In this document: positions 1-64,000 of the stretch, one piece after another
Layout of the letters: the number at the start of each line of letters is the position of its first letter
Position numbering within the stretch: the stretch's first letter is position 1
DNA from: Actinomycetales bacterium
GTDB lineage: Bacteria > Actinomycetota > Actinomycetes > S36-B12
Assembly: GCA_018970025.1 (NCBI GenBank)
Contig: JAGWXF010000010.1
Location: forward strand, 12,133 to 76,132
Direction of reading: 5' to 3'
Length of the DNA: 64,000 bases
Position numbers and translations under genes: made by a program
The notes under the pieces: model-generated
Databases searched by the model: none
What the model was told of the DNA's origin: nothing
Seen by the model: the letters and a program-made list of their open reading frames with translations, nothing else

Positions 1-109
1 CGGCGAAGACCTCCCCCGTCGAGGGGTTGACCAGGTCACTGGTGCGACCGTCCGAGGCGTCCACTGAGGCCCCGTTGATGAAGTTCCGAAGGACCCGCTT
101 CTCGCTCAC
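1..109 (-). CDS. aldehyde dehydrogenase family protein, N-terminal fragment (gene continues beyond left edge)
   Basis: Absent from the ORF track because it is too short. The reverse complement of 1-109 reads GTG-SEKRVLRNFINGASVDASDGRTSDLVNPSTGEVFA, a typical ALDH N-terminus (NPxTGE). GAGGAG at 115-120 lies 5 nt upstream of GTG 109. Divergent from the Lrp gene. Confidence 0.6.
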   Translation of the reverse strand, partial: MSEKRVLRNFINGASVDASDGRTSDLVNPSTGEVFA

Positions 110-263
110 GTGCACTCCTCGTCCTCGGACCGGCGAAGGACCGGTCAGCCTTCATGGGAGCGTACCGGCAGCGTGCGCAATCGGACGGTCCAGGCTCCCA
201 ATCCGACGGTTTTCGCGGACGCGGTCACGAATCGCCACGGATTCACTTGCCTTCGACCTGCTG

Positions 264-746
264 ATGCAGCACCATGTGGTCGTGCCTGCGCGTCCTCCGA
301 GCGGGCTCGACGACGTCTCTCGCGCGATCATCGAGCAGTTGCAGCAGGACGGGCGCAGGCCGTACTCGGCGATCGGCAAGGCCGTGGGCCTGTCCGAGGC
401 CGCAGTGCGGCAGCGGGTGCAGCGCCTGCAGGACGCGGGCGTGATGCAGATCGTCGCGGTGACCGACCCGATGCAGGTGGGTTTCTCGCGCGCGGCGATG
501 ATCGGCATCCGAGTCGAGGGCGATGTGGAGGCGGTAGCCGGGCAAATCGAGGCACTGCCCGAGGTCGAGTACCTCGTGGTGTGCGCGGGGAGCTTCGACA
601 TCCTTGCCGAGGTCGTCGCCGAGGACGACGACCACCTGCTGTCGGTCGTCGGCAGGCAGATGCGGGCCATCCCGGGCGTGCGATCAACCGAGACCTTCGT
701 CTACCTGAAGCTGCTCAAGCAGTCCTATGCATGGGGAACCAGATGA
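264..746 (+). CDS. Lrp/AsnC family transcriptional regulator
   Basis: ORF 27..746 trimmed to ATG 264. Has an AsnC-type HTH (SRAIIEQLQQDGRRPYSAIGKAVGLSEAAVRQRVQRLQDAGV) plus a C-terminal ligand-binding-domain-like half. Stop TGA 744-746 overlaps the next ATG (ATGA). Confidence 0.9.
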   Translation: MQHHVVVPARPPSGLDDVSRAIIEQLQQDGRRPYSAIGKAVGLSEAAVRQRVQRLQDAGVMQIVAVTDPMQVGFSRAAMIGIRVEGDVEAVAGQIEALPEVEYLVVCAGSFDILAEVVAEDDDHLLSVVGRQMRAIPGVRSTETFVYLKLLKQSYAWGTR

Positions 747-2143
747 CCACCACACCTCAGTACGTCACCGAGTTCGGCGCCGACGCGCTCGGCAATGCGG
801 CCCGCGATCACCTCTGGATGCACTTCACCCGGCACTCGGGCTACTACGAGGGCGGCCATGTGCCCGTAATCGTCCGCGGCGAGGGCCCGTATATCTGGGA
901 CGACCGCGGCAAGCGCTACTTCGACGGCCTTGCCGGGCTGTTCGTCGTGCAGATCGGCCACGGCCGGCGGGAGCTCGCCCAGGCCAGCGCACGGCAGGCA
1001 GAGGAACTGGCCTTCTTCCCGCTGTGGTCCTACGCCCATCCGCGCGCCATCGAGCTGGCCGAGCGCCTTGCCGGCTACGCCCCCGGCGACCTGAACCGCG
1101 TCTTCTTCACCACCGGCGGCGGCGAGGCGGTCGAGAGCGCCTGGAAGCTGGCCAAGCAGTACTTCAAGCTGACCGGCAAGCCGACCAAGCACAAGGTCAT
1201 CAGCCGCTCGGTCGCCTATCACGGCACCCCGCAGGGTGCCCTGTCGATCACCGGCATTCCCAGCGCCAAGATCCCCTTCGAGCCGCTGGTCCCGGGCGGG
1301 CGGAAGGTGCCGAACACGAACTTCTACCGGGCCCCGCTGGAGTTCCGGCAGGACGAGAAGGCATTCGGCCTGTGGGCAGCCGATCGGATCGCGGAGGCGA
1401 TCGAGTTCGAGGGTCCGGACAGCGTCGCAGCGGTCTTCCTGGAGCCAGTGCAGAACTCAGGCGGATGCTTCCCGCCTCCCCCCGGGTACCTGGAGCGCGT
1501 CCGCGAGATCTGCGATCAGTACGACGTGCTGTTCGTGGCAGACGAGACGATCTGCGCGTTCGGACGCATCGGCGACATGTTCGCGATGAACCGCTTCGGG
1601 GTCACGCCCGACATCCTGACCTGCGCCAAGGGGCTGACCTCCGGCTACGCCCCCCTGGGCGCGATGATCGTCAGCGACCGGCTGTTCGAGCCCTACAAGC
1701 ACGGATCGAACTCCTTCCTGCATGGCTACACCTGGGGCGGTCACCCGGTCGCCGCGGCCGTGGCGCTGGCCAACCTGGACATCTTCGAGCGCGAGGGCAT
1801 CAACGAGCATGTCGTCGCGAATGAGGGTGCCTTCCGCCGGACCCTGGAGAAGCTCAGCGACCTGCCCATCGTCGGGGACATCCGCGGTGCCGGCTTCTTC
1901 TACGGCATCGAGCTGGTGAAGGACAAGGCCACGCGGGAGACATTCAATGACGACGAGTGCGAGCGGCTCCTGCGGGGCTTCCTGTCCAAGGCGCTGTTCG
2001 ACAACGGCCTGTACTGCCGTGCCGATGACCGTGGCGACCCGGTCGTCCAGCTCGCGCCGCCACTGATCTGCGGACAGGCGGAGTTCGACGAGATGGAGCA
2101 AATCCTGCGAGCGACGCTGACAGAGGCATGGAGCGTTCTGTGA
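743..2143 (+). CDS. class-III (omega/putrescine-type) PLP-dependent aminotransferase
   Basis: Frame of ORF 110..2143, trimmed to ATG 743 (alternative 731). Motifs FFTTGGGEAVESAWKLAKQY, FVADETICAFGRIG and LTCAKGLTSGYAPLG (PLP lysine) are typical of the family. Confidence 0.9.
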   Translation: MTTTPQYVTEFGADALGNAARDHLWMHFTRHSGYYEGGHVPVIVRGEGPYIWDDRGKRYFDGLAGLFVVQIGHGRRELAQASARQAEELAFFPLWSYAHPRAIELAERLAGYAPGDLNRVFFTTGGGEAVESAWKLAKQYFKLTGKPTKHKVISRSVAYHGTPQGALSITGIPSAKIPFEPLVPGGRKVPNTNFYRAPLEFRQDEKAFGLWAADRIAEAIEFEGPDSVAAVFLEPVQNSGGCFPPPPGYLERVREICDQYDVLFVADETICAFGRIGDMFAMNRFGVTPDILTCAKGLTSGYAPLGAMIVSDRLFEPYKHGSNSFLHGYTWGGHPVAAAVALANLDIFEREGINEHVVANEGAFRRTLEKLSDLPIVGDIRGAGFFYGIELVKDKATRETFNDDECERLLRGFLSKALFDNGLYCRADDRGDPVVQLAPPLICGQAEFDEMEQILRATLTEAWSVL

Positions 2144-2898
2144 ACGCTCAGGGTGAGCCCGAGCGTGCTGTGAACGCTCAGGGTGAGCCCGAGCGTGCTG
2201 TGAACGCTCAGGGTGAGCCCGAGCGTTCTGTGAACGCTCCCGGGTCGACGGAGCGTACGCGGATCCGGAGGATCCCCGAGCGGACGGTCCAGGACAGGAC
2301 GGTGCTCCACGCGATCCTGGACGCAGGACTGGTCGCGCACGTCGCAGTGCAGGACGAGTCCGGTCAGCCGTATGTCATCCCGGTCGGCTACGGCCGTAGA
2401 GGTGACGACGTGCTCTTCCATGGCTCGACCGGATCACGGCTATTCCGCAGCCTGGCTGCTGGCCAGCCGACCTGCCTGACGGTCACCCTCCTCGATGGCC
2501 TGGTCCTGGCCCGCAGTGCCTTCGAGTCGAGCATGAACTACCGGTCGGTGATGGTGCTCGGGGTCGCGCGCCGGCTGAGCGGGGATGACGAGCTCGATGC
2601 GCTCCGGGCGATCTCCGAGCACCTGCTGCCCGGGCGCTGGGCGGATATCAGGCACCCGTCGGCGAAGGAGCGGGCAGCGACCCTGACCCTGGCCCTGCCG
2701 CTTGACGAGTGCTCGGTCAAGGTGCGCACGGGTGGTCCGGAGGATCTCGAGGAGGATGTCGCTGACCCGGTGTTCGGCGGTGTCTGGGCCGGGCACGTGC
2801 CGCTCACCGAGAGCTTCGGCGCTCCGGTCCCCTGCGACAACAACACCGCAGGGCTGACGCCCACGTACATCGAAACCTGGCATCGGCCGGCACCATGA
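2128..2898 (+). CDS. pyridoxamine 5'-phosphate oxidase-family (flavin-binding split-barrel) protein
   Basis: RIPERTVQDRTVLHAILDAGLVAHVAVQDESGQPYVIPVGY...FHGSTGSRL resembles the PNPOx-like family. The start is ambiguous: ATG 2128 adds 34 aa of ER(S/A)VNAQGEP repeats, while GTG 2230 gives a family-typical N-terminus. The stop overlaps the next ATG (ATGA at 2895). Confidence 0.8.
   Translation: MERSVNAQGEPERAVNAQGEPERAVNAQGEPERSVNAPGSTERTRIRRIPERTVQDRTVLHAILDAGLVAHVAVQDESGQPYVIPVGYGRRGDDVLFHGSTGSRLFRSLAAGQPTCLTVTLLDGLVLARSAFESSMNYRSVMVLGVARRLSGDDELDALRAISEHLLPGRWADIRHPSAKERAATLTLALPLDECSVKVRTGGPEDLEEDVADPVFGGVWAGHVPLTESFGAPVPCDNNTAGLTPTYIETWHRPAP
2131..2250. repeat. 30-bp tandem repeat, 3 near-identical units plus 1 diverged unit
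   Basis: The unit gagcgtKctgtgaacgctcagggtgagccc occurs at 2131-2160, 2161-2190 and 2191-2220. A fourth unit at 2221-2250 is diverged in its 3' half. The next gagcgt follows at 2251. Confidence 0.95.
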
Positions 2899-4322
2899 GC
2901 GCACCCACCGCCACGAGTTCATCGGGCGGCCGCCTGTCAGGCGTCGCGCACCCGGGACGCTCCCTGTGGTCCGACACCCTTCCTGCCGACCTGGATACTC
3001 CCATCGGTGCACCCCTGGATGGGGATAGCGACGTCGATATCGCCATCGTGGGCGGCGGGTTCACCGGCCTGTGGACCGCCTACTACCTGCTGGGGCGCGA
3101 CCCGAGCCTGCGCATCGCGGTGCTGGAGGCGCAGCACGTGGGGTTCGGGGCCAGCGGCCGCAACGGCGGCTGGGCATCGGCCCTGTTCCCGGTCAGCCTG
3201 GCCGCCCTGGCACGGCGCTCCTCACGGGAGGCGGCGATTCGCCAGAAGCATGCGATGCATGCGTCCGTGGCGGAGATCGGACGAGTGGCGGCAGCCGAGG
3301 GCTGGCAGATCGACTGGCACCAAGGCGGGACGGTCACCTTCGCCCGTACCCCGCTGCAGTGGGCGGCAGCGCAGGATGAGATCGCGAGCCTGCGCGCATG
3401 GGGCTTCGGCGAGGCCGATTACGCGCTCCTCGATCGAGAGCAGGCTCGGGCGAAGGCCAGGGCAACCGACGTCATCGGAGCCACGTTCACCCCGCACTGC
3501 GCCGCGATCCATCCGCTGAAGCTGGTGCGGAGCCTCGGGCTCCGGGTGCGGGGTCTCGGCGGGCGCGTCCACGAGGGCACCCAGGTGACCCGCATCGAGC
3601 CGGGGGTCGTACATACGCGCCAGGGCAGGGTGCGCGCCGAGACCATTGTCCGGGCAACCGAGGCCTTCACCAGAACCCTCGACGGTCACCCTCGCACCAT
3701 CGCCCCGGTCTACTCGCTGATGATCGCGACCGAGCCCCTGCCACAGGATGCCTGGGACCGTATCGGCATGGCCGACCGTCCGACCTTCAGCGATGGGCGC
3801 CACCTGATCATCTACGGCCAGCGCACGGCGGATGGGCGGCTTGCCTTCGGCGGGCGCGGAGCGCCCTACCACTTCGGCTCCCGAGTCTCTGCGGGGCAGG
3901 ACGTGAACGCCCGCGTGCAGGAGGGGCTGGCCCAGACCCTGCACGAGCTGTTCCCCGCTATCGGCGACGCATCGATCACCCATGCCTGGGGCGGGCCCGT
4001 GGGCATCGCCCGCGACTGGTGGGCCTCCTGCGGCCTGGATCGCACGACCGGGCTGGCCTGGGCGGGAGGCTATGTCGGCGATGGGGTTGGGACGTCCAAC
4101 CTCGCCGGGCGCACCCTCGCGGACCTCATCCTGCGCCGGGATACCGACCTGACCTGCCTGCCCTGGGTCGGTCATCGCTCTCGGAAATGGGAGCCGGAGC
4201 CGTTCCGCTGGCTTGGCACCAACCTGGGCCTGCGGGTCATCACGAGCGCCGACCGCATCGAGGCACGCACGGGCAGGCCGACCAGGCGCGCAGCCATCTT
4301 CGGACGGGCCCTCGGCCACTGA
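2895..4322 (+). CDS. FAD-dependent oxidoreductase (DAO family, gamma-glutamylputrescine-oxidase-like)
   Basis: Dinucleotide-binding motif VDIAIVGGGFTGLWTAYYL near the N-terminus, and a DAO-family length of 475 aa. Confidence 0.9.
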   Translation: MSAPTATSSSGGRLSGVAHPGRSLWSDTLPADLDTPIGAPLDGDSDVDIAIVGGGFTGLWTAYYLLGRDPSLRIAVLEAQHVGFGASGRNGGWASALFPVSLAALARRSSREAAIRQKHAMHASVAEIGRVAAAEGWQIDWHQGGTVTFARTPLQWAAAQDEIASLRAWGFGEADYALLDREQARAKARATDVIGATFTPHCAAIHPLKLVRSLGLRVRGLGGRVHEGTQVTRIEPGVVHTRQGRVRAETIVRATEAFTRTLDGHPRTIAPVYSLMIATEPLPQDAWDRIGMADRPTFSDGRHLIIYGQRTADGRLAFGGRGAPYHFGSRVSAGQDVNARVQEGLAQTLHELFPAIGDASITHAWGGPVGIARDWWASCGLDRTTGLAWAGGYVGDGVGTSNLAGRTLADLILRRDTDLTCLPWVGHRSRKWEPEPFRWLGTNLGLRVITSADRIEARTGRPTRRAAIFGRALGH

Positions 4323-4333
4323 GGCCCACTGGG

Positions 4334-5551
4334 CTAGCGCAGGCGAACTGCTGCTGAGCGGACCTCCTCGATCGTCGGCGCGCCAATGAGCTGCATGGTG
4401 GTTCGGACCTCCTTGGCCAGGATGTCGACCACTCGGCGCACGCCATCCTCGCCGCCGGCCATGAGGCCGTACAGGTAGGCGCGGCCGACGAGCACACCGC
4501 GCGCGCCGAACGCCAGGGCAGCGACGATGTCGGTGCCGGACATGATCCCGCCGTCGATGTAGACCTCGGTGCGGTCGCCGACCTCGACGGCGACCTGGGG
4601 CAGGATCTCCAGCGGGACGTTGCCCATGTCGGCCTGGCGTCCGCCATGGTTCGACAGCACGATCGCGTCGACCCCGAGATCAGCGCAGGCCGTGGCGTCC
4701 TCAACGCTCTGGATCCCCTTGACGACCACCTTGCCCGCCCAGTTCGATCGGATCCAGGCGATATCGGCACCGGTGATGCCGGGGTCGAAGATCCGGGTCA
4801 GCAAATCCCCCACGGTGCCACCGGTGGAGTCCAGGGAGGCGAAGGTCAGCGGCTCGGTCGTGAGGACGTCGAACCACCAGCGCGGATGAGTCGCCATCTC
4901 GGCCATCGTCGACAGGCGCAGCCGGGGCGGGATGGTGAGCCCATTGCGCACCTCGCGGCGCCGGATCCCGCCCACCGCGGTGTCGACGGTGAGGATGAGG
5001 GCGTCGAATCCGCTGGCCTGGGCGCGGCGCATGAGATCCTCCGCACGCTCCCGCTCGCGCGAGACGTACAGCTGGAACCACCGACGAGTGTCCGGGCTCT
5101 CCTGGGCGAGCCGCTCGATCGACGTCGTCCCCAGCGTCGACAGGCCGTAGGCGATGCCGGCCTCTGCGGCAACCCGTGCGACGGCAGGCTCGCCGACGGA
5201 CTGCATCATCCGGGTGAAGCCAGTCGGCGCGAGGATGAACGGAAGGGCGTTGGGCCGGCCGAGAACCTCGATGCCCATGTCCACCTCGGCGACATCGCGC
5301 ATGACCCGCGGGGTGAACTCCACCCGTCGATAGGCATCTCGGCTGCGATCCAGGCTCGACTCCGACATGGCAGCACCGTCGGTGTAGTCGAAGACCGCCT
5401 TGGGCACGCGCTTGCGGGCCAGTTCGCGGACGTCCCAGACGCTCGCGCAGCGCTCCAGCCGGCGCTGCAGCCTGGACTTGCTTCGATCAGGGGTCCCGAT
5501 GAGCGGGAGGATGTCAGCCGGCCTGGGAACTCGTCGGCGCATCGCCGCCAT
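4334..5551 (-). CDS. FMN-dependent alpha-hydroxy-acid dehydrogenase/oxidase (L-lactate dehydrogenase LldD-like)
   Basis: Family motifs VVKGIQSVEDA and IVLSNHGGRQ. It is the last gene of the rhamnose operon, 12 nt downstream of the rhaB stop. Confidence 0.9.
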   Translation of the reverse strand: MAAMRRRVPRPADILPLIGTPDRSKSRLQRRLERCASVWDVRELARKRVPKAVFDYTDGAAMSESSLDRSRDAYRRVEFTPRVMRDVAEVDMGIEVLGRPNALPFILAPTGFTRMMQSVGEPAVARVAAEAGIAYGLSTLGTTSIERLAQESPDTRRWFQLYVSRERERAEDLMRRAQASGFDALILTVDTAVGGIRRREVRNGLTIPPRLRLSTMAEMATHPRWWFDVLTTEPLTFASLDSTGGTVGDLLTRIFDPGITGADIAWIRSNWAGKVVVKGIQSVEDATACADLGVDAIVLSNHGGRQADMGNVPLEILPQVAVEVGDRTEVYIDGGIMSGTDIVAALAFGARGVLVGRAYLYGLMAGGEDGVRRVVDILAKEVRTTMQLIGAPTIEEVRSAAVRLR

Positions 5552-5563
5552 CCTCCTTGATCC

Positions 5564-6982
5564 TCATGCCGTCAGTCGCCCGGCGAACTCCTGCCAGGAT
5601 GCATGATTGCCTACCGGCTCGAAGGCGCGGATCTCGGGCAGGGTGGCAATGGCTGCGCGCGCCTGCGCTAGGCCGCCGACCGCGCCGAGTGCCTGCCACT
5701 GGACGACCGCATTGCCCAGCGCTGTTGCCTCGACTGGCCCGGCGACGACGCGCATCGCGGTCGCATCGGCCAGCCACTGCATCACCATGTCCATCCGGCT
5801 CGCTCCGCCGACGACATGCAAGGTCCCCCGCTGGCCGCCCAGCAGCCCGGCAATCTCCTGGGCTCGCACCGCGATACGCGCCACCATCGACTCCAGGATG
5901 GCGCGCACCACCGCTCCCCTGCTGCCATCCCAGGCGCCCACCACGTGCCGCTCGATGGTGTGCGGGCCCTGGCCAGGCGCCGCCAGGTCAGGGGCATCGA
6001 CATCGAAGGCGGCAGCGAAGGCCGGCGCATCAGCAGCCGCCCGAAGGAGCGACGGCACATCGGGCTCGGCACCGTCCTGTCGACCCCAGTACCTGCGGCA
6101 CTCCTCCAGCAGCCACATCCCGCACACGTTTCGCAGCAGTCGGACCGTCCCGTCGACGCCGAGCTCGTGCGTGACATTGCATGCCTGTGCCCGCGCATCC
6201 GGGACGGCGCCGACCGCCTCAGCGCCGATCAGCGCCCACGTCCCCAGGGAGAGGATCAGGGCGGTATCGCGGTCCTCGATCGGAGCGCCGACGAAGGCGC
6301 TTGCCGTGTCATGGGTGGCCACCCCGATGAGCGGAAGGTCGCTCAGCCCGTCGAATGCGCCGCGGATCGTGCCTGGCTCATCGGTTGCCGGGAAGCAGGC
6401 CTGGTCCAGGCCGAGCGCGCGCAGGACCGTCGCAGACCACTGGCGAGTCCGCGGATCGACCATGCCGGTACTGGATGCGTTCGTCACGTCTGCGGCCATC
6501 GTCCCGGTGAAGATCCAGGCCAGCAGGTCGGGGACCATCAGGAAGGTCGAGCCCTCGGTGAGCCGCTGCGGATCATCGGTCGCGATCTGGTAGATCGTGT
6601 TGATGGGCATGCGCTGGATACCCGTGATGGCGTACAGGTCGCTCCAGCTGATCCGGGCGTCGACGACGCCGATACCGGCCGCATGCCGCGGATCGCGGTA
6701 GGCCCCTACCGGGCCGACGAGCATGCCCTCGCGAACGACCCCGTAGTCGACGGCCCAGGTGTCGATGCCCACGGATACCGCGCCGAGGTCGCGTGCCGCC
6801 AGCACTCCGGCCCGCACCTCATCGCGCAGGGCGCTGATATCCCAGGCCCACCGACCATCGTGCTGCCGAGGCTGGTTCGCGAATCGTCGAACCTCCTGCA
6901 GTGCCGGCCCGTCGGCGGTGAGCTCGGCGAGCATGACCCGGCCGCTGGTGGCACCGATGTCGACCGCGGCGACCTTCGTCAT
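5564..6982 (-). CDS. rhaB: rhamnulokinase (FGGY carbohydrate kinase)
   Basis: ORF 5564..7228 trimmed to ATG 6982 (MTKVAAVDIGATSGRVMLAEL), 4 nt after the stop of the upstream gene. FGGY N- and C-domains are recognisable, and the context is a rhamnose locus. Confidence 0.9.
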   Translation of the reverse strand: MTKVAAVDIGATSGRVMLAELTADGPALQEVRRFANQPRQHDGRWAWDISALRDEVRAGVLAARDLGAVSVGIDTWAVDYGVVREGMLVGPVGAYRDPRHAAGIGVVDARISWSDLYAITGIQRMPINTIYQIATDDPQRLTEGSTFLMVPDLLAWIFTGTMAADVTNASSTGMVDPRTRQWSATVLRALGLDQACFPATDEPGTIRGAFDGLSDLPLIGVATHDTASAFVGAPIEDRDTALILSLGTWALIGAEAVGAVPDARAQACNVTHELGVDGTVRLLRNVCGMWLLEECRRYWGRQDGAEPDVPSLLRAAADAPAFAAAFDVDAPDLAAPGQGPHTIERHVVGAWDGSRGAVVRAILESMVARIAVRAQEIAGLLGGQRGTLHVVGGASRMDMVMQWLADATAMRVVAGPVEATALGNAVVQWQALGAVGGLAQARAAIATLPEIRAFEPVGNHASWQEFAGRLTA

Positions 6983-6986
6983 GGCA

Positions 6987-9026
6987 CTAGCGCAGGAAGG
7001 CGGCCGCGACGCCGGAGTCGACCGGGACCAGCAGGCCTGTCGTGCGGGAGAACTCGTCGGACACCAGGGCCGCAGCGGCCAGGGCCACATGCTCCGGCAG
7101 TACCTCGCGCTTGAGCAGGGTTCGGTTGGCATAGAACTGGCCGAGGTCCTTCTCCTCGACCCCGTAGACCGCGGCGCGATTGGCACCCCAGCCGCTGGCG
7201 AAGATGCCCGATCCCTGGACGACGCCATCCGGGTTGATGCCGTTGACCCGGATCCCGAACTCGCCGAGCTCGGCGGCCAGCAGGCGCACCTGATGGGCCT
7301 GGTCGGCCTTCGTCGCGCTGTAGGCGATGTTGGACGGCCCGGCGAAGATCGCGTTCTTGCTGGCGATGTAGACGATGTCGCCGCCGATGCCCTGCGCGAT
7401 CATGACGCGGGCAGCCTCGCGCGAGACGAGGAACGATCCGCGGGCCATGACGTCATGCTGCAGGTCCCAGTCGGCTGCAGTGGTCTCCAGCAGCGGTCGC
7501 GACAGGCTGAGCCCTGCGTTGTTGACCACGATGTCGACACCGCCGAAGGCCAGGCAGGCGGCATCCATGGCCGCTCGGATCTCGTCCTCGCTGGTGACGT
7601 CCGCACGCAGGCCGACCGCCACATCGGGCCCGCCGAGGTCAGCTGCCACCTGCTCGGCCTTCGCCGCATCGAGGTCCGCGATGACCACGCAGCCGCCATC
7701 GGCGACGAGGGCGCGGGCGATGGCAAGCCCGATGCCGCTGGCCGCCCCGGTGACCAGGGCCACTCGGGCCGCCAGTCGCTTGGGCTTGGGCAGCCGGCGG
7801 AGCTTGGCCTCCTCCAGCTCCCAGTACTCGATCCGGAACTTCTCCCGCTCCGGGATCGGGGCGTAGGTACTGAGCGCCTCCGCTCCCCGCATCACGTTGA
7901 TTGCATTCACGTAGAACTCGCCGGCCACCCGGGCCGTCTGCTTGTTGGCACCGAAGGAGAACATCCCGACGCCGGGCACCAGCACGATCGCCGGGTCCGC
8001 CCCGCGCATCGGCGGGCTGTCGGGCGAGGCATGCCGGTCGTAGTAGGCCGCGTAGTCGACCCGGTAGGCCTCGTGGAGGGCCTGCAGCCGCTCGATGCAC
8101 TCCTCGACCGTGGCATCGGCAGGCAGGTCCAGCACCATCGGGCTCACCTTGGTGCGCAGGAAGTGATCCGGGCAGCTGGTGCCCAGGCGGGCGAGCGGCT
8201 CCAGCTTCTCCCGGCTCATGAAGTCCAGGACGACATCGCTGTCGTCGAAGTGGCCGACCATGCGACGGTCCCGCGAGGCGATCCCCCGGATGACCGGCGC
8301 CAGGGCCGCGGCCTTGGCCCGGCGGTCGGCAGCGGACAACGGCTCGAAGCCCGGGCGCACCGCACCGAAGGGCTCAGCCGAGCCGTGCTCGGCGATGTAG
8401 GCCTCAGCCGTGCGGATGATCCATAGCGAGTTCTCCTCGCACTCCTGGCTGGTCGCACCCCAGGCGGTGATGCCATGCCCGCCCAGGACGCAGCCGATCG
8501 CCTGCGGATTGGCTCGCTGGATATCCCGGATATCCAGTCCGAGCTGGAAGCCGGGCCGTCGCCAAGGCACCCAGACCACTCGGTCCCCGAAGCACTCCTG
8601 GGTGATCCGCGGGCCGTCGAGGGCCGTAGCGATCGCGATCCCCGAGTCGGGGTGCAGGTGGTCGACATGGGCCAGGTCGACCAGCCCGTGCATGGCCGTG
8701 TCGATGGAGGGTGCCGCACCACCGGTGCCGTGCAGGCAGTAGGCGAAGGCGTGCACCATCTCATCCTCGCGGTCAACCCCGGGATAGACATCGACGAGCC
8801 CGCGCATGCGATCCAGCCGAAGCACGCTGACGCCAGCCTCCGTCAGGGTGCCCAGGTCACCGCCGGATCCCTTCACCCACAGCAGCTCGACCTCCCCCTG
8901 CGTCACCGGATCGATCCCCACGCCCTTGGCGGAGGTGTTGCCGCCGGCGTAGTTGGTATTCCGCTTGTCTCTGCCCAGTCGGTTCGATCGCTCGAGGAGA
9001 TCCGCCAGCGCGGGATCCATGCTCAT
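6987..9026 (-). CDS. rhaEW: bifunctional rhamnulose-1-phosphate aldolase / short-chain dehydrogenase (RhaEW type)
   Basis: ORF 6987..9329 trimmed to ATG 9026 (MSMDPALADLLERSNRLG), which forms an ATGA overlap with the rhaI stop. N-terminal class-II aldolase half, C-terminal SDR half (ALVTGAASGIGLAIA; YSATKAD). Confidence 0.9.
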   Translation of the reverse strand: MSMDPALADLLERSNRLGRDKRNTNYAGGNTSAKGVGIDPVTQGEVELLWVKGSGGDLGTLTEAGVSVLRLDRMRGLVDVYPGVDREDEMVHAFAYCLHGTGGAAPSIDTAMHGLVDLAHVDHLHPDSGIAIATALDGPRITQECFGDRVVWVPWRRPGFQLGLDIRDIQRANPQAIGCVLGGHGITAWGATSQECEENSLWIIRTAEAYIAEHGSAEPFGAVRPGFEPLSAADRRAKAAALAPVIRGIASRDRRMVGHFDDSDVVLDFMSREKLEPLARLGTSCPDHFLRTKVSPMVLDLPADATVEECIERLQALHEAYRVDYAAYYDRHASPDSPPMRGADPAIVLVPGVGMFSFGANKQTARVAGEFYVNAINVMRGAEALSTYAPIPEREKFRIEYWELEEAKLRRLPKPKRLAARVALVTGAASGIGLAIARALVADGGCVVIADLDAAKAEQVAADLGGPDVAVGLRADVTSEDEIRAAMDAACLAFGGVDIVVNNAGLSLSRPLLETTAADWDLQHDVMARGSFLVSREAARVMIAQGIGGDIVYIASKNAIFAGPSNIAYSATKADQAHQVRLLAAELGEFGIRVNGINPDGVVQGSGIFASGWGANRAAVYGVEEKDLGQFYANRTLLKREVLPEHVALAAAALVSDEFSRTTGLLVPVDSGVAAAFLR

Positions 9027-10186
9027 GCCCCCCAGCCAGCCTGGCTGCCGCCGATCCGCTCCGCCGCGATGCGCTCGGCATACCCGCTGGCGCGATAGGC
9101 GTCCATCGGTCGCGGGTCCAGGCCGCGCTCCACTCGCCACTCCTGCAGCAATGGGCGAACGTCGGTGTCGTAGGCGTCCATCAGGATCGCATTGGCTCCG
9201 AGGACGTCGCCGGCGGCCTGTGCTGCGGCCAGGGCCGGCTGGTCGACCAGGAGCGCCTTGGCCACGGCCTCCTGCACGTTGAGGATGGAGCGGATCTGGC
9301 CCGGGATCTTGGGCTCGATGTTGTGGCACTGGTCGAGGACGAACGCGACGTCCGCCTTCGGGTCGATGGCATCGGCCTTCACCACTTCATGCATGATCCG
9401 GAAGAGCTGGAACGGATCACTGGCCCCGACGATCAGGTCATCGTCTGCATAGAAGCGCGAGTTGAAGTCGAACGCGCCCAGCTTGCCCTCGCGCAGCAGG
9501 AAGGCGACGATGAACTCGATGTTGGTGCCCGGCGCATGGTGGCCGGTGTCGACGACGACCTTGGCCTTGGGCCCCAGCCGCAGGCAGTGCGCATAGCTGA
9601 CGCCCCAGTCGGGCACGTCGGTGGTGTAGAAGGCGGGCTCGAAGAACTTGTACTCCAGCACCATGCGCTGGTGATCACCGATCCGGTCGTAGACGATCGA
9701 CAGGGCCTCGGCCAGCCGATCCTGCCGGGCGCGGATATCGTCCTGGCCGGGGTAGTTGGTGCCGTCGGCGAACCAGAGCTTCAGGTCGCGCGAGCCGGTC
9801 TGGTCCATGATGTCGACGCATTCCAGCAGGTGGTCGATCGCCTTGCGCCGCACCCGAGGATCGGGTGCGCAGACGCTGCCGAGGACGTAGTCGTCGTCCT
9901 GGAAGGTATTGGAGTTGATCGTCCCGAGGGCGATTCCCTCATCGGCCGCATGCGCGGCCAGCTTGCCGTAGTCGTCGACCTTGTCCCACGGGATGTGCAG
10001 GGCGACCGACCCGACGCCGCCGGTGAGCCGGGCCACGACTGCAGCATCCGACACCTTCTCGAAGGGGTCGCGTGGCACGCCCGGCTGTGCGAACACCTTG
10101 AATCGGGTACCGGAGTTGCCGTACGCCCATGACGGGACCTCGATCGAGAGCAGGTCCAGTTGCCGCTTGGCAGATGCGTGGTCCAT
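9023..10186 (-). CDS. rhaI: L-rhamnose isomerase (xylose-isomerase-like TIM-barrel type)
   Basis: 387 aa. SWAYGNSGTRFKVF near the N-terminus is characteristic of the actinobacterial/Pseudomonas stutzeri type of L-rhamnose isomerase. Confidence 0.9.
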   Translation of the reverse strand: MDHASAKRQLDLLSIEVPSWAYGNSGTRFKVFAQPGVPRDPFEKVSDAAVVARLTGGVGSVALHIPWDKVDDYGKLAAHAADEGIALGTINSNTFQDDDYVLGSVCAPDPRVRRKAIDHLLECVDIMDQTGSRDLKLWFADGTNYPGQDDIRARQDRLAEALSIVYDRIGDHQRMVLEYKFFEPAFYTTDVPDWGVSYAHCLRLGPKAKVVVDTGHHAPGTNIEFIVAFLLREGKLGAFDFNSRFYADDDLIVGASDPFQLFRIMHEVVKADAIDPKADVAFVLDQCHNIEPKIPGQIRSILNVQEAVAKALLVDQPALAAAQAAGDVLGANAILMDAYDTDVRPLLQEWRVERGLDPRPMDAYRASGYAERIAAERIGGSQAGWGA

Positions 10187-10195
10187 GGGGTTCCT

Positions 10196-10516
10196 TCAGT
10201 CGAGGTGGAAGACTTCGCGGAGGGTCATGAACGCCTCGTCGGGGCGCCTGCCGTCCAGGGATTCGAAGAACGGAGCCATCTGCTCCTGCCAGCGGGCATT
10301 GACGTCCGTGGCCGCCATGCCGTCGAGTGCCGCCTGCAGGTCATCGGTCTCGAAATACCCGACGAGCAGGCCGTCGTCGCGCAGGAATAGCGAGTAGTTC
10401 GCCCAGCCGGTTCGGCTGAGGGCCTCCAGCATCTCCGGCCAGACGGCCGCATGCCGCTCGGCATACTCGTCGAGGCGATCGGCGCGAACCTTCAGCAGGA
10501 AGCACACGCGCTCCAC
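10196..10516 (-). CDS. rhaM: L-rhamnose mutarotase
   Basis: 106 aa. FLLKVRADRLDEYAERHAAVWPEMLEAL...NYSLF is the RhaM family signature. Confidence 0.9.
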   Translation of the reverse strand: MERVCFLLKVRADRLDEYAERHAAVWPEMLEALSRTGWANYSLFLRDDGLLVGYFETDDLQAALDGMAATDVNARWQEQMAPFFESLDGRRPDEAFMTLREVFHLD

Positions 10517-10590
10517 GGATCCCTCCCTCTCCGCTCACGTTTTCATGCGACGCGCACCACGCTCATACCGTGGCGCCGGATGCGCTCGGC

Positions 10591-10625
10591 GCTGGTGGTG
10601 GCGGACTGCACCCGCCACCACCAGC
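10591..10625 (-). terminator. intercistronic stem-loop between the SBP gene and rhaM (possible attenuator or mRNA stabiliser)
   Basis: Perfect 14-bp arms gctggtggtggcgg (10591-10604) and ccgccaccaccagc (10612-10625) with a 7-nt loop. No U-tract on the transcribed strand. Confidence 0.5.
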
Positions 10626-10653
10626 GATTTCCGACGCAAGGATCTCGCGGCTC

Positions 10654-11661
10654 CTAGTAGATAGCCGCGAACTTGGTGATGTTCGACTTGTCGAACGTCG
10701 CCGGGTCACCGAGGAAGATGACGCCGTTGGCGCCCTGGGTGTAGGTCTTGCTTCCCGCCTTGAACGACTTCGGCACCTTGTTGCCGCTCGATGCGCACTC
10801 CGCGGCCGCGTACGTGCCCACGTAGCCCAGGTCGATCGGGTTCCACAGGCCGAACTTGGTGACCTGGCCACCGAGGACGTAGTCCTTCATCTCCGAGGGC
10901 AGGCCCAGGCCGGTGATGGCGACCGTGCCGCCCTTGGACTTCTTCTCCTGGGCGGCGGCACGGATGCCGACCGTGGTCGGGGAGATGATGCCCGCGATGT
11001 CCGGGTGCTCGGTCAGGATCTGGTTGTACTGCTGTGCTGACTTGGTGGCGTCATCATCACCGTAGTAGACCCCGACCAGCTGGATGTTCGGGTACTTCTT
11101 GGGCAGGTAGGCCTTCATGAAGTCGATCCAGGCGTTCTGGTTGGCAGCGGTCGCGGCCGCGGACAGGATCGCGACCTTGCCCTTGCCACCGATCTCCTGG
11201 GCGATCCAGTCGACCTCGGCCTCGCCGATGCGCTGGGCAGATGCGGGCAGCACCGATGCCGCACGCGTCGTGGTGTCAGCGACGTCGGCGTCGGAGGTGA
11301 CGACGCAGATGCCTGCCGCCTTGGCCTTCTTCAGCGCCGGGGCGAGGGCATTCTGGTCAGCAGCCGACAGCACGATGGCGTTGTACTTCTGCTGGATCGC
11401 CTGGTTGATGAACTTCAGCTGAGCCGGGCCGGTGGCCTGGGTTGGGCCGATGTAGTCGCACTTGGCGGCCTTGAGCTCCTTGCAGGCCTTCTGCGCGCCG
11501 TCGTTCCAGCCCTTGAAGTAGCCGATGTTGACCGCCTTGGGGATCACGGCGATCTTCAGGCCTGACTTCGGCGCTGCCTGTGCTGCTGGCGCGGTGGCCA
11601 GCCCGGCGATGACGACCGCGCCAGCGGCGGCAGCCAACACCTTCTTGGTAAGTGAGGTCAT
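10654..11661 (-). CDS. rhamnose ABC transporter substrate-binding protein
   Basis: Signal peptide (VLAAAAGAVVIAGLATAPAAQA) followed by a periplasmic sugar-binding fold. Start overlaps the permease stop by 4 nt. Confidence 0.9.
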   Translation of the reverse strand: MTSLTKKVLAAAAGAVVIAGLATAPAAQAAPKSGLKIAVIPKAVNIGYFKGWNDGAQKACKELKAAKCDYIGPTQATGPAQLKFINQAIQQKYNAIVLSAADQNALAPALKKAKAAGICVVTSDADVADTTTRAASVLPASAQRIGEAEVDWIAQEIGGKGKVAILSAAATAANQNAWIDFMKAYLPKKYPNIQLVGVYYGDDDATKSAQQYNQILTEHPDIAGIISPTTVGIRAAAQEKKSKGGTVAITGLGLPSEMKDYVLGGQVTKFGLWNPIDLGYVGTYAAAECASSGNKVPKSFKAGSKTYTQGANGVIFLGDPATFDKSNITKFAAIY

Positions 11662-12725
11662 CCTCGGTGACTCCCTTGATCGTGCCCTGCACCAGCAGGG
11701 CTGTGTTCTGCGACGCCCTCGCCGGGAGGCGGCGGCGCCCCTTCCGTGCCCTTCGGCCGGAAAGTTCGTTGGGCGACCGACTCGCGCAGCGCGCCGAGCA
11801 GTCGCGGGATGGTGACGCTGAGCAGGAGCAGGACGCCGCTGACGATCACCAGGGCGTTGGCGTCCCAGCCGATCAGCTGCAGGTAGGACTGGCTGAAGCC
11901 CCAGATGAGCACGGCAGCGATGACCCCCCAGATGGTGCCGACACCGCCGGCGATCGCGACCCCGCCGAAGAGGACGGCGGCGATGACCAGGAGCTCGAAG
12001 CCGAGCGCGCCATCAGGCGAGGATGACGCGAATCGCACGGTGTACCCGATCCCGGCGATGCCGCACATCAGCCCAGTGAGGATGAACAGCCACAGCTTCA
12101 CCCGGAGCACCGGGATGCCCGAGAACTCGGCCGCCTCGTCCCCCTGGCCGATGGCGAACAGCCACCGCCCGAATCGCGTGCCATGCAGGACGTACCAGAA
12201 CACGATGCCCGCGACCACCATCGGTACCACGACCCAGGGCAGGAAGGTGCCGGCGATCGGCGTGTAGCCGAGGTCGGTGAACTCGGTCGGGAAGTCGGCG
12301 ATCGGGGTATCGCCGAGGGCCACATAGCACAGGCCTCGGTACAGGGCCAGGGTGCCGATCGTCACCGCGAGCGACGACAGTCCCAGCCGGGTCACCAGCA
12401 GTCCATTGAGCAGCCCGCAGGCTACGCCCGTCATGATGCCGGCGAGCACGGCTACCCAGATGGAGCCCGTTGCCTGCCAGGTGACCCCGCACAGGGCTGA
12501 CGCCAGGGTCAGGCTCGAGGCCACGGAGAGGTCGATCTCCTTGACGATGATGAGCAGCGCCATCGGGAAGGCGATGAGCATGATCTCCGATATGTCGCCC
12601 AGGATGAAGTTGACGTTGTCGCCGGTAGCGAAGTACTCGTTGTTCATCCCGCCGAACAGCACCAGCAGGATGAGCAGCAGGAGGATGCTCTTATCCCAGC
12701 TCAGGCGAAATGCTCCCCGGCTCAT
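11658..12725 (-). CDS. sugar (rhamnose) ABC transporter permease
   Basis: ORF 11658..13187 trimmed to ATG 12725 (MSRGAFRLSWDKSILLLLILLVLFGG), an ATGA overlap with the upstream permease stop. Multi-TM branched-sugar permease family. Confidence 0.9.
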   Translation of the reverse strand: MSRGAFRLSWDKSILLLLILLVLFGGMNNEYFATGDNVNFILGDISEIMLIAFPMALLIIVKEIDLSVASSLTLASALCGVTWQATGSIWVAVLAGIMTGVACGLLNGLLVTRLGLSSLAVTIGTLALYRGLCYVALGDTPIADFPTEFTDLGYTPIAGTFLPWVVVPMVVAGIVFWYVLHGTRFGRWLFAIGQGDEAAEFSGIPVLRVKLWLFILTGLMCGIAGIGYTVRFASSSPDGALGFELLVIAAVLFGGVAIAGGVGTIWGVIAAVLIWGFSQSYLQLIGWDANALVIVSGVLLLLSVTIPRLLGALRESVAQRTFRPKGTEGAPPPPGEGVAEHSPAGAGHDQGSHRG

Positions 12726-13714
12726 ACCGGCGCCTCCGCAAGTCGGTTGATGCGCTGCGTACTTCGCAGGGCGACGATCCGGTCGAAGGCGATCGCCAGG
12801 ACGAGCAGGGCACCGGCGACCGCCTGCTGCCAGAACTGCGACACGCCAAGGGCGCCAAGGGCGAAGGTGATGGCCTGCAGCAGGACGGCGCCGATGAGCG
12901 CACCCATCGCCGTGCCCACGCCTCCGGCGATCGCAACCCCGCCGATGACGCAGGCCGCGACGACATAGAGCTCGATGCCCAGCCCGGCCGTCGCGTCTGC
13001 GAAGCTGAAGCGGAAGAGCAGGAGCATGCCGGCCAGGCCGGCGATGATGCCGTTGAGCACGAAGGCCGCGAACTCGCGGTGGGCGACCGGGATGCCGACG
13101 CGGGCCGCTGCCGGCGGATTGGAGCCGATCGCATACAGATCCCGGCCCCATCGAGTCGAGGTCTGCACGATCGTCATCAGCACGCACAGGATGAGTGCGA
13201 TCACGAAGAGGTCGGGCACGCCGAGGATTGAGCCGGACCCGATCGCCGCGACCCAGCCGGGCAGTGCGTCCGCCGTCACCGTCACCCCGCCCGCGAGGTA
13301 GTTGAAGATCCCGCGGACGAGGTACAGGGTGCCGATCGTGACGACCAGGGAGGGCAGCTTGAGGTAGGCGACCAGCGCACCGTTCACGATCCCGACCGCA
13401 GCCCCCACCGCGACCGCGATCATCAGGGACTGCGGGACGGAGATACCCATGTTGTTCATCGACGTATTGCCGATGAGGAAGGACACCAGCCCTGCGGTCG
13501 AGCTCACGGACAGGTCGATATGCCGCATGATGATGAGGTTCGCCTGGCCTGCGGCCAGGAACGCGATCAGGGCGCTCTCGATGAGGATCGCCTTGAGCCC
13601 CTCCCCGCCGCGGAAGGCAGGGTTCAGGATCGCGGTGAGCAGCAGCAGCACGATGAGCGCCGAGAGCACCGGTACCTCACGCAGGCGGGCTACCCTGCTC
13701 AGCCCACCGCTCAT
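12722..13714 (-). CDS. sugar (rhamnose) ABC transporter permease
   Basis: 330 aa, multi-TM, paralogous to the adjacent permease. 4-nt overlap with the ATPase gene stop. Confidence 0.9.
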   Translation of the reverse strand: MSGGLSRVARLREVPVLSALIVLLLLTAILNPAFRGGEGLKAILIESALIAFLAAGQANLIIMRHIDLSVSSTAGLVSFLIGNTSMNNMGISVPQSLMIAVAVGAAVGIVNGALVAYLKLPSLVVTIGTLYLVRGIFNYLAGGVTVTADALPGWVAAIGSGSILGVPDLFVIALILCVLMTIVQTSTRWGRDLYAIGSNPPAAARVGIPVAHREFAAFVLNGIIAGLAGMLLLFRFSFADATAGLGIELYVVAACVIGGVAIAGGVGTAMGALIGAVLLQAITFALGALGVSQFWQQAVAGALLVLAIAFDRIVALRSTQRINRLAEAPV

Positions 13715-15201
13715 GCCGCAGCTCCCGCGGCCGCTGTCATCACGCGCTCCTGGGTGGCGTCAGCGCGGGAGATCTCATCGACTAGGCGCCCCTCGCGCAT
13801 CACCAGGATGCGGTCCGCCATGCCCAGGACCTCGGGCAGGTCTGAGGAGACCATCAGGACGGCCATGCCCGCCGCGGCCTGCTCCGAGAGCAGGCGATGC
13901 ACCTCGGCCTTGGTCCCGACGTCGATACCGCGGGTCGGCTCGTCGACGATCAGCAGCCTGGGGCTGGTCGCGAGCCACTTGGACAGGACGACCTTCTGCT
14001 GGTTGCCGCCGGACAGTCGCTCGACCGGGTCATCGATGCTGGCGTAGCGAAGGCGCAAGGTCGTGGCCCATTCCTCGGCGAGCCTGCGCTCGGCGCCGAT
14101 GCGGACGAGCCCGGCTCGGCGCAGTCGACGCAGCACGGTGAGGGCCGTGTTATGGGCTATGGAGGCGGGCATGAGCAGGCCCTGCAGGCGGCGATCCTCG
14201 GGAACCAGCGAGATGCCCGCGGCCATGGCCCGGGACGGCGTATGCCGAGAAAGCCGGGTACCGGCCATGGTGATCGTGCCGGACGTGATGGGGTCGATGC
14301 CGAAGATCGCTCGCACCACCTCAGAGCGACCCGAGCCCACGAGCCCGGCGAGTGCGACGATCTCCCCGCGCCGCACCTCGAACGAGATGTCATGGAACTC
14401 CCCGGTGCTTGACAGGCCCTCGACCGACAGGATCACCTCCCCGATCTGGGCCGGCACCTTCGGGAACATCTCGGTGATCTCGCGGCCGACCATCCAGCGG
14501 ACGATCTGCGCCGTGTCGACTTCGGCGATCGGGGCGGAGGCCACCGTGGCGCCATCGCGCATGACGGTGACCGAGTCGCAGACCTGGAAGACCTCCTCCA
14601 GCCGATGGCTGATGTAGATCACGCCACGGCCCTGATCTCGCAGGCGTCGAGCCACGCCGAGGAGCCGCTCGACCTCGGCATTGGTCAGGGCCGCGCTCGG
14701 CTCGTCCATGATGATCAGGCGCGCATCCAGGGACAGGGCCTTGACGATCTCGACCATCTGCTGGTCGGCGATGGACAAGCCCCGGGCGAGGCGGCCTGGA
14801 TCAAGGTCGATCCCGAGGTCGGCGAACAAGCTCGCGGTGCGCGCCCGCATCTGCGACCAGTCGACCCGGCCGCCCGACTTCGGCTGCCGACCGACGAAGA
14901 CGTTCTCCGCCAGCGTGAGATCCGGGAACAGGGACGGCTCCTGGTAGATGATGGCCACGCCCTGCTCGCGCGCCAGGCGCGGATTGCCCTGCCGGAAGGA
15001 GCGACCATCGAGCTCGATCACGCCGGCATCGAGTTGGTGCAGGCCGGCAAGAGTCTTGACCAGGGTTGACTTGCCAGCGCCGTTCTCGCCGAGCAGCCCG
15101 ACGACCTCGCCTTCGTGCACGACGAGCGAGGCCCGATCGAGTGCCTGGACCCCTCCGAATCGCTTCGAGGCGTCGCTGATGCGAAGCAGCGGCTGCGCCA
15201 C
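13711..15201 (-). CDS. sugar (rhamnose) ABC transporter ATP-binding protein, duplicated cassette
   Basis: Two Walker A sites (GENGAGKST, GLVGSGRSE) and an ABC signature LSGGNQQKV. GTG start at 15201 is preceded by GGGAGGG. Confidence 0.9.
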   Translation of the reverse strand: MAQPLLRISDASKRFGGVQALDRASLVVHEGEVVGLLGENGAGKSTLVKTLAGLHQLDAGVIELDGRSFRQGNPRLAREQGVAIIYQEPSLFPDLTLAENVFVGRQPKSGGRVDWSQMRARTASLFADLGIDLDPGRLARGLSIADQQMVEIVKALSLDARLIIMDEPSAALTNAEVERLLGVARRLRDQGRGVIYISHRLEEVFQVCDSVTVMRDGATVASAPIAEVDTAQIVRWMVGREITEMFPKVPAQIGEVILSVEGLSSTGEFHDISFEVRRGEIVALAGLVGSGRSEVVRAIFGIDPITSGTITMAGTRLSRHTPSRAMAAGISLVPEDRRLQGLLMPASIAHNTALTVLRRLRRAGLVRIGAERRLAEEWATTLRLRYASIDDPVERLSGGNQQKVVLSKWLATSPRLLIVDEPTRGIDVGTKAEVHRLLSEQAAAGMAVLMVSSDLPEVLGMADRILVMREGRLVDEISRADATQERVMTAAAGAAA

Positions 15202-15264
15202 GCAGGCCCTCCCTGTCCGTCACGGGTCGGTTCGCTCAGACTCCGCATTCCTGGGAACCTGATT

Positions 15265-15276
15265 TGAAACCTTTCA
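15265..15276. promoter_or_regulatory. candidate LacI-family operator A (TGAAA-CC-TTTCA)
   Basis: Palindromic 5+5 half-sites. Lies about +8 to +20 relative to the predicted transporter-operon promoter. Confidence 0.45.
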
Positions 15277-15290
15277 AGTCGGTCTATGGG

Positions 15291-15319
15291 AAACTAGTCA
15301 TGTCCGATCAACCTGTCAA
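15291..15319 (-). promoter_or_regulatory. predicted sigma-70-type promoter of the rhamnose operon
   Basis: On the minus strand, TTGACA (15319-15314), a 17-nt spacer, then TAGTTT (15296-15291). About 90 nt upstream of the ATPase GTG. Confidence 0.5.
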
Positions 15320-15350
15320 CCGTTCTGACTGAATTCACCCGCACGAGGTT

Positions 15351-15378
15351 TTGAGACGTTTCATTACTGGCCTACACT
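15351..15378 (+). promoter_or_regulatory. predicted promoter of the LacI gene, overlapping candidate operator B (TGAGA-CG-TTTCA, 15352-15363)
   Basis: TTGAGA (15351-15356), a 16-nt spacer, then TACACT (15373-15378). Operator B matches operator A in 11 of 12 positions of the TGAAA-NN-TTTCA pattern. Confidence 0.45.
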
Positions 15379-15444
15379 GCTGCACCTGCGGTGAGCCGAG
15401 CGCTCCGGCACGGGCGAGCGGGCAGGGCCGAGACGGGAGTCGTC

Positions 15445-16446
15445 GTGACTGCGAGCATGAAGGATGTCGCCGCCCTGGCAGCAGTCTCCATCGGCACGGT
15501 CTCGAACGTCCTCAACAACCCGCAGATGGTCTCCCCGAAGACCCGTGACCGCGTCGAGCAGGCCATTGCCCAGCTGGGCTTCATCCCCAATGCCCCGGCC
15601 CGCCAGCTGCGTGCGGGGCGCTCGAAGGTCATCGGCCTGGTCGTTCCCGATATCGCCAACCCATTCTTCACCGAGGTCGCACGCGGAGTCGAGGACGCCG
15701 CGATGGAGGCGGGCTTCGTCGTCATCCTGTGCAACTCAGACGAGCAGGCTGCCCGGGAGGACCGCTACCTGCGAGTCCTGGAATCCCAGCGCGTTGGCGC
15801 CATCCTCATCACGCCGGCCCGCAAGGGCATAAAGCCCCTGCAGCGGCTCATCGCCAACGGCACCGCCGTCGCCCTGCTCGATCACGAAGGCGGCACCCGC
15901 GATGCCTGCAGCGTCTCGGTCGACGACGCCCTGGGCGGCCAGCTGGCCGCCAGCCACCTCATCGGGCTGGGCCACCGATCGATCGCCTGGCTCGCCGGGC
16001 CACCCGATATCCCGCAGGTTGCCGACCGGCAGGCCGGGATCCTCCGCGCCACCGAGGAGCACTCGGTGCTGCTCGAGCGCATCGTGGCCGGCCAGATGAC
16101 CGCGTCGGCGGGCGATGCGGCCGTCGATGCCGCCCTCGCGCGCGGCATGACCCCGTCCGCAATGGTCTGCGCGAACGACCTGCTCGCCATCGGTGCCATG
16201 CGCGCCCTCATGCGAGCGGGCATGCGCATTCCCCAGGATGTCTCGATCGTGGGGTACGACGACATCGACTTCGCGGCCAGCGCCGCCGTTCCGCTGACAT
16301 CGGTGCGGCAGCCGAAGTACGAGCTGGGCTTCGCCGCAGCCCAGCTGGTGATCTCCGAGTTCGAGGACCGGCGCGCGCACGCCCACCAGCGGGTCCGATT
16401 CCAGCCGCAGATCGTCGTCCGGGAGTCGACCGGATCGGTCGCCTAG
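15445..16446 (+). CDS. LacI family transcriptional regulator (probable rhamnose-locus repressor)
   Basis: HTH MKDVAALAAVSIGTVSNVLNNP plus a sugar-binding domain. Start is GTG 15445 (GGGAG 5 nt upstream) or ATG 15457. Divergent from the transporter operon. Confidence 0.9.
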   Translation: MTASMKDVAALAAVSIGTVSNVLNNPQMVSPKTRDRVEQAIAQLGFIPNAPARQLRAGRSKVIGLVVPDIANPFFTEVARGVEDAAMEAGFVVILCNSDEQAAREDRYLRVLESQRVGAILITPARKGIKPLQRLIANGTAVALLDHEGGTRDACSVSVDDALGGQLAASHLIGLGHRSIAWLAGPPDIPQVADRQAGILRATEEHSVLLERIVAGQMTASAGDAAVDAALARGMTPSAMVCANDLLAIGAMRALMRAGMRIPQDVSIVGYDDIDFAASAAVPLTSVRQPKYELGFAAAQLVISEFEDRRAHAHQRVRFQPQIVVRESTGSVA

Positions 16447-16557
16447 GCCGTTCGGATTCCCTGCCGGGGCCGCGCCGGCCGAACCCGGCGGGCCGAGATG
16501 CGCCGGCGGGCCCGGATGCGGATTCTGGCGCGGCTGAGCCCTTGTAATGTTCCCGGC

Positions 16558-17661
16558 ATGCCAGGCACGGTCGTGATCCACGGCGAGCCGTCGATTGGCA
16601 TCTCCGGCGACAGTGTCGAGGCGTGGATCACCGTGCGCGGATCCCACATCGCGCCGGTCACCTTCCGTGCCGACGGCCGATCCTGGCAGCCGTACTCGCT
16701 GGCCCCCTGGCGGCCGGGCGAGCACCCGGGCAATGAGGATCTCCTCGAGGTCCTGCGCGGCGACTTCTGGTGCTTCCCGTTCGGCGCTCAGCCCGATGGC
16801 CCGGCGCATGGACTGACCTCGTGCGCGCCGTGGCAGGTCGAGGGGCTTACTTCGACGACGGCCCGCCTGGCCATGGATGCGTCCGATACCGGTGCCCACG
16901 TCGTGAAGACCGTCTCGGTTCGCGACGGCGATACGGCCCTCTACCAGCAGTGGGAGATCTCCGGGGCAAGCGGCCGCTTCCCCTACGGCACGCATCCGAT
17001 CCTGGACTTCTCTGCGCAGCCGGCCGGCTCGGTACGGCTGAGCAGCAGCCCGATCCGCTGGGCATCGGTGCTGCCGGAGGTCTATGCCGACCCCGCCATC
17101 GGCGAGCAGCAGGCACTGCTGCCGGGCGGGCAGTTCACGTCCCTTGGGTCAGTGCCGATGCTCGATGGCGGCCGGATGGACCTCAGCCGCTACCCGACCC
17201 CGCCGGGGCACGAGGACATCGTGATGCTGGTCAGCGACCCGGAGGCCGGCCCGATCGCCTGGTCCGCGGCGTCGGTCGCCGGCAGGGTGTGGCTCTCGCT
17301 GCGGTCGGTAGCCGACTTCCCGTCCACGGTGCTGTGGATCTCCAATGGCGGACGACCGCAGCCGCCGTGGAGCAGTCGCCACCTCGGGCGCATCGGCATC
17401 GAGGACGTCTGCTCGTACTTCCATGCCGGGCTCGTGCCCTCCCGGGAGGATCGCCTGGCACCGCTCGGCATCCCGACGACACGCGGCTTCTCGCCCGATA
17501 CGACCACCACCCTGCGCATCGTGCAGGCCGTCGCCTTCGCCCCCGAGGGCTTCGGCCGCGTCGCCTCGATCGAGATGGCAGAGCCCGGCAGCGTCACCCT
17601 GGTGGACGATGCCGGCGCGAGGGCGCGATGCGCCGTCGACTGGCAGTACGTCCTGCCCTGA
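16558..17661 (+). CDS. hypothetical protein (weak galactose-mutarotase/aldose-epimerase-like impression)
   Basis: ORF 16498..17661 trimmed to ATG 16558. Protein-like composition. I recognise no firm family. Segments GTHPILDF, LWISNGGR..PW and LGRIGIEDV are reminiscent of mutarotase-fold proteins. Confidence 0.6.
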   Translation: MPGTVVIHGEPSIGISGDSVEAWITVRGSHIAPVTFRADGRSWQPYSLAPWRPGEHPGNEDLLEVLRGDFWCFPFGAQPDGPAHGLTSCAPWQVEGLTSTTARLAMDASDTGAHVVKTVSVRDGDTALYQQWEISGASGRFPYGTHPILDFSAQPAGSVRLSSSPIRWASVLPEVYADPAIGEQQALLPGGQFTSLGSVPMLDGGRMDLSRYPTPPGHEDIVMLVSDPEAGPIAWSAASVAGRVWLSLRSVADFPSTVLWISNGGRPQPPWSSRHLGRIGIEDVCSYFHAGLVPSREDRLAPLGIPTTRGFSPDTTTTLRIVQAVAFAPEGFGRVASIEMAEPGSVTLVDDAGARARCAVDWQYVLP

Positions 17662-17685
17662 TGGGATCCCCCGGTCGACCCGCCG

Positions 17686-19134
17686 TTACGGGGTGCCGGG
17701 CAGCACGTACGCGGTCTTGCTCGTCGTGAAGAACTCCTCGGCCGCGGTGCCCTGCTCCCTGGGGCCGTAACTGCTATCGCCGCGGCCGCCGAATGGCACA
17801 TGGAAGTCGACGCCGGCGGTCGGCAGGTTCACCATCACCATGCCCGCCTTGGATGCCCGCCGGAAGTGGGAGGCCTTCGCCAGGCTGGTCGTGCAGATCC
17901 CCGCGGACAGGTTCATCGTGCTGGCATTGGCGACCGCGAGGGCCTGCTCGTAGTCGGCGACACGCACCACCGACAGCACCGGCCCGAAGACCTCCTCGCG
18001 ATTGATCGTGTGCTCCGGTGACGTCCCGAGCACGAGCGCGGGCGTCAGGTAGTGGCCGGGGGTCCCCCGCTCGACGACCTCGCCGCCGATGACCGCTCCC
18101 CCCTCCGCCCGGGCGATTTCCAGGTAGCGCAGGTCCTGCTCCAGCTGGGATGCATCAACCACCGGGCCCATGTCGATGCCGGCCTGGCGTGCATCGCCCA
18201 CCGTCCAGCCGGACATCCGCGCACGGATCGCCTCGATGAGCGCGTCATGGATGCCGTCCGTGACCACGAGCACGCTGGACGCGGTACAGCGCTGGCCGGT
18301 GGAGCCGAAGCTGCCCTGTATCGCCACCTCGACTGCGACCCCGAGGTCGGCGTCATCGCAGACGATCAGCGGGTTCTTGCCGCCCAGCTCGAGCTGCACC
18401 TTCTTGCGGGTGGCGGCTGCCGCCTGCAGGATGCCCTGGCCGGTTTCGACCGACCCGGTGAAGGTGATGGCGCTGATCGCCGGGTCGCCGGTGAGGACGG
18501 GGCCGACCTGTGAGCCCTTCCCCAGGACGATGTTCAGCGCACCGACCGGCAGGCCGGCCCGGTTGAGGATGTCGACCAGCTCCCACGCGGAGCCGGGCAC
18601 CAGGTCGGCTGGCTTGAAGACCACGGTGTTGCCGAAGGCCAGGGCGGGCGCGATCTTCCAGGCCGGGATAGCGATCGGGAAGTTCCACGGGGTGATGATG
18701 CTGACCACCCCGACCGGCTCGCGGGTCACGGTGACCTCGATCCCGGGGCGGACGGAGTCCAGGGCCTGGCCGTGCGGCTGCAACGCGACCCCGGCGAAGT
18801 ACTTCAGGATCTGCCCGGCGCGCACCACCTCGCCGCGCGCCTCGGGCAGGGTCTTGCCCTCCTCGCGGGCCAGCAGGTCGCCGAGCTCGTCGGCACGGGC
18901 GAGGACCTCCGACCCGGCCCGGTCGAGCACCTCGGCGCGCTGCCACGGGGTTGTGCGCGACCAGCCGGGGAAGGCCTCCGCTGCCGCGGCCACCGCAGCG
19001 CTGGCGACCTCGGCGTCCGCGACGGATGACACGACCACGACATCGCCGAGGTCGGACGGATTGACGTCTGGTCGATCTGCACCGCTGCCGACGGACTGGC
19101 CGGCCACGATCGAGGTGAGGGTCCGGCTGCTCAT
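17686..19134 (-). CDS. NAD(P)-dependent aldehyde dehydrogenase (semialdehyde-dehydrogenase-like)
   Basis: ALDH catalytic motifs LELGGKNPLIV and FGSTGQRCTASS. 482 aa. Confidence 0.9.
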   Translation of the reverse strand: MSSRTLTSIVAGQSVGSGADRPDVNPSDLGDVVVVSSVADAEVASAAVAAAAEAFPGWSRTTPWQRAEVLDRAGSEVLARADELGDLLAREEGKTLPEARGEVVRAGQILKYFAGVALQPHGQALDSVRPGIEVTVTREPVGVVSIITPWNFPIAIPAWKIAPALAFGNTVVFKPADLVPGSAWELVDILNRAGLPVGALNIVLGKGSQVGPVLTGDPAISAITFTGSVETGQGILQAAAATRKKVQLELGGKNPLIVCDDADLGVAVEVAIQGSFGSTGQRCTASSVLVVTDGIHDALIEAIRARMSGWTVGDARQAGIDMGPVVDASQLEQDLRYLEIARAEGGAVIGGEVVERGTPGHYLTPALVLGTSPEHTINREEVFGPVLSVVRVADYEQALAVANASTMNLSAGICTTSLAKASHFRRASKAGMVMVNLPTAGVDFHVPFGGRGDSSYGPREQGTAAEEFFTTSKTAYVLPGTP

Positions 19135-19149
19135 CGAGACTCCTGACTG

Positions 19150-20325
19150 CTAGCGGTACGCAGGGATGCCGGTCAGGGCCTCGCCGATGACCAGCGTGTG
19201 CATCTCGTTGGTTCCCTCGTAGGTGAAGACCGACTCCAGGTTGTTCATGTGCCGGATCACGGGGTACTCCAGGGTGATGCCGTTCCCGCCGAGGATGCCG
19301 CGGCACTCCCGCGCGATGGCCAGGGCCTCGCGCGCGTTGTTGAGCTTGCCCAGGCTGATCTGCTCCGGCCTGATGAGGTGCTCGTCCTTCAGCCGGCCCA
19401 GGTGCAGGGCCAGCAGCATGCCCTTGCCCAGCTCCAGGGCCATGTCGGCGAGCTTGCGCTGGGTCAGCTGATAGGAGGCGATCGGCTCGTCGAACTGGAT
19501 GCGGTTCAGGGAGTAGTCGATCGCCGTCTGCAGGCAGTCCCGAGCGGCGCCCAATGTACCGAAGGCGATGCCGAACCGAGCCTCGTTCAGGCACGACAGC
19601 GGCCCGCGCAGGCTCGCCACGCCTGGCAGTACCGCGTCCTTGGGCAGCCGCACCTCATCGAAGACCAGTTCACTGGTCACCGAGGCGCGCAGCGACATCT
19701 TCCTGTGGATCTCGCGTGCGGTGAAGCCGGGAGTGTCGGTGGGGACGATGAACCCGCGGATCCCGCCATCAGTGCGGGCCCAGACCACGGCGACATCGGC
19801 GACACTGCCGTTGGTGATCCACATCTTGGAGCCGTTCAGGATCCAGTCATCGCCATCCTGCTTGGCATTGGTGAGCATCCCACTGGGGTTGGAGCCGAAG
19901 TCCGCCTCGGTCAGGCCGAAGCACCCGATCGTCTCCCCTGCAGCCATCTGCGGAAGCCACTGCTCCTTGTGCTCCGATGACCCGAAGGCGTGGATGGCGT
20001 ACATGGCCAGCGAGCCCTGGACGCTCACCAGGGACCGCAGCCCGGAGTCGCCCGCCTCGAGTTCCAAGCAGGCCAGGCCATAGGCGGTCGCGGACATTCC
20101 CGCGCAGCCGTAGCCCTCCAGGTGCATTCCCAGGACGCCGAGCTGGCCGAGCTCGCGGGCCAGCTCGCGGGCTGGGATCTGACCGGCCTCGAACCAGTCG
20201 GCAATCTCCGGCTTGATCCGGTCGTCGACGTAGGAGCGCACCACATCTCGGATCGATCGCTCCTCCTCGCTGAGCAGGTGGTCGATCGCGAACAGACCGA
20301 ACGGGGACTGCGGGGCCTTGGCCAT
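19150..20325 (-). CDS. gcdH: acyl-CoA dehydrogenase, glutaryl-CoA dehydrogenase-like
   Basis: 391 aa. GCFGLTEADFGSNPSGM, WITNGSVADVAVVWA and C-terminal YEGTNEMHTLVIG resemble GcdH. Confidence 0.8.
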   Translation of the reverse strand: MAKAPQSPFGLFAIDHLLSEEERSIRDVVRSYVDDRIKPEIADWFEAGQIPARELARELGQLGVLGMHLEGYGCAGMSATAYGLACLELEAGDSGLRSLVSVQGSLAMYAIHAFGSSEHKEQWLPQMAAGETIGCFGLTEADFGSNPSGMLTNAKQDGDDWILNGSKMWITNGSVADVAVVWARTDGGIRGFIVPTDTPGFTAREIHRKMSLRASVTSELVFDEVRLPKDAVLPGVASLRGPLSCLNEARFGIAFGTLGAARDCLQTAIDYSLNRIQFDEPIASYQLTQRKLADMALELGKGMLLALHLGRLKDEHLIRPEQISLGKLNNAREALAIARECRGILGGNGITLEYPVIRHMNNLESVFTYEGTNEMHTLVIGEALTGIPAYR

Positions 20326-20347
20326 GACGCCTCCATCAGGGGTGGTG

Positions 20348-20369
20348 CGCGGATTGTATCCAATCCGCG
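20348..20369. promoter_or_regulatory. perfect 9-bp inverted repeat (cgcggattg-tatc-caatccgcg): candidate GntR operator and/or terminator hairpin
   Basis: Lies between the GntR stop (20391) and the gcdH start (20325). Its core ATTGTATCCAAT resembles FadR/GntR-type operators. Confidence 0.4.
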
Positions 20370-20390
20370 AGCGAAGGATCCATGCACGGA

Positions 20391-21062
20391 TCAGCCGGGA
20401 GATGATGCGTGCATTGCCCGGATGCGACCGGTCACCGCCACCACCGACCGATGGCGATGCTCGGCCTGGACCGCGATGAGCCGCTCGGCATCGCGATCCC
20501 GCAGGGCGGCCATCATCTGCCGATGCTCGTCATTCACCCGCTCCAGGCTGGACGGCTCCAGGAAGTAGACCGAACGGTAGGCGTCAGTCGCATCCCACAG
20601 CAGCCGAATCATGCGGACCAGCCTGGGCATCCCGCAGGCCTGAAGCATCGCGAAGTGGAATGCGCGGTTCGCGGCGCTGATCGCCGAGACATCCTGGGTC
20701 TGCGTCGCCCGCTCAACCTCGCGCATGAGGCCATCGAGATCCGCGATGTCATCGTCCTCGATCTGGTCGACGACGAGGGCAAGTGCCTCCGCCTCGAGCA
20801 GCTCGCGGATGCGATACACCTCAGCGAGGTCCTCGACCGACAGCACGGCCACGAAGTAGCCGCGATGCGCGTGATACTCCAGCAGGCCCTCGGCCTCCAG
20901 GATCCGCAGGGCCTCGCGAATCGGCACGCGACTGACGCCGTACCGGCGGGCGAGGTCGTCCTGCACGACCTGCTCCCCCGGGGCGAGGTCGCCGCTGGCG
21001 ATCTCCGAGCGCAGAGTCGCCAGCACCGCCTCCTGAGCGGTGGGCGGCTTGACGCCGCTCAC
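20391..21062 (-). CDS. GntR family transcriptional regulator (FadR/FCD subfamily)
   Basis: Winged HTH (LARRYGVSRVPIREALRILEAEGLL) plus an all-helical C-terminal domain. 4-nt overlap with the CoA-transferase stop. Confidence 0.9.
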   Translation of the reverse strand: MSGVKPPTAQEAVLATLRSEIASGDLAPGEQVVQDDLARRYGVSRVPIREALRILEAEGLLEYHAHRGYFVAVLSVEDLAEVYRIRELLEAEALALVVDQIEDDDIADLDGLMREVERATQTQDVSAISAANRAFHFAMLQACGMPRLVRMIRLLWDATDAYRSVYFLEPSSLERVNDEHRQMMAALRDRDAERLIAVQAEHRHRSVVAVTGRIRAMHASSPG

Positions 21063-22240
21063 CTGGGCTCCGGCCCGAGGCCGAGGAGGGCGAGCACGTG
21101 CGCGCGATCCTCCCCGACCCTTGGCGGGGCCGAGGGATAGCGAATCGGGGTCTGGCTGTACCGGACTGGATTGGCCACCTGCTGGCGCGGGCCACTGCGG
21201 CGGGCATCGTTCACCTCGACGATCGGGTCAAGGCCAAGCCGAGCCGCCAGCGCGAAGGCATCGGCGATGTCGTTCACCGGCCCGCAGGGCACGCCGACTG
21301 CGCCGATCACCTCCTGCCAGTGATCGGCTCCGCGCTGCGCCAGCAGGCCGATCAGCTCCGCCTTGAGTGCCTCGCGATGGGCGACTCGCAGGGCATTGGT
21401 CGCAAAGCGCTCATCGGTCGCCATGTGACCTGCGCCGATGGCCTGCGCCATCCGGGCGAACTGCGCGTCGTTGCCCACGGCGATGACGATCGGCCGATCG
21501 GCCGTCGGGTAGACCTCGTAGGGCGCGATCGACGGATGGGCATTGCCCATCCGCGTCGGGACGACTCCGGCGATCGCATAGGCCGATGCCTGGTTGACCA
21601 GGCTCGACAGCAGGGTCGACAGCAGCGAGACCTCGAGGTGCTGGCCGATTCCCGTGACGTCGCGATGGCGCAACGCGGCGAGAATCGCGACGGTTGCATG
21701 CAGGCCGGTGAGGACGTCGACCACTGCCACCCCGGCCTTGGTCGGCTCGCTCGTCCCGGTGATGCTCATCAGCCCGCCCATCGCCTGGACGAGGATGTCG
21801 TAGCCGGGCAGCTCGGCGCCGGCACCGGAGCCGAAGCCGCTGATCGAGCAGTAGACGATGCCCGGATTTGCCGCGCGCACGTCGCCATAGGCCAGGCCGT
21901 ACGTGCCCAGCGCGCCCACCTTGAAGTTCTCGACCATCACGTCCGCGCGCTGGGCCAGGCGCTGCGCGATCGCCAGATCCGTCGCGTCGGCGATGTCGAG
22001 GTCGATCGACCACTTGCTCCGGTTCACCGAGTCGAAGTAGGTCGACTGGCCATCGGCATCCACCGGCGGCAGCCAGGCCCGCGTGTCGTCGCCGCTGCTC
22101 GGGCGCTCGACCTTCACGACCGTCGCACCGAGGTCGGCAAGCAGCATGGTGGCGTAGGGCCCGGCCAGCACCCGGGAGAAGTCGGCGACCAGGACCCCGG
22201 AAAGCGGCAGCGTCACCGCCTGATCGTATTCACTATCCAC
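21059..22240 (-). CDS. family III CoA-transferase (CaiB/BaiF)
   Basis: N-terminus LSGVLVADFSRVLAGPYATMLLADLGATVVKVE is the CaiB/BaiF hallmark. 393 aa. Confidence 0.9.
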   Translation of the reverse strand: MDSEYDQAVTLPLSGVLVADFSRVLAGPYATMLLADLGATVVKVERPSSGDDTRAWLPPVDADGQSTYFDSVNRSKWSIDLDIADATDLAIAQRLAQRADVMVENFKVGALGTYGLAYGDVRAANPGIVYCSISGFGSGAGAELPGYDILVQAMGGLMSITGTSEPTKAGVAVVDVLTGLHATVAILAALRHRDVTGIGQHLEVSLLSTLLSSLVNQASAYAIAGVVPTRMGNAHPSIAPYEVYPTADRPIVIAVGNDAQFARMAQAIGAGHMATDERFATNALRVAHREALKAELIGLLAQRGADHWQEVIGAVGVPCGPVNDIADAFALAARLGLDPIVEVNDARRSGPRQQVANPVRYSQTPIRYPSAPPRVGEDRAHVLALLGLGPEPR

Positions 22241-22291
22241 GCGTGCGCTGCGATTCCTTCGATGGCGGACCCCTCGACGGGTCCCCTGCCT

Positions 22292-22330
22292 CTACCGTAC
22301 GTATTCTCTTGTTGCCCGTACATACGGTAG
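22292..22330. promoter_or_regulatory. 12-bp inverted repeat upstream of vapB (candidate autoregulatory operator)
   Basis: ctaccgtacgta (22292-22303) and tacatacggtag (22319-22330) match in 11 of 12 positions, 15 bp apart. The right arm contains a TACGGT -10-like hexamer about 10 nt from the vapB GTG. Confidence 0.4.
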
Positions 22331-22339
22331 CCTCACCCG

Positions 22340-22591
22340 GTGAAGACCACCCTCGTTCTCGACGATGACCTCTATCGGCAGGCAAAGGTGATGGCCTCCG
22401 GGCGGGGCTGCACCGTGTCCTCGCTCGTCGAAGACGCGCTCCGACTGCTGATGCACGCTGACCCCGTCGTCCATGCCCCCGGGGAGCCCATGCCCGCGTG
22501 GGACCTCGGCCGAGCCCGCATCGACATCGACGACAATCGCGCGGTACGCGACGCACTGGACGAAGGCCAGCGTCACGATGCTCTGCGTTGA
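22340..22591 (+). CDS. vapB: type II antitoxin, VapB-like (ribbon-helix-helix)
   Basis: N-terminus (GTG)KTTLVLDDDLYRQAKVMASGRGCTVSSLVEDALRLL is typical of RHH antitoxins paired with PIN toxins. Overlaps the toxin start by 14 nt. Confidence 0.85.
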   Translation: MKTTLVLDDDLYRQAKVMASGRGCTVSSLVEDALRLLMHADPVVHAPGEPMPAWDLGRARIDIDDNRAVRDALDEGQRHDALR

Positions 22592-23006
22592 CATCAACGT
22601 CCTCGTCCACGCCGTGAACGAGGGCTCCGATCGACATGAGGAGGTTCGCGACTGGCTCGGCAACGCGCTCAGTTCGCGAACGCCGCTGCTCGTCCCGGAT
22701 ACCGTGACGACGGGGTTCGTTCGAATCGTCACCAGCCCCCGCGTCATGCCGTCACCGCTGCACCCCGATCAGGCATTCGCGCTCGTCGACTGGCTGCTCG
22801 AGCACCCGTCCGCAATGCCGCTCTCAGGCGACGGTCGCGCCCGGGCGGTCTTCCGACAGCTCGTGCAGTCCCTAGGCCTGCGAGGCAACGACGTCCCGGA
22901 CGCCTGGATCGCCGCGCTCTGCATCGCGACCAATGCGACAATCGTCACGTTCGATCGAGGGTTCCGGCGGTTCCCGGGCCTGCAGGCACTCGAGCCGGGT
23001 CACTAG
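22578..23006 (+). CDS. vapC: type II toxin, PIN-domain ribonuclease VapC
   Basis: ORF 22473..23006 trimmed to ATG 22578 (MLCVDINVLVHAV...). Acidic PIN residues occur in VDINVL, NDVPDAWIAAL and TFDRGF. Confidence 0.85.
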   Translation: MLCVDINVLVHAVNEGSDRHEEVRDWLGNALSSRTPLLVPDTVTTGFVRIVTSPRVMPSPLHPDQAFALVDWLLEHPSAMPLSGDGRARAVFRQLVQSLGLRGNDVPDAWIAALCIATNATIVTFDRGFRRFPGLQALEPGH

Positions 23007-23062
23007 ACCCCGCGCGTCCCCGCCCGCGAGCCAGGAGTGACGATGCGAGGTCTGCCGCGGCC

Positions 23063-24946
23063 TCAGGGCTTGTCGCTGACCAGCAACGGCGTGATCGCCT
23101 CCAGCACCCGGACGTCCTCGATCGTGCTGGGCACCGGCTCCGGCCGGCCGTCGGCGATCCCACGCATCGTCCGGCGCAGGATCTTGCCCGACCGGGTCTT
23201 CGGCAGGGCCGGGACGATGACGACCTGCTTCAATGCCGCCACCGGCCCGATCTCCCGGCGAACCGACTCCACGATCTCGGCCTGCAGCACCGCCGGATCG
23301 ACCTGCACCCCGGCCTTGAGGACGACGAAGGCCCGCGGCACCTGCCCCTTGAGGTCGTCATGCACGCCAATGACCGCGCACTCGGCGACCATCGGATGCG
23401 AGGCGACGACCGCCTCCATGGAACCGGTCGAGAGCCGATGCCCGGCGACGTTGATGACATCGTCGGTGCGGCCCATGACATACAGGTAGCCATCGGCATC
23501 CATCGACCCGCCGTCGCCGGTCGTGTAGTAGCCGGGGTTGGCGGTGAGGTACGCGTCGACGTAGCGCTGGTCATCTCCCCACAGGGTCGGCAGCGTGCCG
23601 GGCGGCATGGGCAGCCGGATGACGATGGCCCCATCGGTGCCGGCAGCCACCTGCCTGCCCTCGCCGTCGAGGACCTGCACGTCGTACCCCGGCACCGCCA
23701 CGCTCGGCGAGCCCGGCTTGATCGGCATCGGCTCCAGCCCGCGCAGGTTCGAGGCGATCGGCCACCCCGTCTCGGTCTGCCACCAGTTGTCGACCACCGG
23801 CACGCCGAGGTGGCCGCACGCCCAGTGGTACGTATCCGGGTCCAGCCGCTCCCCTGCCAGGAAGAGGGACCGCAGGCTGCTGATGTCATGGCGTGCGAGG
23901 TGCTCGCCGTCCGGATCCTCCTTCTTGATGGCCCGGATCGCGGTCGGAGCGGTGAACAGTCCATTGACCCCGTACTCCGCGATCACCCGCCAGAACGCGC
24001 CGGCATCGGGCGTACCGACCGGCTTGCCCTCGTACAGCACCGTCGTCGCGCCGCTGAGCAGCGGCGAGTAGACGATGTAGGAGTGGCCCACCACCCAGCC
24101 GACATCGGATGCGGCCCACCAGGTGTCGTCCGCCGTCATCCCGTAGACGTTCCAGAACGACCATGCCAAGGCGACCGCGTGGCCGCCGTTGTCGCGCACG
24201 ATGCCCTTCGGCCGACCGGTAGTGCCAGAGGTGTAGAGGATGTAGAGGGGGTCAGTAGCCTCGACGATGACGGGCTCATGCGGCACCGCAACGGCCATCG
24301 CAGCCGCCCAATCGACATCGGCCGCATGCATCTCGGCTCTCGCCTGCGGTCGCTGCAGGATGACGGACGCCTGCGGCTTGTGCCGGGCCATGCCGATGGC
24401 CTCGTCCAGCAAGGGCTTGTAGGGAAGTACCCGGCCGGCCTCGATCCCGCACGAAGCCGAGACGACCACCCGAGGGGTCGCGTCATCGATGCGAGCCGCG
24501 AGCTCGGCCGGGGCGAAGCCGCCGAAGACCACGGAATGCACCGCACCCAGCCGCGCGCAGGCGAGCATCGCGACCACGGCCTCGGGAACCATGGGCAGGT
24601 AGATGATGACCCGGTCGCCCTTCGATACCCCCAGGCCGGCCAGCACGCCGGCAAAGCGGGAGACCTCGTCGAGCAGCTCGGCGTAGGTGATCGATCGCTT
24701 GACCCCGGTGACCGGGCTGTCGTAGCGGATGGCGACCCTGTCGCCTCGACCGGCCGCGACATGACGGTCGAGGGCATTGACGCAGGTGTTCAGCCTGCCG
24801 CCGCGGAACCAGCGATAGAAGGGCGCCTGGCTGGAATCCAGGATCACCTCCGGCGGCGTGACCCAGTCGACCAGGGCAGCAGCCTGCGCCCAGAACTCCT
24901 CCGGCGCTGCAGCGGCCATCGCTCGCGCCCGCTCGTACTCGCCCAT
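23063..24946 (-). CDS. short-chain acyl-CoA synthetase (acetate/propionate--CoA ligase family, PrpE-like)
   Basis: 627 aa. AMP-binding motif YTSGTTGRPKG. ACS/PrpE-type N-terminus (FWAQAA...WFRGGRLNTCVNALDRH). Confidence 0.9.
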   Translation of the reverse strand: MGEYERARAMAAAAPEEFWAQAAALVDWVTPPEVILDSSQAPFYRWFRGGRLNTCVNALDRHVAAGRGDRVAIRYDSPVTGVKRSITYAELLDEVSRFAGVLAGLGVSKGDRVIIYLPMVPEAVVAMLACARLGAVHSVVFGGFAPAELAARIDDATPRVVVSASCGIEAGRVLPYKPLLDEAIGMARHKPQASVILQRPQARAEMHAADVDWAAAMAVAVPHEPVIVEATDPLYILYTSGTTGRPKGIVRDNGGHAVALAWSFWNVYGMTADDTWWAASDVGWVVGHSYIVYSPLLSGATTVLYEGKPVGTPDAGAFWRVIAEYGVNGLFTAPTAIRAIKKEDPDGEHLARHDISSLRSLFLAGERLDPDTYHWACGHLGVPVVDNWWQTETGWPIASNLRGLEPMPIKPGSPSVAVPGYDVQVLDGEGRQVAAGTDGAIVIRLPMPPGTLPTLWGDDQRYVDAYLTANPGYYTTGDGGSMDADGYLYVMGRTDDVINVAGHRLSTGSMEAVVASHPMVAECAVIGVHDDLKGQVPRAFVVLKAGVQVDPAVLQAEIVESVRREIGPVAALKQVVIVPALPKTRSGKILRRTMRGIADGRPEPVPSTIEDVRVLEAITPLLVSDKP

Positions 24947-24988
24947 AGCGACTTCCTCCCTGCCGCCGGGTCGCGCCCGACTCGCCGT

Positions 24989-25594
24989 CTACGCGTCCGA
25001 GCCCTGCTCTCCGACCTGCTGCGGCACCGCCTGCCCGGCCCCGCTGCCGTCCGACTTCCAGCGCTGCTGGATCGTCGACTTGGCCGCGCCGCCGAGAATC
25101 CGGACCACCACCCCGACGAAGGCGATGTCGAATGCCATCTGCGTCATCGCCACCAGCCTGGCAGTGTCGGTCACCGGGGTGATGTCGCCGAAGCCCACGG
25201 TCGCCAGCACCGTCAGCGCGAAGTAGTAGGCGGAGAAGTGCGTCAGCGGCTCGGTGAAGGCGCCCCGGTCCTGCTGGGAGATCACCACGTAGATGGCGGC
25301 GTACACCGCCAGGAACATCGCGGCCACCAGGACCAGGGCCTCTGCCGACTGCAGGGTGGGGTAGACCGCACGCTTGATGCGGTTCAGCTGGTGCCGGAAG
25401 TAGGCGACGTAGATGATCACGCCCAGCAGGACGAACGCAGCGGGGGCGACCACTCGGCCATCGGTCGAATCCGGGAGCAGGTACATCGCGCCCCAGATGA
25501 GGGTGAGCCCGATCACCACCCGCAGGCAGGCGGCAAGGATCAGCCTGTTGCGCTTGGCTCGGCTCTCCGGCAGTGGGGGCAGCGGAACCGACAT
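24989..25594 (-). CDS. two-TM potassium channel family protein
   Basis: Selectivity filter TVGFGD, flanked by hydrophobic helices. ORF 24989..25720 trimmed to ATG 25594 so that it does not overlap rlmN. Confidence 0.8.
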   Translation of the reverse strand: MSVPLPPLPESRAKRNRLILAACLRVVIGLTLIWGAMYLLPDSTDGRVVAPAAFVLLGVIIYVAYFRHQLNRIKRAVYPTLQSAEALVLVAAMFLAVYAAIYVVISQQDRGAFTEPLTHFSAYYFALTVLATVGFGDITPVTDTARLVAMTQMAFDIAFVGVVVRILGGAAKSTIQQRWKSDGSGAGQAVPQQVGEQGSDA

Positions 25595-25607
25595 GGCCGC
25601 GAGTCTC

Positions 25608-26705
25608 TCACGACAGGGCCGCCAGCTGCCCGCACGCGCCGTCAATCTCCCGGCCCCGGGTATCGCGAACGGTGACGGCGACACCGCGCCGCCGCAGGAC
25701 GCCGACGAACGCCTCCTCATCCTCCGGGCGCGAGGCCGTCCACTTCGATCCTGGCGTGGGATTGAGCGGGATGAGGTTCACGTGCACGAGGTGGCCCTGG
25801 AGCAGATCTGCCAGCATCTCCGCCCGCCAGGAGTGGTCATTGATGTCCCTGATCAGCGCGTACTCGATGCTCACCCGCCTGCCGGTGGCCTCGGCATACG
25901 CCCAGGCAGCGTCCATCACCTCCGCAACGGGCCAACGGGTATTGATCGGGACGAGGGTGTCGCGCAGGTGATCGTCCGGCGCATGCAGCGAGATCGCCAG
26001 CGTCACCGGCAGGTGCTCCTGCGCGAACTGGTGGATGCGCGGCACCAGGCCCACGGTCGACACGGTGATCCCCCGAGCGCTCATGCCCAGCCCCTCGGGC
26101 ACCGGCAAGGTGAGCCGACGGATCGCGTTGATCACGGCTGCGTAGTTCGCCAGCGGCTCGCCCATCCCCATGAACACTACGTTCGACACCCGGCCCGGCC
26201 CACCGGCAACCTGCCCGCGCTGCAGGCTGCGCGCACCCGCGAGCACCTGCTCGACGATCTCCGCCGTCGACAGGTTCCGGGTCAGGCCACTCTGCCCGGT
26301 GGCGCAGAAGGGGCAGTTCATCCCGCATCCAGCCTGGGACGAGATGCACATCGTGACCCGGTCCGGATACCGCATCAGCACGCTCTCGATCAGCGCCCCA
26401 TCGTGCAGTCGCCAGGCGGTCTTGACGGTGCTGCCCGCATCGCAGTCGATCGTCCGCGCTTGCGTCAGCAGCGGCGGCAGCAGTGCCGTGATCACCCCAC
26501 GGGCATCGGCGGGAAGGTCTGACCATGCGCTCGGGTCGTCCTCCAGCCGACCGAGCCAATGGCGACTGACCTGGTCGGCCCGGAAGGCCGGCAGGCCGAG
26601 CTCTGTCACCGCCGCTCGCCGCTGCTCGCCCGTCAGGTCCATCAGGTGGCGCGGGGGGCGTCCGCGCGACGGCGCATCGAGGATCAGCTCACCTGGCGCG
26701 GGCAT
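25608..26705 (-). CDS. rlmN: 23S rRNA/tRNA (adenine-C2)-methyltransferase, radical SAM
   Basis: Radical-SAM cluster [11 protein letters not shown] and RlmN-type overall sequence. Conserved position next to cdsA. Confidence 0.9.
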
Positions 26706-26717
26706 GGCTCATCCGCG

Positions 26718-27604
26718 TCAACTGATGCCGCTGCCGAGGAAGACGCTGAAGATCACCCACGAGGCGAAGGCATTCGGCAGCAGGGAATCCAGTCGATCCA
26801 TCATCCCGCCATGGCCTGGCAGGAGCGTGCCCATGTCCTTGATGCCCAGGTCTCGCTTGATGGCGGACTCGGCGAAGTCGCCCGCGGTTGCCGTCACGGT
26901 CATGATCGCCCCGGCGATCACCCCCTGCCACCATGGAGCGTGCAGGAGCCAGGCGAAGGCCGCTGCGCCGACCAGGGCCTGGGTGACGACTGAGCCGGCG
27001 AAGCCCTCCCACGACTTCTTGGGGCTCAGCTGGGCAGCAATCGGGTGCCGGCCGAACAGCACCCCGGCCGCGTACCCGCCGATGTCGTTGCCGATGGTCA
27101 GCAGGATGAAGGCAACGACGCGTGCGGGCCCGTTGTCGGCCGCCAGGGTCAGCATCAGGAAGCCGGCCATGAACGGCAGGTAGGCGATGATGAAGGCGCT
27201 CGCCGTGACGTCCTTGACGAACCCATAGGCGCCACGCCGGATCCGCCAGAACATCAGCGCCAGCACTGCGATGCCCATAGCGGTCAGCTGCGCGGTCGCT
27301 CCCCACTCGTAGGCGACGACCGGAATCGCGATCGTGAAGACCACCAGGGGCGTGCGCGCGACGTGGATGCCGCGCTGGCCGAATGCGCGCACGAACTCGA
27401 ACACGGCGATGAGCAGGGCCGCGATCACCACGATCGCGAAGGTCCACTTCACCGTGAACAGGCTGAGCAGCACGATGGCGCCAAGCGCCACTCCGGAGGC
27501 AATCGCCGCGGGCAGGTTGCGCCCTGCGCGCGACTTGCGCGGCTCGGACGCAGGCTCGGCAGGCGGGGTGCCCGGCGCTGGCGACGGTTCGGGATCGCTC
27601 AAGG

Positions 27605-27608
<4 letters not shown>
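26718..27608 (-). CDS. cdsA: phosphatidate cytidylyltransferase
   Basis: C-terminal signature [28 protein letters not shown]. Multi-TM. GTGA overlap with the frr stop. Confidence 0.9.
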
Positions 27609-29001
<1,393 letters not shown>

Positions 29002-29008
29002 CTAGAAC

Positions 29009-29824
29009 CTACTGCCCGATCTCGAAGCGGGCGAAGCCGGTCACCTCGGTCTTGGCATCCGCGAGCACCTGCGCGACCGACTTCTTGTTGTCGACCACGC
29101 TGGGCTGCTCGAGCAGGACGGTGTCCTTGAAGAAGGCGTTGACGCGCCCGTCGACGATCTTCGGCAGGGCAGCCTCAGGCTTGCCCTCCTCCTTCGCGGT
29201 CGCCTCGGCGATCCGGCGCTCGTTCTCCACGGTCTCAGCCGGCACCTCCTCCCGCGTGAGGTACTGCGGGCGCATGGCCGCAATCTGCATGGCCGCTCCC
29301 CTGGCGGCCTCGAGATCGCCGCTGTAGGCGACCATCACGCCCACCTGGGGCGGCAGGTCGGATGCACGGCGGTGCAGGTAGATCGCCACCGGCTCCGGCA
29401 GCACGGCCACTCGGCCGAGCTCGAGCTTCTCGCCGATGACGCCGGCCAGCTCTGCGATCGCGCTGTCGACGGTGCGCCCGTCGGCCAGCTTCGCCGCGGC
29501 GAGCTGATCGGCGGCGACGAACTGCCCAGCGGCCGCAGCGTCGGCGATCGACTCCGAGAGCGACTGGAAGTCGGCATTCTTGGCGACGAAGTCGGTCTCG
29601 CACAGCAGCTCGACCAGGGCATTGCCCTTCGATGCGATCAGGCCATTGGACGCCGTGCGCTCGGCACCGCGCTTGGCCGCCTTGGCAGCACCGGAGATCC
29701 GCAGGATCTCGACGGCCTTGTCGAAGTCGCCCTCGGCCTCCTCGAGGGCCTTCTTGCACTCCATCATGCCCGCGGCTGTGTGGTCGCGGAGCTTCTTGAC
29801 ATCAGCGGCAGCGATGCTCGCCAT
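29009..29824 (-). CDS. tsf: translation elongation factor Ts
   Basis: N-terminal UBA-like [34 protein letters not shown]. 271 aa. Confidence 0.95.
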
Positions 29825-29883
29825 AGTCGCACCTTCCTTCAGGCATCGTTTTCGGGCGTGTTGCTGAGTTACGTGCAGGATCA

Positions 29884-29915
29884 GGCATGCGCAGACCGGA
29901 CCGGCTGCGCATGCC
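29884..29915 (-). terminator. rpsB-tsf intercistronic stem-loop (possible attenuator or processing site)
   Basis: Perfect 11-bp arms ggcatgcgcag (29884-29894) and ctgcgcatgcc (29905-29915) with a 10-nt loop. No U-tract. Confidence 0.5.
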
Positions 29916-29938
29916 AGCGGCCGGTCGGCCGCGACGTG

Positions 29939-30790
29939 TCAGACGGCGGAATCGCCTTCAGCGGCGGCGGCTTCGGCAGCGACCTCGGCGACCGCCTCCG
30001 CGGCAGCGACCTCTGCGACTGCCTCGGCCTCGGCTCCGGCCAGCAGCTCACGCTCCCACTCCGCCAGCGGCTCGACCTCCTGGCTGCCCATCGCACGATT
30101 GGCACGGGCCATCAGGCCCTCGGCGACGGCATCGGCGATGACCCGGGTCAGCAGCGCCACCGATCGGATCGCATCGTCATTGCCTGGGATCGGGAAGTCG
30201 ACCTCATCCGGATCGCAGTTGGTATCGAGCACCGCGATCACCGGGATCCCGAGCTTGCGGGCCTCGCCGACCGCGATGTGCTCCTTCTTCGTGTCGATGA
30301 CCCAGACCGCGCTGGGAACCTTGCCCATATCGCGGATTCCTCCGAGCGTCCGGTCGAGCTTGTCCTTCTCCCGGCGCAGGACGAGGAGTTCCTTCTTCGT
30401 CAGCCCTGATGCGGCCACATCGTCGAAGTCGATCGCCTCGAGCTCCTTGAGCCGCTGCAGCCGCTTGTGGACGGTCGAGAAGTTCGTGAGCATCCCGCCC
30501 AGCCAGCGCTGGTTGACGTAGGGCATGCCCACGCGGGAGGCCTGCTCGGCGATTGCCTCCTGGCCCTGCTTCTTGGTGCCGACGAACATGATGGTGCCGC
30601 CGTGGGCGACGGTCTCCTTGACGTACTCGTAGGCCCGGTCGATGAACGACAGGGACTGCTGCAGGTCGATGATGTAGATGCCATTGCGCTCGGTGAAGAT
30701 GAAGCGCTTCATCTTGGGGTTCCAGCGGCGCGTCTGGTGCCCGAAGTGGACCCCGCTCTCGAGCAACTGGCGCATGGTGACAACGGCCAT
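29939..30790 (-). CDS. rpsB: 30S ribosomal protein S2
   Basis: [27 protein letters not shown] is the canonical S2 N-terminus. Has an Ala/Glu-rich C-terminal tail. GAAGGAG Shine-Dalgarno at 30801-30807 (minus). Confidence 0.95.
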
Positions 30791-30811
30791 GGCGGCTTGA
30801 CTCCTTCATGC

Positions 30812-30829
30812 GCGCTGGCATGCCAGCGC
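30812..30829. promoter_or_regulatory. 18-bp perfect palindrome in the rpsB 5' leader
   Basis: gcgctggca|tgccagcgc lies immediately upstream of the rpsB Shine-Dalgarno. It shares the 11-mer gcatgccagcg with the rpsB-tsf hairpin region. Confidence 0.4.
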
Positions 30830-31147
30830 ATCGGTTCATGGTGCCGATCGGTCGACCGGCACCCCTGACGCCCAACTGCTGTCACCCGCCGGGGCGGGAC
30901 CGGATCAGCAGGTCCTTGTCATGTGCCGAGGCGCATGACGCTGGGCGTGCGAGATTGCCGGAGCGTCCGGTGCTCATCCGAGCCAGGCTCGAACTCAGCA
31001 CGGCACGCTCAGGCACCCGCCTGCGGCGGGCCTGCACAGTGTACGGGTTCCTCGTGCTGTCCACAGCCACGGTTGCCCCCGGGCGGCCCGCCCAGGGCGG
31101 AGCCAAGGCATGGCCGCAGATTGCGTCCAGCCCCGAGCATCACGGGC

Positions 31148-31690
31148 ATGCCTGCCTCGCTGGCGCCGCGGCGCCGCTTGCCGCACCACCGGAACCTCAT
31201 CGCGGCCCTCGGCCTGTTCCTAGGCCCGGCGCCGCTCCTCGCCGCCGGGCCACCAGGGCCGCCTCGCCCGGCCTGGGCTCCGCCACTGAGCCAGCATGCG
31301 GTGATCGAAGGCTTCCGTCCGCCCTCGCATGACTGGGTCGCGGGCCACCGCGGGGTCGACTTCGCCGCCCAGGCCGGCGATCCCGTGCACGCCATCGGGG
31401 CCGGCACGATCGCCTTCGTCGGCAGCATCGCCGGCAAGCCGGTCGTCACGATCGACCACCCGGCCGGTCTTCGCTCGACCTACGAGCCGGTGATCGCATC
31501 GGTCACCCTCGGCCAGGCCATCGACATCGGCCAGGTGATCGGCCAGGTCGCCGCCGGCGGTGGTCACTGCGCCGGCCGTTGCCTGCATCTTGGCGTACGC
31601 CAGCGCAGCACCCCGGGCGGCGAGCCGGGGCCGCACTACGTCGACCCGCTGGCCCTGCTGCGACCGAGAGCCGTCCTCAAGCCGCTCTGA
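31148..31690 (+). CDS. M23 family metallopeptidase (secreted)
   Basis: ORF 30923..31690 trimmed to ATG 31148, which gives a signal-like N-terminus. M23 core WVAGHRGVDFAAQAGDPVHAIGAGTIAF...CLHLGVR. The start is uncertain. Confidence 0.75.
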   Translation: MPASLAPRRRLPHHRNLIAALGLFLGPAPLLAAGPPGPPRPAWAPPLSQHAVIEGFRPPSHDWVAGHRGVDFAAQAGDPVHAIGAGTIAFVGSIAGKPVVTIDHPAGLRSTYEPVIASVTLGQAIDIGQVIGQVAAGGGHCAGRCLHLGVRQRSTPGGEPGPHYVDPLALLRPRAVLKPL

Positions 31691-31723
31691 GGCAGGCACT
31701 GATGAGCGCACCGCGTCAGGCGC

Positions 31724-32680
31724 CTAACCGTCAACCGCCCGCGGGTGGGCCTGCGCGAATGCCTGCCGCAGGCGCTCAGCCGACACATGGGTATATCGCT
31801 GGGTCGTGGCCAGGCTCGCATGGCCGAGCAGCTCCTGCACCGCTCGAAGGTCAGCGCCGCCCTCGAGCACATGCGTGGCCGCGGTGTGGCGCAGCCCATG
31901 CGGGGCGATCCGCGGGCCTCCTGCGGCCTCGGTCACCCTGGCGACCACGTCCCGGACGGCGCGCTGGTCGATGCGCCCGCCGCGGGCACCGAGCAGCAGC
32001 GCACGGCCCGACCGGTTCGTGGCAAGCGCATCCCGAGCGCGCATCCAGGCCCGCAACGCATCCGCGGCCGGGATGCCGAACGGGACGATGCGCTCCTTGC
32101 TTCCCTTCCCCAGCACCCGGACCGTGCGACGCTCCCAGTCGACGTCACCGACGTCCAGCGCGCACGCCTCTGCCACGCGGATGCCGGTCGCGTAGAGCAA
32201 CTCGATGATGCACTGGTCGCGGATGGCAACGGCCGCCGGATCCTCCTCATCGACCCGCGCTGCGGCCGACTCCATCACGGCCCTCGCCTGTGCCTGGTCC
32301 AGGACCGTCGGCAGCCGACGCTGGATCCGGGGGCTGGCCAGGCGGCTGCCCGGGTCGGCATCCAGCAGGCCGCGACGGGCGCACCAGCCCGTGAACGAGC
32401 GCGCCGCGGCAGCACGCCTGGCGATGCTGGACCGAGACTGCCCGGTGGCGTGGAGGGAGCCCAGCCAGGACCGCAGCCCGCCCAGGTCGATTGCCTGTAG
32501 GTCAGTCCCGCCGGCGTTCGCGATGTAGGCAAGCAGCGCACGGACGTCGGCGACGTAGGCGCGTACGGTGTTCGGGCTGCGCCCGCGCTCATCTCGGACG
32601 TGGGCGGTGAACCCCTCCAGGGCCTCGGCGAAGGCGATCGGGAGTCCCTCAGGACTCGACTCAGCTGCGGCCATCGCCAT
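31724..32680 (-). CDS. xerC: site-specific tyrosine recombinase XerC
   Basis: Catalytic C-terminus HGLRHTAATHVLEGGADLRAVQELLGHASLATTQRYTHV. Conserved dprA-xerC context. Start trimmed to ATG 32680. Confidence 0.9.
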   Translation of the reverse strand: MAMAAAESSPEGLPIAFAEALEGFTAHVRDERGRSPNTVRAYVADVRALLAYIANAGGTDLQAIDLGGLRSWLGSLHATGQSRSSIARRAAAARSFTGWCARRGLLDADPGSRLASPRIQRRLPTVLDQAQARAVMESAAARVDEEDPAAVAIRDQCIIELLYATGIRVAEACALDVGDVDWERRTVRVLGKGSKERIVPFGIPAADALRAWMRARDALATNRSGRALLLGARGGRIDQRAVRDVVARVTEAAGGPRIAPHGLRHTAATHVLEGGADLRAVQELLGHASLATTQRYTHVSAERLRQAFAQAHPRAVDG

Positions 32681-32715
32681 GCCCCAATGGTGGCAAGGGC
32701 ACACGACCACCGGCG

Positions 32716-33828
32716 TCAGGCTCGCCCGACGATCTCCCATCCGCGCCCGGCCGGCCGGGCCAGGCCGCGCGCAGCCAGGATGGCCAGTGCCGCCGTCACC
32801 TCCGGCACCGCCATGCCGGCGACCCGCACGAGCTCGGCAGTGCTCGATGACCCACGAGCCGGCAGGGCATCAAGGACCCGCGCCTGCTGCTCGGTGAGGG
32901 CATCGTGCGGGCGGCTCGGAGCGCGGGACCGCGCCTCCATCGTCGATCCGAGCGGCTCCAGCAGCTCGAGCACGTCCGAAGGGGCCGAGGCAAGCAGGGC
33001 ACCCGACTCGCGGATGAGCGCATGACACCCGGCGGACATCGGCGAGGTCACCGGTCCTGGCACCGCCAGGACCGGCCGGTTCAGGGCCACCGCCGCGTTC
33101 GCCGTCGAGGTCGTCCCCGACCGGAGTGCCGCCTCGATCACGACCGTGGCCCGGGTGAGCGCCGCGATCAGCCGGTTGCGGGTCAGGAAGCGACGTCGGC
33201 GCACGCACTCGCCCAGGGGTGACTCGCTGACCAGCAGGCCGTCATCGGCGATCCGATGCAGCAGCTGCTCATGCGCCCGGGGATAGGCCACGTCGACGCC
33301 GCCGGCCAGCACGCAGATCGTCATGCCGCCGCTGGCCAGCGCACCGCGGTGCACGGCTCCGTCGATGCCGAGGGCCCCGCCGGACACGACCGTCCAGGAC
33401 TGGCTCGCGAAGGCGGACGCCCAGTCGCGGGCGACCGCCTCGCCGTAGGAGGTCGAGGCGCGTGCGCCCACGACAGCGATCGACCGCAGCATGGTGAGGC
33501 GGAGGTCGGCCGCCCCCAGCACCCACAGGGCGAAGGGAGCAGCATCACCCAGCTGGTCCAGCTGGGTCGGCCATTCCTTGCCGTCGCGATGCACGATGCG
33601 AGCGCCGAGTCCGGCTGCCTGCTCCAGGGCGCGCCTCGGATCGACATGGGCCAGCCGGGCGCGCAGGCCCGGCTCGTCGGCAAGGCCGCTGCGCCCGGCC
33701 TGAATGCGGGCCACGGCCTCCACTGCGCCGTGCTCGCGAACCAGCGCCCCGACGCGACGATCGGCCGGCTCGGCGGCGTGCGCCATCCAGATGAGCGCCA
33801 GCCGCTCATCGATGACCGCCCCGCTCAT
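32716..33828 (-). CDS. dprA: DNA-processing protein DprA
   Basis: ORF 32716..34536 trimmed to ATG 33828 (ATGA overlap with the comM stop). Rossmann-like core VVSGGALGIDGAVHRGAL and a winged-helix C-terminus. Confidence 0.9.
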   Translation of the reverse strand: MSGAVIDERLALIWMAHAAEPADRRVGALVREHGAVEAVARIQAGRSGLADEPGLRARLAHVDPRRALEQAAGLGARIVHRDGKEWPTQLDQLGDAAPFALWVLGAADLRLTMLRSIAVVGARASTSYGEAVARDWASAFASQSWTVVSGGALGIDGAVHRGALASGGMTICVLAGGVDVAYPRAHEQLLHRIADDGLLVSESPLGECVRRRRFLTRNRLIAALTRATVVIEAALRSGTTSTANAAVALNRPVLAVPGPVTSPMSAGCHALIRESGALLASAPSDVLELLEPLGSTMEARSRAPSRPHDALTEQQARVLDALPARGSSSTAELVRVAGMAVPEVTAALAILAARGLARPAGRGWEIVGRA

Positions 33829-35348
33829 GGGCTCTCCGCCCGCAGGCCCAGTGCGATGGCCACATGATCGGCTCCCGGGCGTGCGGCGCCGCGGAGATCC
33901 GCGACAGACCAGGCGAGGCGAACCACGCGATCGAGCCCGCGCAGGGAGGTCATGCTGGCCGAGACCTGTTCGAGCAGCGACTGGCCTGAGGCATCCGGGG
34001 CCCATTGGCGGCGCAGCAGGGCCGGCGGGATCTGCGCATTCACGCTCCAGGGCAGCCCTGAGAACCGGTGCGCGGCGCGCTCGCGGGCCTGCCGCACCCG
34101 AGCGGCGATGGACGACGTCGACTCGCCCGGGTCTGCAGCAGCCTCCGCAGGGGCCGGCGGGGCGATCGCGAGCCGAATGTCGATGCGGTCGAGCAACGGC
34201 CCGGAGAGCCGCTCGGCGTACCGGCGTCGTGCCACCGACGTGCAGCGGCAGCCGTCGCCTCGGCCCACGGCCATGCCGCAGGGGCAGGGATTCGCTGCGA
34301 GCACGAGCTGGAACCTTGCTGGCAGGTGGGCCGACTGGCCGGCCCGCATGATGCTGACCGTGCCCGACTCCAGCGGCTGGCGCAGCCCCTCGAGGGCTGG
34401 CCGGCTGAACTCCGGTGCCTCGTCCAGGAACAGGACGCCACCATGCGCCAGGGTCAGGGCGCCCGGGACGGGGTGACTGCCCCGGATGGTCCCCAGGATG
34501 GACACTGCTGACGACGAGTGGTGGGGTGCGATGCACGGAGGGCGCCGCTCGACGCCTTGGCCGATGGGCCGCTGGCCGGCGAGTGCATGGATCGAGGTGA
34601 CCTCCAGGGCAAGGTCGTCGTCGAGGTCGGGCAGGATCCCGGCGAGGCGACTGGCGAGCATGGTCTTGCCAGCCCCGGGCGGGCCGACGAGGCTGCAGTG
34701 GTGGCTGCCTGCGGCCGCGACCTCAAGGGCGTACCGGGCATGCGCCTGCCCGCGGACCTCGGCGAAGTCCGGAACTGATCCCCGCGTGGTCCCGGTGACC
34801 ACCGGGGCCACGCGGCAGCCGGAGTCCTGGCCGCTCAGCACCCGCGCAAGCTGTGGAAGGTCGGTGATGCAGACCGCCGACATCCCGGGGACGCAGTCGA
34901 TGTCAGCGGCGTTGCCGACAGGTGCCACGACCGTGCGCACCCCGGCTCGGCGCGCCGCGATCACCGCTGCCAGGGCTCCGCGGACAGGCCGGACGCTGCC
35001 GTCGAGACCGAGCTCGCCGAGGAACAGGGCCAGGCCGTCGACGTGAAGTGAGGCCTCGGGGACCTGCTCAGTGGCCCGCAGGATCCCGACGGCGATCGGC
35101 AGGTCCAGGCTCGTACCGGATTTCGGGACATCGGCCGGCGACAGGCCGATCGTGATCCGGGAAGCCGGCCATTGCAGGCCAGCATTCTCCACCGCCGAGC
35201 GCACCCGCCACTTCGCCTCCGCCACCGAGGCCTGCGGCAGCCCCACGATCCCCACGCTCGGCAGCCCCCGCGCGACATCGACCTCCACCGTCACGACCGT
35301 CGCGCTGATACCGGTCGGGACGGCCCCGCAGGCCCGGGCCAGGGCCAC
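33825..35348 (-). CDS. YifB/ComM family Mg-chelatase-like AAA+ ATPase
   Basis: Lon-protease-like N-domain, Walker A GPPGAGKTM and GVLFLDE Walker B. 507 aa. Confidence 0.9.
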   Translation of the reverse strand: MALARACGAVPTGISATVVTVEVDVARGLPSVGIVGLPQASVAEAKWRVRSAVENAGLQWPASRITIGLSPADVPKSGTSLDLPIAVGILRATEQVPEASLHVDGLALFLGELGLDGSVRPVRGALAAVIAARRAGVRTVVAPVGNAADIDCVPGMSAVCITDLPQLARVLSGQDSGCRVAPVVTGTTRGSVPDFAEVRGQAHARYALEVAAAGSHHCSLVGPPGAGKTMLASRLAGILPDLDDDLALEVTSIHALAGQRPIGQGVERRPPCIAPHHSSSAVSILGTIRGSHPVPGALTLAHGGVLFLDEAPEFSRPALEGLRQPLESGTVSIMRAGQSAHLPARFQLVLAANPCPCGMAVGRGDGCRCTSVARRRYAERLSGPLLDRIDIRLAIAPPAPAEAAADPGESTSSIAARVRQARERAAHRFSGLPWSVNAQIPPALLRRQWAPDASGQSLLEQVSASMTSLRGLDRVVRLAWSVADLRGAARPGADHVAIALGLRAESP

Positions 35349-35349
35349 G

Positions 35350-35793
35350 TCAGCCCACCCCGCGCAGGTGCTCGACGACCGGTGCCCCGGTCGGAGCCTG
35401 CACGACGCCGATCACGTCGATGCGAACGAGGGGGGCATGCCGGCCGTTCGCCTCCAGCCAGCGGAAGGCCAGGTGACGGAGCCGGCGGAGCTTGCGCGGG
35501 GTGATCGCCTCTGTCGGAGTGCCGAAGTGGACGCCGCTGCGGGTCTTCACCTCGCAGATGACCAGGGTGCTGCCATCGGTGGCGACGATGTCGACCTCGC
35601 CGGCATCGCAGCGCCAGTTGCGCGCCACCACGACCATCCCGGCAGCCTGCAGGTGCGCGGCAGCGACGTCCTCCCCATACCTGCCCAGCGCAGCGGTTCT
35701 CCGCACGATGACCTCCCGGCACGAAACGTGCCGCGCCTGCCTCACGGCAGCCAGCGGGCGCGCGCTGCCTGTGGGCCCCGTCCCCGAGGCCAT
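35350..35793 (-). CDS. YraN family (UPF0102) endonuclease-like protein
   Basis: GEDVAAAHLQAAGMVVVARNWRCDAGEVDIVA...ICEVKTR is the UPF0102 signature. The true start may be internal. Confidence 0.8.
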   Translation of the reverse strand: MASGTGPTGSARPLAAVRQARHVSCREVIVRRTAALGRYGEDVAAAHLQAAGMVVVARNWRCDAGEVDIVATDGSTLVICEVKTRSGVHFGTPTEAITPRKLRRLRHLAFRWLEANGRHAPLVRIDVIGVVQAPTGAPVVEHLRGVG

Positions 35794-35819
35794 GGAACCT
35801 GTGGAGCGAGGGCTTCCTG

Positions 35820-36533
35820 CTAGGAGGGACGCCGCTCGTCACTGGTGAGGTCCGGGGCCGGCAGCCGCCAGCTGCGGCGGTGGTACGGCGAGGCACCCAG
35901 TCGGGCCAGGGCATCGAGGTGCACTGGCGTGGCATATCCCTTGTTCACGTCCCACCCATAGGCGGGGTGCTCCTCGGCGAGCTGGGCCATGATCCGATCC
36001 CGGGCCACCTTCGCCAGGACGCTGGCCGCGGCCACGCCCGCGCAATGCCGGTCGGCCTTCACCATCGTGGCAACCGGGGGAACCTCAGCCTCGACAATCG
36101 CCTCTACGGACGCCTCCGCAGACAGCGCGTCCAGCAGGTCCGGCATGGTCGACAGGTAGTCGTGGTTTCCATCGAGGAGTACCGCGTCCGGGGTCACGCC
36201 AAGGCCCGCGAGGCTGCGACGTGCCGCTCGGCGGAGCGCCGCCATGATGCCGATGGCGTCGATCTCCTCAGCGCTGGCATGGCCGACCGCATGGGCGTGC
36301 GCCCATCGCTCGATGGCCGGAACGAGCGCAGCACGGGCGGCAGCGGTGAGCTCCTTGCTGTCTCGGACGCCCCGAGGGGCACTGCTCGACGAGGCAGTCA
36401 CGACGACCGCACCCACCGTCACCGGCCCGCTCAGTGCGCCACGGCCCACCTCGTCCAGGCACGCCAGCAGTGACGCGCCCGAGCGCAGCATCCGTCGCTC
36501 GACGCGCAGGGTCGGGCCGCTCGTGCCTCCCAC
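35820..36533 (-). CDS. rnhB: ribonuclease HII
   Basis: Active-site motif LDEVGRGALSGPV and conserved position downstream of lepB. Confidence 0.9.
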   Translation of the reverse strand: MGGTSGPTLRVERRMLRSGASLLACLDEVGRGALSGPVTVGAVVVTASSSSAPRGVRDSKELTAAARAALVPAIERWAHAHAVGHASAEEIDAIGIMAALRRAARRSLAGLGVTPDAVLLDGNHDYLSTMPDLLDALSAEASVEAIVEAEVPPVATMVKADRHCAGVAAASVLAKVARDRIMAQLAEEHPAYGWDVNKGYATPVHLDALARLGASPYHRRSWRLPAPDLTSDERRPS

Positions 36534-36557
36534 CGGCAGCTGGCCAGCCGATCCGGC

Positions 36558-37340
36558 CTACGGACCGACGTTGATCGCCGGATCGGCGTAGATCGCAGGG
36601 ATCGGGACGGTCGCAAGGTTGTCGAACGGCCAGGCGACGAGGATGACGCGACCGACCACGTTCTCAGCGGGCACCCCACCGTCGTTGACCTCAAGGTGGT
36701 AGCGGGAGTCACGGGAGTTGCCTCGGTTGTCGCCCATGACGAACACCGAGCCCGGCGGCACGACGATGTCGAATGGCACCTGGTCCGTCGGCCCGATGAT
36801 GTAGTCCTCGTCCAGTGGGACGCCGTTGAGCACGATGCGGCCCTGGGCATCGCAGCAGGCGACACGGTCCCCGGCGATGCCGATCACCCGCTTCACAAGG
36901 TCCTGGCCGGAGTCGCTGGGCAGCAGGCCGACGAAGGTCAGTGACGACCGCAGCCAGCCGCGAAGGCCCTGCTCCGGCGTCGGTGGCGGCGGCAGCCAGC
37001 CGCCCGGATCACGGAAGACCACCACCTCGCCCCGCGTGGTGCCTCCGAGCTCGGTGGTCACCTTCGAGGCGATGATCCGGTCGCTGATGAGCAGGGTGTC
37101 CTCCATCGAGGCGCTGGGGACGTAGAACGCCTGGACGAGGAAGGCCCGGACGAGGGCTGAGAGCACCAGGGCTGCCACGACGATGATGGACAGCTCGCGC
37201 AGGCCGCGCCACACCGCCCTGGGCTCGTTGCGCGGCCGGGCATGACGACCGCGCACCGGCGGCCGCCCGGCCTGGACCGGCGCGCCCGCGTAGGTGAACT
37301 GGCCTGACGGCGAGTACTCGCCCCGGGCCGAGACCGCCAT
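36558..37340 (-). CDS. lepB: signal peptidase I (paralog 1)
   Basis: ORF trimmed to ATG 37340 (TGATG 1-nt overlap with the upstream paralog). Catalytic Ser box SASMEDTL and box E GDNRGNSRDSR. Confidence 0.9.
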   Translation of the reverse strand: MAVSARGEYSPSGQFTYAGAPVQAGRPPVRGRHARPRNEPRAVWRGLRELSIIVVAALVLSALVRAFLVQAFYVPSASMEDTLLISDRIIASKVTTELGGTTRGEVVVFRDPGGWLPPPPTPEQGLRGWLRSSLTFVGLLPSDSGQDLVKRVIGIAGDRVACCDAQGRIVLNGVPLDEDYIIGPTDQVPFDIVVPPGSVFVMGDNRGNSRDSRYHLEVNDGGVPAENVVGRVILVAWPFDNLATVPIPAIYADPAINVGP

Positions 37341-38023
37341 CAGCCCTCGCTGCCCGAGGGGGGGATGCCTGCGAAGGTCTGCGGTATCGGCACGCTCCCG
37401 ATGCGCGGGATAGGCCATAGGACGTTCATGGCACGACCGACGACCTGGCTCTCCGGCACCATCCCTCCCCCGGGGTCGCCGAGATGGGCCCGGGAGTCGG
37501 CGCTATTTGACCGATGATCGCCCATGACCCACATCATGCCCGCAGGGACGACTACCTCGAAGGCTTGATCGCTCGGCGCGTCGCCCGGGTAGAGGTACGA
37601 CTCCTCCTGCAAGGGCACCCCGTTCACGGTGACCCGGCCCTGCGCATCGCAGCACGCGACGGTGTCGCCGCCAACGCCGATCACCCGCTTGATGAAGTCC
37701 GTGCCCTCGGGCTGGACGATGCCGACGGAGCGGCCTAGCCAGGTCAACGCGCCCGCGATGGGGTTGGCGGCCTCCTCCGTGGATGCGGGCACGAAGGAGT
37801 CCGTGCCGTCGAAGACCACCACGTCACCGCGCTCGATCGGCCGGAAGTGGTAGACGAGCCGGTTGACCAGCACCCGGTCGCCGACCTGGAAGGTGTTCTC
37901 CATGGATCCGGACGGAATGGAGAAGGGCTTGGCGATGAAGGTCGTGATGAGGATGACGACGCCGAAGCAGACCAGCAGCGTAACTGGCAGGTCCCACCAG
38001 GGTGGGCGGGCATCGCGCGACAC
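37340..38023 (-). CDS. lepB: signal peptidase I (paralog 2)
   Basis: TM anchor, Ser box SGSMENTF and box E GDHRSNSADSR. Confidence 0.9.
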   Translation of the reverse strand: MSRDARPPWWDLPVTLLVCFGVVILITTFIAKPFSIPSGSMENTFQVGDRVLVNRLVYHFRPIERGDVVVFDGTDSFVPASTEEAANPIAGALTWLGRSVGIVQPEGTDFIKRVIGVGGDTVACCDAQGRVTVNGVPLQEESYLYPGDAPSDQAFEVVVPAGMMWVMGDHRSNSADSRAHLGDPGGGMVPESQVVGRAMNVLWPIPRIGSVPIPQTFAGIPPSGSEG

Positions 38024-38040
38024 GTCGCCAGGCGAACCCG

Positions 38041-38418
38041 TCAGGAGTCCGACTTGGTCGAGGGCTTGTCGCGCTTCTCTCGGATCTTGGCCTTCTTGCC
38101 GCGCAGGTCGCGCAGGTAGTACAGCTTCGCCCGGCGCACATCGCCGCGGGTGACCAGCTCGATCTTCTCGATGATCGGCGTGTGCAGCGGGAACACTCGC
38201 TCGACACCGACGCCGTAGGAGACCTTGCGGACGGTGAAGGTCTCGGTGACCCCTGACCCGGAGCGGGCGATCACGACGCCCTGGAACACCTGCACGCGGG
38301 TCTTGTTGCCCTCGACGACCTTCACGTGCACCTTGAGGGTGTCGCCGGCGCGGAAGTCCGGGATATCTGACTTCAGGGAGGCCGCATCGACGGCGTCTAG
38401 GGTCTTCATGTCACTCAT
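38041..38418 (-). CDS. rplS: 50S ribosomal protein L19
   Basis: ORF 38041..38502 trimmed to ATG 38418 (alternative 38409). [30 protein letters not shown] is canonical L19. Confidence 0.95.
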
Positions 38419-38629
38419 CGCTTCCTGCAGGCGCCACAGGTCGCCCACGGTGGTGGGTTCGGGTCGGCCGGACGGCCGATCGGGCAGCGGACTGCCGACC
38501 ACTGATGCTCAGGCGCTCCCCTGCGGCAGGGCACCCAGCGGGCAAGTGTGCCATAGCGGCCGGGAGCGCCCAAACCGCGCACCCGAGCCTGCCGTGGATT
38601 CCCGCGGACGTGCCCGGCCCAGTGCCTGC

Positions 38630-38884
38630 TCAGGTAGCCGCGCCAGCCTGGAACTCGACTAGCTCGGGGACGAACCTGGCCACTCGCGCCGATTCGAGAG
38701 TGACCCGCCACAGGGATCGGCTCTCCGGCTTCAGGAAGTCCGCGAGGAACATCGCGCAGCTCACCAGCGGTCCGCGCCGGCAGACCACTCCGCACTGCGC
38801 CCAGACCTCCCCTGGGGGCTTGCCACGGGAGGCCACAGGCCAGCCTTCACGGCCGGTGTGGTGACACGACCGACTCCTGCTCAT
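38630..38884 (-). CDS. candidate unannotated small ORF (84 codons) in the trmD-rplS spacer; speculative
   Basis: Its ATG overlaps the trmD stop as ATGA. By my hand count, 68 of 84 codons end in G/C. The second half, MFLADFLKPESRSLWRVTLESARVARFVPELVEF, looks protein-like. I recognise no family, and the antisense ORF 38505..38864 shares the same wobble positions. Confidence 0.3.
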   Translation of the reverse strand: MSRSRSCHHTGREGWPVASRGKPPGEVWAQCGVVCRRGPLVSCAMFLADFLKPESRSLWRVTLESARVARFVPELVEFQAGAAT

Positions 38885-39591
38885 CGCGCGAGGTCCGGGC
38901 GGAACCGCTCAGTGCGCTCCCTCGCCTGATCCGCGCGCCACCGCGCGATCGCTGCGTGGTTGCCGCCCAGGAGGACCTCCGGGACGTCCAGTCCCCGCCA
39001 GCTCGGTGGCCTGGTGAAGACCGGTCCCTCGAGCAGCATCGACATGTCACCCGGCGCGAAGGAGTCGTCCTGGATGCTCTCGGCATTCCCGAGCACCCCG
39101 GGCATCAGGCGTGCCACCGCCTCGACGATCACCAGCACCGCCGCCTCTCCCCCGGCAAGGACATAGTCGCCGATCGAGACCTCGCGCACCCCGGCCCAGT
39201 CGGCCCGCCCGGCATAGTGCTGCACGACCCGCGCGTCGATGCCCTCGTAGCGACCGCAGGCGAAGACCAGCCACGGATCCTCGGACCACGCCTGTGCCAT
39301 CTGCTGCCCGAACGGCCGCCCGGATGGAGTCGGGAGCACCAGGGCAGGGCGATGGGCCGGGTCGGTGCCCGCGACCGCGTCCAGGGCCTCGCCCCAGACA
39401 ACCGGGCTCATCACCATCCCGGGGCCTCCCCCGTAGGCCGTGTCGTCGACTGAGCGATGCCGGTCGGTCGCGAAGTCGCGCAGGTCATGCACGCGCAGGT
39501 CGATCCGTCCTGCATCGATCGCCTTGCCGACCAGGGACAGTCGCAGCGGATCGAGGTACTCCGGGAAGACCGTCAGGACGTCGATGCGCAT
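38881..39591 (-). CDS. trmD: tRNA (guanine37-N1)-methyltransferase
   Basis: MRIDVLTVFPEYLDPL N-terminus and SPOUT knot region IGDYVLAGGEAAVLVIVEAVARLMPGVLGN. Confidence 0.95.
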   Translation of the reverse strand: MRIDVLTVFPEYLDPLRLSLVGKAIDAGRIDLRVHDLRDFATDRHRSVDDTAYGGGPGMVMSPVVWGEALDAVAGTDPAHRPALVLPTPSGRPFGQQMAQAWSEDPWLVFACGRYEGIDARVVQHYAGRADWAGVREVSIGDYVLAGGEAAVLVIVEAVARLMPGVLGNAESIQDDSFAPGDMSMLLEGPVFTRPPSWRGLDVPEVLLGGNHAAIARWRADQARERTERFRPDLAR

Positions 39592-40199
39592 CAGCCGGAC
39601 GAGGCCCGATCATCAGCGGCGCGGCCGGCGGAGTCTCGGTCAGGGCCGGCGTCGGGCTCACGATCGGTGCCGGGATCGGTGCCGCGATCGGGGCCGAGAT
39701 CGAGCAGGCCGCCGGGCGGATCGATCACGATCCGGCGCTCGGCAAGGCGGATCTCGGGGACGAACTGCTCCACGAAGGGCACCAGCACCTCAGGCTGCCC
39801 CGGCCGTCGGACCGCGAGCAGATCCTGGGCAGGCAGGTGCACGACCTCGCCCACCGTCCCGACGAGGGTTCCGTCCCGCAGGACCACCGAGCAGCCCTCC
39901 AGGGCGCTGTCGTAGAACTCGTCGGGGTCGTCGGGCCGGTCGTCGTCGGCCCGCTCGATCTGCAGCCAGGTGCCGCGCAGCGACTCCGCCGCGGTTCGAT
40001 CGCCGATATCGCGGAACGATATGAGCAGGCGCCCCGAGTGCCAGTGGGCTCGCTCGACGATCAGGGTCCTGGCTGACTCCCCTGCCCACAGCGCGGATCC
40101 GGGAGCGAAACGCTGCTCCGGCTCGTCCGTGCGCGGCTCGACGTAGACCTGACCGCCGATGCCATGCGGCTTGCCGACGCGGCCGATGACGACGCGCAC
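39591..40199 (-). CDS. rimM: ribosome maturation factor RimM
   Basis: Trimmed to GTG 40199 (VRVVIGRVGKPHGIGGQVYVEP), 7 nt after the KH-protein stop. Has a D/G/P-rich C-terminal tail. Confidence 0.9.
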   Translation of the reverse strand: MRVVIGRVGKPHGIGGQVYVEPRTDEPEQRFAPGSALWAGESARTLIVERAHWHSGRLLISFRDIGDRTAAESLRGTWLQIERADDDRPDDPDEFYDSALEGCSVVLRDGTLVGTVGEVVHLPAQDLLAVRRPGQPEVLVPFVEQFVPEIRLAERRIVIDPPGGLLDLGPDRGTDPGTDREPDAGPDRDSAGRAADDRASSG

Positions 40200-40206
40200 G
40201 CCCAGG

Positions 40207-40446
40207 TCAGCGCTCGGCGACGTCGAGGAAGTCGATGCGCACGCCGCGGCCGCCATGGAGCGCACCGATGACGGTCCGCAGGGCCGAGGCCGTCCGGCCC
40301 GACCGGCCGATCACCCGGCCCATGTCGTCGGGGTGCACCTGGACATCCAGGCTCTTGCCCCGACGGCCATTGCGCATCGTCACCACGACCTCGTCGGGAT
40401 TATCGACGATGCCCCGGACGAGGTGGGCCAGCGCCTCCTCGAGCAT
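40207..40446 (-). CDS. KH-domain RNA-binding protein (YlqC-like)
   Basis: 79 aa. KH signature GRVIGRSGRTASALRTV. Conserved rpsP-KH-rimM order. Confidence 0.9.
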   Translation of the reverse strand: MLEEALAHLVRGIVDNPDEVVVTMRNGRRGKSLDVQVHPDDMGRVIGRSGRTASALRTVIGALHGGRGVRIDFLDVAER

Positions 40447-40451
40447 GGTGA

Positions 40452-40967
40452 CTAGGCCTCGGCGGGCGCCGAGTCAACCGCCGCTGACTCCTCGGCGACC
40501 GGCTCCGCAGGCGCATCCGGCGAAGCGGAGGCTGCTGCTGGCTCGCTCACGGCAGGCTCAATCGCGGCAGGCTCGTCCTTCACCGGCTCTGCCTTGGGCT
40601 TGCGCGCCGCGGCCTTGGGCTCGCTGGCGGCATCCTTGACGGCCGCCTCGAAGACCACCGACTTGGCTACCTTCGGCTCGGCCACCTGCAGGGTGCCCTC
40701 AGCGCCGGGCAGGCCCTTGAACCGCTGCCAGTCGCCGGTGACCTTCAGGATCGCAGCCACGGCATCGGTCGGCTGCGCCCCGACACCGAGCCAGTACTGG
40801 ACCCGCTCGGAGTTCACCCGGATGACACTCGGGTTGTCCATCGGCTGGTAGATGCCGAGCTCCTCGATGGCCCGGCCATTGCGGGCCGTTCGGGCGTCGG
40901 CAACAACGATGCGGTACTGGGGCGCGTGGACCTTGCCCAGGCGCTTCAACTTCATCTTCACGGCCAC
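40452..40967 (-). CDS. rpsP: 30S ribosomal protein S16 with Ala/Pro/Glu-rich C-terminal extension
   Basis: ORF 40452..41135 trimmed to GTG 40967 ([26 protein letters not shown]), the canonical S16 start. Confidence 0.9.
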
Positions 40968-41154
40968 GGTGGGCGGTTCTCCTGTGCGTGGGCGGCACCC
41001 ATCGCCAGCCGCGTGGGGACACGACCTGCGCTGAGGGCCTTGCGGTGCCGGTCGGTCAGTTGAGAGGGTCTGGCGACCCGGCATGAGCGGGGATAGTCTG
41101 CCAGATGGTCGGGGATGCTGCCGCCACGGACCCAATCAGCCGCCCAGCCCCCGA

Positions 41155-42693
41155 TCAGCCGCCGAGCAGCCGCTTCAGGTCAGGCGGCAGCGAGCCCAGA
41201 TCCGGCGGGGCGAGCTGGTCGTCGGCACCTACCGGTACGCCTGCGCCCTGGCTGGCGCGCTTGGCGGGATTCCCGCTGCGGCCCTTCGCGCCCTTGGCGG
41301 GCCTGGCCGCCTTGGCCATCTTGCCCTTGGACTTCTTGCTCCCGCCGAAACCTGGCATCCCGGGCATGCCAGGCATCCCCGGCACGCCGCCCCCCTTGCC
41401 CATCTGGCGCATCATCTTCTGGGCCTGGCTGAACCGGTCGACGAGGCCGTTCACGTCGGTCACCGTGGTTCCCGACCCTCGCGCGATCCGAGACCTGCGC
41501 GAGCCGTTCAGGATCTTCGGGTCCTGGCGCTCCTGCGGCGTCATCGACTGGATGATCGCGGCAACCCGATCCAGCTCCCGGTCATCGACCTGGTCGAGCT
41601 GGGCCTTCATGTCGCCCATGCCCGGCAGCATCCCGAGGAGCTTGCTGACCGAGCCCATCTTCTTGACGGCCTGCATCTGCTCGAGGAAGTCCTCGAGGGT
41701 GAAGTCCTCACCCGAGCTGACCTTGCGGGCCATCCGCTCGGCCTGCTCGGCGTCGAAGGCCCGCTCGGCCTGCTCGATGAGGGTGAGCACATCGCCCATG
41801 TCGAGGATCCGCGAGGCCATCCGATCCGGGTGGAATGGCTCGAAGTCGGTGAGCTTCTCGCCCACGGACGCGAACATGATGGGCTGCCCGGTGACCCCCT
41901 TGACCGACAGGGCCGCGCCGCCTCGGGCGTCGCCGTCCAGCTTGGTGAGCACGACGCCGTCGAACCCGACCTGCGCCATGAACTCCTCGGCGGTGCGAAC
42001 GGCGTCCTGGCCGATCATCGCGTCGACCACGAACAGCACATCGTCGGGCTGCGCTGCGGCCTTGACCTGGCGCAGCTGATCCATCAGCGCGGCATCGACT
42101 GCCAGTCGACCGGCGGTGTCGACGATGACGACATCGTGCAGCTTCTGGGCGGCGAATGCCCGTGCCTGCCGGACGACCTCCACCGGATCGCCCACCCCAT
42201 TGCCGGGCTCCGGGGCGAAGACGGCCACCTGCGCCTGCTCGCCGAGGATGCGCAGCTGGTCGACGGCATTCGGCCGCTGCAGGTCAGCGGCCACCAGCAG
42301 GGGCGCATGGCCCTGCCCCTTGAGGTAGAGCGCCAGCTTGCCGGCCAGCGTGGTCTTGCCGGCACCCTGCAGGCCGGCAAGCAGGATGACCGTCGGCGGG
42401 TGCTTGGCGAACGCGATCGACCTGGCCTGGCCGCCGAGGATCTCGACCAGCTCGGCGTGGACGATCTTGACGACCTGCTGCGCCGGATTCAGGGCACCCG
42501 AGGCCGTGACCGCCAGGGCCTGCTCGCGGACCCTGGCCGTGAAGTCGCGCACGACCGGCAGCGAGACGTCGGCGTCCAGCAGCGCGGTGCGGATCTCCCG
42601 GACCGTCGCATCGACATCAGCCTCGGACAGCCTGCCCTTGCCGCGCAGGCCCTTGAAGGTCGCGCCCAGGCGGTCAGAGAGGCTGGCGAACAC
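41155..42693 (-). CDS. ffh: signal recognition particle protein Ffh
   Basis: NG domain with GLQGAGKTT and DTAGR. Met-rich M domain and basic tail. Confidence 0.95.
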   Translation of the reverse strand: MFASLSDRLGATFKGLRGKGRLSEADVDATVREIRTALLDADVSLPVVRDFTARVREQALAVTASGALNPAQQVVKIVHAELVEILGGQARSIAFAKHPPTVILLAGLQGAGKTTLAGKLALYLKGQGHAPLLVAADLQRPNAVDQLRILGEQAQVAVFAPEPGNGVGDPVEVVRQARAFAAQKLHDVVIVDTAGRLAVDAALMDQLRQVKAAAQPDDVLFVVDAMIGQDAVRTAEEFMAQVGFDGVVLTKLDGDARGGAALSVKGVTGQPIMFASVGEKLTDFEPFHPDRMASRILDMGDVLTLIEQAERAFDAEQAERMARKVSSGEDFTLEDFLEQMQAVKKMGSVSKLLGMLPGMGDMKAQLDQVDDRELDRVAAIIQSMTPQERQDPKILNGSRRSRIARGSGTTVTDVNGLVDRFSQAQKMMRQMGKGGGVPGMPGMPGMPGFGGSKKSKGKMAKAARPAKGAKGRSGNPAKRASQGAGVPVGADDQLAPPDLGSLPPDLKRLLGG

Positions 42694-42697
42694 CGCC

Positions 42698-45037
42698 TCA
42701 GGCTATCGGCTGCTCCAGGCAGGCGCGCACGGCGACCTGCACCGCCTCGGCGTGCTGCGAGCGCAGCGGCCGGCCGGCCCGGTCGGCGACGAAGAACACG
42801 TCTACGGCCTCTGACCCCAGGGTCGCCACCTTCGCGCCGGTGATGGTCACCTGCGCCTCGGCGATCGCCGTGGCGATCCGGTGCAGGAGCCCGGGCTCGT
42901 CATGGGCCCGGACCTCCAGGATGGTGCTGCGGTCCGAGCCGGAGGCGATGACCTCGACCCGAGGCGCGGCACGGGCGATCGCCCGTGTCGGACGATAGGC
43001 CTCGTCCCGCGCCCGCAGCCTGGCCTCGACGTCGAGACTGCCGTCCAGGGCCCGGCGCACGTCCTCCGCAATCCGCTCAGCGGCAGGCGGTTCGCCGAAG
43101 GCGGGCTCGACCGTCCAGACCTGCACCGCCCGATCGCCGATCGTCTGCACCCGGGCTCCGCGGACCTGCAGTCGATTGATGGAGAGCACGCCGGCAACCG
43201 CCGCCAGCAGGCCGACCTGGTCCGGTGCCGCGACCGTCACCTCGGTGCCGTCCTCGCCCTGGCCCATCAGGACCCAGACCCCGTCCTGGCCGAGGGCCAC
43301 GACCTGGTCGGGCGTCAGCTCCGGCGGCTGCGGCAGCGGCCGCCCGGCAAGGCTCGCGTGCACCCGTCGGACGAGCTCCCCGATCAGGGACCTGCGCCAC
43401 TGCGTCCACACGGCCGGTCCGGTCGCTATCGAGTCCGCCTCGGTCAGGGCGGCCAGCAGGTCCAGGAACTCCGGGTCCTCGACCGCCTCGGCGACATCGG
43501 CGATGGTCGCCGGGTCCTCGATGTCCCGGCGAGTCGCGGTATCGGCCAGGAGCAGGTGATGTCGCACGAGTCGGACGATCACCGCCGTGTCGTCGTCCGG
43601 GAAGCCCAGCCGCGGGACGATCCCCGCAGCCAGCTGCGCTCCGACGATGCTGTGATCGCCCCCGCGCGCCTTGCCGAAGTCGTGCAGGAGCGCGGCCACG
43701 AGCAGCAGGTCGGGCCGCTGCACGGTGCGCGTCAGGGCGCTGGCCTGGACGACAGCCTCGACCAGGTGACGGTCGACGGTGAACCGATGCACGGCGTTGC
43801 GCTGCGGGGCCGACCTGATGACCTCCCAGCCGGGGATCCAGCGGTCGATCACCCCCGCCTGGTCAAGGGCCTCCCAGACCCGGACGGTCGACTCGCCGGC
43901 ACCGAGCAGGGACACGAACGCATCACGGGCCGGATGACTCCAGGGCACGGGCAGCTGCGCCGACTCGCGGGCCAGCCGCTGCACGGCATGCGGGGCGACG
44001 GGCAGGCCAGCCTGGGCCGCGGCAGCAGCCAGGCGGAGGGCCAGGACAGGGTCGCGATCCGGATGCGCGTCGGCGGCGAGCATCGCCTCACCGTCCTGGA
44101 CGACCACGCCGTCGGCAAGTGGCACCCGCGTCGGCCCGCTGCGGCGCAGCTGCCGAAGGGCCAGGCGAGGGGCCTTGGCGGCCAGCCGGTCGACCCGATG
44201 CCAGGCCGCATCGGATGCGTACGCGATCGTGCGCGCCGCCGCGTACGCCTGCCGCAGCAGGTCGTCGGCGTCGGCCAGGGCCAGGGCAGCGGCGACCGCA
44301 TCCTGCTCCTGCAGTCGCAGGACATTGCCCGGCCGGCCGGTCGTCGCCTGCAGGGCATCACGGATATCGAGCAGCCGCTGCACCTCGGACTCCCAGCCTG
44401 CATGCGGGATATCCGTGATCCAGGAGGCGGCAATGGCCCGCAGCACGCTCGCCTCGCGCAGTCCGCCGTAGGCCTGCTTCAGGTCCGGCTCGAGCATCGT
44501 GGCGAGGTCCCCGAAGCGCTCGCGCCGGGACTGCACCAGCGCCCGCACCTGCGACAGCCGCTTGCCGGCCATGGCGCGCAGGTCGCCGAGCACCGCCTGG
44601 CACAGGTCGGCGACCAGCCCGGCATCGCCGGCCACCGGCCTGGCATCGAGCAGGCCGAGCAGGACCTTCGCGTCCTCGCTGGCCAGGCGGCGCGCCTGCG
44701 CAACGGATCGAACGCTGTGGTCCAGGGCGATGCCCGCATCCCAGATCGGATACCAGATGCGCTCCGCCAGCCCGGCCGCACGACGCTCGTCGCCGCGGTG
44801 GAGGAGCAGCACGTCCAGGTCGCTCCGCGGCCCGAGCTCCGATCGGCCATGCCCTCCCACCGCAACCAGGCAGATGCCTGCGTCAGGGCTGCCGGCAGCT
44901 TCGTCCGTCCCCAGGGCGAACAGCTCGCCGAGCCAGGTGTCCGTGGCCTGCGTCAGCGCGGCGCGAGCCCCCGGGCCACCCGGCCCGGGGGTCGCGACCA
45001 ACGCCTCGCGTTCGGCGAGGGCCTGTGCTGCCGTCAC
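42698..45037 (-). CDS. glnD: [protein-PII] uridylyl/adenylyl-transferase GlnD
   Basis: Trimmed to GTG 45037, 2 nt after the glnK stop. Nucleotidyltransferase, HD (LLHDFGK) and two C-terminal ACT-like regions. Confidence 0.9.
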   Translation of the reverse strand: MTAAQALAEREALVATPGPGGPGARAALTQATDTWLGELFALGTDEAAGSPDAGICLVAVGGHGRSELGPRSDLDVLLLHRGDERRAAGLAERIWYPIWDAGIALDHSVRSVAQARRLASEDAKVLLGLLDARPVAGDAGLVADLCQAVLGDLRAMAGKRLSQVRALVQSRRERFGDLATMLEPDLKQAYGGLREASVLRAIAASWITDIPHAGWESEVQRLLDIRDALQATTGRPGNVLRLQEQDAVAAALALADADDLLRQAYAAARTIAYASDAAWHRVDRLAAKAPRLALRQLRRSGPTRVPLADGVVVQDGEAMLAADAHPDRDPVLALRLAAAAAQAGLPVAPHAVQRLARESAQLPVPWSHPARDAFVSLLGAGESTVRVWEALDQAGVIDRWIPGWEVIRSAPQRNAVHRFTVDRHLVEAVVQASALTRTVQRPDLLLVAALLHDFGKARGGDHSIVGAQLAAGIVPRLGFPDDDTAVIVRLVRHHLLLADTATRRDIEDPATIADVAEAVEDPEFLDLLAALTEADSIATGPAVWTQWRRSLIGELVRRVHASLAGRPLPQPPELTPDQVVALGQDGVWVLMGQGEDGTEVTVAAPDQVGLLAAVAGVLSINRLQVRGARVQTIGDRAVQVWTVEPAFGEPPAAERIAEDVRRALDGSLDVEARLRARDEAYRPTRAIARAAPRVEVIASGSDRSTILEVRAHDEPGLLHRIATAIAEAQVTITGAKVATLGSEAVDVFFVADRAGRPLRSQHAEAVQVAVRACLEQPIA

Positions 45038-45039
45038 GG

Positions 45040-46718
<1,679 letters not shown>

Positions 46719-46818
46719 GAAGCTTCCTCCTCACACGAGTGACCTACTCGATGCGCAAGTGTTCGTGGCGAACATTGCGGCGAGGACGCCTCATTGTTTC
46801 CGGGATGCGTCAGGGCAG

Positions 46819-46850
46819 GCCCGCCGGTAACGGTCGTGTTACCGGCAGGC
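46819..46850 (-). terminator. stem-loop 12 nt downstream of the cytochrome b5 gene stop
   Basis: Arms at 46819-46831 and 46838-46850 form 12 bp with one mismatch, with a 6-nt loop ggtcgt. No U-tract, which is common in GC-rich actinobacteria. Confidence 0.5.
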
Positions 46851-46861
46851 CCCGGGGATGG

Positions 46862-47695
46862 CTACTGCACGAGCGGGCCGACCTCGAAGCCCGCGAGGAC
46901 CTTGTTCGGGGTGCGCTGGGAGCCGTGCTGGGCGACGAATGCGTCGGTCGCGTCGACCCCGCACATTGACTCGATCGGCCCGACCCCGCCGGGGTGCTGG
47001 TCGATCCACGAGGTGAGGTCGTACACCGTGCCCTTCACCACGCTCCAGCAGTCAGCCGCGGTTGCGTGCTTGGCCACCTCGGCCATGGTCAGGGCCGCGG
47101 TGCCGGACGGCGCCGCCGAGGCAGCCGAAGTCCCCGAGCCGCTCGCGGACGCAGCCGGGCCCGGGGTCGCGGGCGCCGACTGCCCCGATGATGCGGCCGG
47201 CGCATCCTGGATGCGGCCCTCCCACACGGCCGCGGCGCCGGTGTGACCCACCACCACGGTGAGCACAATGGCCGCAACGGCAAGGATGCAGCTGACGATC
47301 GCGGCGATGACGGTCAGGATCCCGGCTCGCTTGCGGCCCGCCTTGGCCTCGCGCAGCTGCAGCCAGAACCACGCCGCGGCCACGACGAACAGGACGATCG
47401 CGACTAGCGGGAGCCGGTCGCCAAGGCTCGCGTGCTCCGTCGGCCAGCCCACCCGAGCCGCGAAGGCCTCACCGGACTCCTTGGCCAGCAGGCTTGCGCC
47501 GGCACCTGCGAGCAGCCCGGCCAGGACGACCCAGCCGAAGGGCCGACGCCACTTGGGCACCACCACGATGGCGATGAGGGCAGCGGCGGCAAGTGGCAGC
47601 AGCACGACCGCGAAGTGGACCACCAGCGGATGCACGGGCAGGCCCAGGATCAGGTCGGTCGGGCCGGTTGACTGGGCGAACGGAGATGTCATCAC
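46862..47695 (-). CDS. membrane protein with C-terminal cytochrome b5-like heme-binding domain
   Basis: N-terminal ~4 TM helices, an Ala/Ser-rich linker, then CWSVVKGTVYDLTSWIDQHPGG...DATDAFVAQHG (HPGG heme motif). Confidence 0.8.
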   Translation of the reverse strand: MMTSPFAQSTGPTDLILGLPVHPLVVHFAVVLLPLAAAALIAIVVVPKWRRPFGWVVLAGLLAGAGASLLAKESGEAFAARVGWPTEHASLGDRLPLVAIVLFVVAAAWFWLQLREAKAGRKRAGILTVIAAIVSCILAVAAIVLTVVVGHTGAAAVWEGRIQDAPAASSGQSAPATPGPAASASGSGTSAASAAPSGTAALTMAEVAKHATAADCWSVVKGTVYDLTSWIDQHPGGVGPIESMCGVDATDAFVAQHGSQRTPNKVLAGFEVGPLVQ

Positions 47696-47784
47696 TGGCT
47701 CATTCGAGCAGAGGCCTGCCCCGGAGGAGAGCCTGACGCGGAAGCTTGGCGAACCCTTACGTCGCCTTTACCTCCACCCCTGGC

Positions 47785-48957
47785 CTACGCCTGCAGCAGG
47801 GCCTCGACGAACTCCTCGGCAACGAATGGCGCGAGATCGTCGGGGCCCTCGCCGAGGCCGACCAGCTTGACCGGGACGCCGAGCTCGCGCTGCACAGCGA
47901 CCACGATGCCACCCTTGGCCGTGCCGTCCAGCTTCGTCAGGACGATGCCGGTGATATCGACGACCTCTGCGAAGACCCTGGCCTGCACCAGCCCGTTCTG
48001 ACCGGTGGTGGCATCCAGGACGAGGAGGATCTCGTCGACTGGCCCGTGCTTCTCGACCACGCGCTTGACCTTGCCGAGCTCGTCCATCAGCCCAGCCTTG
48101 GTATGGAGACGTCCGGCGGTATCGATGACGACGACGTCCACCTCGGCCTGGCTGGCGATCGAGACGGCCTCGAAGGCCACTGAGGCCGGGTCAGCACCCT
48201 GCGGCCCGCGGACCACGGCTGCGCCCACCCGGTCCGCCCAGGTCTGCAGCTGCTCGGCCGCGGCAGCCCGGAAGGTATCCGCCGCGCCCAGCAGGACGGC
48301 ATTGCCCTCGGCAACCAGCAGCCGGGCCAGCTTGCCGGTCGTGGTGGTCTTCCCGGTGCCGTTGACGCCGACGACGAGGACGACCGCAGGTCGGCCGTCG
48401 GCACTGATCGCCAGCGAGCGATCCAGTGTGGGGTCGACCAGGCTCAGCAGGCTGTCACGCAGGACGGCATGCGGGTCCGCTGCCTGGCCCTGCTCGCGAA
48501 CCGATGTCCGCAGCCGCTGCATCACCTCGGCGGTCGGACCGACCCCAAGGTCGGAGACCAGCAGGGTCTCCTCGATCTCGTCCCAGGTCGCCTCGTCGAT
48601 CCGGTCGCGGCTCACCAGCGACAGCAGCCCCCTGCCGAGTGCGTGGTTGGAGCGGGCCAGCCTGGCGCGGAGTCGATGCATGCGACCGGCAGCCGGCGCG
48701 GGTACCTCCACCTCCAGCACGCCCAGCGAGCCGTCGACTGCGTCCGGCTCCTCCAGGTCTCCCGGGAGGCTGACCTGCCCTGCGTCGATCGCGGCCGCGC
48801 CGCTGTCGACCGGCCCCGAGGCTGCAGCCGCGCCGCCCGGCGTGCCTGAACTGGGCAGCCCGCGGGCCCGCCGGCCGCGTACCAGGCTGGTCGAGGCGAT
48901 CACGATGACGAGCAGGACGACCACGGCAATGCCCGCGACGACGGCAATGGAATCCAT
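47785..48957 (-). CDS. ftsY: signal recognition particle receptor FtsY
   Basis: NG domain with GVNGTGKTTT and DTAGRL. N-terminal TM/acidic region. Confidence 0.95.
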   Translation of the reverse strand: MDSIAVVAGIAVVVLLVIVIASTSLVRGRRARGLPSSGTPGGAAAASGPVDSGAAAIDAGQVSLPGDLEEPDAVDGSLGVLEVEVPAPAAGRMHRLRARLARSNHALGRGLLSLVSRDRIDEATWDEIEETLLVSDLGVGPTAEVMQRLRTSVREQGQAADPHAVLRDSLLSLVDPTLDRSLAISADGRPAVVLVVGVNGTGKTTTTGKLARLLVAEGNAVLLGAADTFRAAAAEQLQTWADRVGAAVVRGPQGADPASVAFEAVSIASQAEVDVVVIDTAGRLHTKAGLMDELGKVKRVVEKHGPVDEILLVLDATTGQNGLVQARVFAEVVDITGIVLTKLDGTAKGGIVVAVQRELGVPVKLVGLGEGPDDLAPFVAEEFVEALLQA

Positions 48958-49001
48958 CCGGGCATCCTTGCACCCGCCCCGCAGGAGTCCCCAGTGACGG
49001 G

Positions 49002-52000
49002 CTAGGCGGTTGCGGCCTCGCGCAGTCGCTGACCGATCACCTGGGTGACCCCATCGCCGCGCATCGACACGCCGTAGAGCGCGTCGGCGATCTCCATCGT
49101 GCGCTTCTGATGGGTGATGACGATCAGCTGGGACGAGTCGCGCAGCTCCTCGATGATGTCGATGAGGCGGCCGAGGTTGACGTCGTCCAACGCGGCCTCG
49201 ACCTCGTCCAGCACGTAGAAGGGACTCGGGCGCGCCTTGAACAGTGCGACCAGGAACGCCACTGCCGTCAGCGAGCGCTCACCGCCCGACAGCAGCGACA
49301 GCCGCTTGACCTTCTTGCCGGGCGGCCGGGCCTCGACATCGACACCCGTGTTCAGCATGTCGGACGGATCAGTGAGGATCAGCCGGCCCTCGCCACCGGG
49401 GAACAGCCTGGAGAACACGCCCTCGAACTCGCGCTCGACGGCCTGGTAGGCCTCGGTGAAGACCTGCTCGACCCGCGCATCGACCTCCTTGACGATCGAC
49501 AGGAGGTCCTCGCGGGTCTTGCGCAGGTCATCGAGCTGCTCGCTGAGGAAGCGGTGCCGCTCCTCCATGGCGCTGAACTCCTCCAGCGCCAGCGGGTTCA
49601 CCTTGCCCAGCAGGGCCAGGCCCTTCTCCGCCGCCTTGAGCCGCTTGACCTGCTCCTGCCGCACGAACGGATAGGGCTGGGGCTCCGGCGCATCGGCCGG
49701 GACCTCGTCGCCCGGGGCAGGCGGGCTCGGGGGAACGAGCTGATCCGGGCCGTACTCGGCGATCAGCACCTCGGCGTCGATGCCGAACTCCTCCAGCGCC
49801 CGGTCCTGCACCTGCTCGATGCGCATTCGCTGCTCGGCTCGGGCAACCTCGTCGCGATGGACGCTGTCCTTGAGCAGGTCCAGCTCCCCGGTGAGCTCGC
49901 GGATCCTGGCGCGGCATGCCACCAGGCCCGCATCGCGCTCCTTCTTGACCCGCTCGGCCTCCGCTCGCTCGATGCTCGCCCTGGCGACCGACACCTCGAT
50001 CCGGCCCAGGCTCACCCGTGCGGCCTTGAGCACGGCCTCGGCGACCACCAGGTCGCGGGCCCTGCGCTCCCGTCGCTCGACGGCCGCTACCCGGGCCTGC
50101 CGCTCGACCTGGGCTGCGCGCTCGAGCTGCTCAGCCCGCGCACCGGTGGCCGACACCCGCTCCTCGCCGGTGCGCAGGGCCAGCCGGGCATCGACCTCTC
50201 GCTTGCGGGCAGCGCTCGCCTGCTCGGCGAGCGCAGGCCGGGTATCGGTGCCGACCTCGGCCGTTGGCTCCTCCTGGGCGCTGCGCAGTCGCTGCTGCAG
50301 CTCGGCGACAGACGACTGGTCGGCAGCCAGGGCCTCCTGGGCGGACTGCAGCGCCAGCGACATCCGCTCGGCCTCGGCCATCGCCGATCGCGCGGCCTGG
50401 CCCAGCTGGCCGAGCTGCTCGGCAACGGCCGCCATCCGCGCATCGGAGTCGTGCAGCCTGGCCAGTGCCGCCTCGACCCGCTCGGCCGCCGCCTGCTGCA
50501 CCTGCCGCGCAGCTGCCAGCTCGAAGCGGAGTCGCTCGACCGAATGGGCCGACTGCTCCAGTGCCTGGGCAGTCTCGTCATATGCCGCCTGGACCTCCAG
50601 CAGGCTCGGCGCGCTGGACGACCCGCCGTGGACGATGCCTCGTGCGAACACGTCGCCGGCCCGGGTGACGAACACCAGGTCCGGCCGCTGCGACTGCCCC
50701 GACGCTGCGGCTGCGACATCGTCGACAAGCACGTGGCCGGCGAGGACCGCATCGATGACCGAGGCGACCTGCGGGTCGCATCGGACCACATCGCGCATCC
50801 ACTGGCCAGCGGGTGCCGGATCAGCGACAGGCACTGCTGGTGCTGTCGGCACTGCCGGCACTGCCGCCCCGGCAACCAACAGCGCCGCCCGGCCGGCATC
50901 CTGCTCCTTCAGCAGGACCAGGGACGACACCGCGGCGTCCACCCCGCGGACGACGACGGCATCGGCGATATCGCCCAGGGCCGCCGCAACCGCAGCCTGG
51001 GCCCCGTGCTCCACGCTGATCAGCCCGGCCAGCGGCCCGAGGACGCCGGGGACCAGATCGGCCGCCGCGACCAGCACGGCGGCAGCATCCTTGCGCGACA
51101 GGCCCATCTGCAGGGCATCGAGGCGCGCGCTCAGGGCAGCCCGCTCGCGCTCGGCGACGGACTCCTGCGTCCGCAGGCGCTCGACCTCGGCGTCGGCCTG
51201 CTCGAGCCCGGCCAGGGCGGCCTCATGCTCGGCGTCCAGGCCGACCTCGCCCTCGTCCAGGCCCGCCACCTGCACCTCGATGGCCTGGAACTGGGCCTGC
51301 GCCTGCTCACCGCGGGCCATCGCCTCCGCCTGGGCCGTTCGCAGCCGATCGATCTCGGCCGTGCGGGTGTCGATCCGGGACTGGGCCGCCTGGACCTTGC
51401 CCGTCAGCCGGACCAGGCCCTCGCGGCGGTCGGCAGCGGCCCGCTCGGCCTCCGCCACCCGGCGCTCCTCGGCGGCAAGGGCCTGCTCGGCGGCGTGGCG
51501 CGCTGACTCCGCCGCCGCCAGCGCATCGCGGGCGCCTTCAACCTCGCGCCCGAGCTCGAACTCCTGCTCCCGCAGGGCCCGAGCCTCGGCATCGAGGTGC
51601 TCCGGGTCCCGGCCAGTGGACTCCTCGACGGGCTCCGGCTGCAGGTTCCTCGTCCGCTCGGCAGCCAGCTGCACCAGGCCGTTGAAGCGCTCGCGCAGGC
51701 CGCTGAGCGCGAACCAGGTCTCCTGCGCGACGGCGAGCCGCGGCGTATCCAGCTCGCCGGTCGACTCGGCCTCGGCCTCCTGCTGACGAAGCTCCTGCAG
51801 CTCGGCATCGACCTGTGCCTGTCGCTCGCGCAGGGCCGTCTCGTCAGCGACCTCCGCAGCCAGGGCCCCGCGCATCTGGACGAGGTCATCGGCGAGCAGC
51901 CGCAGCCGGGCATCGCGGACATCCGACTGGATGACCACGGCCCGCCGAGCGACCTCCGCCTGCCGGCCCAGTGGCTTGAGCTGGCGTCGCAGCTCGGCGG

Positions 52001-52583
52001 TGAGGTCCTGCAGCCGGGTCAGGTTGGCCTGCATCGCGTCCAGCTTGCGCAGCGCCTTCTCCTTGCGCTTGCGGTGCTTGAGGACTCCGGCCGCCTCCTC
52101 GATGAATCCGCGCCGGTCCTCGGGGGTCGCCTGCAGGATGGTGTCCAGCTGGCCCTGGCCCACGATGACATGCATCTCGCGGCCGATACCGGAGTCGCTC
52201 AGCAGCTCCTGGACGTCCAGCAGCCGGCACGCCGCGCCATTGATCGCGTACTCCGAGCCGCCATTGCGGAACAGCGTTCGCGAGATCGTCACCTCGGTGT
52301 AGTCGATCGGCAGGGCGCCATCGCTGTTGTCGATGGTCAAGGACACCTCGGCCCGGCCCAGGGGCGCACGGCCGGACGTCCCGGAGAAGATGACGTCCTC
52401 CATCTTGCCGCCGCGCAGGCTCTTGGCCCCCTGCTCCCCCATCACCCAGGCAAGCGCGTCGACGACATTGGACTTGCCCGACCCGTTCGGCCCCACCACG
52501 CAGGTCACGCCTGGCTCGAAGTGCAAGGTGGTGGCGGAGGCGAAGGACTTAAAGCCCCTCAGCGTCAGCGTCTTCAGGTGCAC
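49002..52583 (-). CDS. smc: chromosome segregation protein SMC
   Basis: 1193 aa. Walker A GPNGSGKSN, long coiled coils, hinge, signature LSGGE and Walker B FYVLDEVEAALD. Confidence 0.95.
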   Translation of the reverse strand: MHLKTLTLRGFKSFASATTLHFEPGVTCVVGPNGSGKSNVVDALAWVMGEQGAKSLRGGKMEDVIFSGTSGRAPLGRAEVSLTIDNSDGALPIDYTEVTISRTLFRNGGSEYAINGAACRLLDVQELLSDSGIGREMHVIVGQGQLDTILQATPEDRRGFIEEAAGVLKHRKRKEKALRKLDAMQANLTRLQDLTAELRRQLKPLGRQAEVARRAVVIQSDVRDARLRLLADDLVQMRGALAAEVADETALRERQAQVDAELQELRQQEAEAESTGELDTPRLAVAQETWFALSGLRERFNGLVQLAAERTRNLQPEPVEESTGRDPEHLDAEARALREQEFELGREVEGARDALAAAESARHAAEQALAAEERRVAEAERAAADRREGLVRLTGKVQAAQSRIDTRTAEIDRLRTAQAEAMARGEQAQAQFQAIEVQVAGLDEGEVGLDAEHEAALAGLEQADAEVERLRTQESVAERERAALSARLDALQMGLSRKDAAAVLVAAADLVPGVLGPLAGLISVEHGAQAAVAAALGDIADAVVVRGVDAAVSSLVLLKEQDAGRAALLVAGAAVPAVPTAPAVPVADPAPAGQWMRDVVRCDPQVASVIDAVLAGHVLVDDVAAAASGQSQRPDLVFVTRAGDVFARGIVHGGSSSAPSLLEVQAAYDETAQALEQSAHSVERLRFELAAARQVQQAAAERVEAALARLHDSDARMAAVAEQLGQLGQAARSAMAEAERMSLALQSAQEALAADQSSVAELQQRLRSAQEEPTAEVGTDTRPALAEQASAARKREVDARLALRTGEERVSATGARAEQLERAAQVERQARVAAVERRERRARDLVVAEAVLKAARVSLGRIEVSVARASIERAEAERVKKERDAGLVACRARIRELTGELDLLKDSVHRDEVARAEQRMRIEQVQDRALEEFGIDAEVLIAEYGPDQLVPPSPPAPGDEVPADAPEPQPYPFVRQEQVKRLKAAEKGLALLGKVNPLALEEFSAMEERHRFLSEQLDDLRKTREDLLSIVKEVDARVEQVFTEAYQAVEREFEGVFSRLFPGGEGRLILTDPSDMLNTGVDVEARPPGKKVKRLSLLSGGERSLTAVAFLVALFKARPSPFYVLDEVEAALDDVNLGRLIDIIEELRDSSQLIVITHQKRTMEIADALYGVSMRGDGVTQVIGQRLREAATA

Positions 52584-52626
52584 GGTGCTCCGGATGGACA
52601 GTCGGTTCGCAGCGGCACAGATCCCG

Positions 52627-53607
52627 TCACCGAGTCCCGCCGCTGCTGCGGTGGGGGGTAACCCTACCCTCGGCCGGCGGGCCGGCAGTCGCTGATGTGC
52701 TCCGACTCGGGGGGCGCTGGCAGCGCCCGCACGAGAAGGACGACCGGTTCATGAACCGCTCCCGCCTGATCGGCGTCCCGCAGCGCTGGCAGGGCCGGCC
52801 CTCCTGGCCGTATGCCCGAAGGGATCGGTCGAAGTACCCCGACTGCCCATTCACGTTGACGTAGAGCGCGTCGAAGCTGGTCCCCCCCTGCTCCAGGGCC
52901 TGCTCCATCACCTCGCGCACGTGCCCGAGCAGGCCCCGCAGCACTGCGGGCCGCAGCGCGCTGGCCAGCCGGCTGCCATGCAGCCGGGCACGCCACAGTG
53001 CCTCGTCGGCGTAGATGTTGCCGATCCCCGACAGCAGCGACTGGTCCAGCAGGGCCCGCTTGATCTCGGTACGCCTGGCCCGGAAGCGGGCGATCACCGC
53101 ATCGAGGTCCAGGCTCGGATCCATCGGGTCGGGCGCGATGTGCGCGATGACCTCAGGGATCCGGCCGCCGCGGCCGTCATCGACCAGCGGCGCGGTCATG
53201 AGCCCGCCGAAGGTCCGCTGATCGACGAAGCGAAGCTCACCGGCCGAGCTGGCATCCGTGTCGCCATGGTCCGCTGACTCCGGCCGGGCATCCGCCAGGG
53301 TGAACCGCACACGCAGGTGGGGCTCGTCCGCGGCTCCTACCGGCTGGATGAGCAACTGGCCGCTCATCCCGAGGTGGGCGACGAGCGCCTGGGCTGCCGG
53401 CTGCGTGCCATCCGAGAGCGGCAGCCACAGGTACTTGCCCCGCCGGCTGGCGCACGCCACGGTGCGACCGCTGACACTGGCATGCAGGTCATCGGCCTGG
53501 CGGCGCACGGCCCGTCGGTGCAGGACCTCGGCCCCCAGGATGGTGCGTCCCGCCACCCACGCCTGCAGGCCCCGGCGGACGACCTCAACCTCTGGCAGCT
53601 CCGGCAC
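52627..53607 (-). CDS. mutM: formamidopyrimidine-DNA glycosylase
   Basis: [15 protein letters not shown]-terminus, H2TH region and C-terminal zinc finger CQRCGTPI...CGRCQ, with a ~30-aa extra tail. Confidence 0.9.
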
Positions 53608-53615
53608 CTCGCACC

Positions 53616-54431
53616 TCAGTGATCCGGGCCCGCGACCGTGTCGCCCAGTGGTGCCGTGCCGCTGCTCGCCTGGTCATGGGGATCGGCTGTGCGCTCACCC
53701 GATGACCCGACCAGGCCTGATGACCCGACCAGGCCTACCAGCACCTGCTCCAGTGCGGAGTACGCCTCCTGGGCCGCCTGCTGCTCGGCGACCTTCTTCG
53801 ACGGACCCCACCCCTGGCCCAGGACGCGGCCGCCCACCCGCGCGAGCGCGTGGAACTCCTTCTGGTGATCCGGGCCGGAGTCCTCGACGAGGTACTCGGG
53901 AACCCCGAGATCGGCACCCGCGGCCGCTTCCTGCAGCGAGGTCTTCCAGTCCAGCCCAGCACCGAGCTGGGCCGAGCGCTGGATGAGCGGATCGAAGCAC
54001 CGATGGATGAACGCCGACACCCGGGCCAGGTCCGTCGACAGATGGGCCGCCCCGATGATCGCCTCCATCGCGTCGGCGAGGATCGAGGCCTTGTCGCGCC
54101 CGCCGGTTCCCTCCTCGCCGCGGCCCAGCAGCAGGTACTCCCCGATCCCCAGGGCGCGCGCGAGGTCTGCCAGCGCACGGGCATTGACCACCGCGGCCCG
54201 GAGCTTGGCCAGCTGGCCCTCGGGCAGGTCGGGGTAGGTCCGATAGAGCGTGTCGGTCACGACGATCCCCAGGACGGCATCGCCGAGGAACTCCAGCCGC
54301 TCGTTGTGCGGGATGGCGCCGTGCTCGTAGGCGTAGGAGCGATGGGTCAGCGCCTGGTCGAGCAGTGCGATGTCGACGTCCAGCCCGAGCTCGGCTCGCA
54401 GCCGCTCCAGGTCCGATCCTCGGTCGGTCAT
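53616..54431 (-). CDS. rnc: ribonuclease III
   Basis: Trimmed to ATG 54431 (ATGA overlap with the plsX stop). Signature [12 protein letters not shown], a dsRBD, and a C-terminal extension. Confidence 0.9.
53701..53736. repeat. perfect 18-bp tandem duplication in the rnc 3' extension
   Basis: gatgacccgaccaggcct occurs twice (53701-53718 and 53719-53736), encoding [12 protein letters not shown]. Confidence 0.95.
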
Positions 54432-55447
54432 GCCGGCTCCAGCGGCGCCAGGGCCGCTCGCACCTGCGCGAGCACCCCGCCGGCCGCGCACCGTGCGGCC
54501 AGGCGCACGCACGCCGCGACCTGGGCAGCGCTCCCGCCGCCGTGCCCCACCACGGTCGTGGCGTTCACCCCGAGCAGCACGCCGCCGGCGAACTCACCCG
54601 TGGCCACCTCGCGCAGGACCCGGCGGGCCGGGCCGGGCTCGCCGTACGCACGGCCGATCCGCTCGACCGCCCATTCGACCGCCCCCTCGATCCCCTTGAG
54701 CAGGACATTCCCGGTGAACCCATCGGTCACGACCACCTGCGCCCGGGATCCGGCCACGACGTCATGCCCCTCGACCGGCCCGGCGAACGGGATGCCGTGA
54801 GCCGTGAGCCGCTCGCGCAGCGCATGCTCGGCCTCTCGCCGCAGCTCGTCTCCCTTGCCCGACTCACTGCCGATGGTCAGCAGCCCCACGCTCGGCTCGG
54901 CAACCCCGAGGGATCGCGCGTAGCACCAGCCGGCCACGGCGAACTGGACCAGGGCCTGCGGGGACGGATCGATGCTGGCCCCGGCGTCCAGCAGCACCAC
55001 CGGCTGCTCCAGTGCCGGCAGCACCACCGCCAGCGCCGGGCGCTGCATGCCCGCGACTCGGCCGGAGGTCAGGACGGCAGCCGCGACTGCCGCACCCGTA
55101 TGGCCCGCCGACACCCAGGCATCCGCCAGGCCGTCACGCACGGCACGTGCCGCGACCGTGACCGTGAGCTCAGCCTGCTCCCGCTGAGTGTCCTCGCGGA
55201 CGGCATCGAGGGGATGGCCGTCCATCGGGACTCCGCATCGGGCAGGCAGGATCGTCACCCGGCCCGGGTCAAGGCCCCGTTCCCGCAGGATCTGCGATCC
55301 CAGGTCAACCGGGCCGACCAGCAGCAGGTGCACCGGCAAGGCATCCCGCAGCATCAGGCCGACGGCATCGCCGACCACGTCAGGGGCACCATCCCCGCCG
55401 AGCAGGTCCAGCGCGACCCTGGTCAGTTGCCCGCTCGCAGCAGGCAC
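54428..55447 (-). CDS. plsX: phosphate acyltransferase PlsX
   Basis: ORF 54428..55537 trimmed to GTG 55447, 4 nt downstream of the rpmF stop. Conserved [11 protein letters not shown]-terminus and VLLKG / GGVLLG motifs. Confidence 0.85.
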
Positions 55448-55451
55448 GGCA

Positions 55452-55625
55452 CTAGACGTCGAGGACGCGCCGCTTGGCGTACGTGCCGCAGGTGGGGCAC
55501 GCGGTGTGCGCCAGTCGCTTCTCCTTGCAGCGGGCACAGGTCACCAGGTTCGGGGCACTGGCCTTCCACTGCGAGCGACGGCTGCGGGTATTCGATCGCG
55601 AGGTCTTGCGCTTGGGGACTGGCAC
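55452..55625 (-). CDS. rpmF: 50S ribosomal protein L32
   Basis: Absent from the ORF track (57 aa, GTG start). Translation is [57 protein letters not shown], with an AAGGAAGG Shine-Dalgarno upstream. Confidence 0.9.
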
Positions 55626-55670
55626 GGGAAATCGCCTTCCTTGACGTGGCCGGCCCGGGCGGGCCGCGGC

Positions 55671-56288
55671 CTACTGCTGGTCGGGATCCAGCAGGCCGGC
55701 GAGTGCCGACCACCGTGGATCAGTTGTCTGGTGCCCATGACCGGGATCGTCATCGAGCCGTGCCCCGCATTGGGGGCACAGTCCGGCGCAGTCCTCCCGA
55801 CACACGGGCGCCATGGGCAAGGAGAGCACGATGGCGTCGCGGAGCAACGGCTCGAGGTCGATGCAGTCATCGACGACCATCGGCTCGTCGTCCCCAGCGG
55901 GCTCCTCGACAACCGCGCCGCGGGCATCCGTGGCGGGGTAGACGAACAACTCGCTGAAGTCGACGTCCTGCACCCACTGCAGCGGATCCAGGCATCGAGC
56001 GCACTCGGCCTCGACCCCCATGCTGGCTACCCCGGTGACGAGCACGCCCTCGAGGACGGACTCCAGTCGAGCATCGAGCTCGATCGGCGACCCCTCCGGC
56101 ACGCGCGCCACCGCGATCCCCATGAAGCCCGGTGCCGGAACCGTCCGGCGCACGGTGACCATCGACCCCGGTCGACGTGGCAGGTGAAGCGCTCGGGTAT
56201 CGAGCACGAGCGGACCACGGGGGTCGAGGCCGGTCACTGTTCCCCTTACGGATACGGCAACACAGGCCTCATGGGAGGCTGCGCGCAC
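55671..56288 (-). CDS. YceD/DUF177 family protein
   Basis: C-terminal CREDCAGLCPQCGARLDDDPGH motif and conserved position immediately upstream of rpmF. The start is uncertain. Confidence 0.8.
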   Translation of the reverse strand: MRAASHEACVAVSVRGTVTGLDPRGPLVLDTRALHLPRRPGSMVTVRRTVPAPGFMGIAVARVPEGSPIELDARLESVLEGVLVTGVASMGVEAECARCLDPLQWVQDVDFSELFVYPATDARGAVVEEPAGDDEPMVVDDCIDLEPLLRDAIVLSLPMAPVCREDCAGLCPQCGARLDDDPGHGHQTTDPRWSALAGLLDPDQQ

Positions 56289-56305
56289 AGGATACCCCCA
56301 GGCGG

Positions 56306-56923
56306 CTATCGGCGTCCCCGCCGGCGGTCCGGGGCTGGCTCCTGCCAGTCCTCCCGCCGGGCCGCGACCCGTCGTGGCTCCTCCCGGATCACGTCGAAGG
56401 CGCCGGTGTCATCGGCCCGCTCGTCGAGGAAGATCTCCTCGGTCAGCGGCTCATCCGCATGCGGGGCCAGCTCGTCGTACATCTGGCTGCGCAGGCGCTC
56501 CCGGCCACGGTCGACCGATCGCAGGGTCTTCTGCAGCACGATCTCGAATGAGGCCAGCTTGGCATCGACGTAGTCGTCGGTCTCCTGCCGCATCTGGCTG
56601 GTCTCCTGCAGCGCCTCCGCGCGCAGCGCCTGGGCTTCGGCCACGGCCGCCTGGTACACCTCGTGCTCGGAGAGCATTCGCTGTGCCTCCGCACGGGCCC
56701 GGGCGATCAGCCGCTCGGCCTCCCGGCGGCCGTCGATGACGAAGGCGTCGCGGTCGGCGAGCACCTGGTCAGCCCGCTGGACGGACTCCGGCAGCAGGTG
56801 GCGGATCTCGTCGATGAGGTCGAGGACCTGGGTGCGATTCACGATGCAGGAGGCCGACAGCGGCATCGCCTTGGCATCCTCGATGAGGATGGCGAGCTCG
56901 TCGAGTCGCTCCTGCAGGTCCAT
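56306..56923 (-). CDS. coiled-coil protein (DivIVA-like / SepIVA-like by position)
   Basis: Trimmed to ATG 56923 (AGGAG upstream). The sequence is helical and heptad-rich (MDLQERLDELAILIEDAKAM...). Its position between coaD and yceD matches the actinobacterial DivIVA-like gene. The functional call is an inference. Confidence 0.6.
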   Translation of the reverse strand: MDLQERLDELAILIEDAKAMPLSASCIVNRTQVLDLIDEIRHLLPESVQRADQVLADRDAFVIDGRREAERLIARARAEAQRMLSEHEVYQAAVAEAQALRAEALQETSQMRQETDDYVDAKLASFEIVLQKTLRSVDRGRERLRSQMYDELAPHADEPLTEEIFLDERADDTGAFDVIREEPRRVAARREDWQEPAPDRRRGRR

Positions 56924-56939
56924 CGATCGCTCCTGATGC

Positions 56940-57434
56940 TCAGCCGGTCGCATCCGAGGGACGGGCCAGCTTCGACCGCATTCGCTCCAGGACGCTCGCC
57001 GGGACCAGGCCCTCGACATTGCCGCCGAAGCTCGCGACTTCCTTGACCAGGCTCGAGGACAGGTAGCTGTACAGCGGATTGGTGGAGACGAAGACCGTCT
57101 CGATCCCCGACAGGCGGTAGTTCATCTGCGCCATCTGCAGCTCGTAGTCGAAGTCGCTGACCGCGCGCAGCCCCTTGACGATGGCCTTGATGCCGTGGTC
57201 GCGGCAGTAGTCGACCAGCAGCCCGTGGAAGGCGTCGACGACGAGGTTCGGATACGGAGCCAGGACCTCGCGCAGCAGCTCCATCCGCTCGTCGACCGTG
57301 AACAGGCCGGCCTTCTTGTGGTTGATCAGAACCGCCACGACGACCTCGTCGGCAAGGTCAGCGGCCCGGGTGAACACATCCAGGTGGCCGTTGGTCACCG
57401 GGTCGAAGGATCCGGGGCACACTGCTTTGCGCAC
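56940..57434 (-). CDS. coaD: pantetheine-phosphate adenylyltransferase
   Basis: Trimmed to GTG 57434 (VRKAVCPGSFDPVTNGHLDV), the canonical CoaD N-terminus. Confidence 0.9.
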   Translation of the reverse strand: MRKAVCPGSFDPVTNGHLDVFTRAADLADEVVVAVLINHKKAGLFTVDERMELLREVLAPYPNLVVDAFHGLLVDYCRDHGIKAIVKGLRAVSDFDYELQMAQMNYRLSGIETVFVSTNPLYSYLSSSLVKEVASFGGNVEGLVPASVLERMRSKLARPSDATG

Positions 57435-57494
57435 GTCTTGCCCTCCGCGGGTGCCGATCCCAGCCGGGATCAAGGTCGGGACGTCTCGGGACAC

Positions 57495-58064
57495 TTACCG
57501 CCATCGACCGTACCAAACAGCGGTGTCCCCATACCTGCGATGCGCATGGACCGGCCAGCCGGCCGGCAGCGGGCAGGCATCAGCCGCCGATCGCTCCACC
57601 ACTGCCAGGCCGTCCGGGTCCAGCCAGCCGCTGGCGGCCAGGCGGATCAGGATCTCCGCGACCGCGGACCCGGCCACGTCGTAGGGCGGGTCGACGAAGC
57701 AGAGCTCGAAGGCCGGATAGGGATTGGGCCGGATGGCGAGCTCGGCCACGGGCACCGCAAGCACCGTCGCATTGCCGAGCCCGCAGGCGCGGGCGTTGCG
57801 CCGGATGACCCCGGCTGCCTGCGCATGCCGCTCGACCAGGACGGCCATCCGGGCGCCCCGGCTGGCAGCCTCGAGCCCGAGCGCCCCGGAGCCGGCATAC
57901 AGGTCCAGCACACCGACCGATGGCCAGTCACGGCCACTGGCCGCCAGCCAGGAGCCGATCGAGGAGAACATCGCCTCCCGGACGCGGTCCGAGGTCGGGC
58001 GCGTCCCCCGGGTCGGCACCTCGATGCGCCGGCCGCCCGCCGTGCCGGCGATGATCCGGGTCAC
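57495..58064 (-). CDS. rsmD: 16S rRNA (guanine966-N2)-methyltransferase RsmD
   Basis: RIIAGTAGGRRIEVP, LDLYAGSGALGLEAASRG and VDPPY motifs. GTGA overlap with the recG stop. Confidence 0.9.
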   Translation of the reverse strand: MTRIIAGTAGGRRIEVPTRGTRPTSDRVREAMFSSIGSWLAASGRDWPSVGVLDLYAGSGALGLEAASRGARMAVLVERHAQAAGVIRRNARACGLGNATVLAVPVAELAIRPNPYPAFELCFVDPPYDVAGSAVAEILIRLAASGWLDPDGLAVVERSAADACPLPAGWPVHAHRRYGDTAVWYGRWR

Positions 58065-60280
58065 GACTTCTCCACGAACCCCGCGCTATCGGCGAGCGCA
58101 TCGATCGCCCGGCGCAGTGCCGGGTGCCGCTCCAGGCCAGGATCCTCGGCGAGGACGGCGCTGGCCGCGGCCCTGGCACGGATGATGAGCTCCTCGTCGC
58201 GCACGGCCTCAATCCAGCGCAGCGAGCTGCGGATCCCCGACTGGGCCGCACCCAGGACATCCCCCTCCCGCCTGGCCTGCAGGTCCAGGCGGGCCAGCTC
58301 GAAGCCGTCCGTGGTGGAGGCCACCGCCTCCAGCCGCTCCCGGCCGCCGCTGCCCGGCTCGGCATCGGTCAGCAGCAGGCACAGGCCAGGCAGGTCGCCT
58401 CGGCCGATCCGTCCGCGCAGCTGATGCAGCTGGGAGATACCGAAGCGATCGGCATCCAGGACCACCATGATCGTCGCCGATGGCACGTCGACGCCGACCT
58501 CGATGACGGTGGTCGAGACCAGCACCTCGATGGGATCGGGCGCATCGGGATCGGCGAACCGGCGCATGATGGCGTCCTTCTCATCCGCGGTCAGCCGGCC
58601 GTGCATCACCCCGATGCGCACGCCGGCCAGGTCGGTCGCCCGCAGTCGCTCAGCCGTGGCAATCACCGATGCGCTGCCAGGGTCGTCCCCATCCTGGCCC
58701 TGCGGGTCGTCCCCGATCCGAGGGCACACGACGTAGGCGCGGTTGCCCGCCGACACCTCCTCGCGAACCCGCTGCCAGGCTCGCTGGACGTGGGAGGGGC
58801 GCTCGGGGACGGGCACCACGTGCGTGCGGATCTCGGCCCTGCCCTGCGGCAGCTCGTCCAGGGTGGAGACCTCCAGATCGCCGAAGACCGTCATCGCAAC
58901 AGTCCGCGGGATCGGCGTCGCGGTCATCACCAGCACATGGGGCCTGGTGCCGTCCGGGGCCTTGGCCGCCAGGAGGGAGCGCTGCTCGACCCCGAACCGA
59001 TGCTGCTCGTCGATCACGACCAGGCCGAGCTCGCCGAAGACCACAGTGTCCTGCAGCATTGCGTGCGTGCCGACGACGATGCCCGCGTCCCCGGTGAAGA
59101 CCTCGATGAGCTCACGGCGTCGCCGGGCCACGGTCTGGGAGCCGGTCAGCAGCGCGACCCTGGTGCCGATCTCGCTCCCGCCGAGGTAGCCGCGATGCGC
59201 CAGCGGGCCTAGCAGCTGGACGATCGACCGGTAGTGCTGGGCGGCCAGCACCTCGGTCGGCGCCAGCAGTGCCGCCTGGGCGCCTGCATCGACCACGCTC
59301 AGCATGGCGCGCAGGGCCACGATGGTCTTCCCGCTGCCGACATCACCCTGCAGCAGCCGATGCATCGGCTGCGACGACGACAGGTCGGCGGCGATCTCCT
59401 GGCCCACCCGGACCTGCCCCGCCGTCAGGCGGTACGGAAGCCGCTCGTCAAATGCGCGCTGCAGCTGCCCATCTGCCACGGCACGCGCGCGGGCGGGCAG
59501 CTGCGAGGCTCGCTGGCGACGCCGGGCCAGCTCGGCCTGCAGCACGAACGCCTCCTCGTAGGCCAGCCGCTCCCGGGCACGATCGATGTCGACCTGGTCG
59601 ATCGGCCGGTGGACGGCAATGAGCGCCTGGTGCAGGTCCAGCAGGCCCAGGTCGGACCGCACCTGGGCTGGCAGCGGGTCAGGAACCGGACCCATCGCGT
59701 CGAGCATCGTGATCGCGGTATCGATCGACTTGGCCAGCTGCAGGGAGGTGATCCGCTCCGTCCCCGGATAGACGGCAATGAGCCGGCCTGCGTAGGACTC
59801 GGCGGCCTCTGGATCCTCCGGGATGCCGTCCGGGAGCAGCTGCACCTCGGGGTGCGCCAGCTGCCGGCTGCGGCCGTACGTCGTCACCTGGCCGGAGAAC
59901 AGCCCCCGCCGCCCGGCCCGCAGCTCCTGGGCCCGCCAGTCCTGGTTCCGGCCGAACCAGGTCAGGGTCAGCTCGCCGGTGCCGTCGGTCACGATCGCCT
60001 GCAGGATGGTGCCACGGCGCTGCTTCATCGGCCGGATCGTGACCTGCCTGACCTCGGCCAGGATCGTGACGACCTCGCCCTCGACCAGCGATGCCAGGTC
60101 GGTCAGCTCCCCGCGCCGCTCGTAGCGACGGGGATAGTGCCGCAGCAGGTCGTTCAGGGTGACGTAGCCGAAAGCCTTCCGCAGCGCGGTGGCCGTACGA
60201 CCGGCCAGGACCCTCGCCAGCGGCTCGGCCAGCGGATCGGCCCCTGGACCATCCCGCGAGTCGTCCATCGCGTCATCCAT
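58061..60280 (-). CDS. recG: ATP-dependent DNA helicase RecG
   Basis: 739 aa. Wedge domain, helicase motifs GDVGSGKT and DEQHRFG, and a C-terminal TRG region. Confidence 0.95.
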   Translation of the reverse strand: MDDAMDDSRDGPGADPLAEPLARVLAGRTATALRKAFGYVTLNDLLRHYPRRYERRGELTDLASLVEGEVVTILAEVRQVTIRPMKQRRGTILQAIVTDGTGELTLTWFGRNQDWRAQELRAGRRGLFSGQVTTYGRSRQLAHPEVQLLPDGIPEDPEAAESYAGRLIAVYPGTERITSLQLAKSIDTAITMLDAMGPVPDPLPAQVRSDLGLLDLHQALIAVHRPIDQVDIDRARERLAYEEAFVLQAELARRRQRASQLPARARAVADGQLQRAFDERLPYRLTAGQVRVGQEIAADLSSSQPMHRLLQGDVGSGKTIVALRAMLSVVDAGAQAALLAPTEVLAAQHYRSIVQLLGPLAHRGYLGGSEIGTRVALLTGSQTVARRRRELIEVFTGDAGIVVGTHAMLQDTVVFGELGLVVIDEQHRFGVEQRSLLAAKAPDGTRPHVLVMTATPIPRTVAMTVFGDLEVSTLDELPQGRAEIRTHVVPVPERPSHVQRAWQRVREEVSAGNRAYVVCPRIGDDPQGQDGDDPGSASVIATAERLRATDLAGVRIGVMHGRLTADEKDAIMRRFADPDAPDPIEVLVSTTVIEVGVDVPSATIMVVLDADRFGISQLHQLRGRIGRGDLPGLCLLLTDAEPGSGGRERLEAVASTTDGFELARLDLQARREGDVLGAAQSGIRSSLRWIEAVRDEELIIRARAAASAVLAEDPGLERHPALRRAIDALADSAGFVEKS

Positions 60281-60305
60281 AGAGGTCGTCCATAGAGTCG
60301 TCCAT
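60257..60305 (-). repeat. four tandem ATGGAYGAC-NNN(N) units (12/13/12/12 nt) spanning the recG start
   Basis: On the coding strand: ATGGACGACTCT (60305-60294), ATGGACGACCTCT (60293-60281), ATGGATGACGCG (60280-69), ATGGACGACTCG (60268-57). Confidence 0.9.
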
Positions 60306-60319
60306 CGCGTCGTCTCGAC

Positions 60320-62059
60320 CTACTCCACGCCGATGATCAGCGGCCACAGCCGCTGGCCGCCGTCGAGCTCGGTGACCTCCACGAACGGATGCTCGCCCGC
60401 CAGCCACGCGGTGACACTGCGACGAAGGTCCAGGTCGGCCTCCGATCCGAAGACGCAGGTGACCAGCTCCCCGCCGACCGCCAGCATCCCGCCCAGGATC
60501 CGCAGGGACACGTCGACCAGTGACGGGCCAACCAGGGCGATGTCGCCATCGACGATGCCCAGCACATCGCCCGGCTCGCAGGGCCCGGCGGTGGTGCGGG
60601 CACGACGGGTGGCCATGGTGATCGCGGCATAGCGCGTTGCTCCGCAGGCCCTGGTCATGGCAGCGGCGTCCTCGTCGAAGGCCACGCCCACGTCGTGGAC
60701 GGCGATCGACGCCAGCGACTGCACGACCGCCCGGGTCGGTATGACGGCGACCCGGACGCCGGCCTCGAGGGCCGCTCGCGCGGCAACCTCCGCCACCGGC
60801 AGGGTGTCCGTGTCGCCGGGCAGTACCAGCACCTCCTCGACGCCGGTATCGGTGATCGCGTGGAGGATCTCAGCTGCTGACGGACGCCGCCCAGGGGCGG
60901 CCACCACGACGCGGACCCCGAGGCCATGCATCAGTGCCGTGATCCCCGGCCCGTGCGCGACCGCGACGACTGCCCGATCGGGCGACCGGAGCTCCGCCGA
61001 GGCCCGGACGCTCGGGGCTGCCGAGCGCGCCGTCGCCGTGAGCCCGGACACCCTGATGTCGTGCGCACGGCCGACCGCCATGCCGGCCTCGATGGCCGCT
61101 CCCGCGTCATCTGCGTGCACGTGCACGGACCACAGGCTGTCGTCGCCGGCGATGACCACGCTTTCCCCCAGGCCGTCCAGGCGAGCTCGCAGCGCGTCGA
61201 TGTCGGCGGCCGGCGCGTCGAGCAGGTACATGACCTCGAATGCTGGCCCGTGCCCTGCCTGGTCGAGGGCCACCGTCCCGGGGCATGCCCGCGACCTGAG
61301 CGCGGCACTCGCGCCAGCCGGCTGGGAGCCGGTCAGCCGCCTCCTGCCCTGGAGCAGGTCGAGGATGGCGTCCAGGATCACCACGAAGGCACGGCCGCCC
61401 GCGTCGACGACACCGGCCGAGCGCAGGGCCTCGAGTTGCTCCGGGGTCCGCTGCAGCGCCTGCCGAGCACTTCCGGCAGCCGCACCAAGGACGCCGACCA
61501 GCGAGCCTGGTGGCGCGGACCTCGCTGCAGCCGCGGCGGATCGCGCCACCGTGAGGATGGTTCCCTCGACAGGCCGGCTCACCGCCCGGTAGGCGCGATC
61601 GGCGGCCGCCGACAGGATCGAGACCGCATCCCCGGCCTCGAGCATCCGACCGCCGGGCAAGCGGGCGACCGCATCGCTGACCCCGCCGAGGTACTCCGCG
61701 AGGATGACCCCCGAGTTGCCCCGTGCCCCGAGCAGGGCACCCCGGGCCATCGCATGCACGGCAGCCGGCAGCGGGAGGCCATCGTCGAGTGCCTCGTCGA
61801 GCGCCATGCATGCTGACTGCGCCGTTAGGTAGACGTTCGTCCCGGTGTCGCCGTCGGGCACCGGGAAGACGTTGAGGGCATCGATCTCGGCGCGAGCCTC
61901 TCCGAGGGCAGCAAGCACGCCGTGCGCCCAGGCGCGCACACCCGGCGCCGCAGCCCCACCGAGCGGCTCACCCGGCGCCGCAGCCCCACCGAGCGGCTCA
62001 CCCGGCGCCGCAGCCCCACCGAGCGGCTCACCCGGCGCCGCACTGGCCATCAGCGGCAC
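60320..62059 (-). CDS. DAK2 domain-containing protein (YloV-like)
   Basis: [20 protein letters not shown]2 signature and a large C-terminal YloV-type domain. The N-terminus carries a decapeptide repeat, so the exact start is uncertain. Confidence 0.85.
61939..62042. repeat. 30-bp tandem repeat, about 3.4 perfect units
   Basis: The unit cacccggcgccgcagccccaccgagcggct occurs at 61939-61968, 61969-61998 and 61999-62028, with a partial unit to about 62042. It encodes ([10 protein letters not shown])n on the minus strand. Confidence 0.95.
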
Positions 62060-62239
62060 CTCCGTTTCTCCGGCGCGGCCCTGATGTGGGGCCTTCTGCT
62101 TGACTGGGCTACCCTAGGCAGTCGCCGTGCGGTCGATACTCGTCACGCGCGGGCACAGCACGTAAGCACAATCGCACAAGAACATTCGCACATCCAGCCG
62201 CCGCGGCACCTGCCCGGCAACTCGACGAAGGAGCGCACC

Positions 62240-62428
62240 GTGGCTGCCACCTGCGACGTCTGCGGCAAGGGGCCCAGCTTCGGGCACAACATCTCCCACT
62301 CCCATCGCCGCACCAAGCGCCGCTGGAATCCCAATATCCAGCGCGTGCGGACCCTGGTGGGCAAGACCCCCAAGCGCCAGAACGTGTGCGCGTCCTGCCT
62401 GAAGGCCGGCAAGGTCACTCGCGGATAG
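62240..62428 (+). CDS. rpmB: 50S ribosomal protein L28
   Basis: These are the last 63 codons of ORF 61922..62428. GTG 62240 is preceded by [41 protein letters not shown] is canonical L28. Confidence 0.9.
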
Positions 62429-62450
62429 CGAGCGACCCGCCGGCATCAGG

Positions 62451-62996
62451 TCAGTGGGCTGGCTGGAGCTCGCGCCCGGCCTGGGCCTTCGACGCGCAGA
62501 CTTCGGCGATCACGGCGGTCCAGGTGCCAGACGGCGCATGGACGGTCACCGACGTCCCGACCTCGGCGCCGAGGATGGCAGCACCGAGCGGTGAGGCGAT
62601 GGAGATTCGCTCGTCGTCGAGGAACGCCTCGCTCGGGTGCACCGGACGAATCCACTCGCGGGCGCCGTCTGGGAGCTGCAGCAGGACGTGTGCCCCCAAG
62701 GTAACCCGGTCAGAGCGGTCGTCGGGGGACATCACGACAGCCTCGGCGAGCAGCGCCTCGAAGGCGTCGGCCTCGGCAAGCAGCGCCTCGAAGGCGGCCA
62801 CGTCGCGCTCGTCGCGATCCTGGTCGACCAGCAGGGGCCGTAGCTGCGGAAGCCTGCGCTCGCGAATGTCACAGATCCGCTCCTCGATGAGGCGGAAGCC
62901 ATCCGGCGTGAGCACCGTCTGGCGGGTCGGGTCGATCACGCGCTGACGGCTGAGCTTGCGTCGGGCTCCCCCGGTCGTGCCTTGCTTGCGTGCCAT
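62451..62996 (-). CDS. GreA/GreB-family C-terminal-domain protein (Rnk-like regulator)
   Basis: Trimmed to ATG 62996. C-terminal domain ISIASPLGAAILGAEVGTSVTVHAPSG matches the GreA/B FKBP-like fold signature. Confidence 0.75.
   Translation of the reverse strand: MARKQGTTGGARRKLSRQRVIDPTRQTVLTPDGFRLIEERICDIRERRLPQLRPLLVDQDRDERDVAAFEALLAEADAFEALLAEAVVMSPDDRSDRVTLGAHVLLQLPDGAREWIRPVHPSEAFLDDERISIASPLGAAILGAEVGTSVTVHAPSGTWTAVIAEVCASKAQAGRELQPAH
62741..62800. repeat. 30-bp tandem duplication inside the GreA-like gene
   Basis: cctcggcgagcagcgcctcgaaggcgtcgg (62741-62770) and cctcggcaagcagcgcctcgaaggcggcca (62771-62800). Encodes AFEALLAEAD-AFEALLAEA. Confidence 0.9.
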
Positions 62997-62997
62997 G

Positions 62998-64000
62998 TCA
63001 TTCCTCTCCTTCGTGGTGATCGCGTGCTTCATGGTCCTGTCGTGGTGGTTGGCCATCTCGTGGTGGTTGGCCTTCTCGTCGTGCGCTCGGCACGGCTGCC
63101 TGGAATGGGTGAGCGAGGTCCTCCTCGGACGGGCCGGGAACCTGTCGGCTCGACCGGGTCGAGATGAGCGAGGCGATGATCGATGCGGCGATCACTGCCA
63201 CGACGACCGACAGGCTCACCAGGGTCGGGATCTTGATCCACGCGTGGCTGACGATCATCTTGACTCCGACCCAGGCGAGCACGACCGACAGCCCCAGCTT
63301 CAGGTACACGAACCGGTGAATCAGGTCGGCGAGCAGGAAGTACATGGCGCGCAGGCCCAGGATCGCCAGGGCGTTGCTGGCAAAGACCAGGAACGGCTCT
63401 TGCGTTACCGCGAAGATCGCCGGGATGGAGTCGACCGCGAAGATGATGTCGGTGACCTCGATCAGGACGAGCACCGCGAGCAGCGGAGTCGCGATCAGGG
63501 CGGAGCTGCGCCGGGCCCAGAACTTCTGGCCGTCATAGGAGTCCGTCATCGGGACCAGCCGGCGGAAGACGGCGAGCGTTCGCGACTTCGAGGGGTCGAT
63601 GTGCTCATTGCGCTGCCGCATCATCTTGATGCCGGTGACGATGAGGAAGGCGCCGAAGACGTACAGGATCCAGGAGAAGCTGGCGATCAGCACCGAGCCG
63701 AGCGCGATGAAGATCGCCCGGAAGACCAGAGCGCCGACGACCCCGTAGAACAGCACGCGATGCTGGACCTGACGAGGTACCAGAAAGGCGCTGAAGATCA
63801 CCGCCCACACGAAGACGTTGTCGACCGCCAGCGATTTCTCGATGACGTACCCGGCGAAGTACTGCATGCCGAACTCGGCGCCGTAGGCCAGCCAGATGCC
63901 CACACCGACAGCGATCCCGATCGCGACCCACAGGCCCGACCAGAGGGCCGCCTCGCGCACCGAGATCTCATGCCCGTCACGATGCATGAACAGGTCGACC
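62998..64000 (-). CDS. terC: TerC family integral membrane protein (5' end beyond right edge)
   Basis: Multi-TM with YVIEKSLAVDNVFVWAVIF and IFAVDSIPAIFAVT motifs. The reading frame stays open to the window edge. Confidence 0.85.
   Translation of the reverse strand, partial: VDLFMHRDGHEISVREAALWSGLWVAIGIAVGVGIWLAYGAEFGMQYFAGYVIEKSLAVDNVFVWAVIFSAFLVPRQVQHRVLFYGVVGALVFRAIFIALGSVLIASFSWILYVFGAFLIVTGIKMMRQRNEHIDPSKSRTLAVFRRLVPMTDSYDGQKFWARRSSALIATPLLAVLVLIEVTDIIFAVDSIPAIFAVTQEPFLVFASNALAILGLRAMYFLLADLIHRFVYLKLGLSVVLAWVGVKMIVSHAWIKIPTLVSLSVVVAVIAASIIASLISTRSSRQVPGPSEEDLAHPFQAAVPSARREGQPPRDGQPPRQDHEARDHHEGEE
63040..63075. repeat. 18-bp tandem duplication in the terC 3' end
   Basis: tcgtggtggttggccatc (63040-63057) and tcgtggtggttggccttc (63058-63075). 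Encodes a duplicated ..GQPPR hexapeptide (EGQPPR-DGQPPR). Confidence 0.9.

Follow-up and report, generated by a model that had tools for sequence, protein, structure and literature searches.

In-frame coding minisatellites and VNTRs arise when slipped strands mispair at short direct repeats. Tandem short units are also found at operon junctions, in the MIRU-VNTRs of Mycobacterium. In PMC3184786 and PMC12548453, which describe Supply et al. 1997, MIRUs are units of 40-100 bp at some 40-50 dispersed loci, with signs of apparent insertion (filled versus empty sites and target duplications) and with a small ORF and stop of their own. Translational coupling of genes is common. Whether it works by RNA unfolding or by ribosome scanning or reinitiation is still under debate (PMC12548453), and an added distance of less than 20 nt already lowers coupling efficiency (review PMC12548453).

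Here we describe a 30-nt tandem array lying on the junction of two coupled genes in a 64-kb stretch of DNA (the window) from an uncultured actinobacterium. The locus resembles MIRU-VNTRs in its actinobacterial host, in its tandem short units at a co-directional operon junction, in its G+C-rich inverted repeats and in keeping a 4-nt stop/start overlap (GTGA, 2140-2143), with which coupling can persist. It differs from them in that the 30-nt unit is made from the flanking genes' own codons and occupies one locus in the 64-kb window, where MIRUs are foreign units of 40-100 bp dispersed at many loci. Moreover, the unit carries no small ORF of its own and is open in the downstream frame, and it thereby extends the protein and adds no mini-cistron.

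The array shares with in-frame minisatellites its head-to-tail arrangement, a period that is a multiple of three, GGAGCGT flanks with a partial terminal copy, a diverged edge unit and a unit number that differs between lineages (4, 3, 3 and 1). Unlike those minisatellites, its unit spans a gene boundary and carries the stop of one gene and the start of the next, so that copy number alters the potential reinitiation sites and hairpins as well as a protein linker. As in NTGA-coupled gene pairs with a hairpin at the ribosome-binding site (the RNA-unfolding model, PMC12548453), GTGA is conserved in orthologues and a stable hairpin encloses the SD and the start; whereas known pairs of this kind have a single junction, the whole junction module stands here four times in series. 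REP elements likewise place tandem, stable, G+C-rich hairpins just 3' of a stop in an operon, but they are dispersed and extragenic, whereas the palindrome here is unique to the locus, with one unrelated one-mismatch match in the window, and is probably translated.

As a biological system, the array is, judged from sequence, an ordinary in-frame minisatellite. We consider it probable that it was born locally, that each copy carries the aminotransferase stop, the GTGA start of the PNPOx-like gene, an SD and a hairpin, and that translation restarts at GUG 2140.

Anatomy of the array and its operon

The operon begins with an AsnC/Lrp regulator gene, and all genes and features described below lie on the forward strand. 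The stop of the regulator gene is overlapped by the ATG (743-745) of a class-III (omega-type) aminotransferase gene (743-2143; ATGA, 743-746), which was identified by Pfam Aminotran_3 (E 8.6e-87) and by NCBIfam NF005102 (818.8 bits against a cutoff of 574 bits). The next gene encodes a PNPOx-like/NimA-like flavoprotein (PF12900). Read from the first GTG, it covers 2140-2898 and encodes 252 aa, with the conserved core from about 2248. The Pfam Pyridox_ox_2 domain (E 4.1e-40) begins at residue 56 when the protein is read from ATG 2128, and the solved homologue 4ybn was matched at E 7.9e-43. The stop of this gene (TGA, 2896-2898) overlaps the ATG of the third coupled gene (ATGA, 2895-2898), which encodes an FAD-dependent oxidoreductase of the DAO family (2895-4322; Pfam DAO, E 1.4e-54). 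The junctions of the operon other than the array-bearing one are thus ATGA overlaps, with weak SDs. Gene order through the DAO gene is identical in two related lineages, L170 and L162.

Four head-to-tail 30-nt units (2131-2250) occupy the aminotransferase/PNPOx-like boundary. TRF reported a repeat at 2131-2239 with period 30, 3.6 copies, 97% matches and a score of 204. Matches to the unit with at most three mismatches were confined to 2131-2220 within the window, and none appeared across 100 shuffles of the sequence. Head-to-tail repetition beyond chance, with a unit in the range of about 10-100 bp that defines a minisatellite, was therefore established by TRF and the shuffles. Units 1 to 3 agree with one another at 29-30 of 30 positions (units 2 and 3 at 30/30); unit 4 matches unit 1 at 23 of 30, and every difference falls in its 3' half. 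The original prediction of three near-identical units and a diverged fourth on the gene boundary was thus confirmed by TRF and by unit alignment.

Unit 1 (2131-2160; GAGCGTTCTGTGAACGCTCAGGGTGAGCCC) holds the actual stop/start overlap and encodes ERSVNAQGEP in the downstream frame. As predicted, its TGA (2141-2143) ends the aminotransferase gene within a GTGA overlap (2140-2143), in which GTG 2140-2142 is the probable reinitiation start. Units 2 (2161-2190) and 3 (2191-2220) have the same sequence, GAGCGTGCTGTGAACGCTCAGGGTGAGCCC, encode ERAVNAQGEP and contribute GTG 2170 and GTG 2200, respectively. Unit 4 (2221-2250; GAGCGTTCTGTGAACGCTCCCGGGTCGACG) contributes GTG 2230 and forms an 8-bp hairpin. 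The in-frame GTG claimed for every unit is present, and so is the encoded ER(S/A)VNAQGEP, except that the fourth unit reads ERSVNAPGST. A fifth-unit fragment, GGAGCGT, follows 3' of the array (2250-2256), and the array is bordered by the unique flanks GAGGCATGGAGCGTTCTGTGAACGCTC and CCCGGGTCGACGGAGCGTACGCGGATCC.

Because 30 nt equal 10 codons, any change in copy number stays in frame. Such changes were expected to be silent for the upstream gene and in-frame for the downstream one, and this holds: the T/G difference between units 1 and 2 is GTT/GTG, synonymous for Val in the aminotransferase frame. The shift of frame or promoter spacing that marks a phase-variable contingency locus was not found at this locus.

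A second 30-bp array lies elsewhere in the window (61939-62042). A 9-mer common to both arrays, GGGTGAGCC, has 4 independent sites where about 1.8 would be expected, and we treated it as chance.

Local origin from an ancestral coupling junction

Of 160 orthologous loci, 154 have the aminotransferase gene directly upstream of the PNPOx-like gene. Across 67 distinct close junctions, the NTGA is GTGA in 47 and CTGA in 18, and the junction spacing is 2 mod 3 in 63, with the frame relation kept; the orthologues therefore conserve the 4-nt NTGA overlap of a coupled gene pair. The conserved T-x-R-T-R codon stands 107 nt from the stop at this locus, which equals 17 + 90, and a distance of 17 occurs in relatives. 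Additionally, the single-copy junction of L162, GAGCGTGCTGTGAACG, equals the 5' half of units 2 and 3. Because GTGA is the overlap in 47/67 close junctions, the array is best read as an amplified copy of the ancestral translational-coupling junction, as the original prediction had proposed; the spacing and the L162 match argue for the same reading.

The origin of the unit can be traced in the flanking codons. Its 5' 16-19 nt correspond to orthologous C-terminal codons of the aminotransferase, and the 3' half of unit 4 corresponds to the orthologous N-terminal PGST codons. The array is framed by two copies of GGAGCGT, one at 2130-2136, whose GGAG (2130-2133) is also SD-like and stands 6 nt upstream of GTG 2140, and one at 2250-2256, where the PNPOx-like gene has its conserved Thr-Glu-Arg codons. 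They are 120 nt apart, that is, 4 x 30. With one unit, the two copies would stand exactly 30 nt apart, a classic slippage substrate. Among 123 single-copy junctions, just 4 have a microhomology of at least 6 nt. A local origin by duplication between short repeats is well supported by these sequence comparisons.

We propose that the single-copy ancestor carried GGAGCGT twice, exactly 30 nt apart and with the 8-bp palindrome in between, once in the Trp-Ser-Val codons of the aminotransferase and once in the Thr-Glu-Arg codons of its neighbour. The segment would have been duplicated when the heptamers underwent replication slippage or unequal exchange. The 3' half of the extra copy may then have diverged, from PGST to QGEP, and the variant may have been re-amplified stepwise, while unit 4 would retain in its 3' half the N-terminal codons of the ancestor (PGST). 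The identity of units 2 and 3 marks them as probably the most recent duplication step. In the array-bearing lineages L161 and L170, CC(A/T)CG comes directly after the last unit and the 3' microhomology is no longer present, so a slippage substrate has to be presumed there rather than seen.

The same features bear on a mobile origin, in which a MIRU-like or MITE-like repeat would have inserted on the start codon in place of local duplication. MIRUs also lie at co-directional junctions and in tandem, with G+C-rich inverted repeats and with ORF ends that overlap the flanks (PMC3184786, PMC12548453). However, a unit built from the orthologous C-terminal codons of the aminotransferase and the PGST codons of its neighbour makes an insertion extremely improbable, and the unit, at 30 nt, is below 40-100 nt, has no further copy in the 64-kb window and is without a stop in the downstream frame, so that the units form no separate small ORFs.

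Hairpins and the choice of start codon

Each unit is a stable hairpin whose stem includes the SD, with GUGA at the loop; the 8-bp palindrome is GAGCGTTC-TGT-GAACGCTC. In unit 1, the 8-bp stem pairs 2131-2138 with 2142-2149 around a loop at 2139-2141 (-12.7 kcal/mol, z -3.1). Unit 2 has a stem of 6 bp lengthened by CCC/GGG (-15.7 kcal/mol), and the unit 4 hairpin reaches -16.5 kcal/mol. Per-unit energies span -12.7 to -16.9 kcal/mol, and the RNA of the whole array folds at -88.7 kcal/mol (z -5.7). Just 4 of the 123 single-copy junctions have a stem of at least 7 bp across the stop, and folds of -11.3 or lower occur at 8 of 9 junctions of the clade that contains the arrays, compared with 17% of 120 others. 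In the stem alignment, which holds 7 distinct rows, 88.9% of cells are paired, 10 of 500 shuffles reach the observed covariation score, and two stem pairs have changed on both sides in a compensatory way (T-A to C-G, G-C to A-U). The per-unit hairpin, the 7-nt flanking microhomology and the arrays in relatives were not part of the original prediction.

Palindromes of the form 8-3-8 that recur regularly every 30 bp, about three helical turns, might alternatively serve as phased operators for an AsnC/Lrp-type or other dimeric protein. Lrp-family proteins bind phased sites, and the operon begins with an AsnC/Lrp regulator gene. Nevertheless, we regard this reading as very unlikely. Within the window, including as much of the operon's 5' region as it contains, the palindrome occurs only in the array, the other match (at 20008) having one mismatch; the array lies within the operon, away from any promoter; and the 5' arm is set by the Trp-Ser-Val-Leu codons of the aminotransferase. 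Moreover, the stem sequence shifts between lineages while pairing is kept, a pattern more in keeping with a hairpin in RNA or DNA than with a sequence-specific operator.

Five in-frame codons could start the flavoprotein: ATG 2128-2130, which opens an ORF of 256 aa, and the GTGs at 2140, 2170, 2200 and 2230. The ATG combines the wobble A of Ala GCA with the TG of Trp TGG in the aminotransferase frame, and an ATG stands at the equivalent position in only 8 of the 67 close junctions (Ala codons GCC 28, GCG 13, GCT 12 and GCA 8). Its SD pairing is only -2.2 kcal/mol, against -6.9 kcal/mol at each of the four GTGs, among which the SD does not discriminate. A start at ATG 2128, considered in the original prediction as the source of a 34-aa extension, is therefore unlikely. 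The suggestion that the family-typical start is the GTG of the last unit (2230) fared better. Family members are about 220-232 aa long, compared with 256 aa here; the 135 homologues retrieved, a mix of full-length and fragment sequences, mostly begin 8-17 residues before the RTR motif; and residue 7 of 4ybn (224 aa) aligns to query residue 42, which places its N-terminus near query residue 36.

Because GTG 2230 is the family-typical N-terminus, translation could start there, or at several GTGs, and the first three units would then be an untranslated, structured 90-nt series of hairpins, with coupling to the aminotransferase weakened or lost. In a variant of this explanation, REP-like hairpins could shield the upstream mRNA from 3'-5' decay and lower the downstream/upstream expression ratio. 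The very stable fold of the array and the equal SD scores at the four GTGs are consistent with such a spacer, as is L170, in which the second, internal GTG has the strongest SD (-12.6) and was chosen by the gene caller. Structure just 3' of an upstream stop also correlates with poorer coupling, as Chemla et al. are quoted in PMC12548453. In the downstream frame, GC3 is low in the array (0.62, against 0.84-0.90 in the flanking genes), so codon usage gives no sign of translation over a long period; GC3 cannot decide whether the array is translated, given its youth and the origin of half of it in the other reading frame.

We nonetheless judge an untranslated spacer, the main rival, somewhat unlikely. 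A ribosome terminating the aminotransferase meets GUG 2140 first, whereas the internal start regions are mostly paired (P(unpaired) 0.16-0.36), and that of GTG 2230, which has CGAG in place of GGAG, is the least accessible (0.16). No promoter or terminator consensus was found in a scan of 1800-2600. No stop codon interrupts the downstream frame in any of the three arrays known from this and related lineages, which is weak evidence against a spacer.

A restart at GUG 2140 thus remains our preferred reading, and the equivalent GTG is called as the start in three relatives (P0002, P0003 and P0005). The hairpin would hide the SD and the start, and the ribosome finishing the upstream gene would open it; on terminating at UGA 2141-2143, it would most likely restart on the overlapping GUG 2140. 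The most likely outcome is that the flavoprotein gains a 30-residue, probably disordered (ERxVNAQGEP)3 tail at its N-terminus and that the aminotransferase is unchanged. In the predicted structure, residues 1-54 form no regular structure and have low pLDDT. Counting against this reading, the NCBI annotation of the PNPOx-like gene (P0001) begins 3' of the array; this start lies 58 codons too far downstream and cuts off conserved residues, and such arrays mislead gene callers.

Recurrence in related lineages and its meaning

Two other metagenomic lineages, L170 and L161, carry in-phase 3-unit arrays of 30-nt units at this junction, and their stems show compensatory changes. The repeats measure 30 nt x 2.5 at 93% in L170 and 30 nt x 2.5 at 79% in L161. 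Units agree at 28-30 of 30 positions within a lineage and at 16-22 of 30 between lineages. The three array lineages, together with single-copy members, form one clade in an NJ tree of about 215 residues. A 30-nt array was absent from seven other members of this clade, from about 120 further distinct junctions and from all 160 loci of the collection. The original prediction had staked its reading on the four-unit array not being invariant among relatives, and it is not, since none of the 160 loci has it, two relatives have three units and seven are single-copy.

A protein search with the N-terminal 91 residues yielded 21 short fragments, none of which added an array, and among 141 retrieved proteins the E[RH]xV junction motif occurred only in P0004, P0008 and the single-copy P0006. 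No conspecific locus was found in the genome and metagenome collections, where the best relative has 79% protein identity; the sole near-identical protein, P0001, is the single member of its cluster. Duplications in L049 and L078, on which TRF was silent, were confirmed by a direct-repeat finder.

The arrays in relatives also bear on the reality of the array. The assembler might have created the array or set its copy number: the source is evidently metagenome-assembled (P0001 is titled 'MAG: Actinomycetales bacterium'), and unit 2 is identical to unit 3. This is highly improbable, as the array spans only 120 nt, the identical pair is bracketed by the distinguishable units 1 and 4 (T variants, and the diverged 3' half of unit 4), and arrays at the same junction occur in independent assemblies of two other lineages.

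The 3-unit arrays of the two related lineages each seem to have been homogenised internally, so the junction would keep expanding and contracting in the clade. On this evidence, the junction appears to be a recurring duplication hot spot in related bacteria, and no new kind of system. A stronger reading is that serial hairpin-GUGA modules form a selected translational device and not a neutral by-product of slippage, in which every unit would provide a hairpin-concealed site for reinitiation, copy number sets the flavoprotein/aminotransferase ratio or an N-terminal isoform ladder and which is kept by concerted evolution. Concerted evolution would explain the 3-4 in-phase units and the compensatory stem changes in three lineages, but we hold selection for such a device to be unlikely. 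If it were true, the array would be a natural, copy-number-adjustable coupling element.

Taken together, the locus indicates that the substrate for duplication can arise from the coupling junction itself, through codon-imposed microhomology and a palindrome. It also provides a natural allelic series, in which the stop/start-plus-hairpin module occurs once, three times and four times in orthologous operons. Measurement of expression and of start sites across this x1/x3/x4 series would separate the effects of distance, structure and start-codon choice.

The operon and its repeated junction

The AsnC - aminotransferase - PNPOx-like - DAO operon carries a 4-nt stop/start overlap at all three of its junctions. 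Domain searches identified a class-III aminotransferase (Pfam Aminotran_3, E 8.6e-87; NCBIfam NF005102 above cutoff) with its TGA stop at 2141-2143, a Pyridox_ox_2 / NimA-like flavoprotein in the ORF downstream of the array, and a DAO-family FAD oxidoreductase directly after it, all on the plus strand. The overlaps are ATGA at 743-746, between the AsnC/Lrp regulator and the aminotransferase, GTGA at 2140-2143, between the aminotransferase and the flavoprotein, and ATGA at 2895-2898, between the flavoprotein and the oxidoreductase; the two ATGA junctions show weak Shine-Dalgarno (SD) pairing (-5.5 and -2.8 kcal/mol). On the opposite strand, convergent with the operon, lies the gene of an FMN-dependent alpha-hydroxy-acid dehydrogenase (4334-5551). 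Judging by this set of genes, the cluster may serve the catabolism of an amine or amino acid.

The array sequence (2128-2256, plus strand) reads ATG, GAGCGTTCTGTGAACGCTCAGGGTGAGCCC (unit 1), GAGCGTGCTGTGAACGCTCAGGGTGAGCCC (units 2 and 3), GAGCGTTCTGTGAACGCTCCCGGGTCGACG (unit 4), then GAGCGT.... Tandem Repeats Finder (TRF) assigned it a period of 30, 3.6 copies, 97% matches and a score of 204. With up to three mismatches allowed, the 30-nt unit occurs at no further site in the 64 kb window, and 100 shuffles yielded no unit match. The downstream frame contains GTGs at 2140, 2170, 2200 and 2230, and the units translate as ERSVNAQGEP (once), ERAVNAQGEP (twice) and ERSVNAPGST (once). TRF, the shuffles, and the ORF and domain searches confirmed every detail of the array, units, GTGs and stop as described in the original prediction. 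Units 1 and 4 form a perfect 8-bp palindrome, GAGCGTTC-TGT-GAACGCTC. The SD-like GGAG sits at the foot of its 5' arm, and its 3-nt loop holds the G and U of GUG and UGA. In units 2 and 3, 6 bp of the stem remain, lengthened by CCC/GGG. The most fitting class for the array is an in-frame minisatellite arising by slippage, unusual in that each repeat is a whole coupling module (stop, start, SD and hairpin). A scan for promoter and terminator consensus sequences near it found none.

Ancestry and amplification of the junction

The aminotransferase gene lies immediately upstream of the flavoprotein gene in 154 of 160 orthologous loci, which came in equal parts (80 each) from species-representative genomes and from metagenomes. 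Among 67 distinct close junctions, from relatives at least 65% identical, the overlap at the stop is GTGA in 47 and CTGA in 18, the latter for example in the Nanopelagicales-type loci L004, L007, L009, L012 and L013. The spacing from the stop to the conserved T-x-R-T-R codons is 2 mod 3 in 63/67 of these junctions, and its commonest value is 32 nt (47/154 loci). In the window it is 107 nt, that is 17 + 3 x 30, and relatives with a spacing of 17 exist. Because GTGA is conserved, the spacing keeps its phase and 107 decomposes in this way, the proposal that the array is an amplified ancestral coupling junction is supported. In 11/67 close junctions there is no in-frame ATG, GTG or TTG from 20 nt upstream of the stop to T-x-R-T-R; such lineages could start at the CTG of the overlap, use a rare start such as ATC, or have a longer overlap.

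The DNA of two homologues with unusual N-termini, P0004 (MSAPDSTEHSVKAPNASEHSVNDVG...) and P0008, also has arrays of 30-nt units at this junction, in phase with that of the window. TRF reported 30 nt x 2.5 at 93% in the related metagenomic lineage L170 (units GAGCGCTCTGTGAGCGCTCCCACTGGAGAG / GAGCGCTCTGTGGGCGCTCCCACTGGAGAA / GAGCGCTCTGTGAGTGACGTAGGCACCACC) and 30 nt x 2.5 at 79% in a second one, L161, whose three units are more diverged; the aminotransferase stop lies within the first unit in both. A 30-nt array is absent from all 160 collection loci. One clade of a neighbour-joining tree unites the window, L170 and L161 with single-copy loci. These include L162 (P0006), whose junction GAGCGTGCTGTGAACG exactly matches the 5' half of units 2 and 3 in the window; the clade members P0002, P0003, P0005 and P0011, as well as L081 and L087, are single-copy with a direct overlap. 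Unit identity is 28-30/30 inside a lineage and 16-22/30 across lineages; L170 and L161 agree at 23/30 in their last units. These identities imply that the L170/L161 line underwent an old duplication, with recent lineage-specific re-amplification or homogenisation. Whether the window array had a shared or a separate origin, units have been gained or lost at this junction at least twice.

These data bear on two rival explanations. An assembly artefact is unlikely, since the array is just 120 nt long, its identical pair is bracketed by distinguishable units, and sister arrays occur in independent assemblies. A MIRU-like insertion is contradicted by a unit made of both genes' own orthologous codons and absent from the rest of the window.

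A GGAGCGT heptamer occurs at 2130-2136, where the aminotransferase Trp-Ser-Val codons dictate it, and again at 2250-2256, where the flavoprotein's conserved Thr-Glu-Arg codons do. The single-copy state would place the two copies exactly 30 nt apart; microhomology of at least 6 nt between these two places occurs in just 4/123 other junctions. Short direct repeats on either side of a palindrome are classically prone to replication slippage, and slippage between the GGAGCGT copies around the palindrome would duplicate the junction segment.

Hairpin, start choice and the probable N-terminal extension

Each unit is predicted to fold at -12.7 to -16.5 kcal/mol (z -3.1 to -4.3), and the whole-array RNA at -88.7 kcal/mol (z -5.7). 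A stem of at least 7 bp spanning the stop occurs in just 4/123 other junctions. In 35-nt windows centred on the stop, 8/9 clade junctions reach -11.3 kcal/mol or lower, versus 17% of 120 others; the hairpin is a feature of the clade. Its arms are GAGCGU/ACGCUC in the window, GAGCGC/GCGCUC in L170 and GAGCAU/GUGCUC in L161, with pairing retained. Across eight units, 88.9% of cells are paired, and compensatory double changes are seen at two pairs (T-A to C-G, G-C to A-U). The covariation score of 0.19, versus 0.115 in shuffles (reached by 10/500), comes from this small sample and is suggestive. The idea of phased operators for the AsnC/Lrp regulator is unsupported: no other window site has the palindrome, and its sequence drifts between lineages while pairing is maintained. 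The clade hairpin fits RNA-unfolding coupling, in which the downstream ribosome-binding site is masked until the upstream ribosome comes (PMC12548453).

The original interpretation is supported in part: its account of the origin is backed by the data, its expression-tuning VNTR is hypothetical, and a start at ATG 2128 is unlikely. This ATG is not conserved as a start; its A is the wobble position of an Ala codon and its TG belongs to the Trp codon that follows (GCA TGG). Relatives carry GCC (28), GCG (13), GCT (12) or GCA (8) there, and it lacks SD pairing (-2.2 kcal/mol). We propose that a ribosome ending at UGA 2141-2143 would restart at the overlapping GUG 2140, since this is the first start codon it meets and the sole one with GGAG ahead, the operon's remaining junctions also use 4-nt overlaps with weak SDs, the internal GTGs lie in paired regions (P(unpaired) 0.16-0.36, minimum at 2230), and even less than 20 nt of added distance lowers coupling efficiency (PMC12548453).

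The main rival is a structured 90-nt untranslated spacer, with translation beginning at 2230 or at several sites. It is favoured, against a start at 2140, by equal SD scores at all four GTGs (-6.9 kcal/mol each), by the strongest SD of L170 at its second GTG (-12.6), and by low GC3 in the downstream frame of the array (0.62 versus 0.84-0.90 in flanking genes).

Initiation at GUG 2140 would give a 252-aa product with three additional decapeptides. The extension is most likely a flexible tail, because residues 1-54 have no regular structure and low confidence in an AlphaFold2 model of moderate overall quality (mean pLDDT 66.5) and the solved homologue 4ybn starts at the equivalent of about residue 36. 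As anticipated, copy-number change is in-frame for the flavoprotein and silent for the aminotransferase, whose stop lies in unit 1; the T/G difference between units gives GTT/GTG, both Val. The NCBI protein of this gene, P0001 (198 aa, 'MAG: Actinomycetales bacterium'), starts at GTG 2302, residue 59 of the ATG-2128 reading. This start was probably mis-called owing to the repeat, because it skips the array and the nearly invariant family residues R43, T44, R48 and V54.

Other duplications and known systems

Distant orthologues also have duplications at this gene boundary, unrelated to the 30-nt array. Between the two genes of L147 lies a 15-nt x 3.9 array (2896-2954), and L049 has duplicated N-terminal codons (2716-2798; 29-nt copies 54 nt apart). 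In the Actinospica loci L073 (2928-3015) and L078 (2943-3009), the start region around the perfect palindrome GAACCCGGGTTC is duplicated, with copies of 44 and 23 nt, respectively, 44 nt apart; the L149 junction shows the same duplicated motif by eye only. The 5' end of the flavoprotein gene seems generally duplication-prone.

A second near-perfect 30-bp array at a gene's 5' end lies in the same 64 kb (61939-62042, minus strand; 3.5 copies, 100% identity), encoding a tandem decapeptide that directly follows the start codon in a FakA/DAK2-like ORF (60320-62059, minus strand); this ORF is divergent from an rpmB-like one. Both arrays share the 9-mer GGGTGAGCC, whose enrichment is not significant (4 independent sites versus ~1.8 expected). 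Additional tandem duplications are 30 nt x 1.9 in frame in a GreA/GreB-C-like ORF (62740-62796; AFEALLAEAD twice), 18 nt x 2.4 in the C-terminal tail of a TerC-family ORF (63040-63083), and a perfect 18 nt x 2.0 (53701-53736). Since every period is a multiple of three, the genome appears to tolerate or generate short in-frame duplications readily.

The closest analogue in position and logic is MIRU-VNTR. MIRUs repeat in tandem where genes of a polycistronic operon meet, with stop and start overlapping by 4 nt, and contain G+C-rich inverted repeats (PMC3184786; PMC12548453). Unlike MIRUs, the array is not dispersed within the 64 kb window, differs in unit size, has no foreign origin and lacks a self-contained small ORF. 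We found no description of such an amplified stop/start overlap in the open-access literature. With one, three or four copies of a coupling junction, the window and its relatives form a natural series that could serve in experiments.
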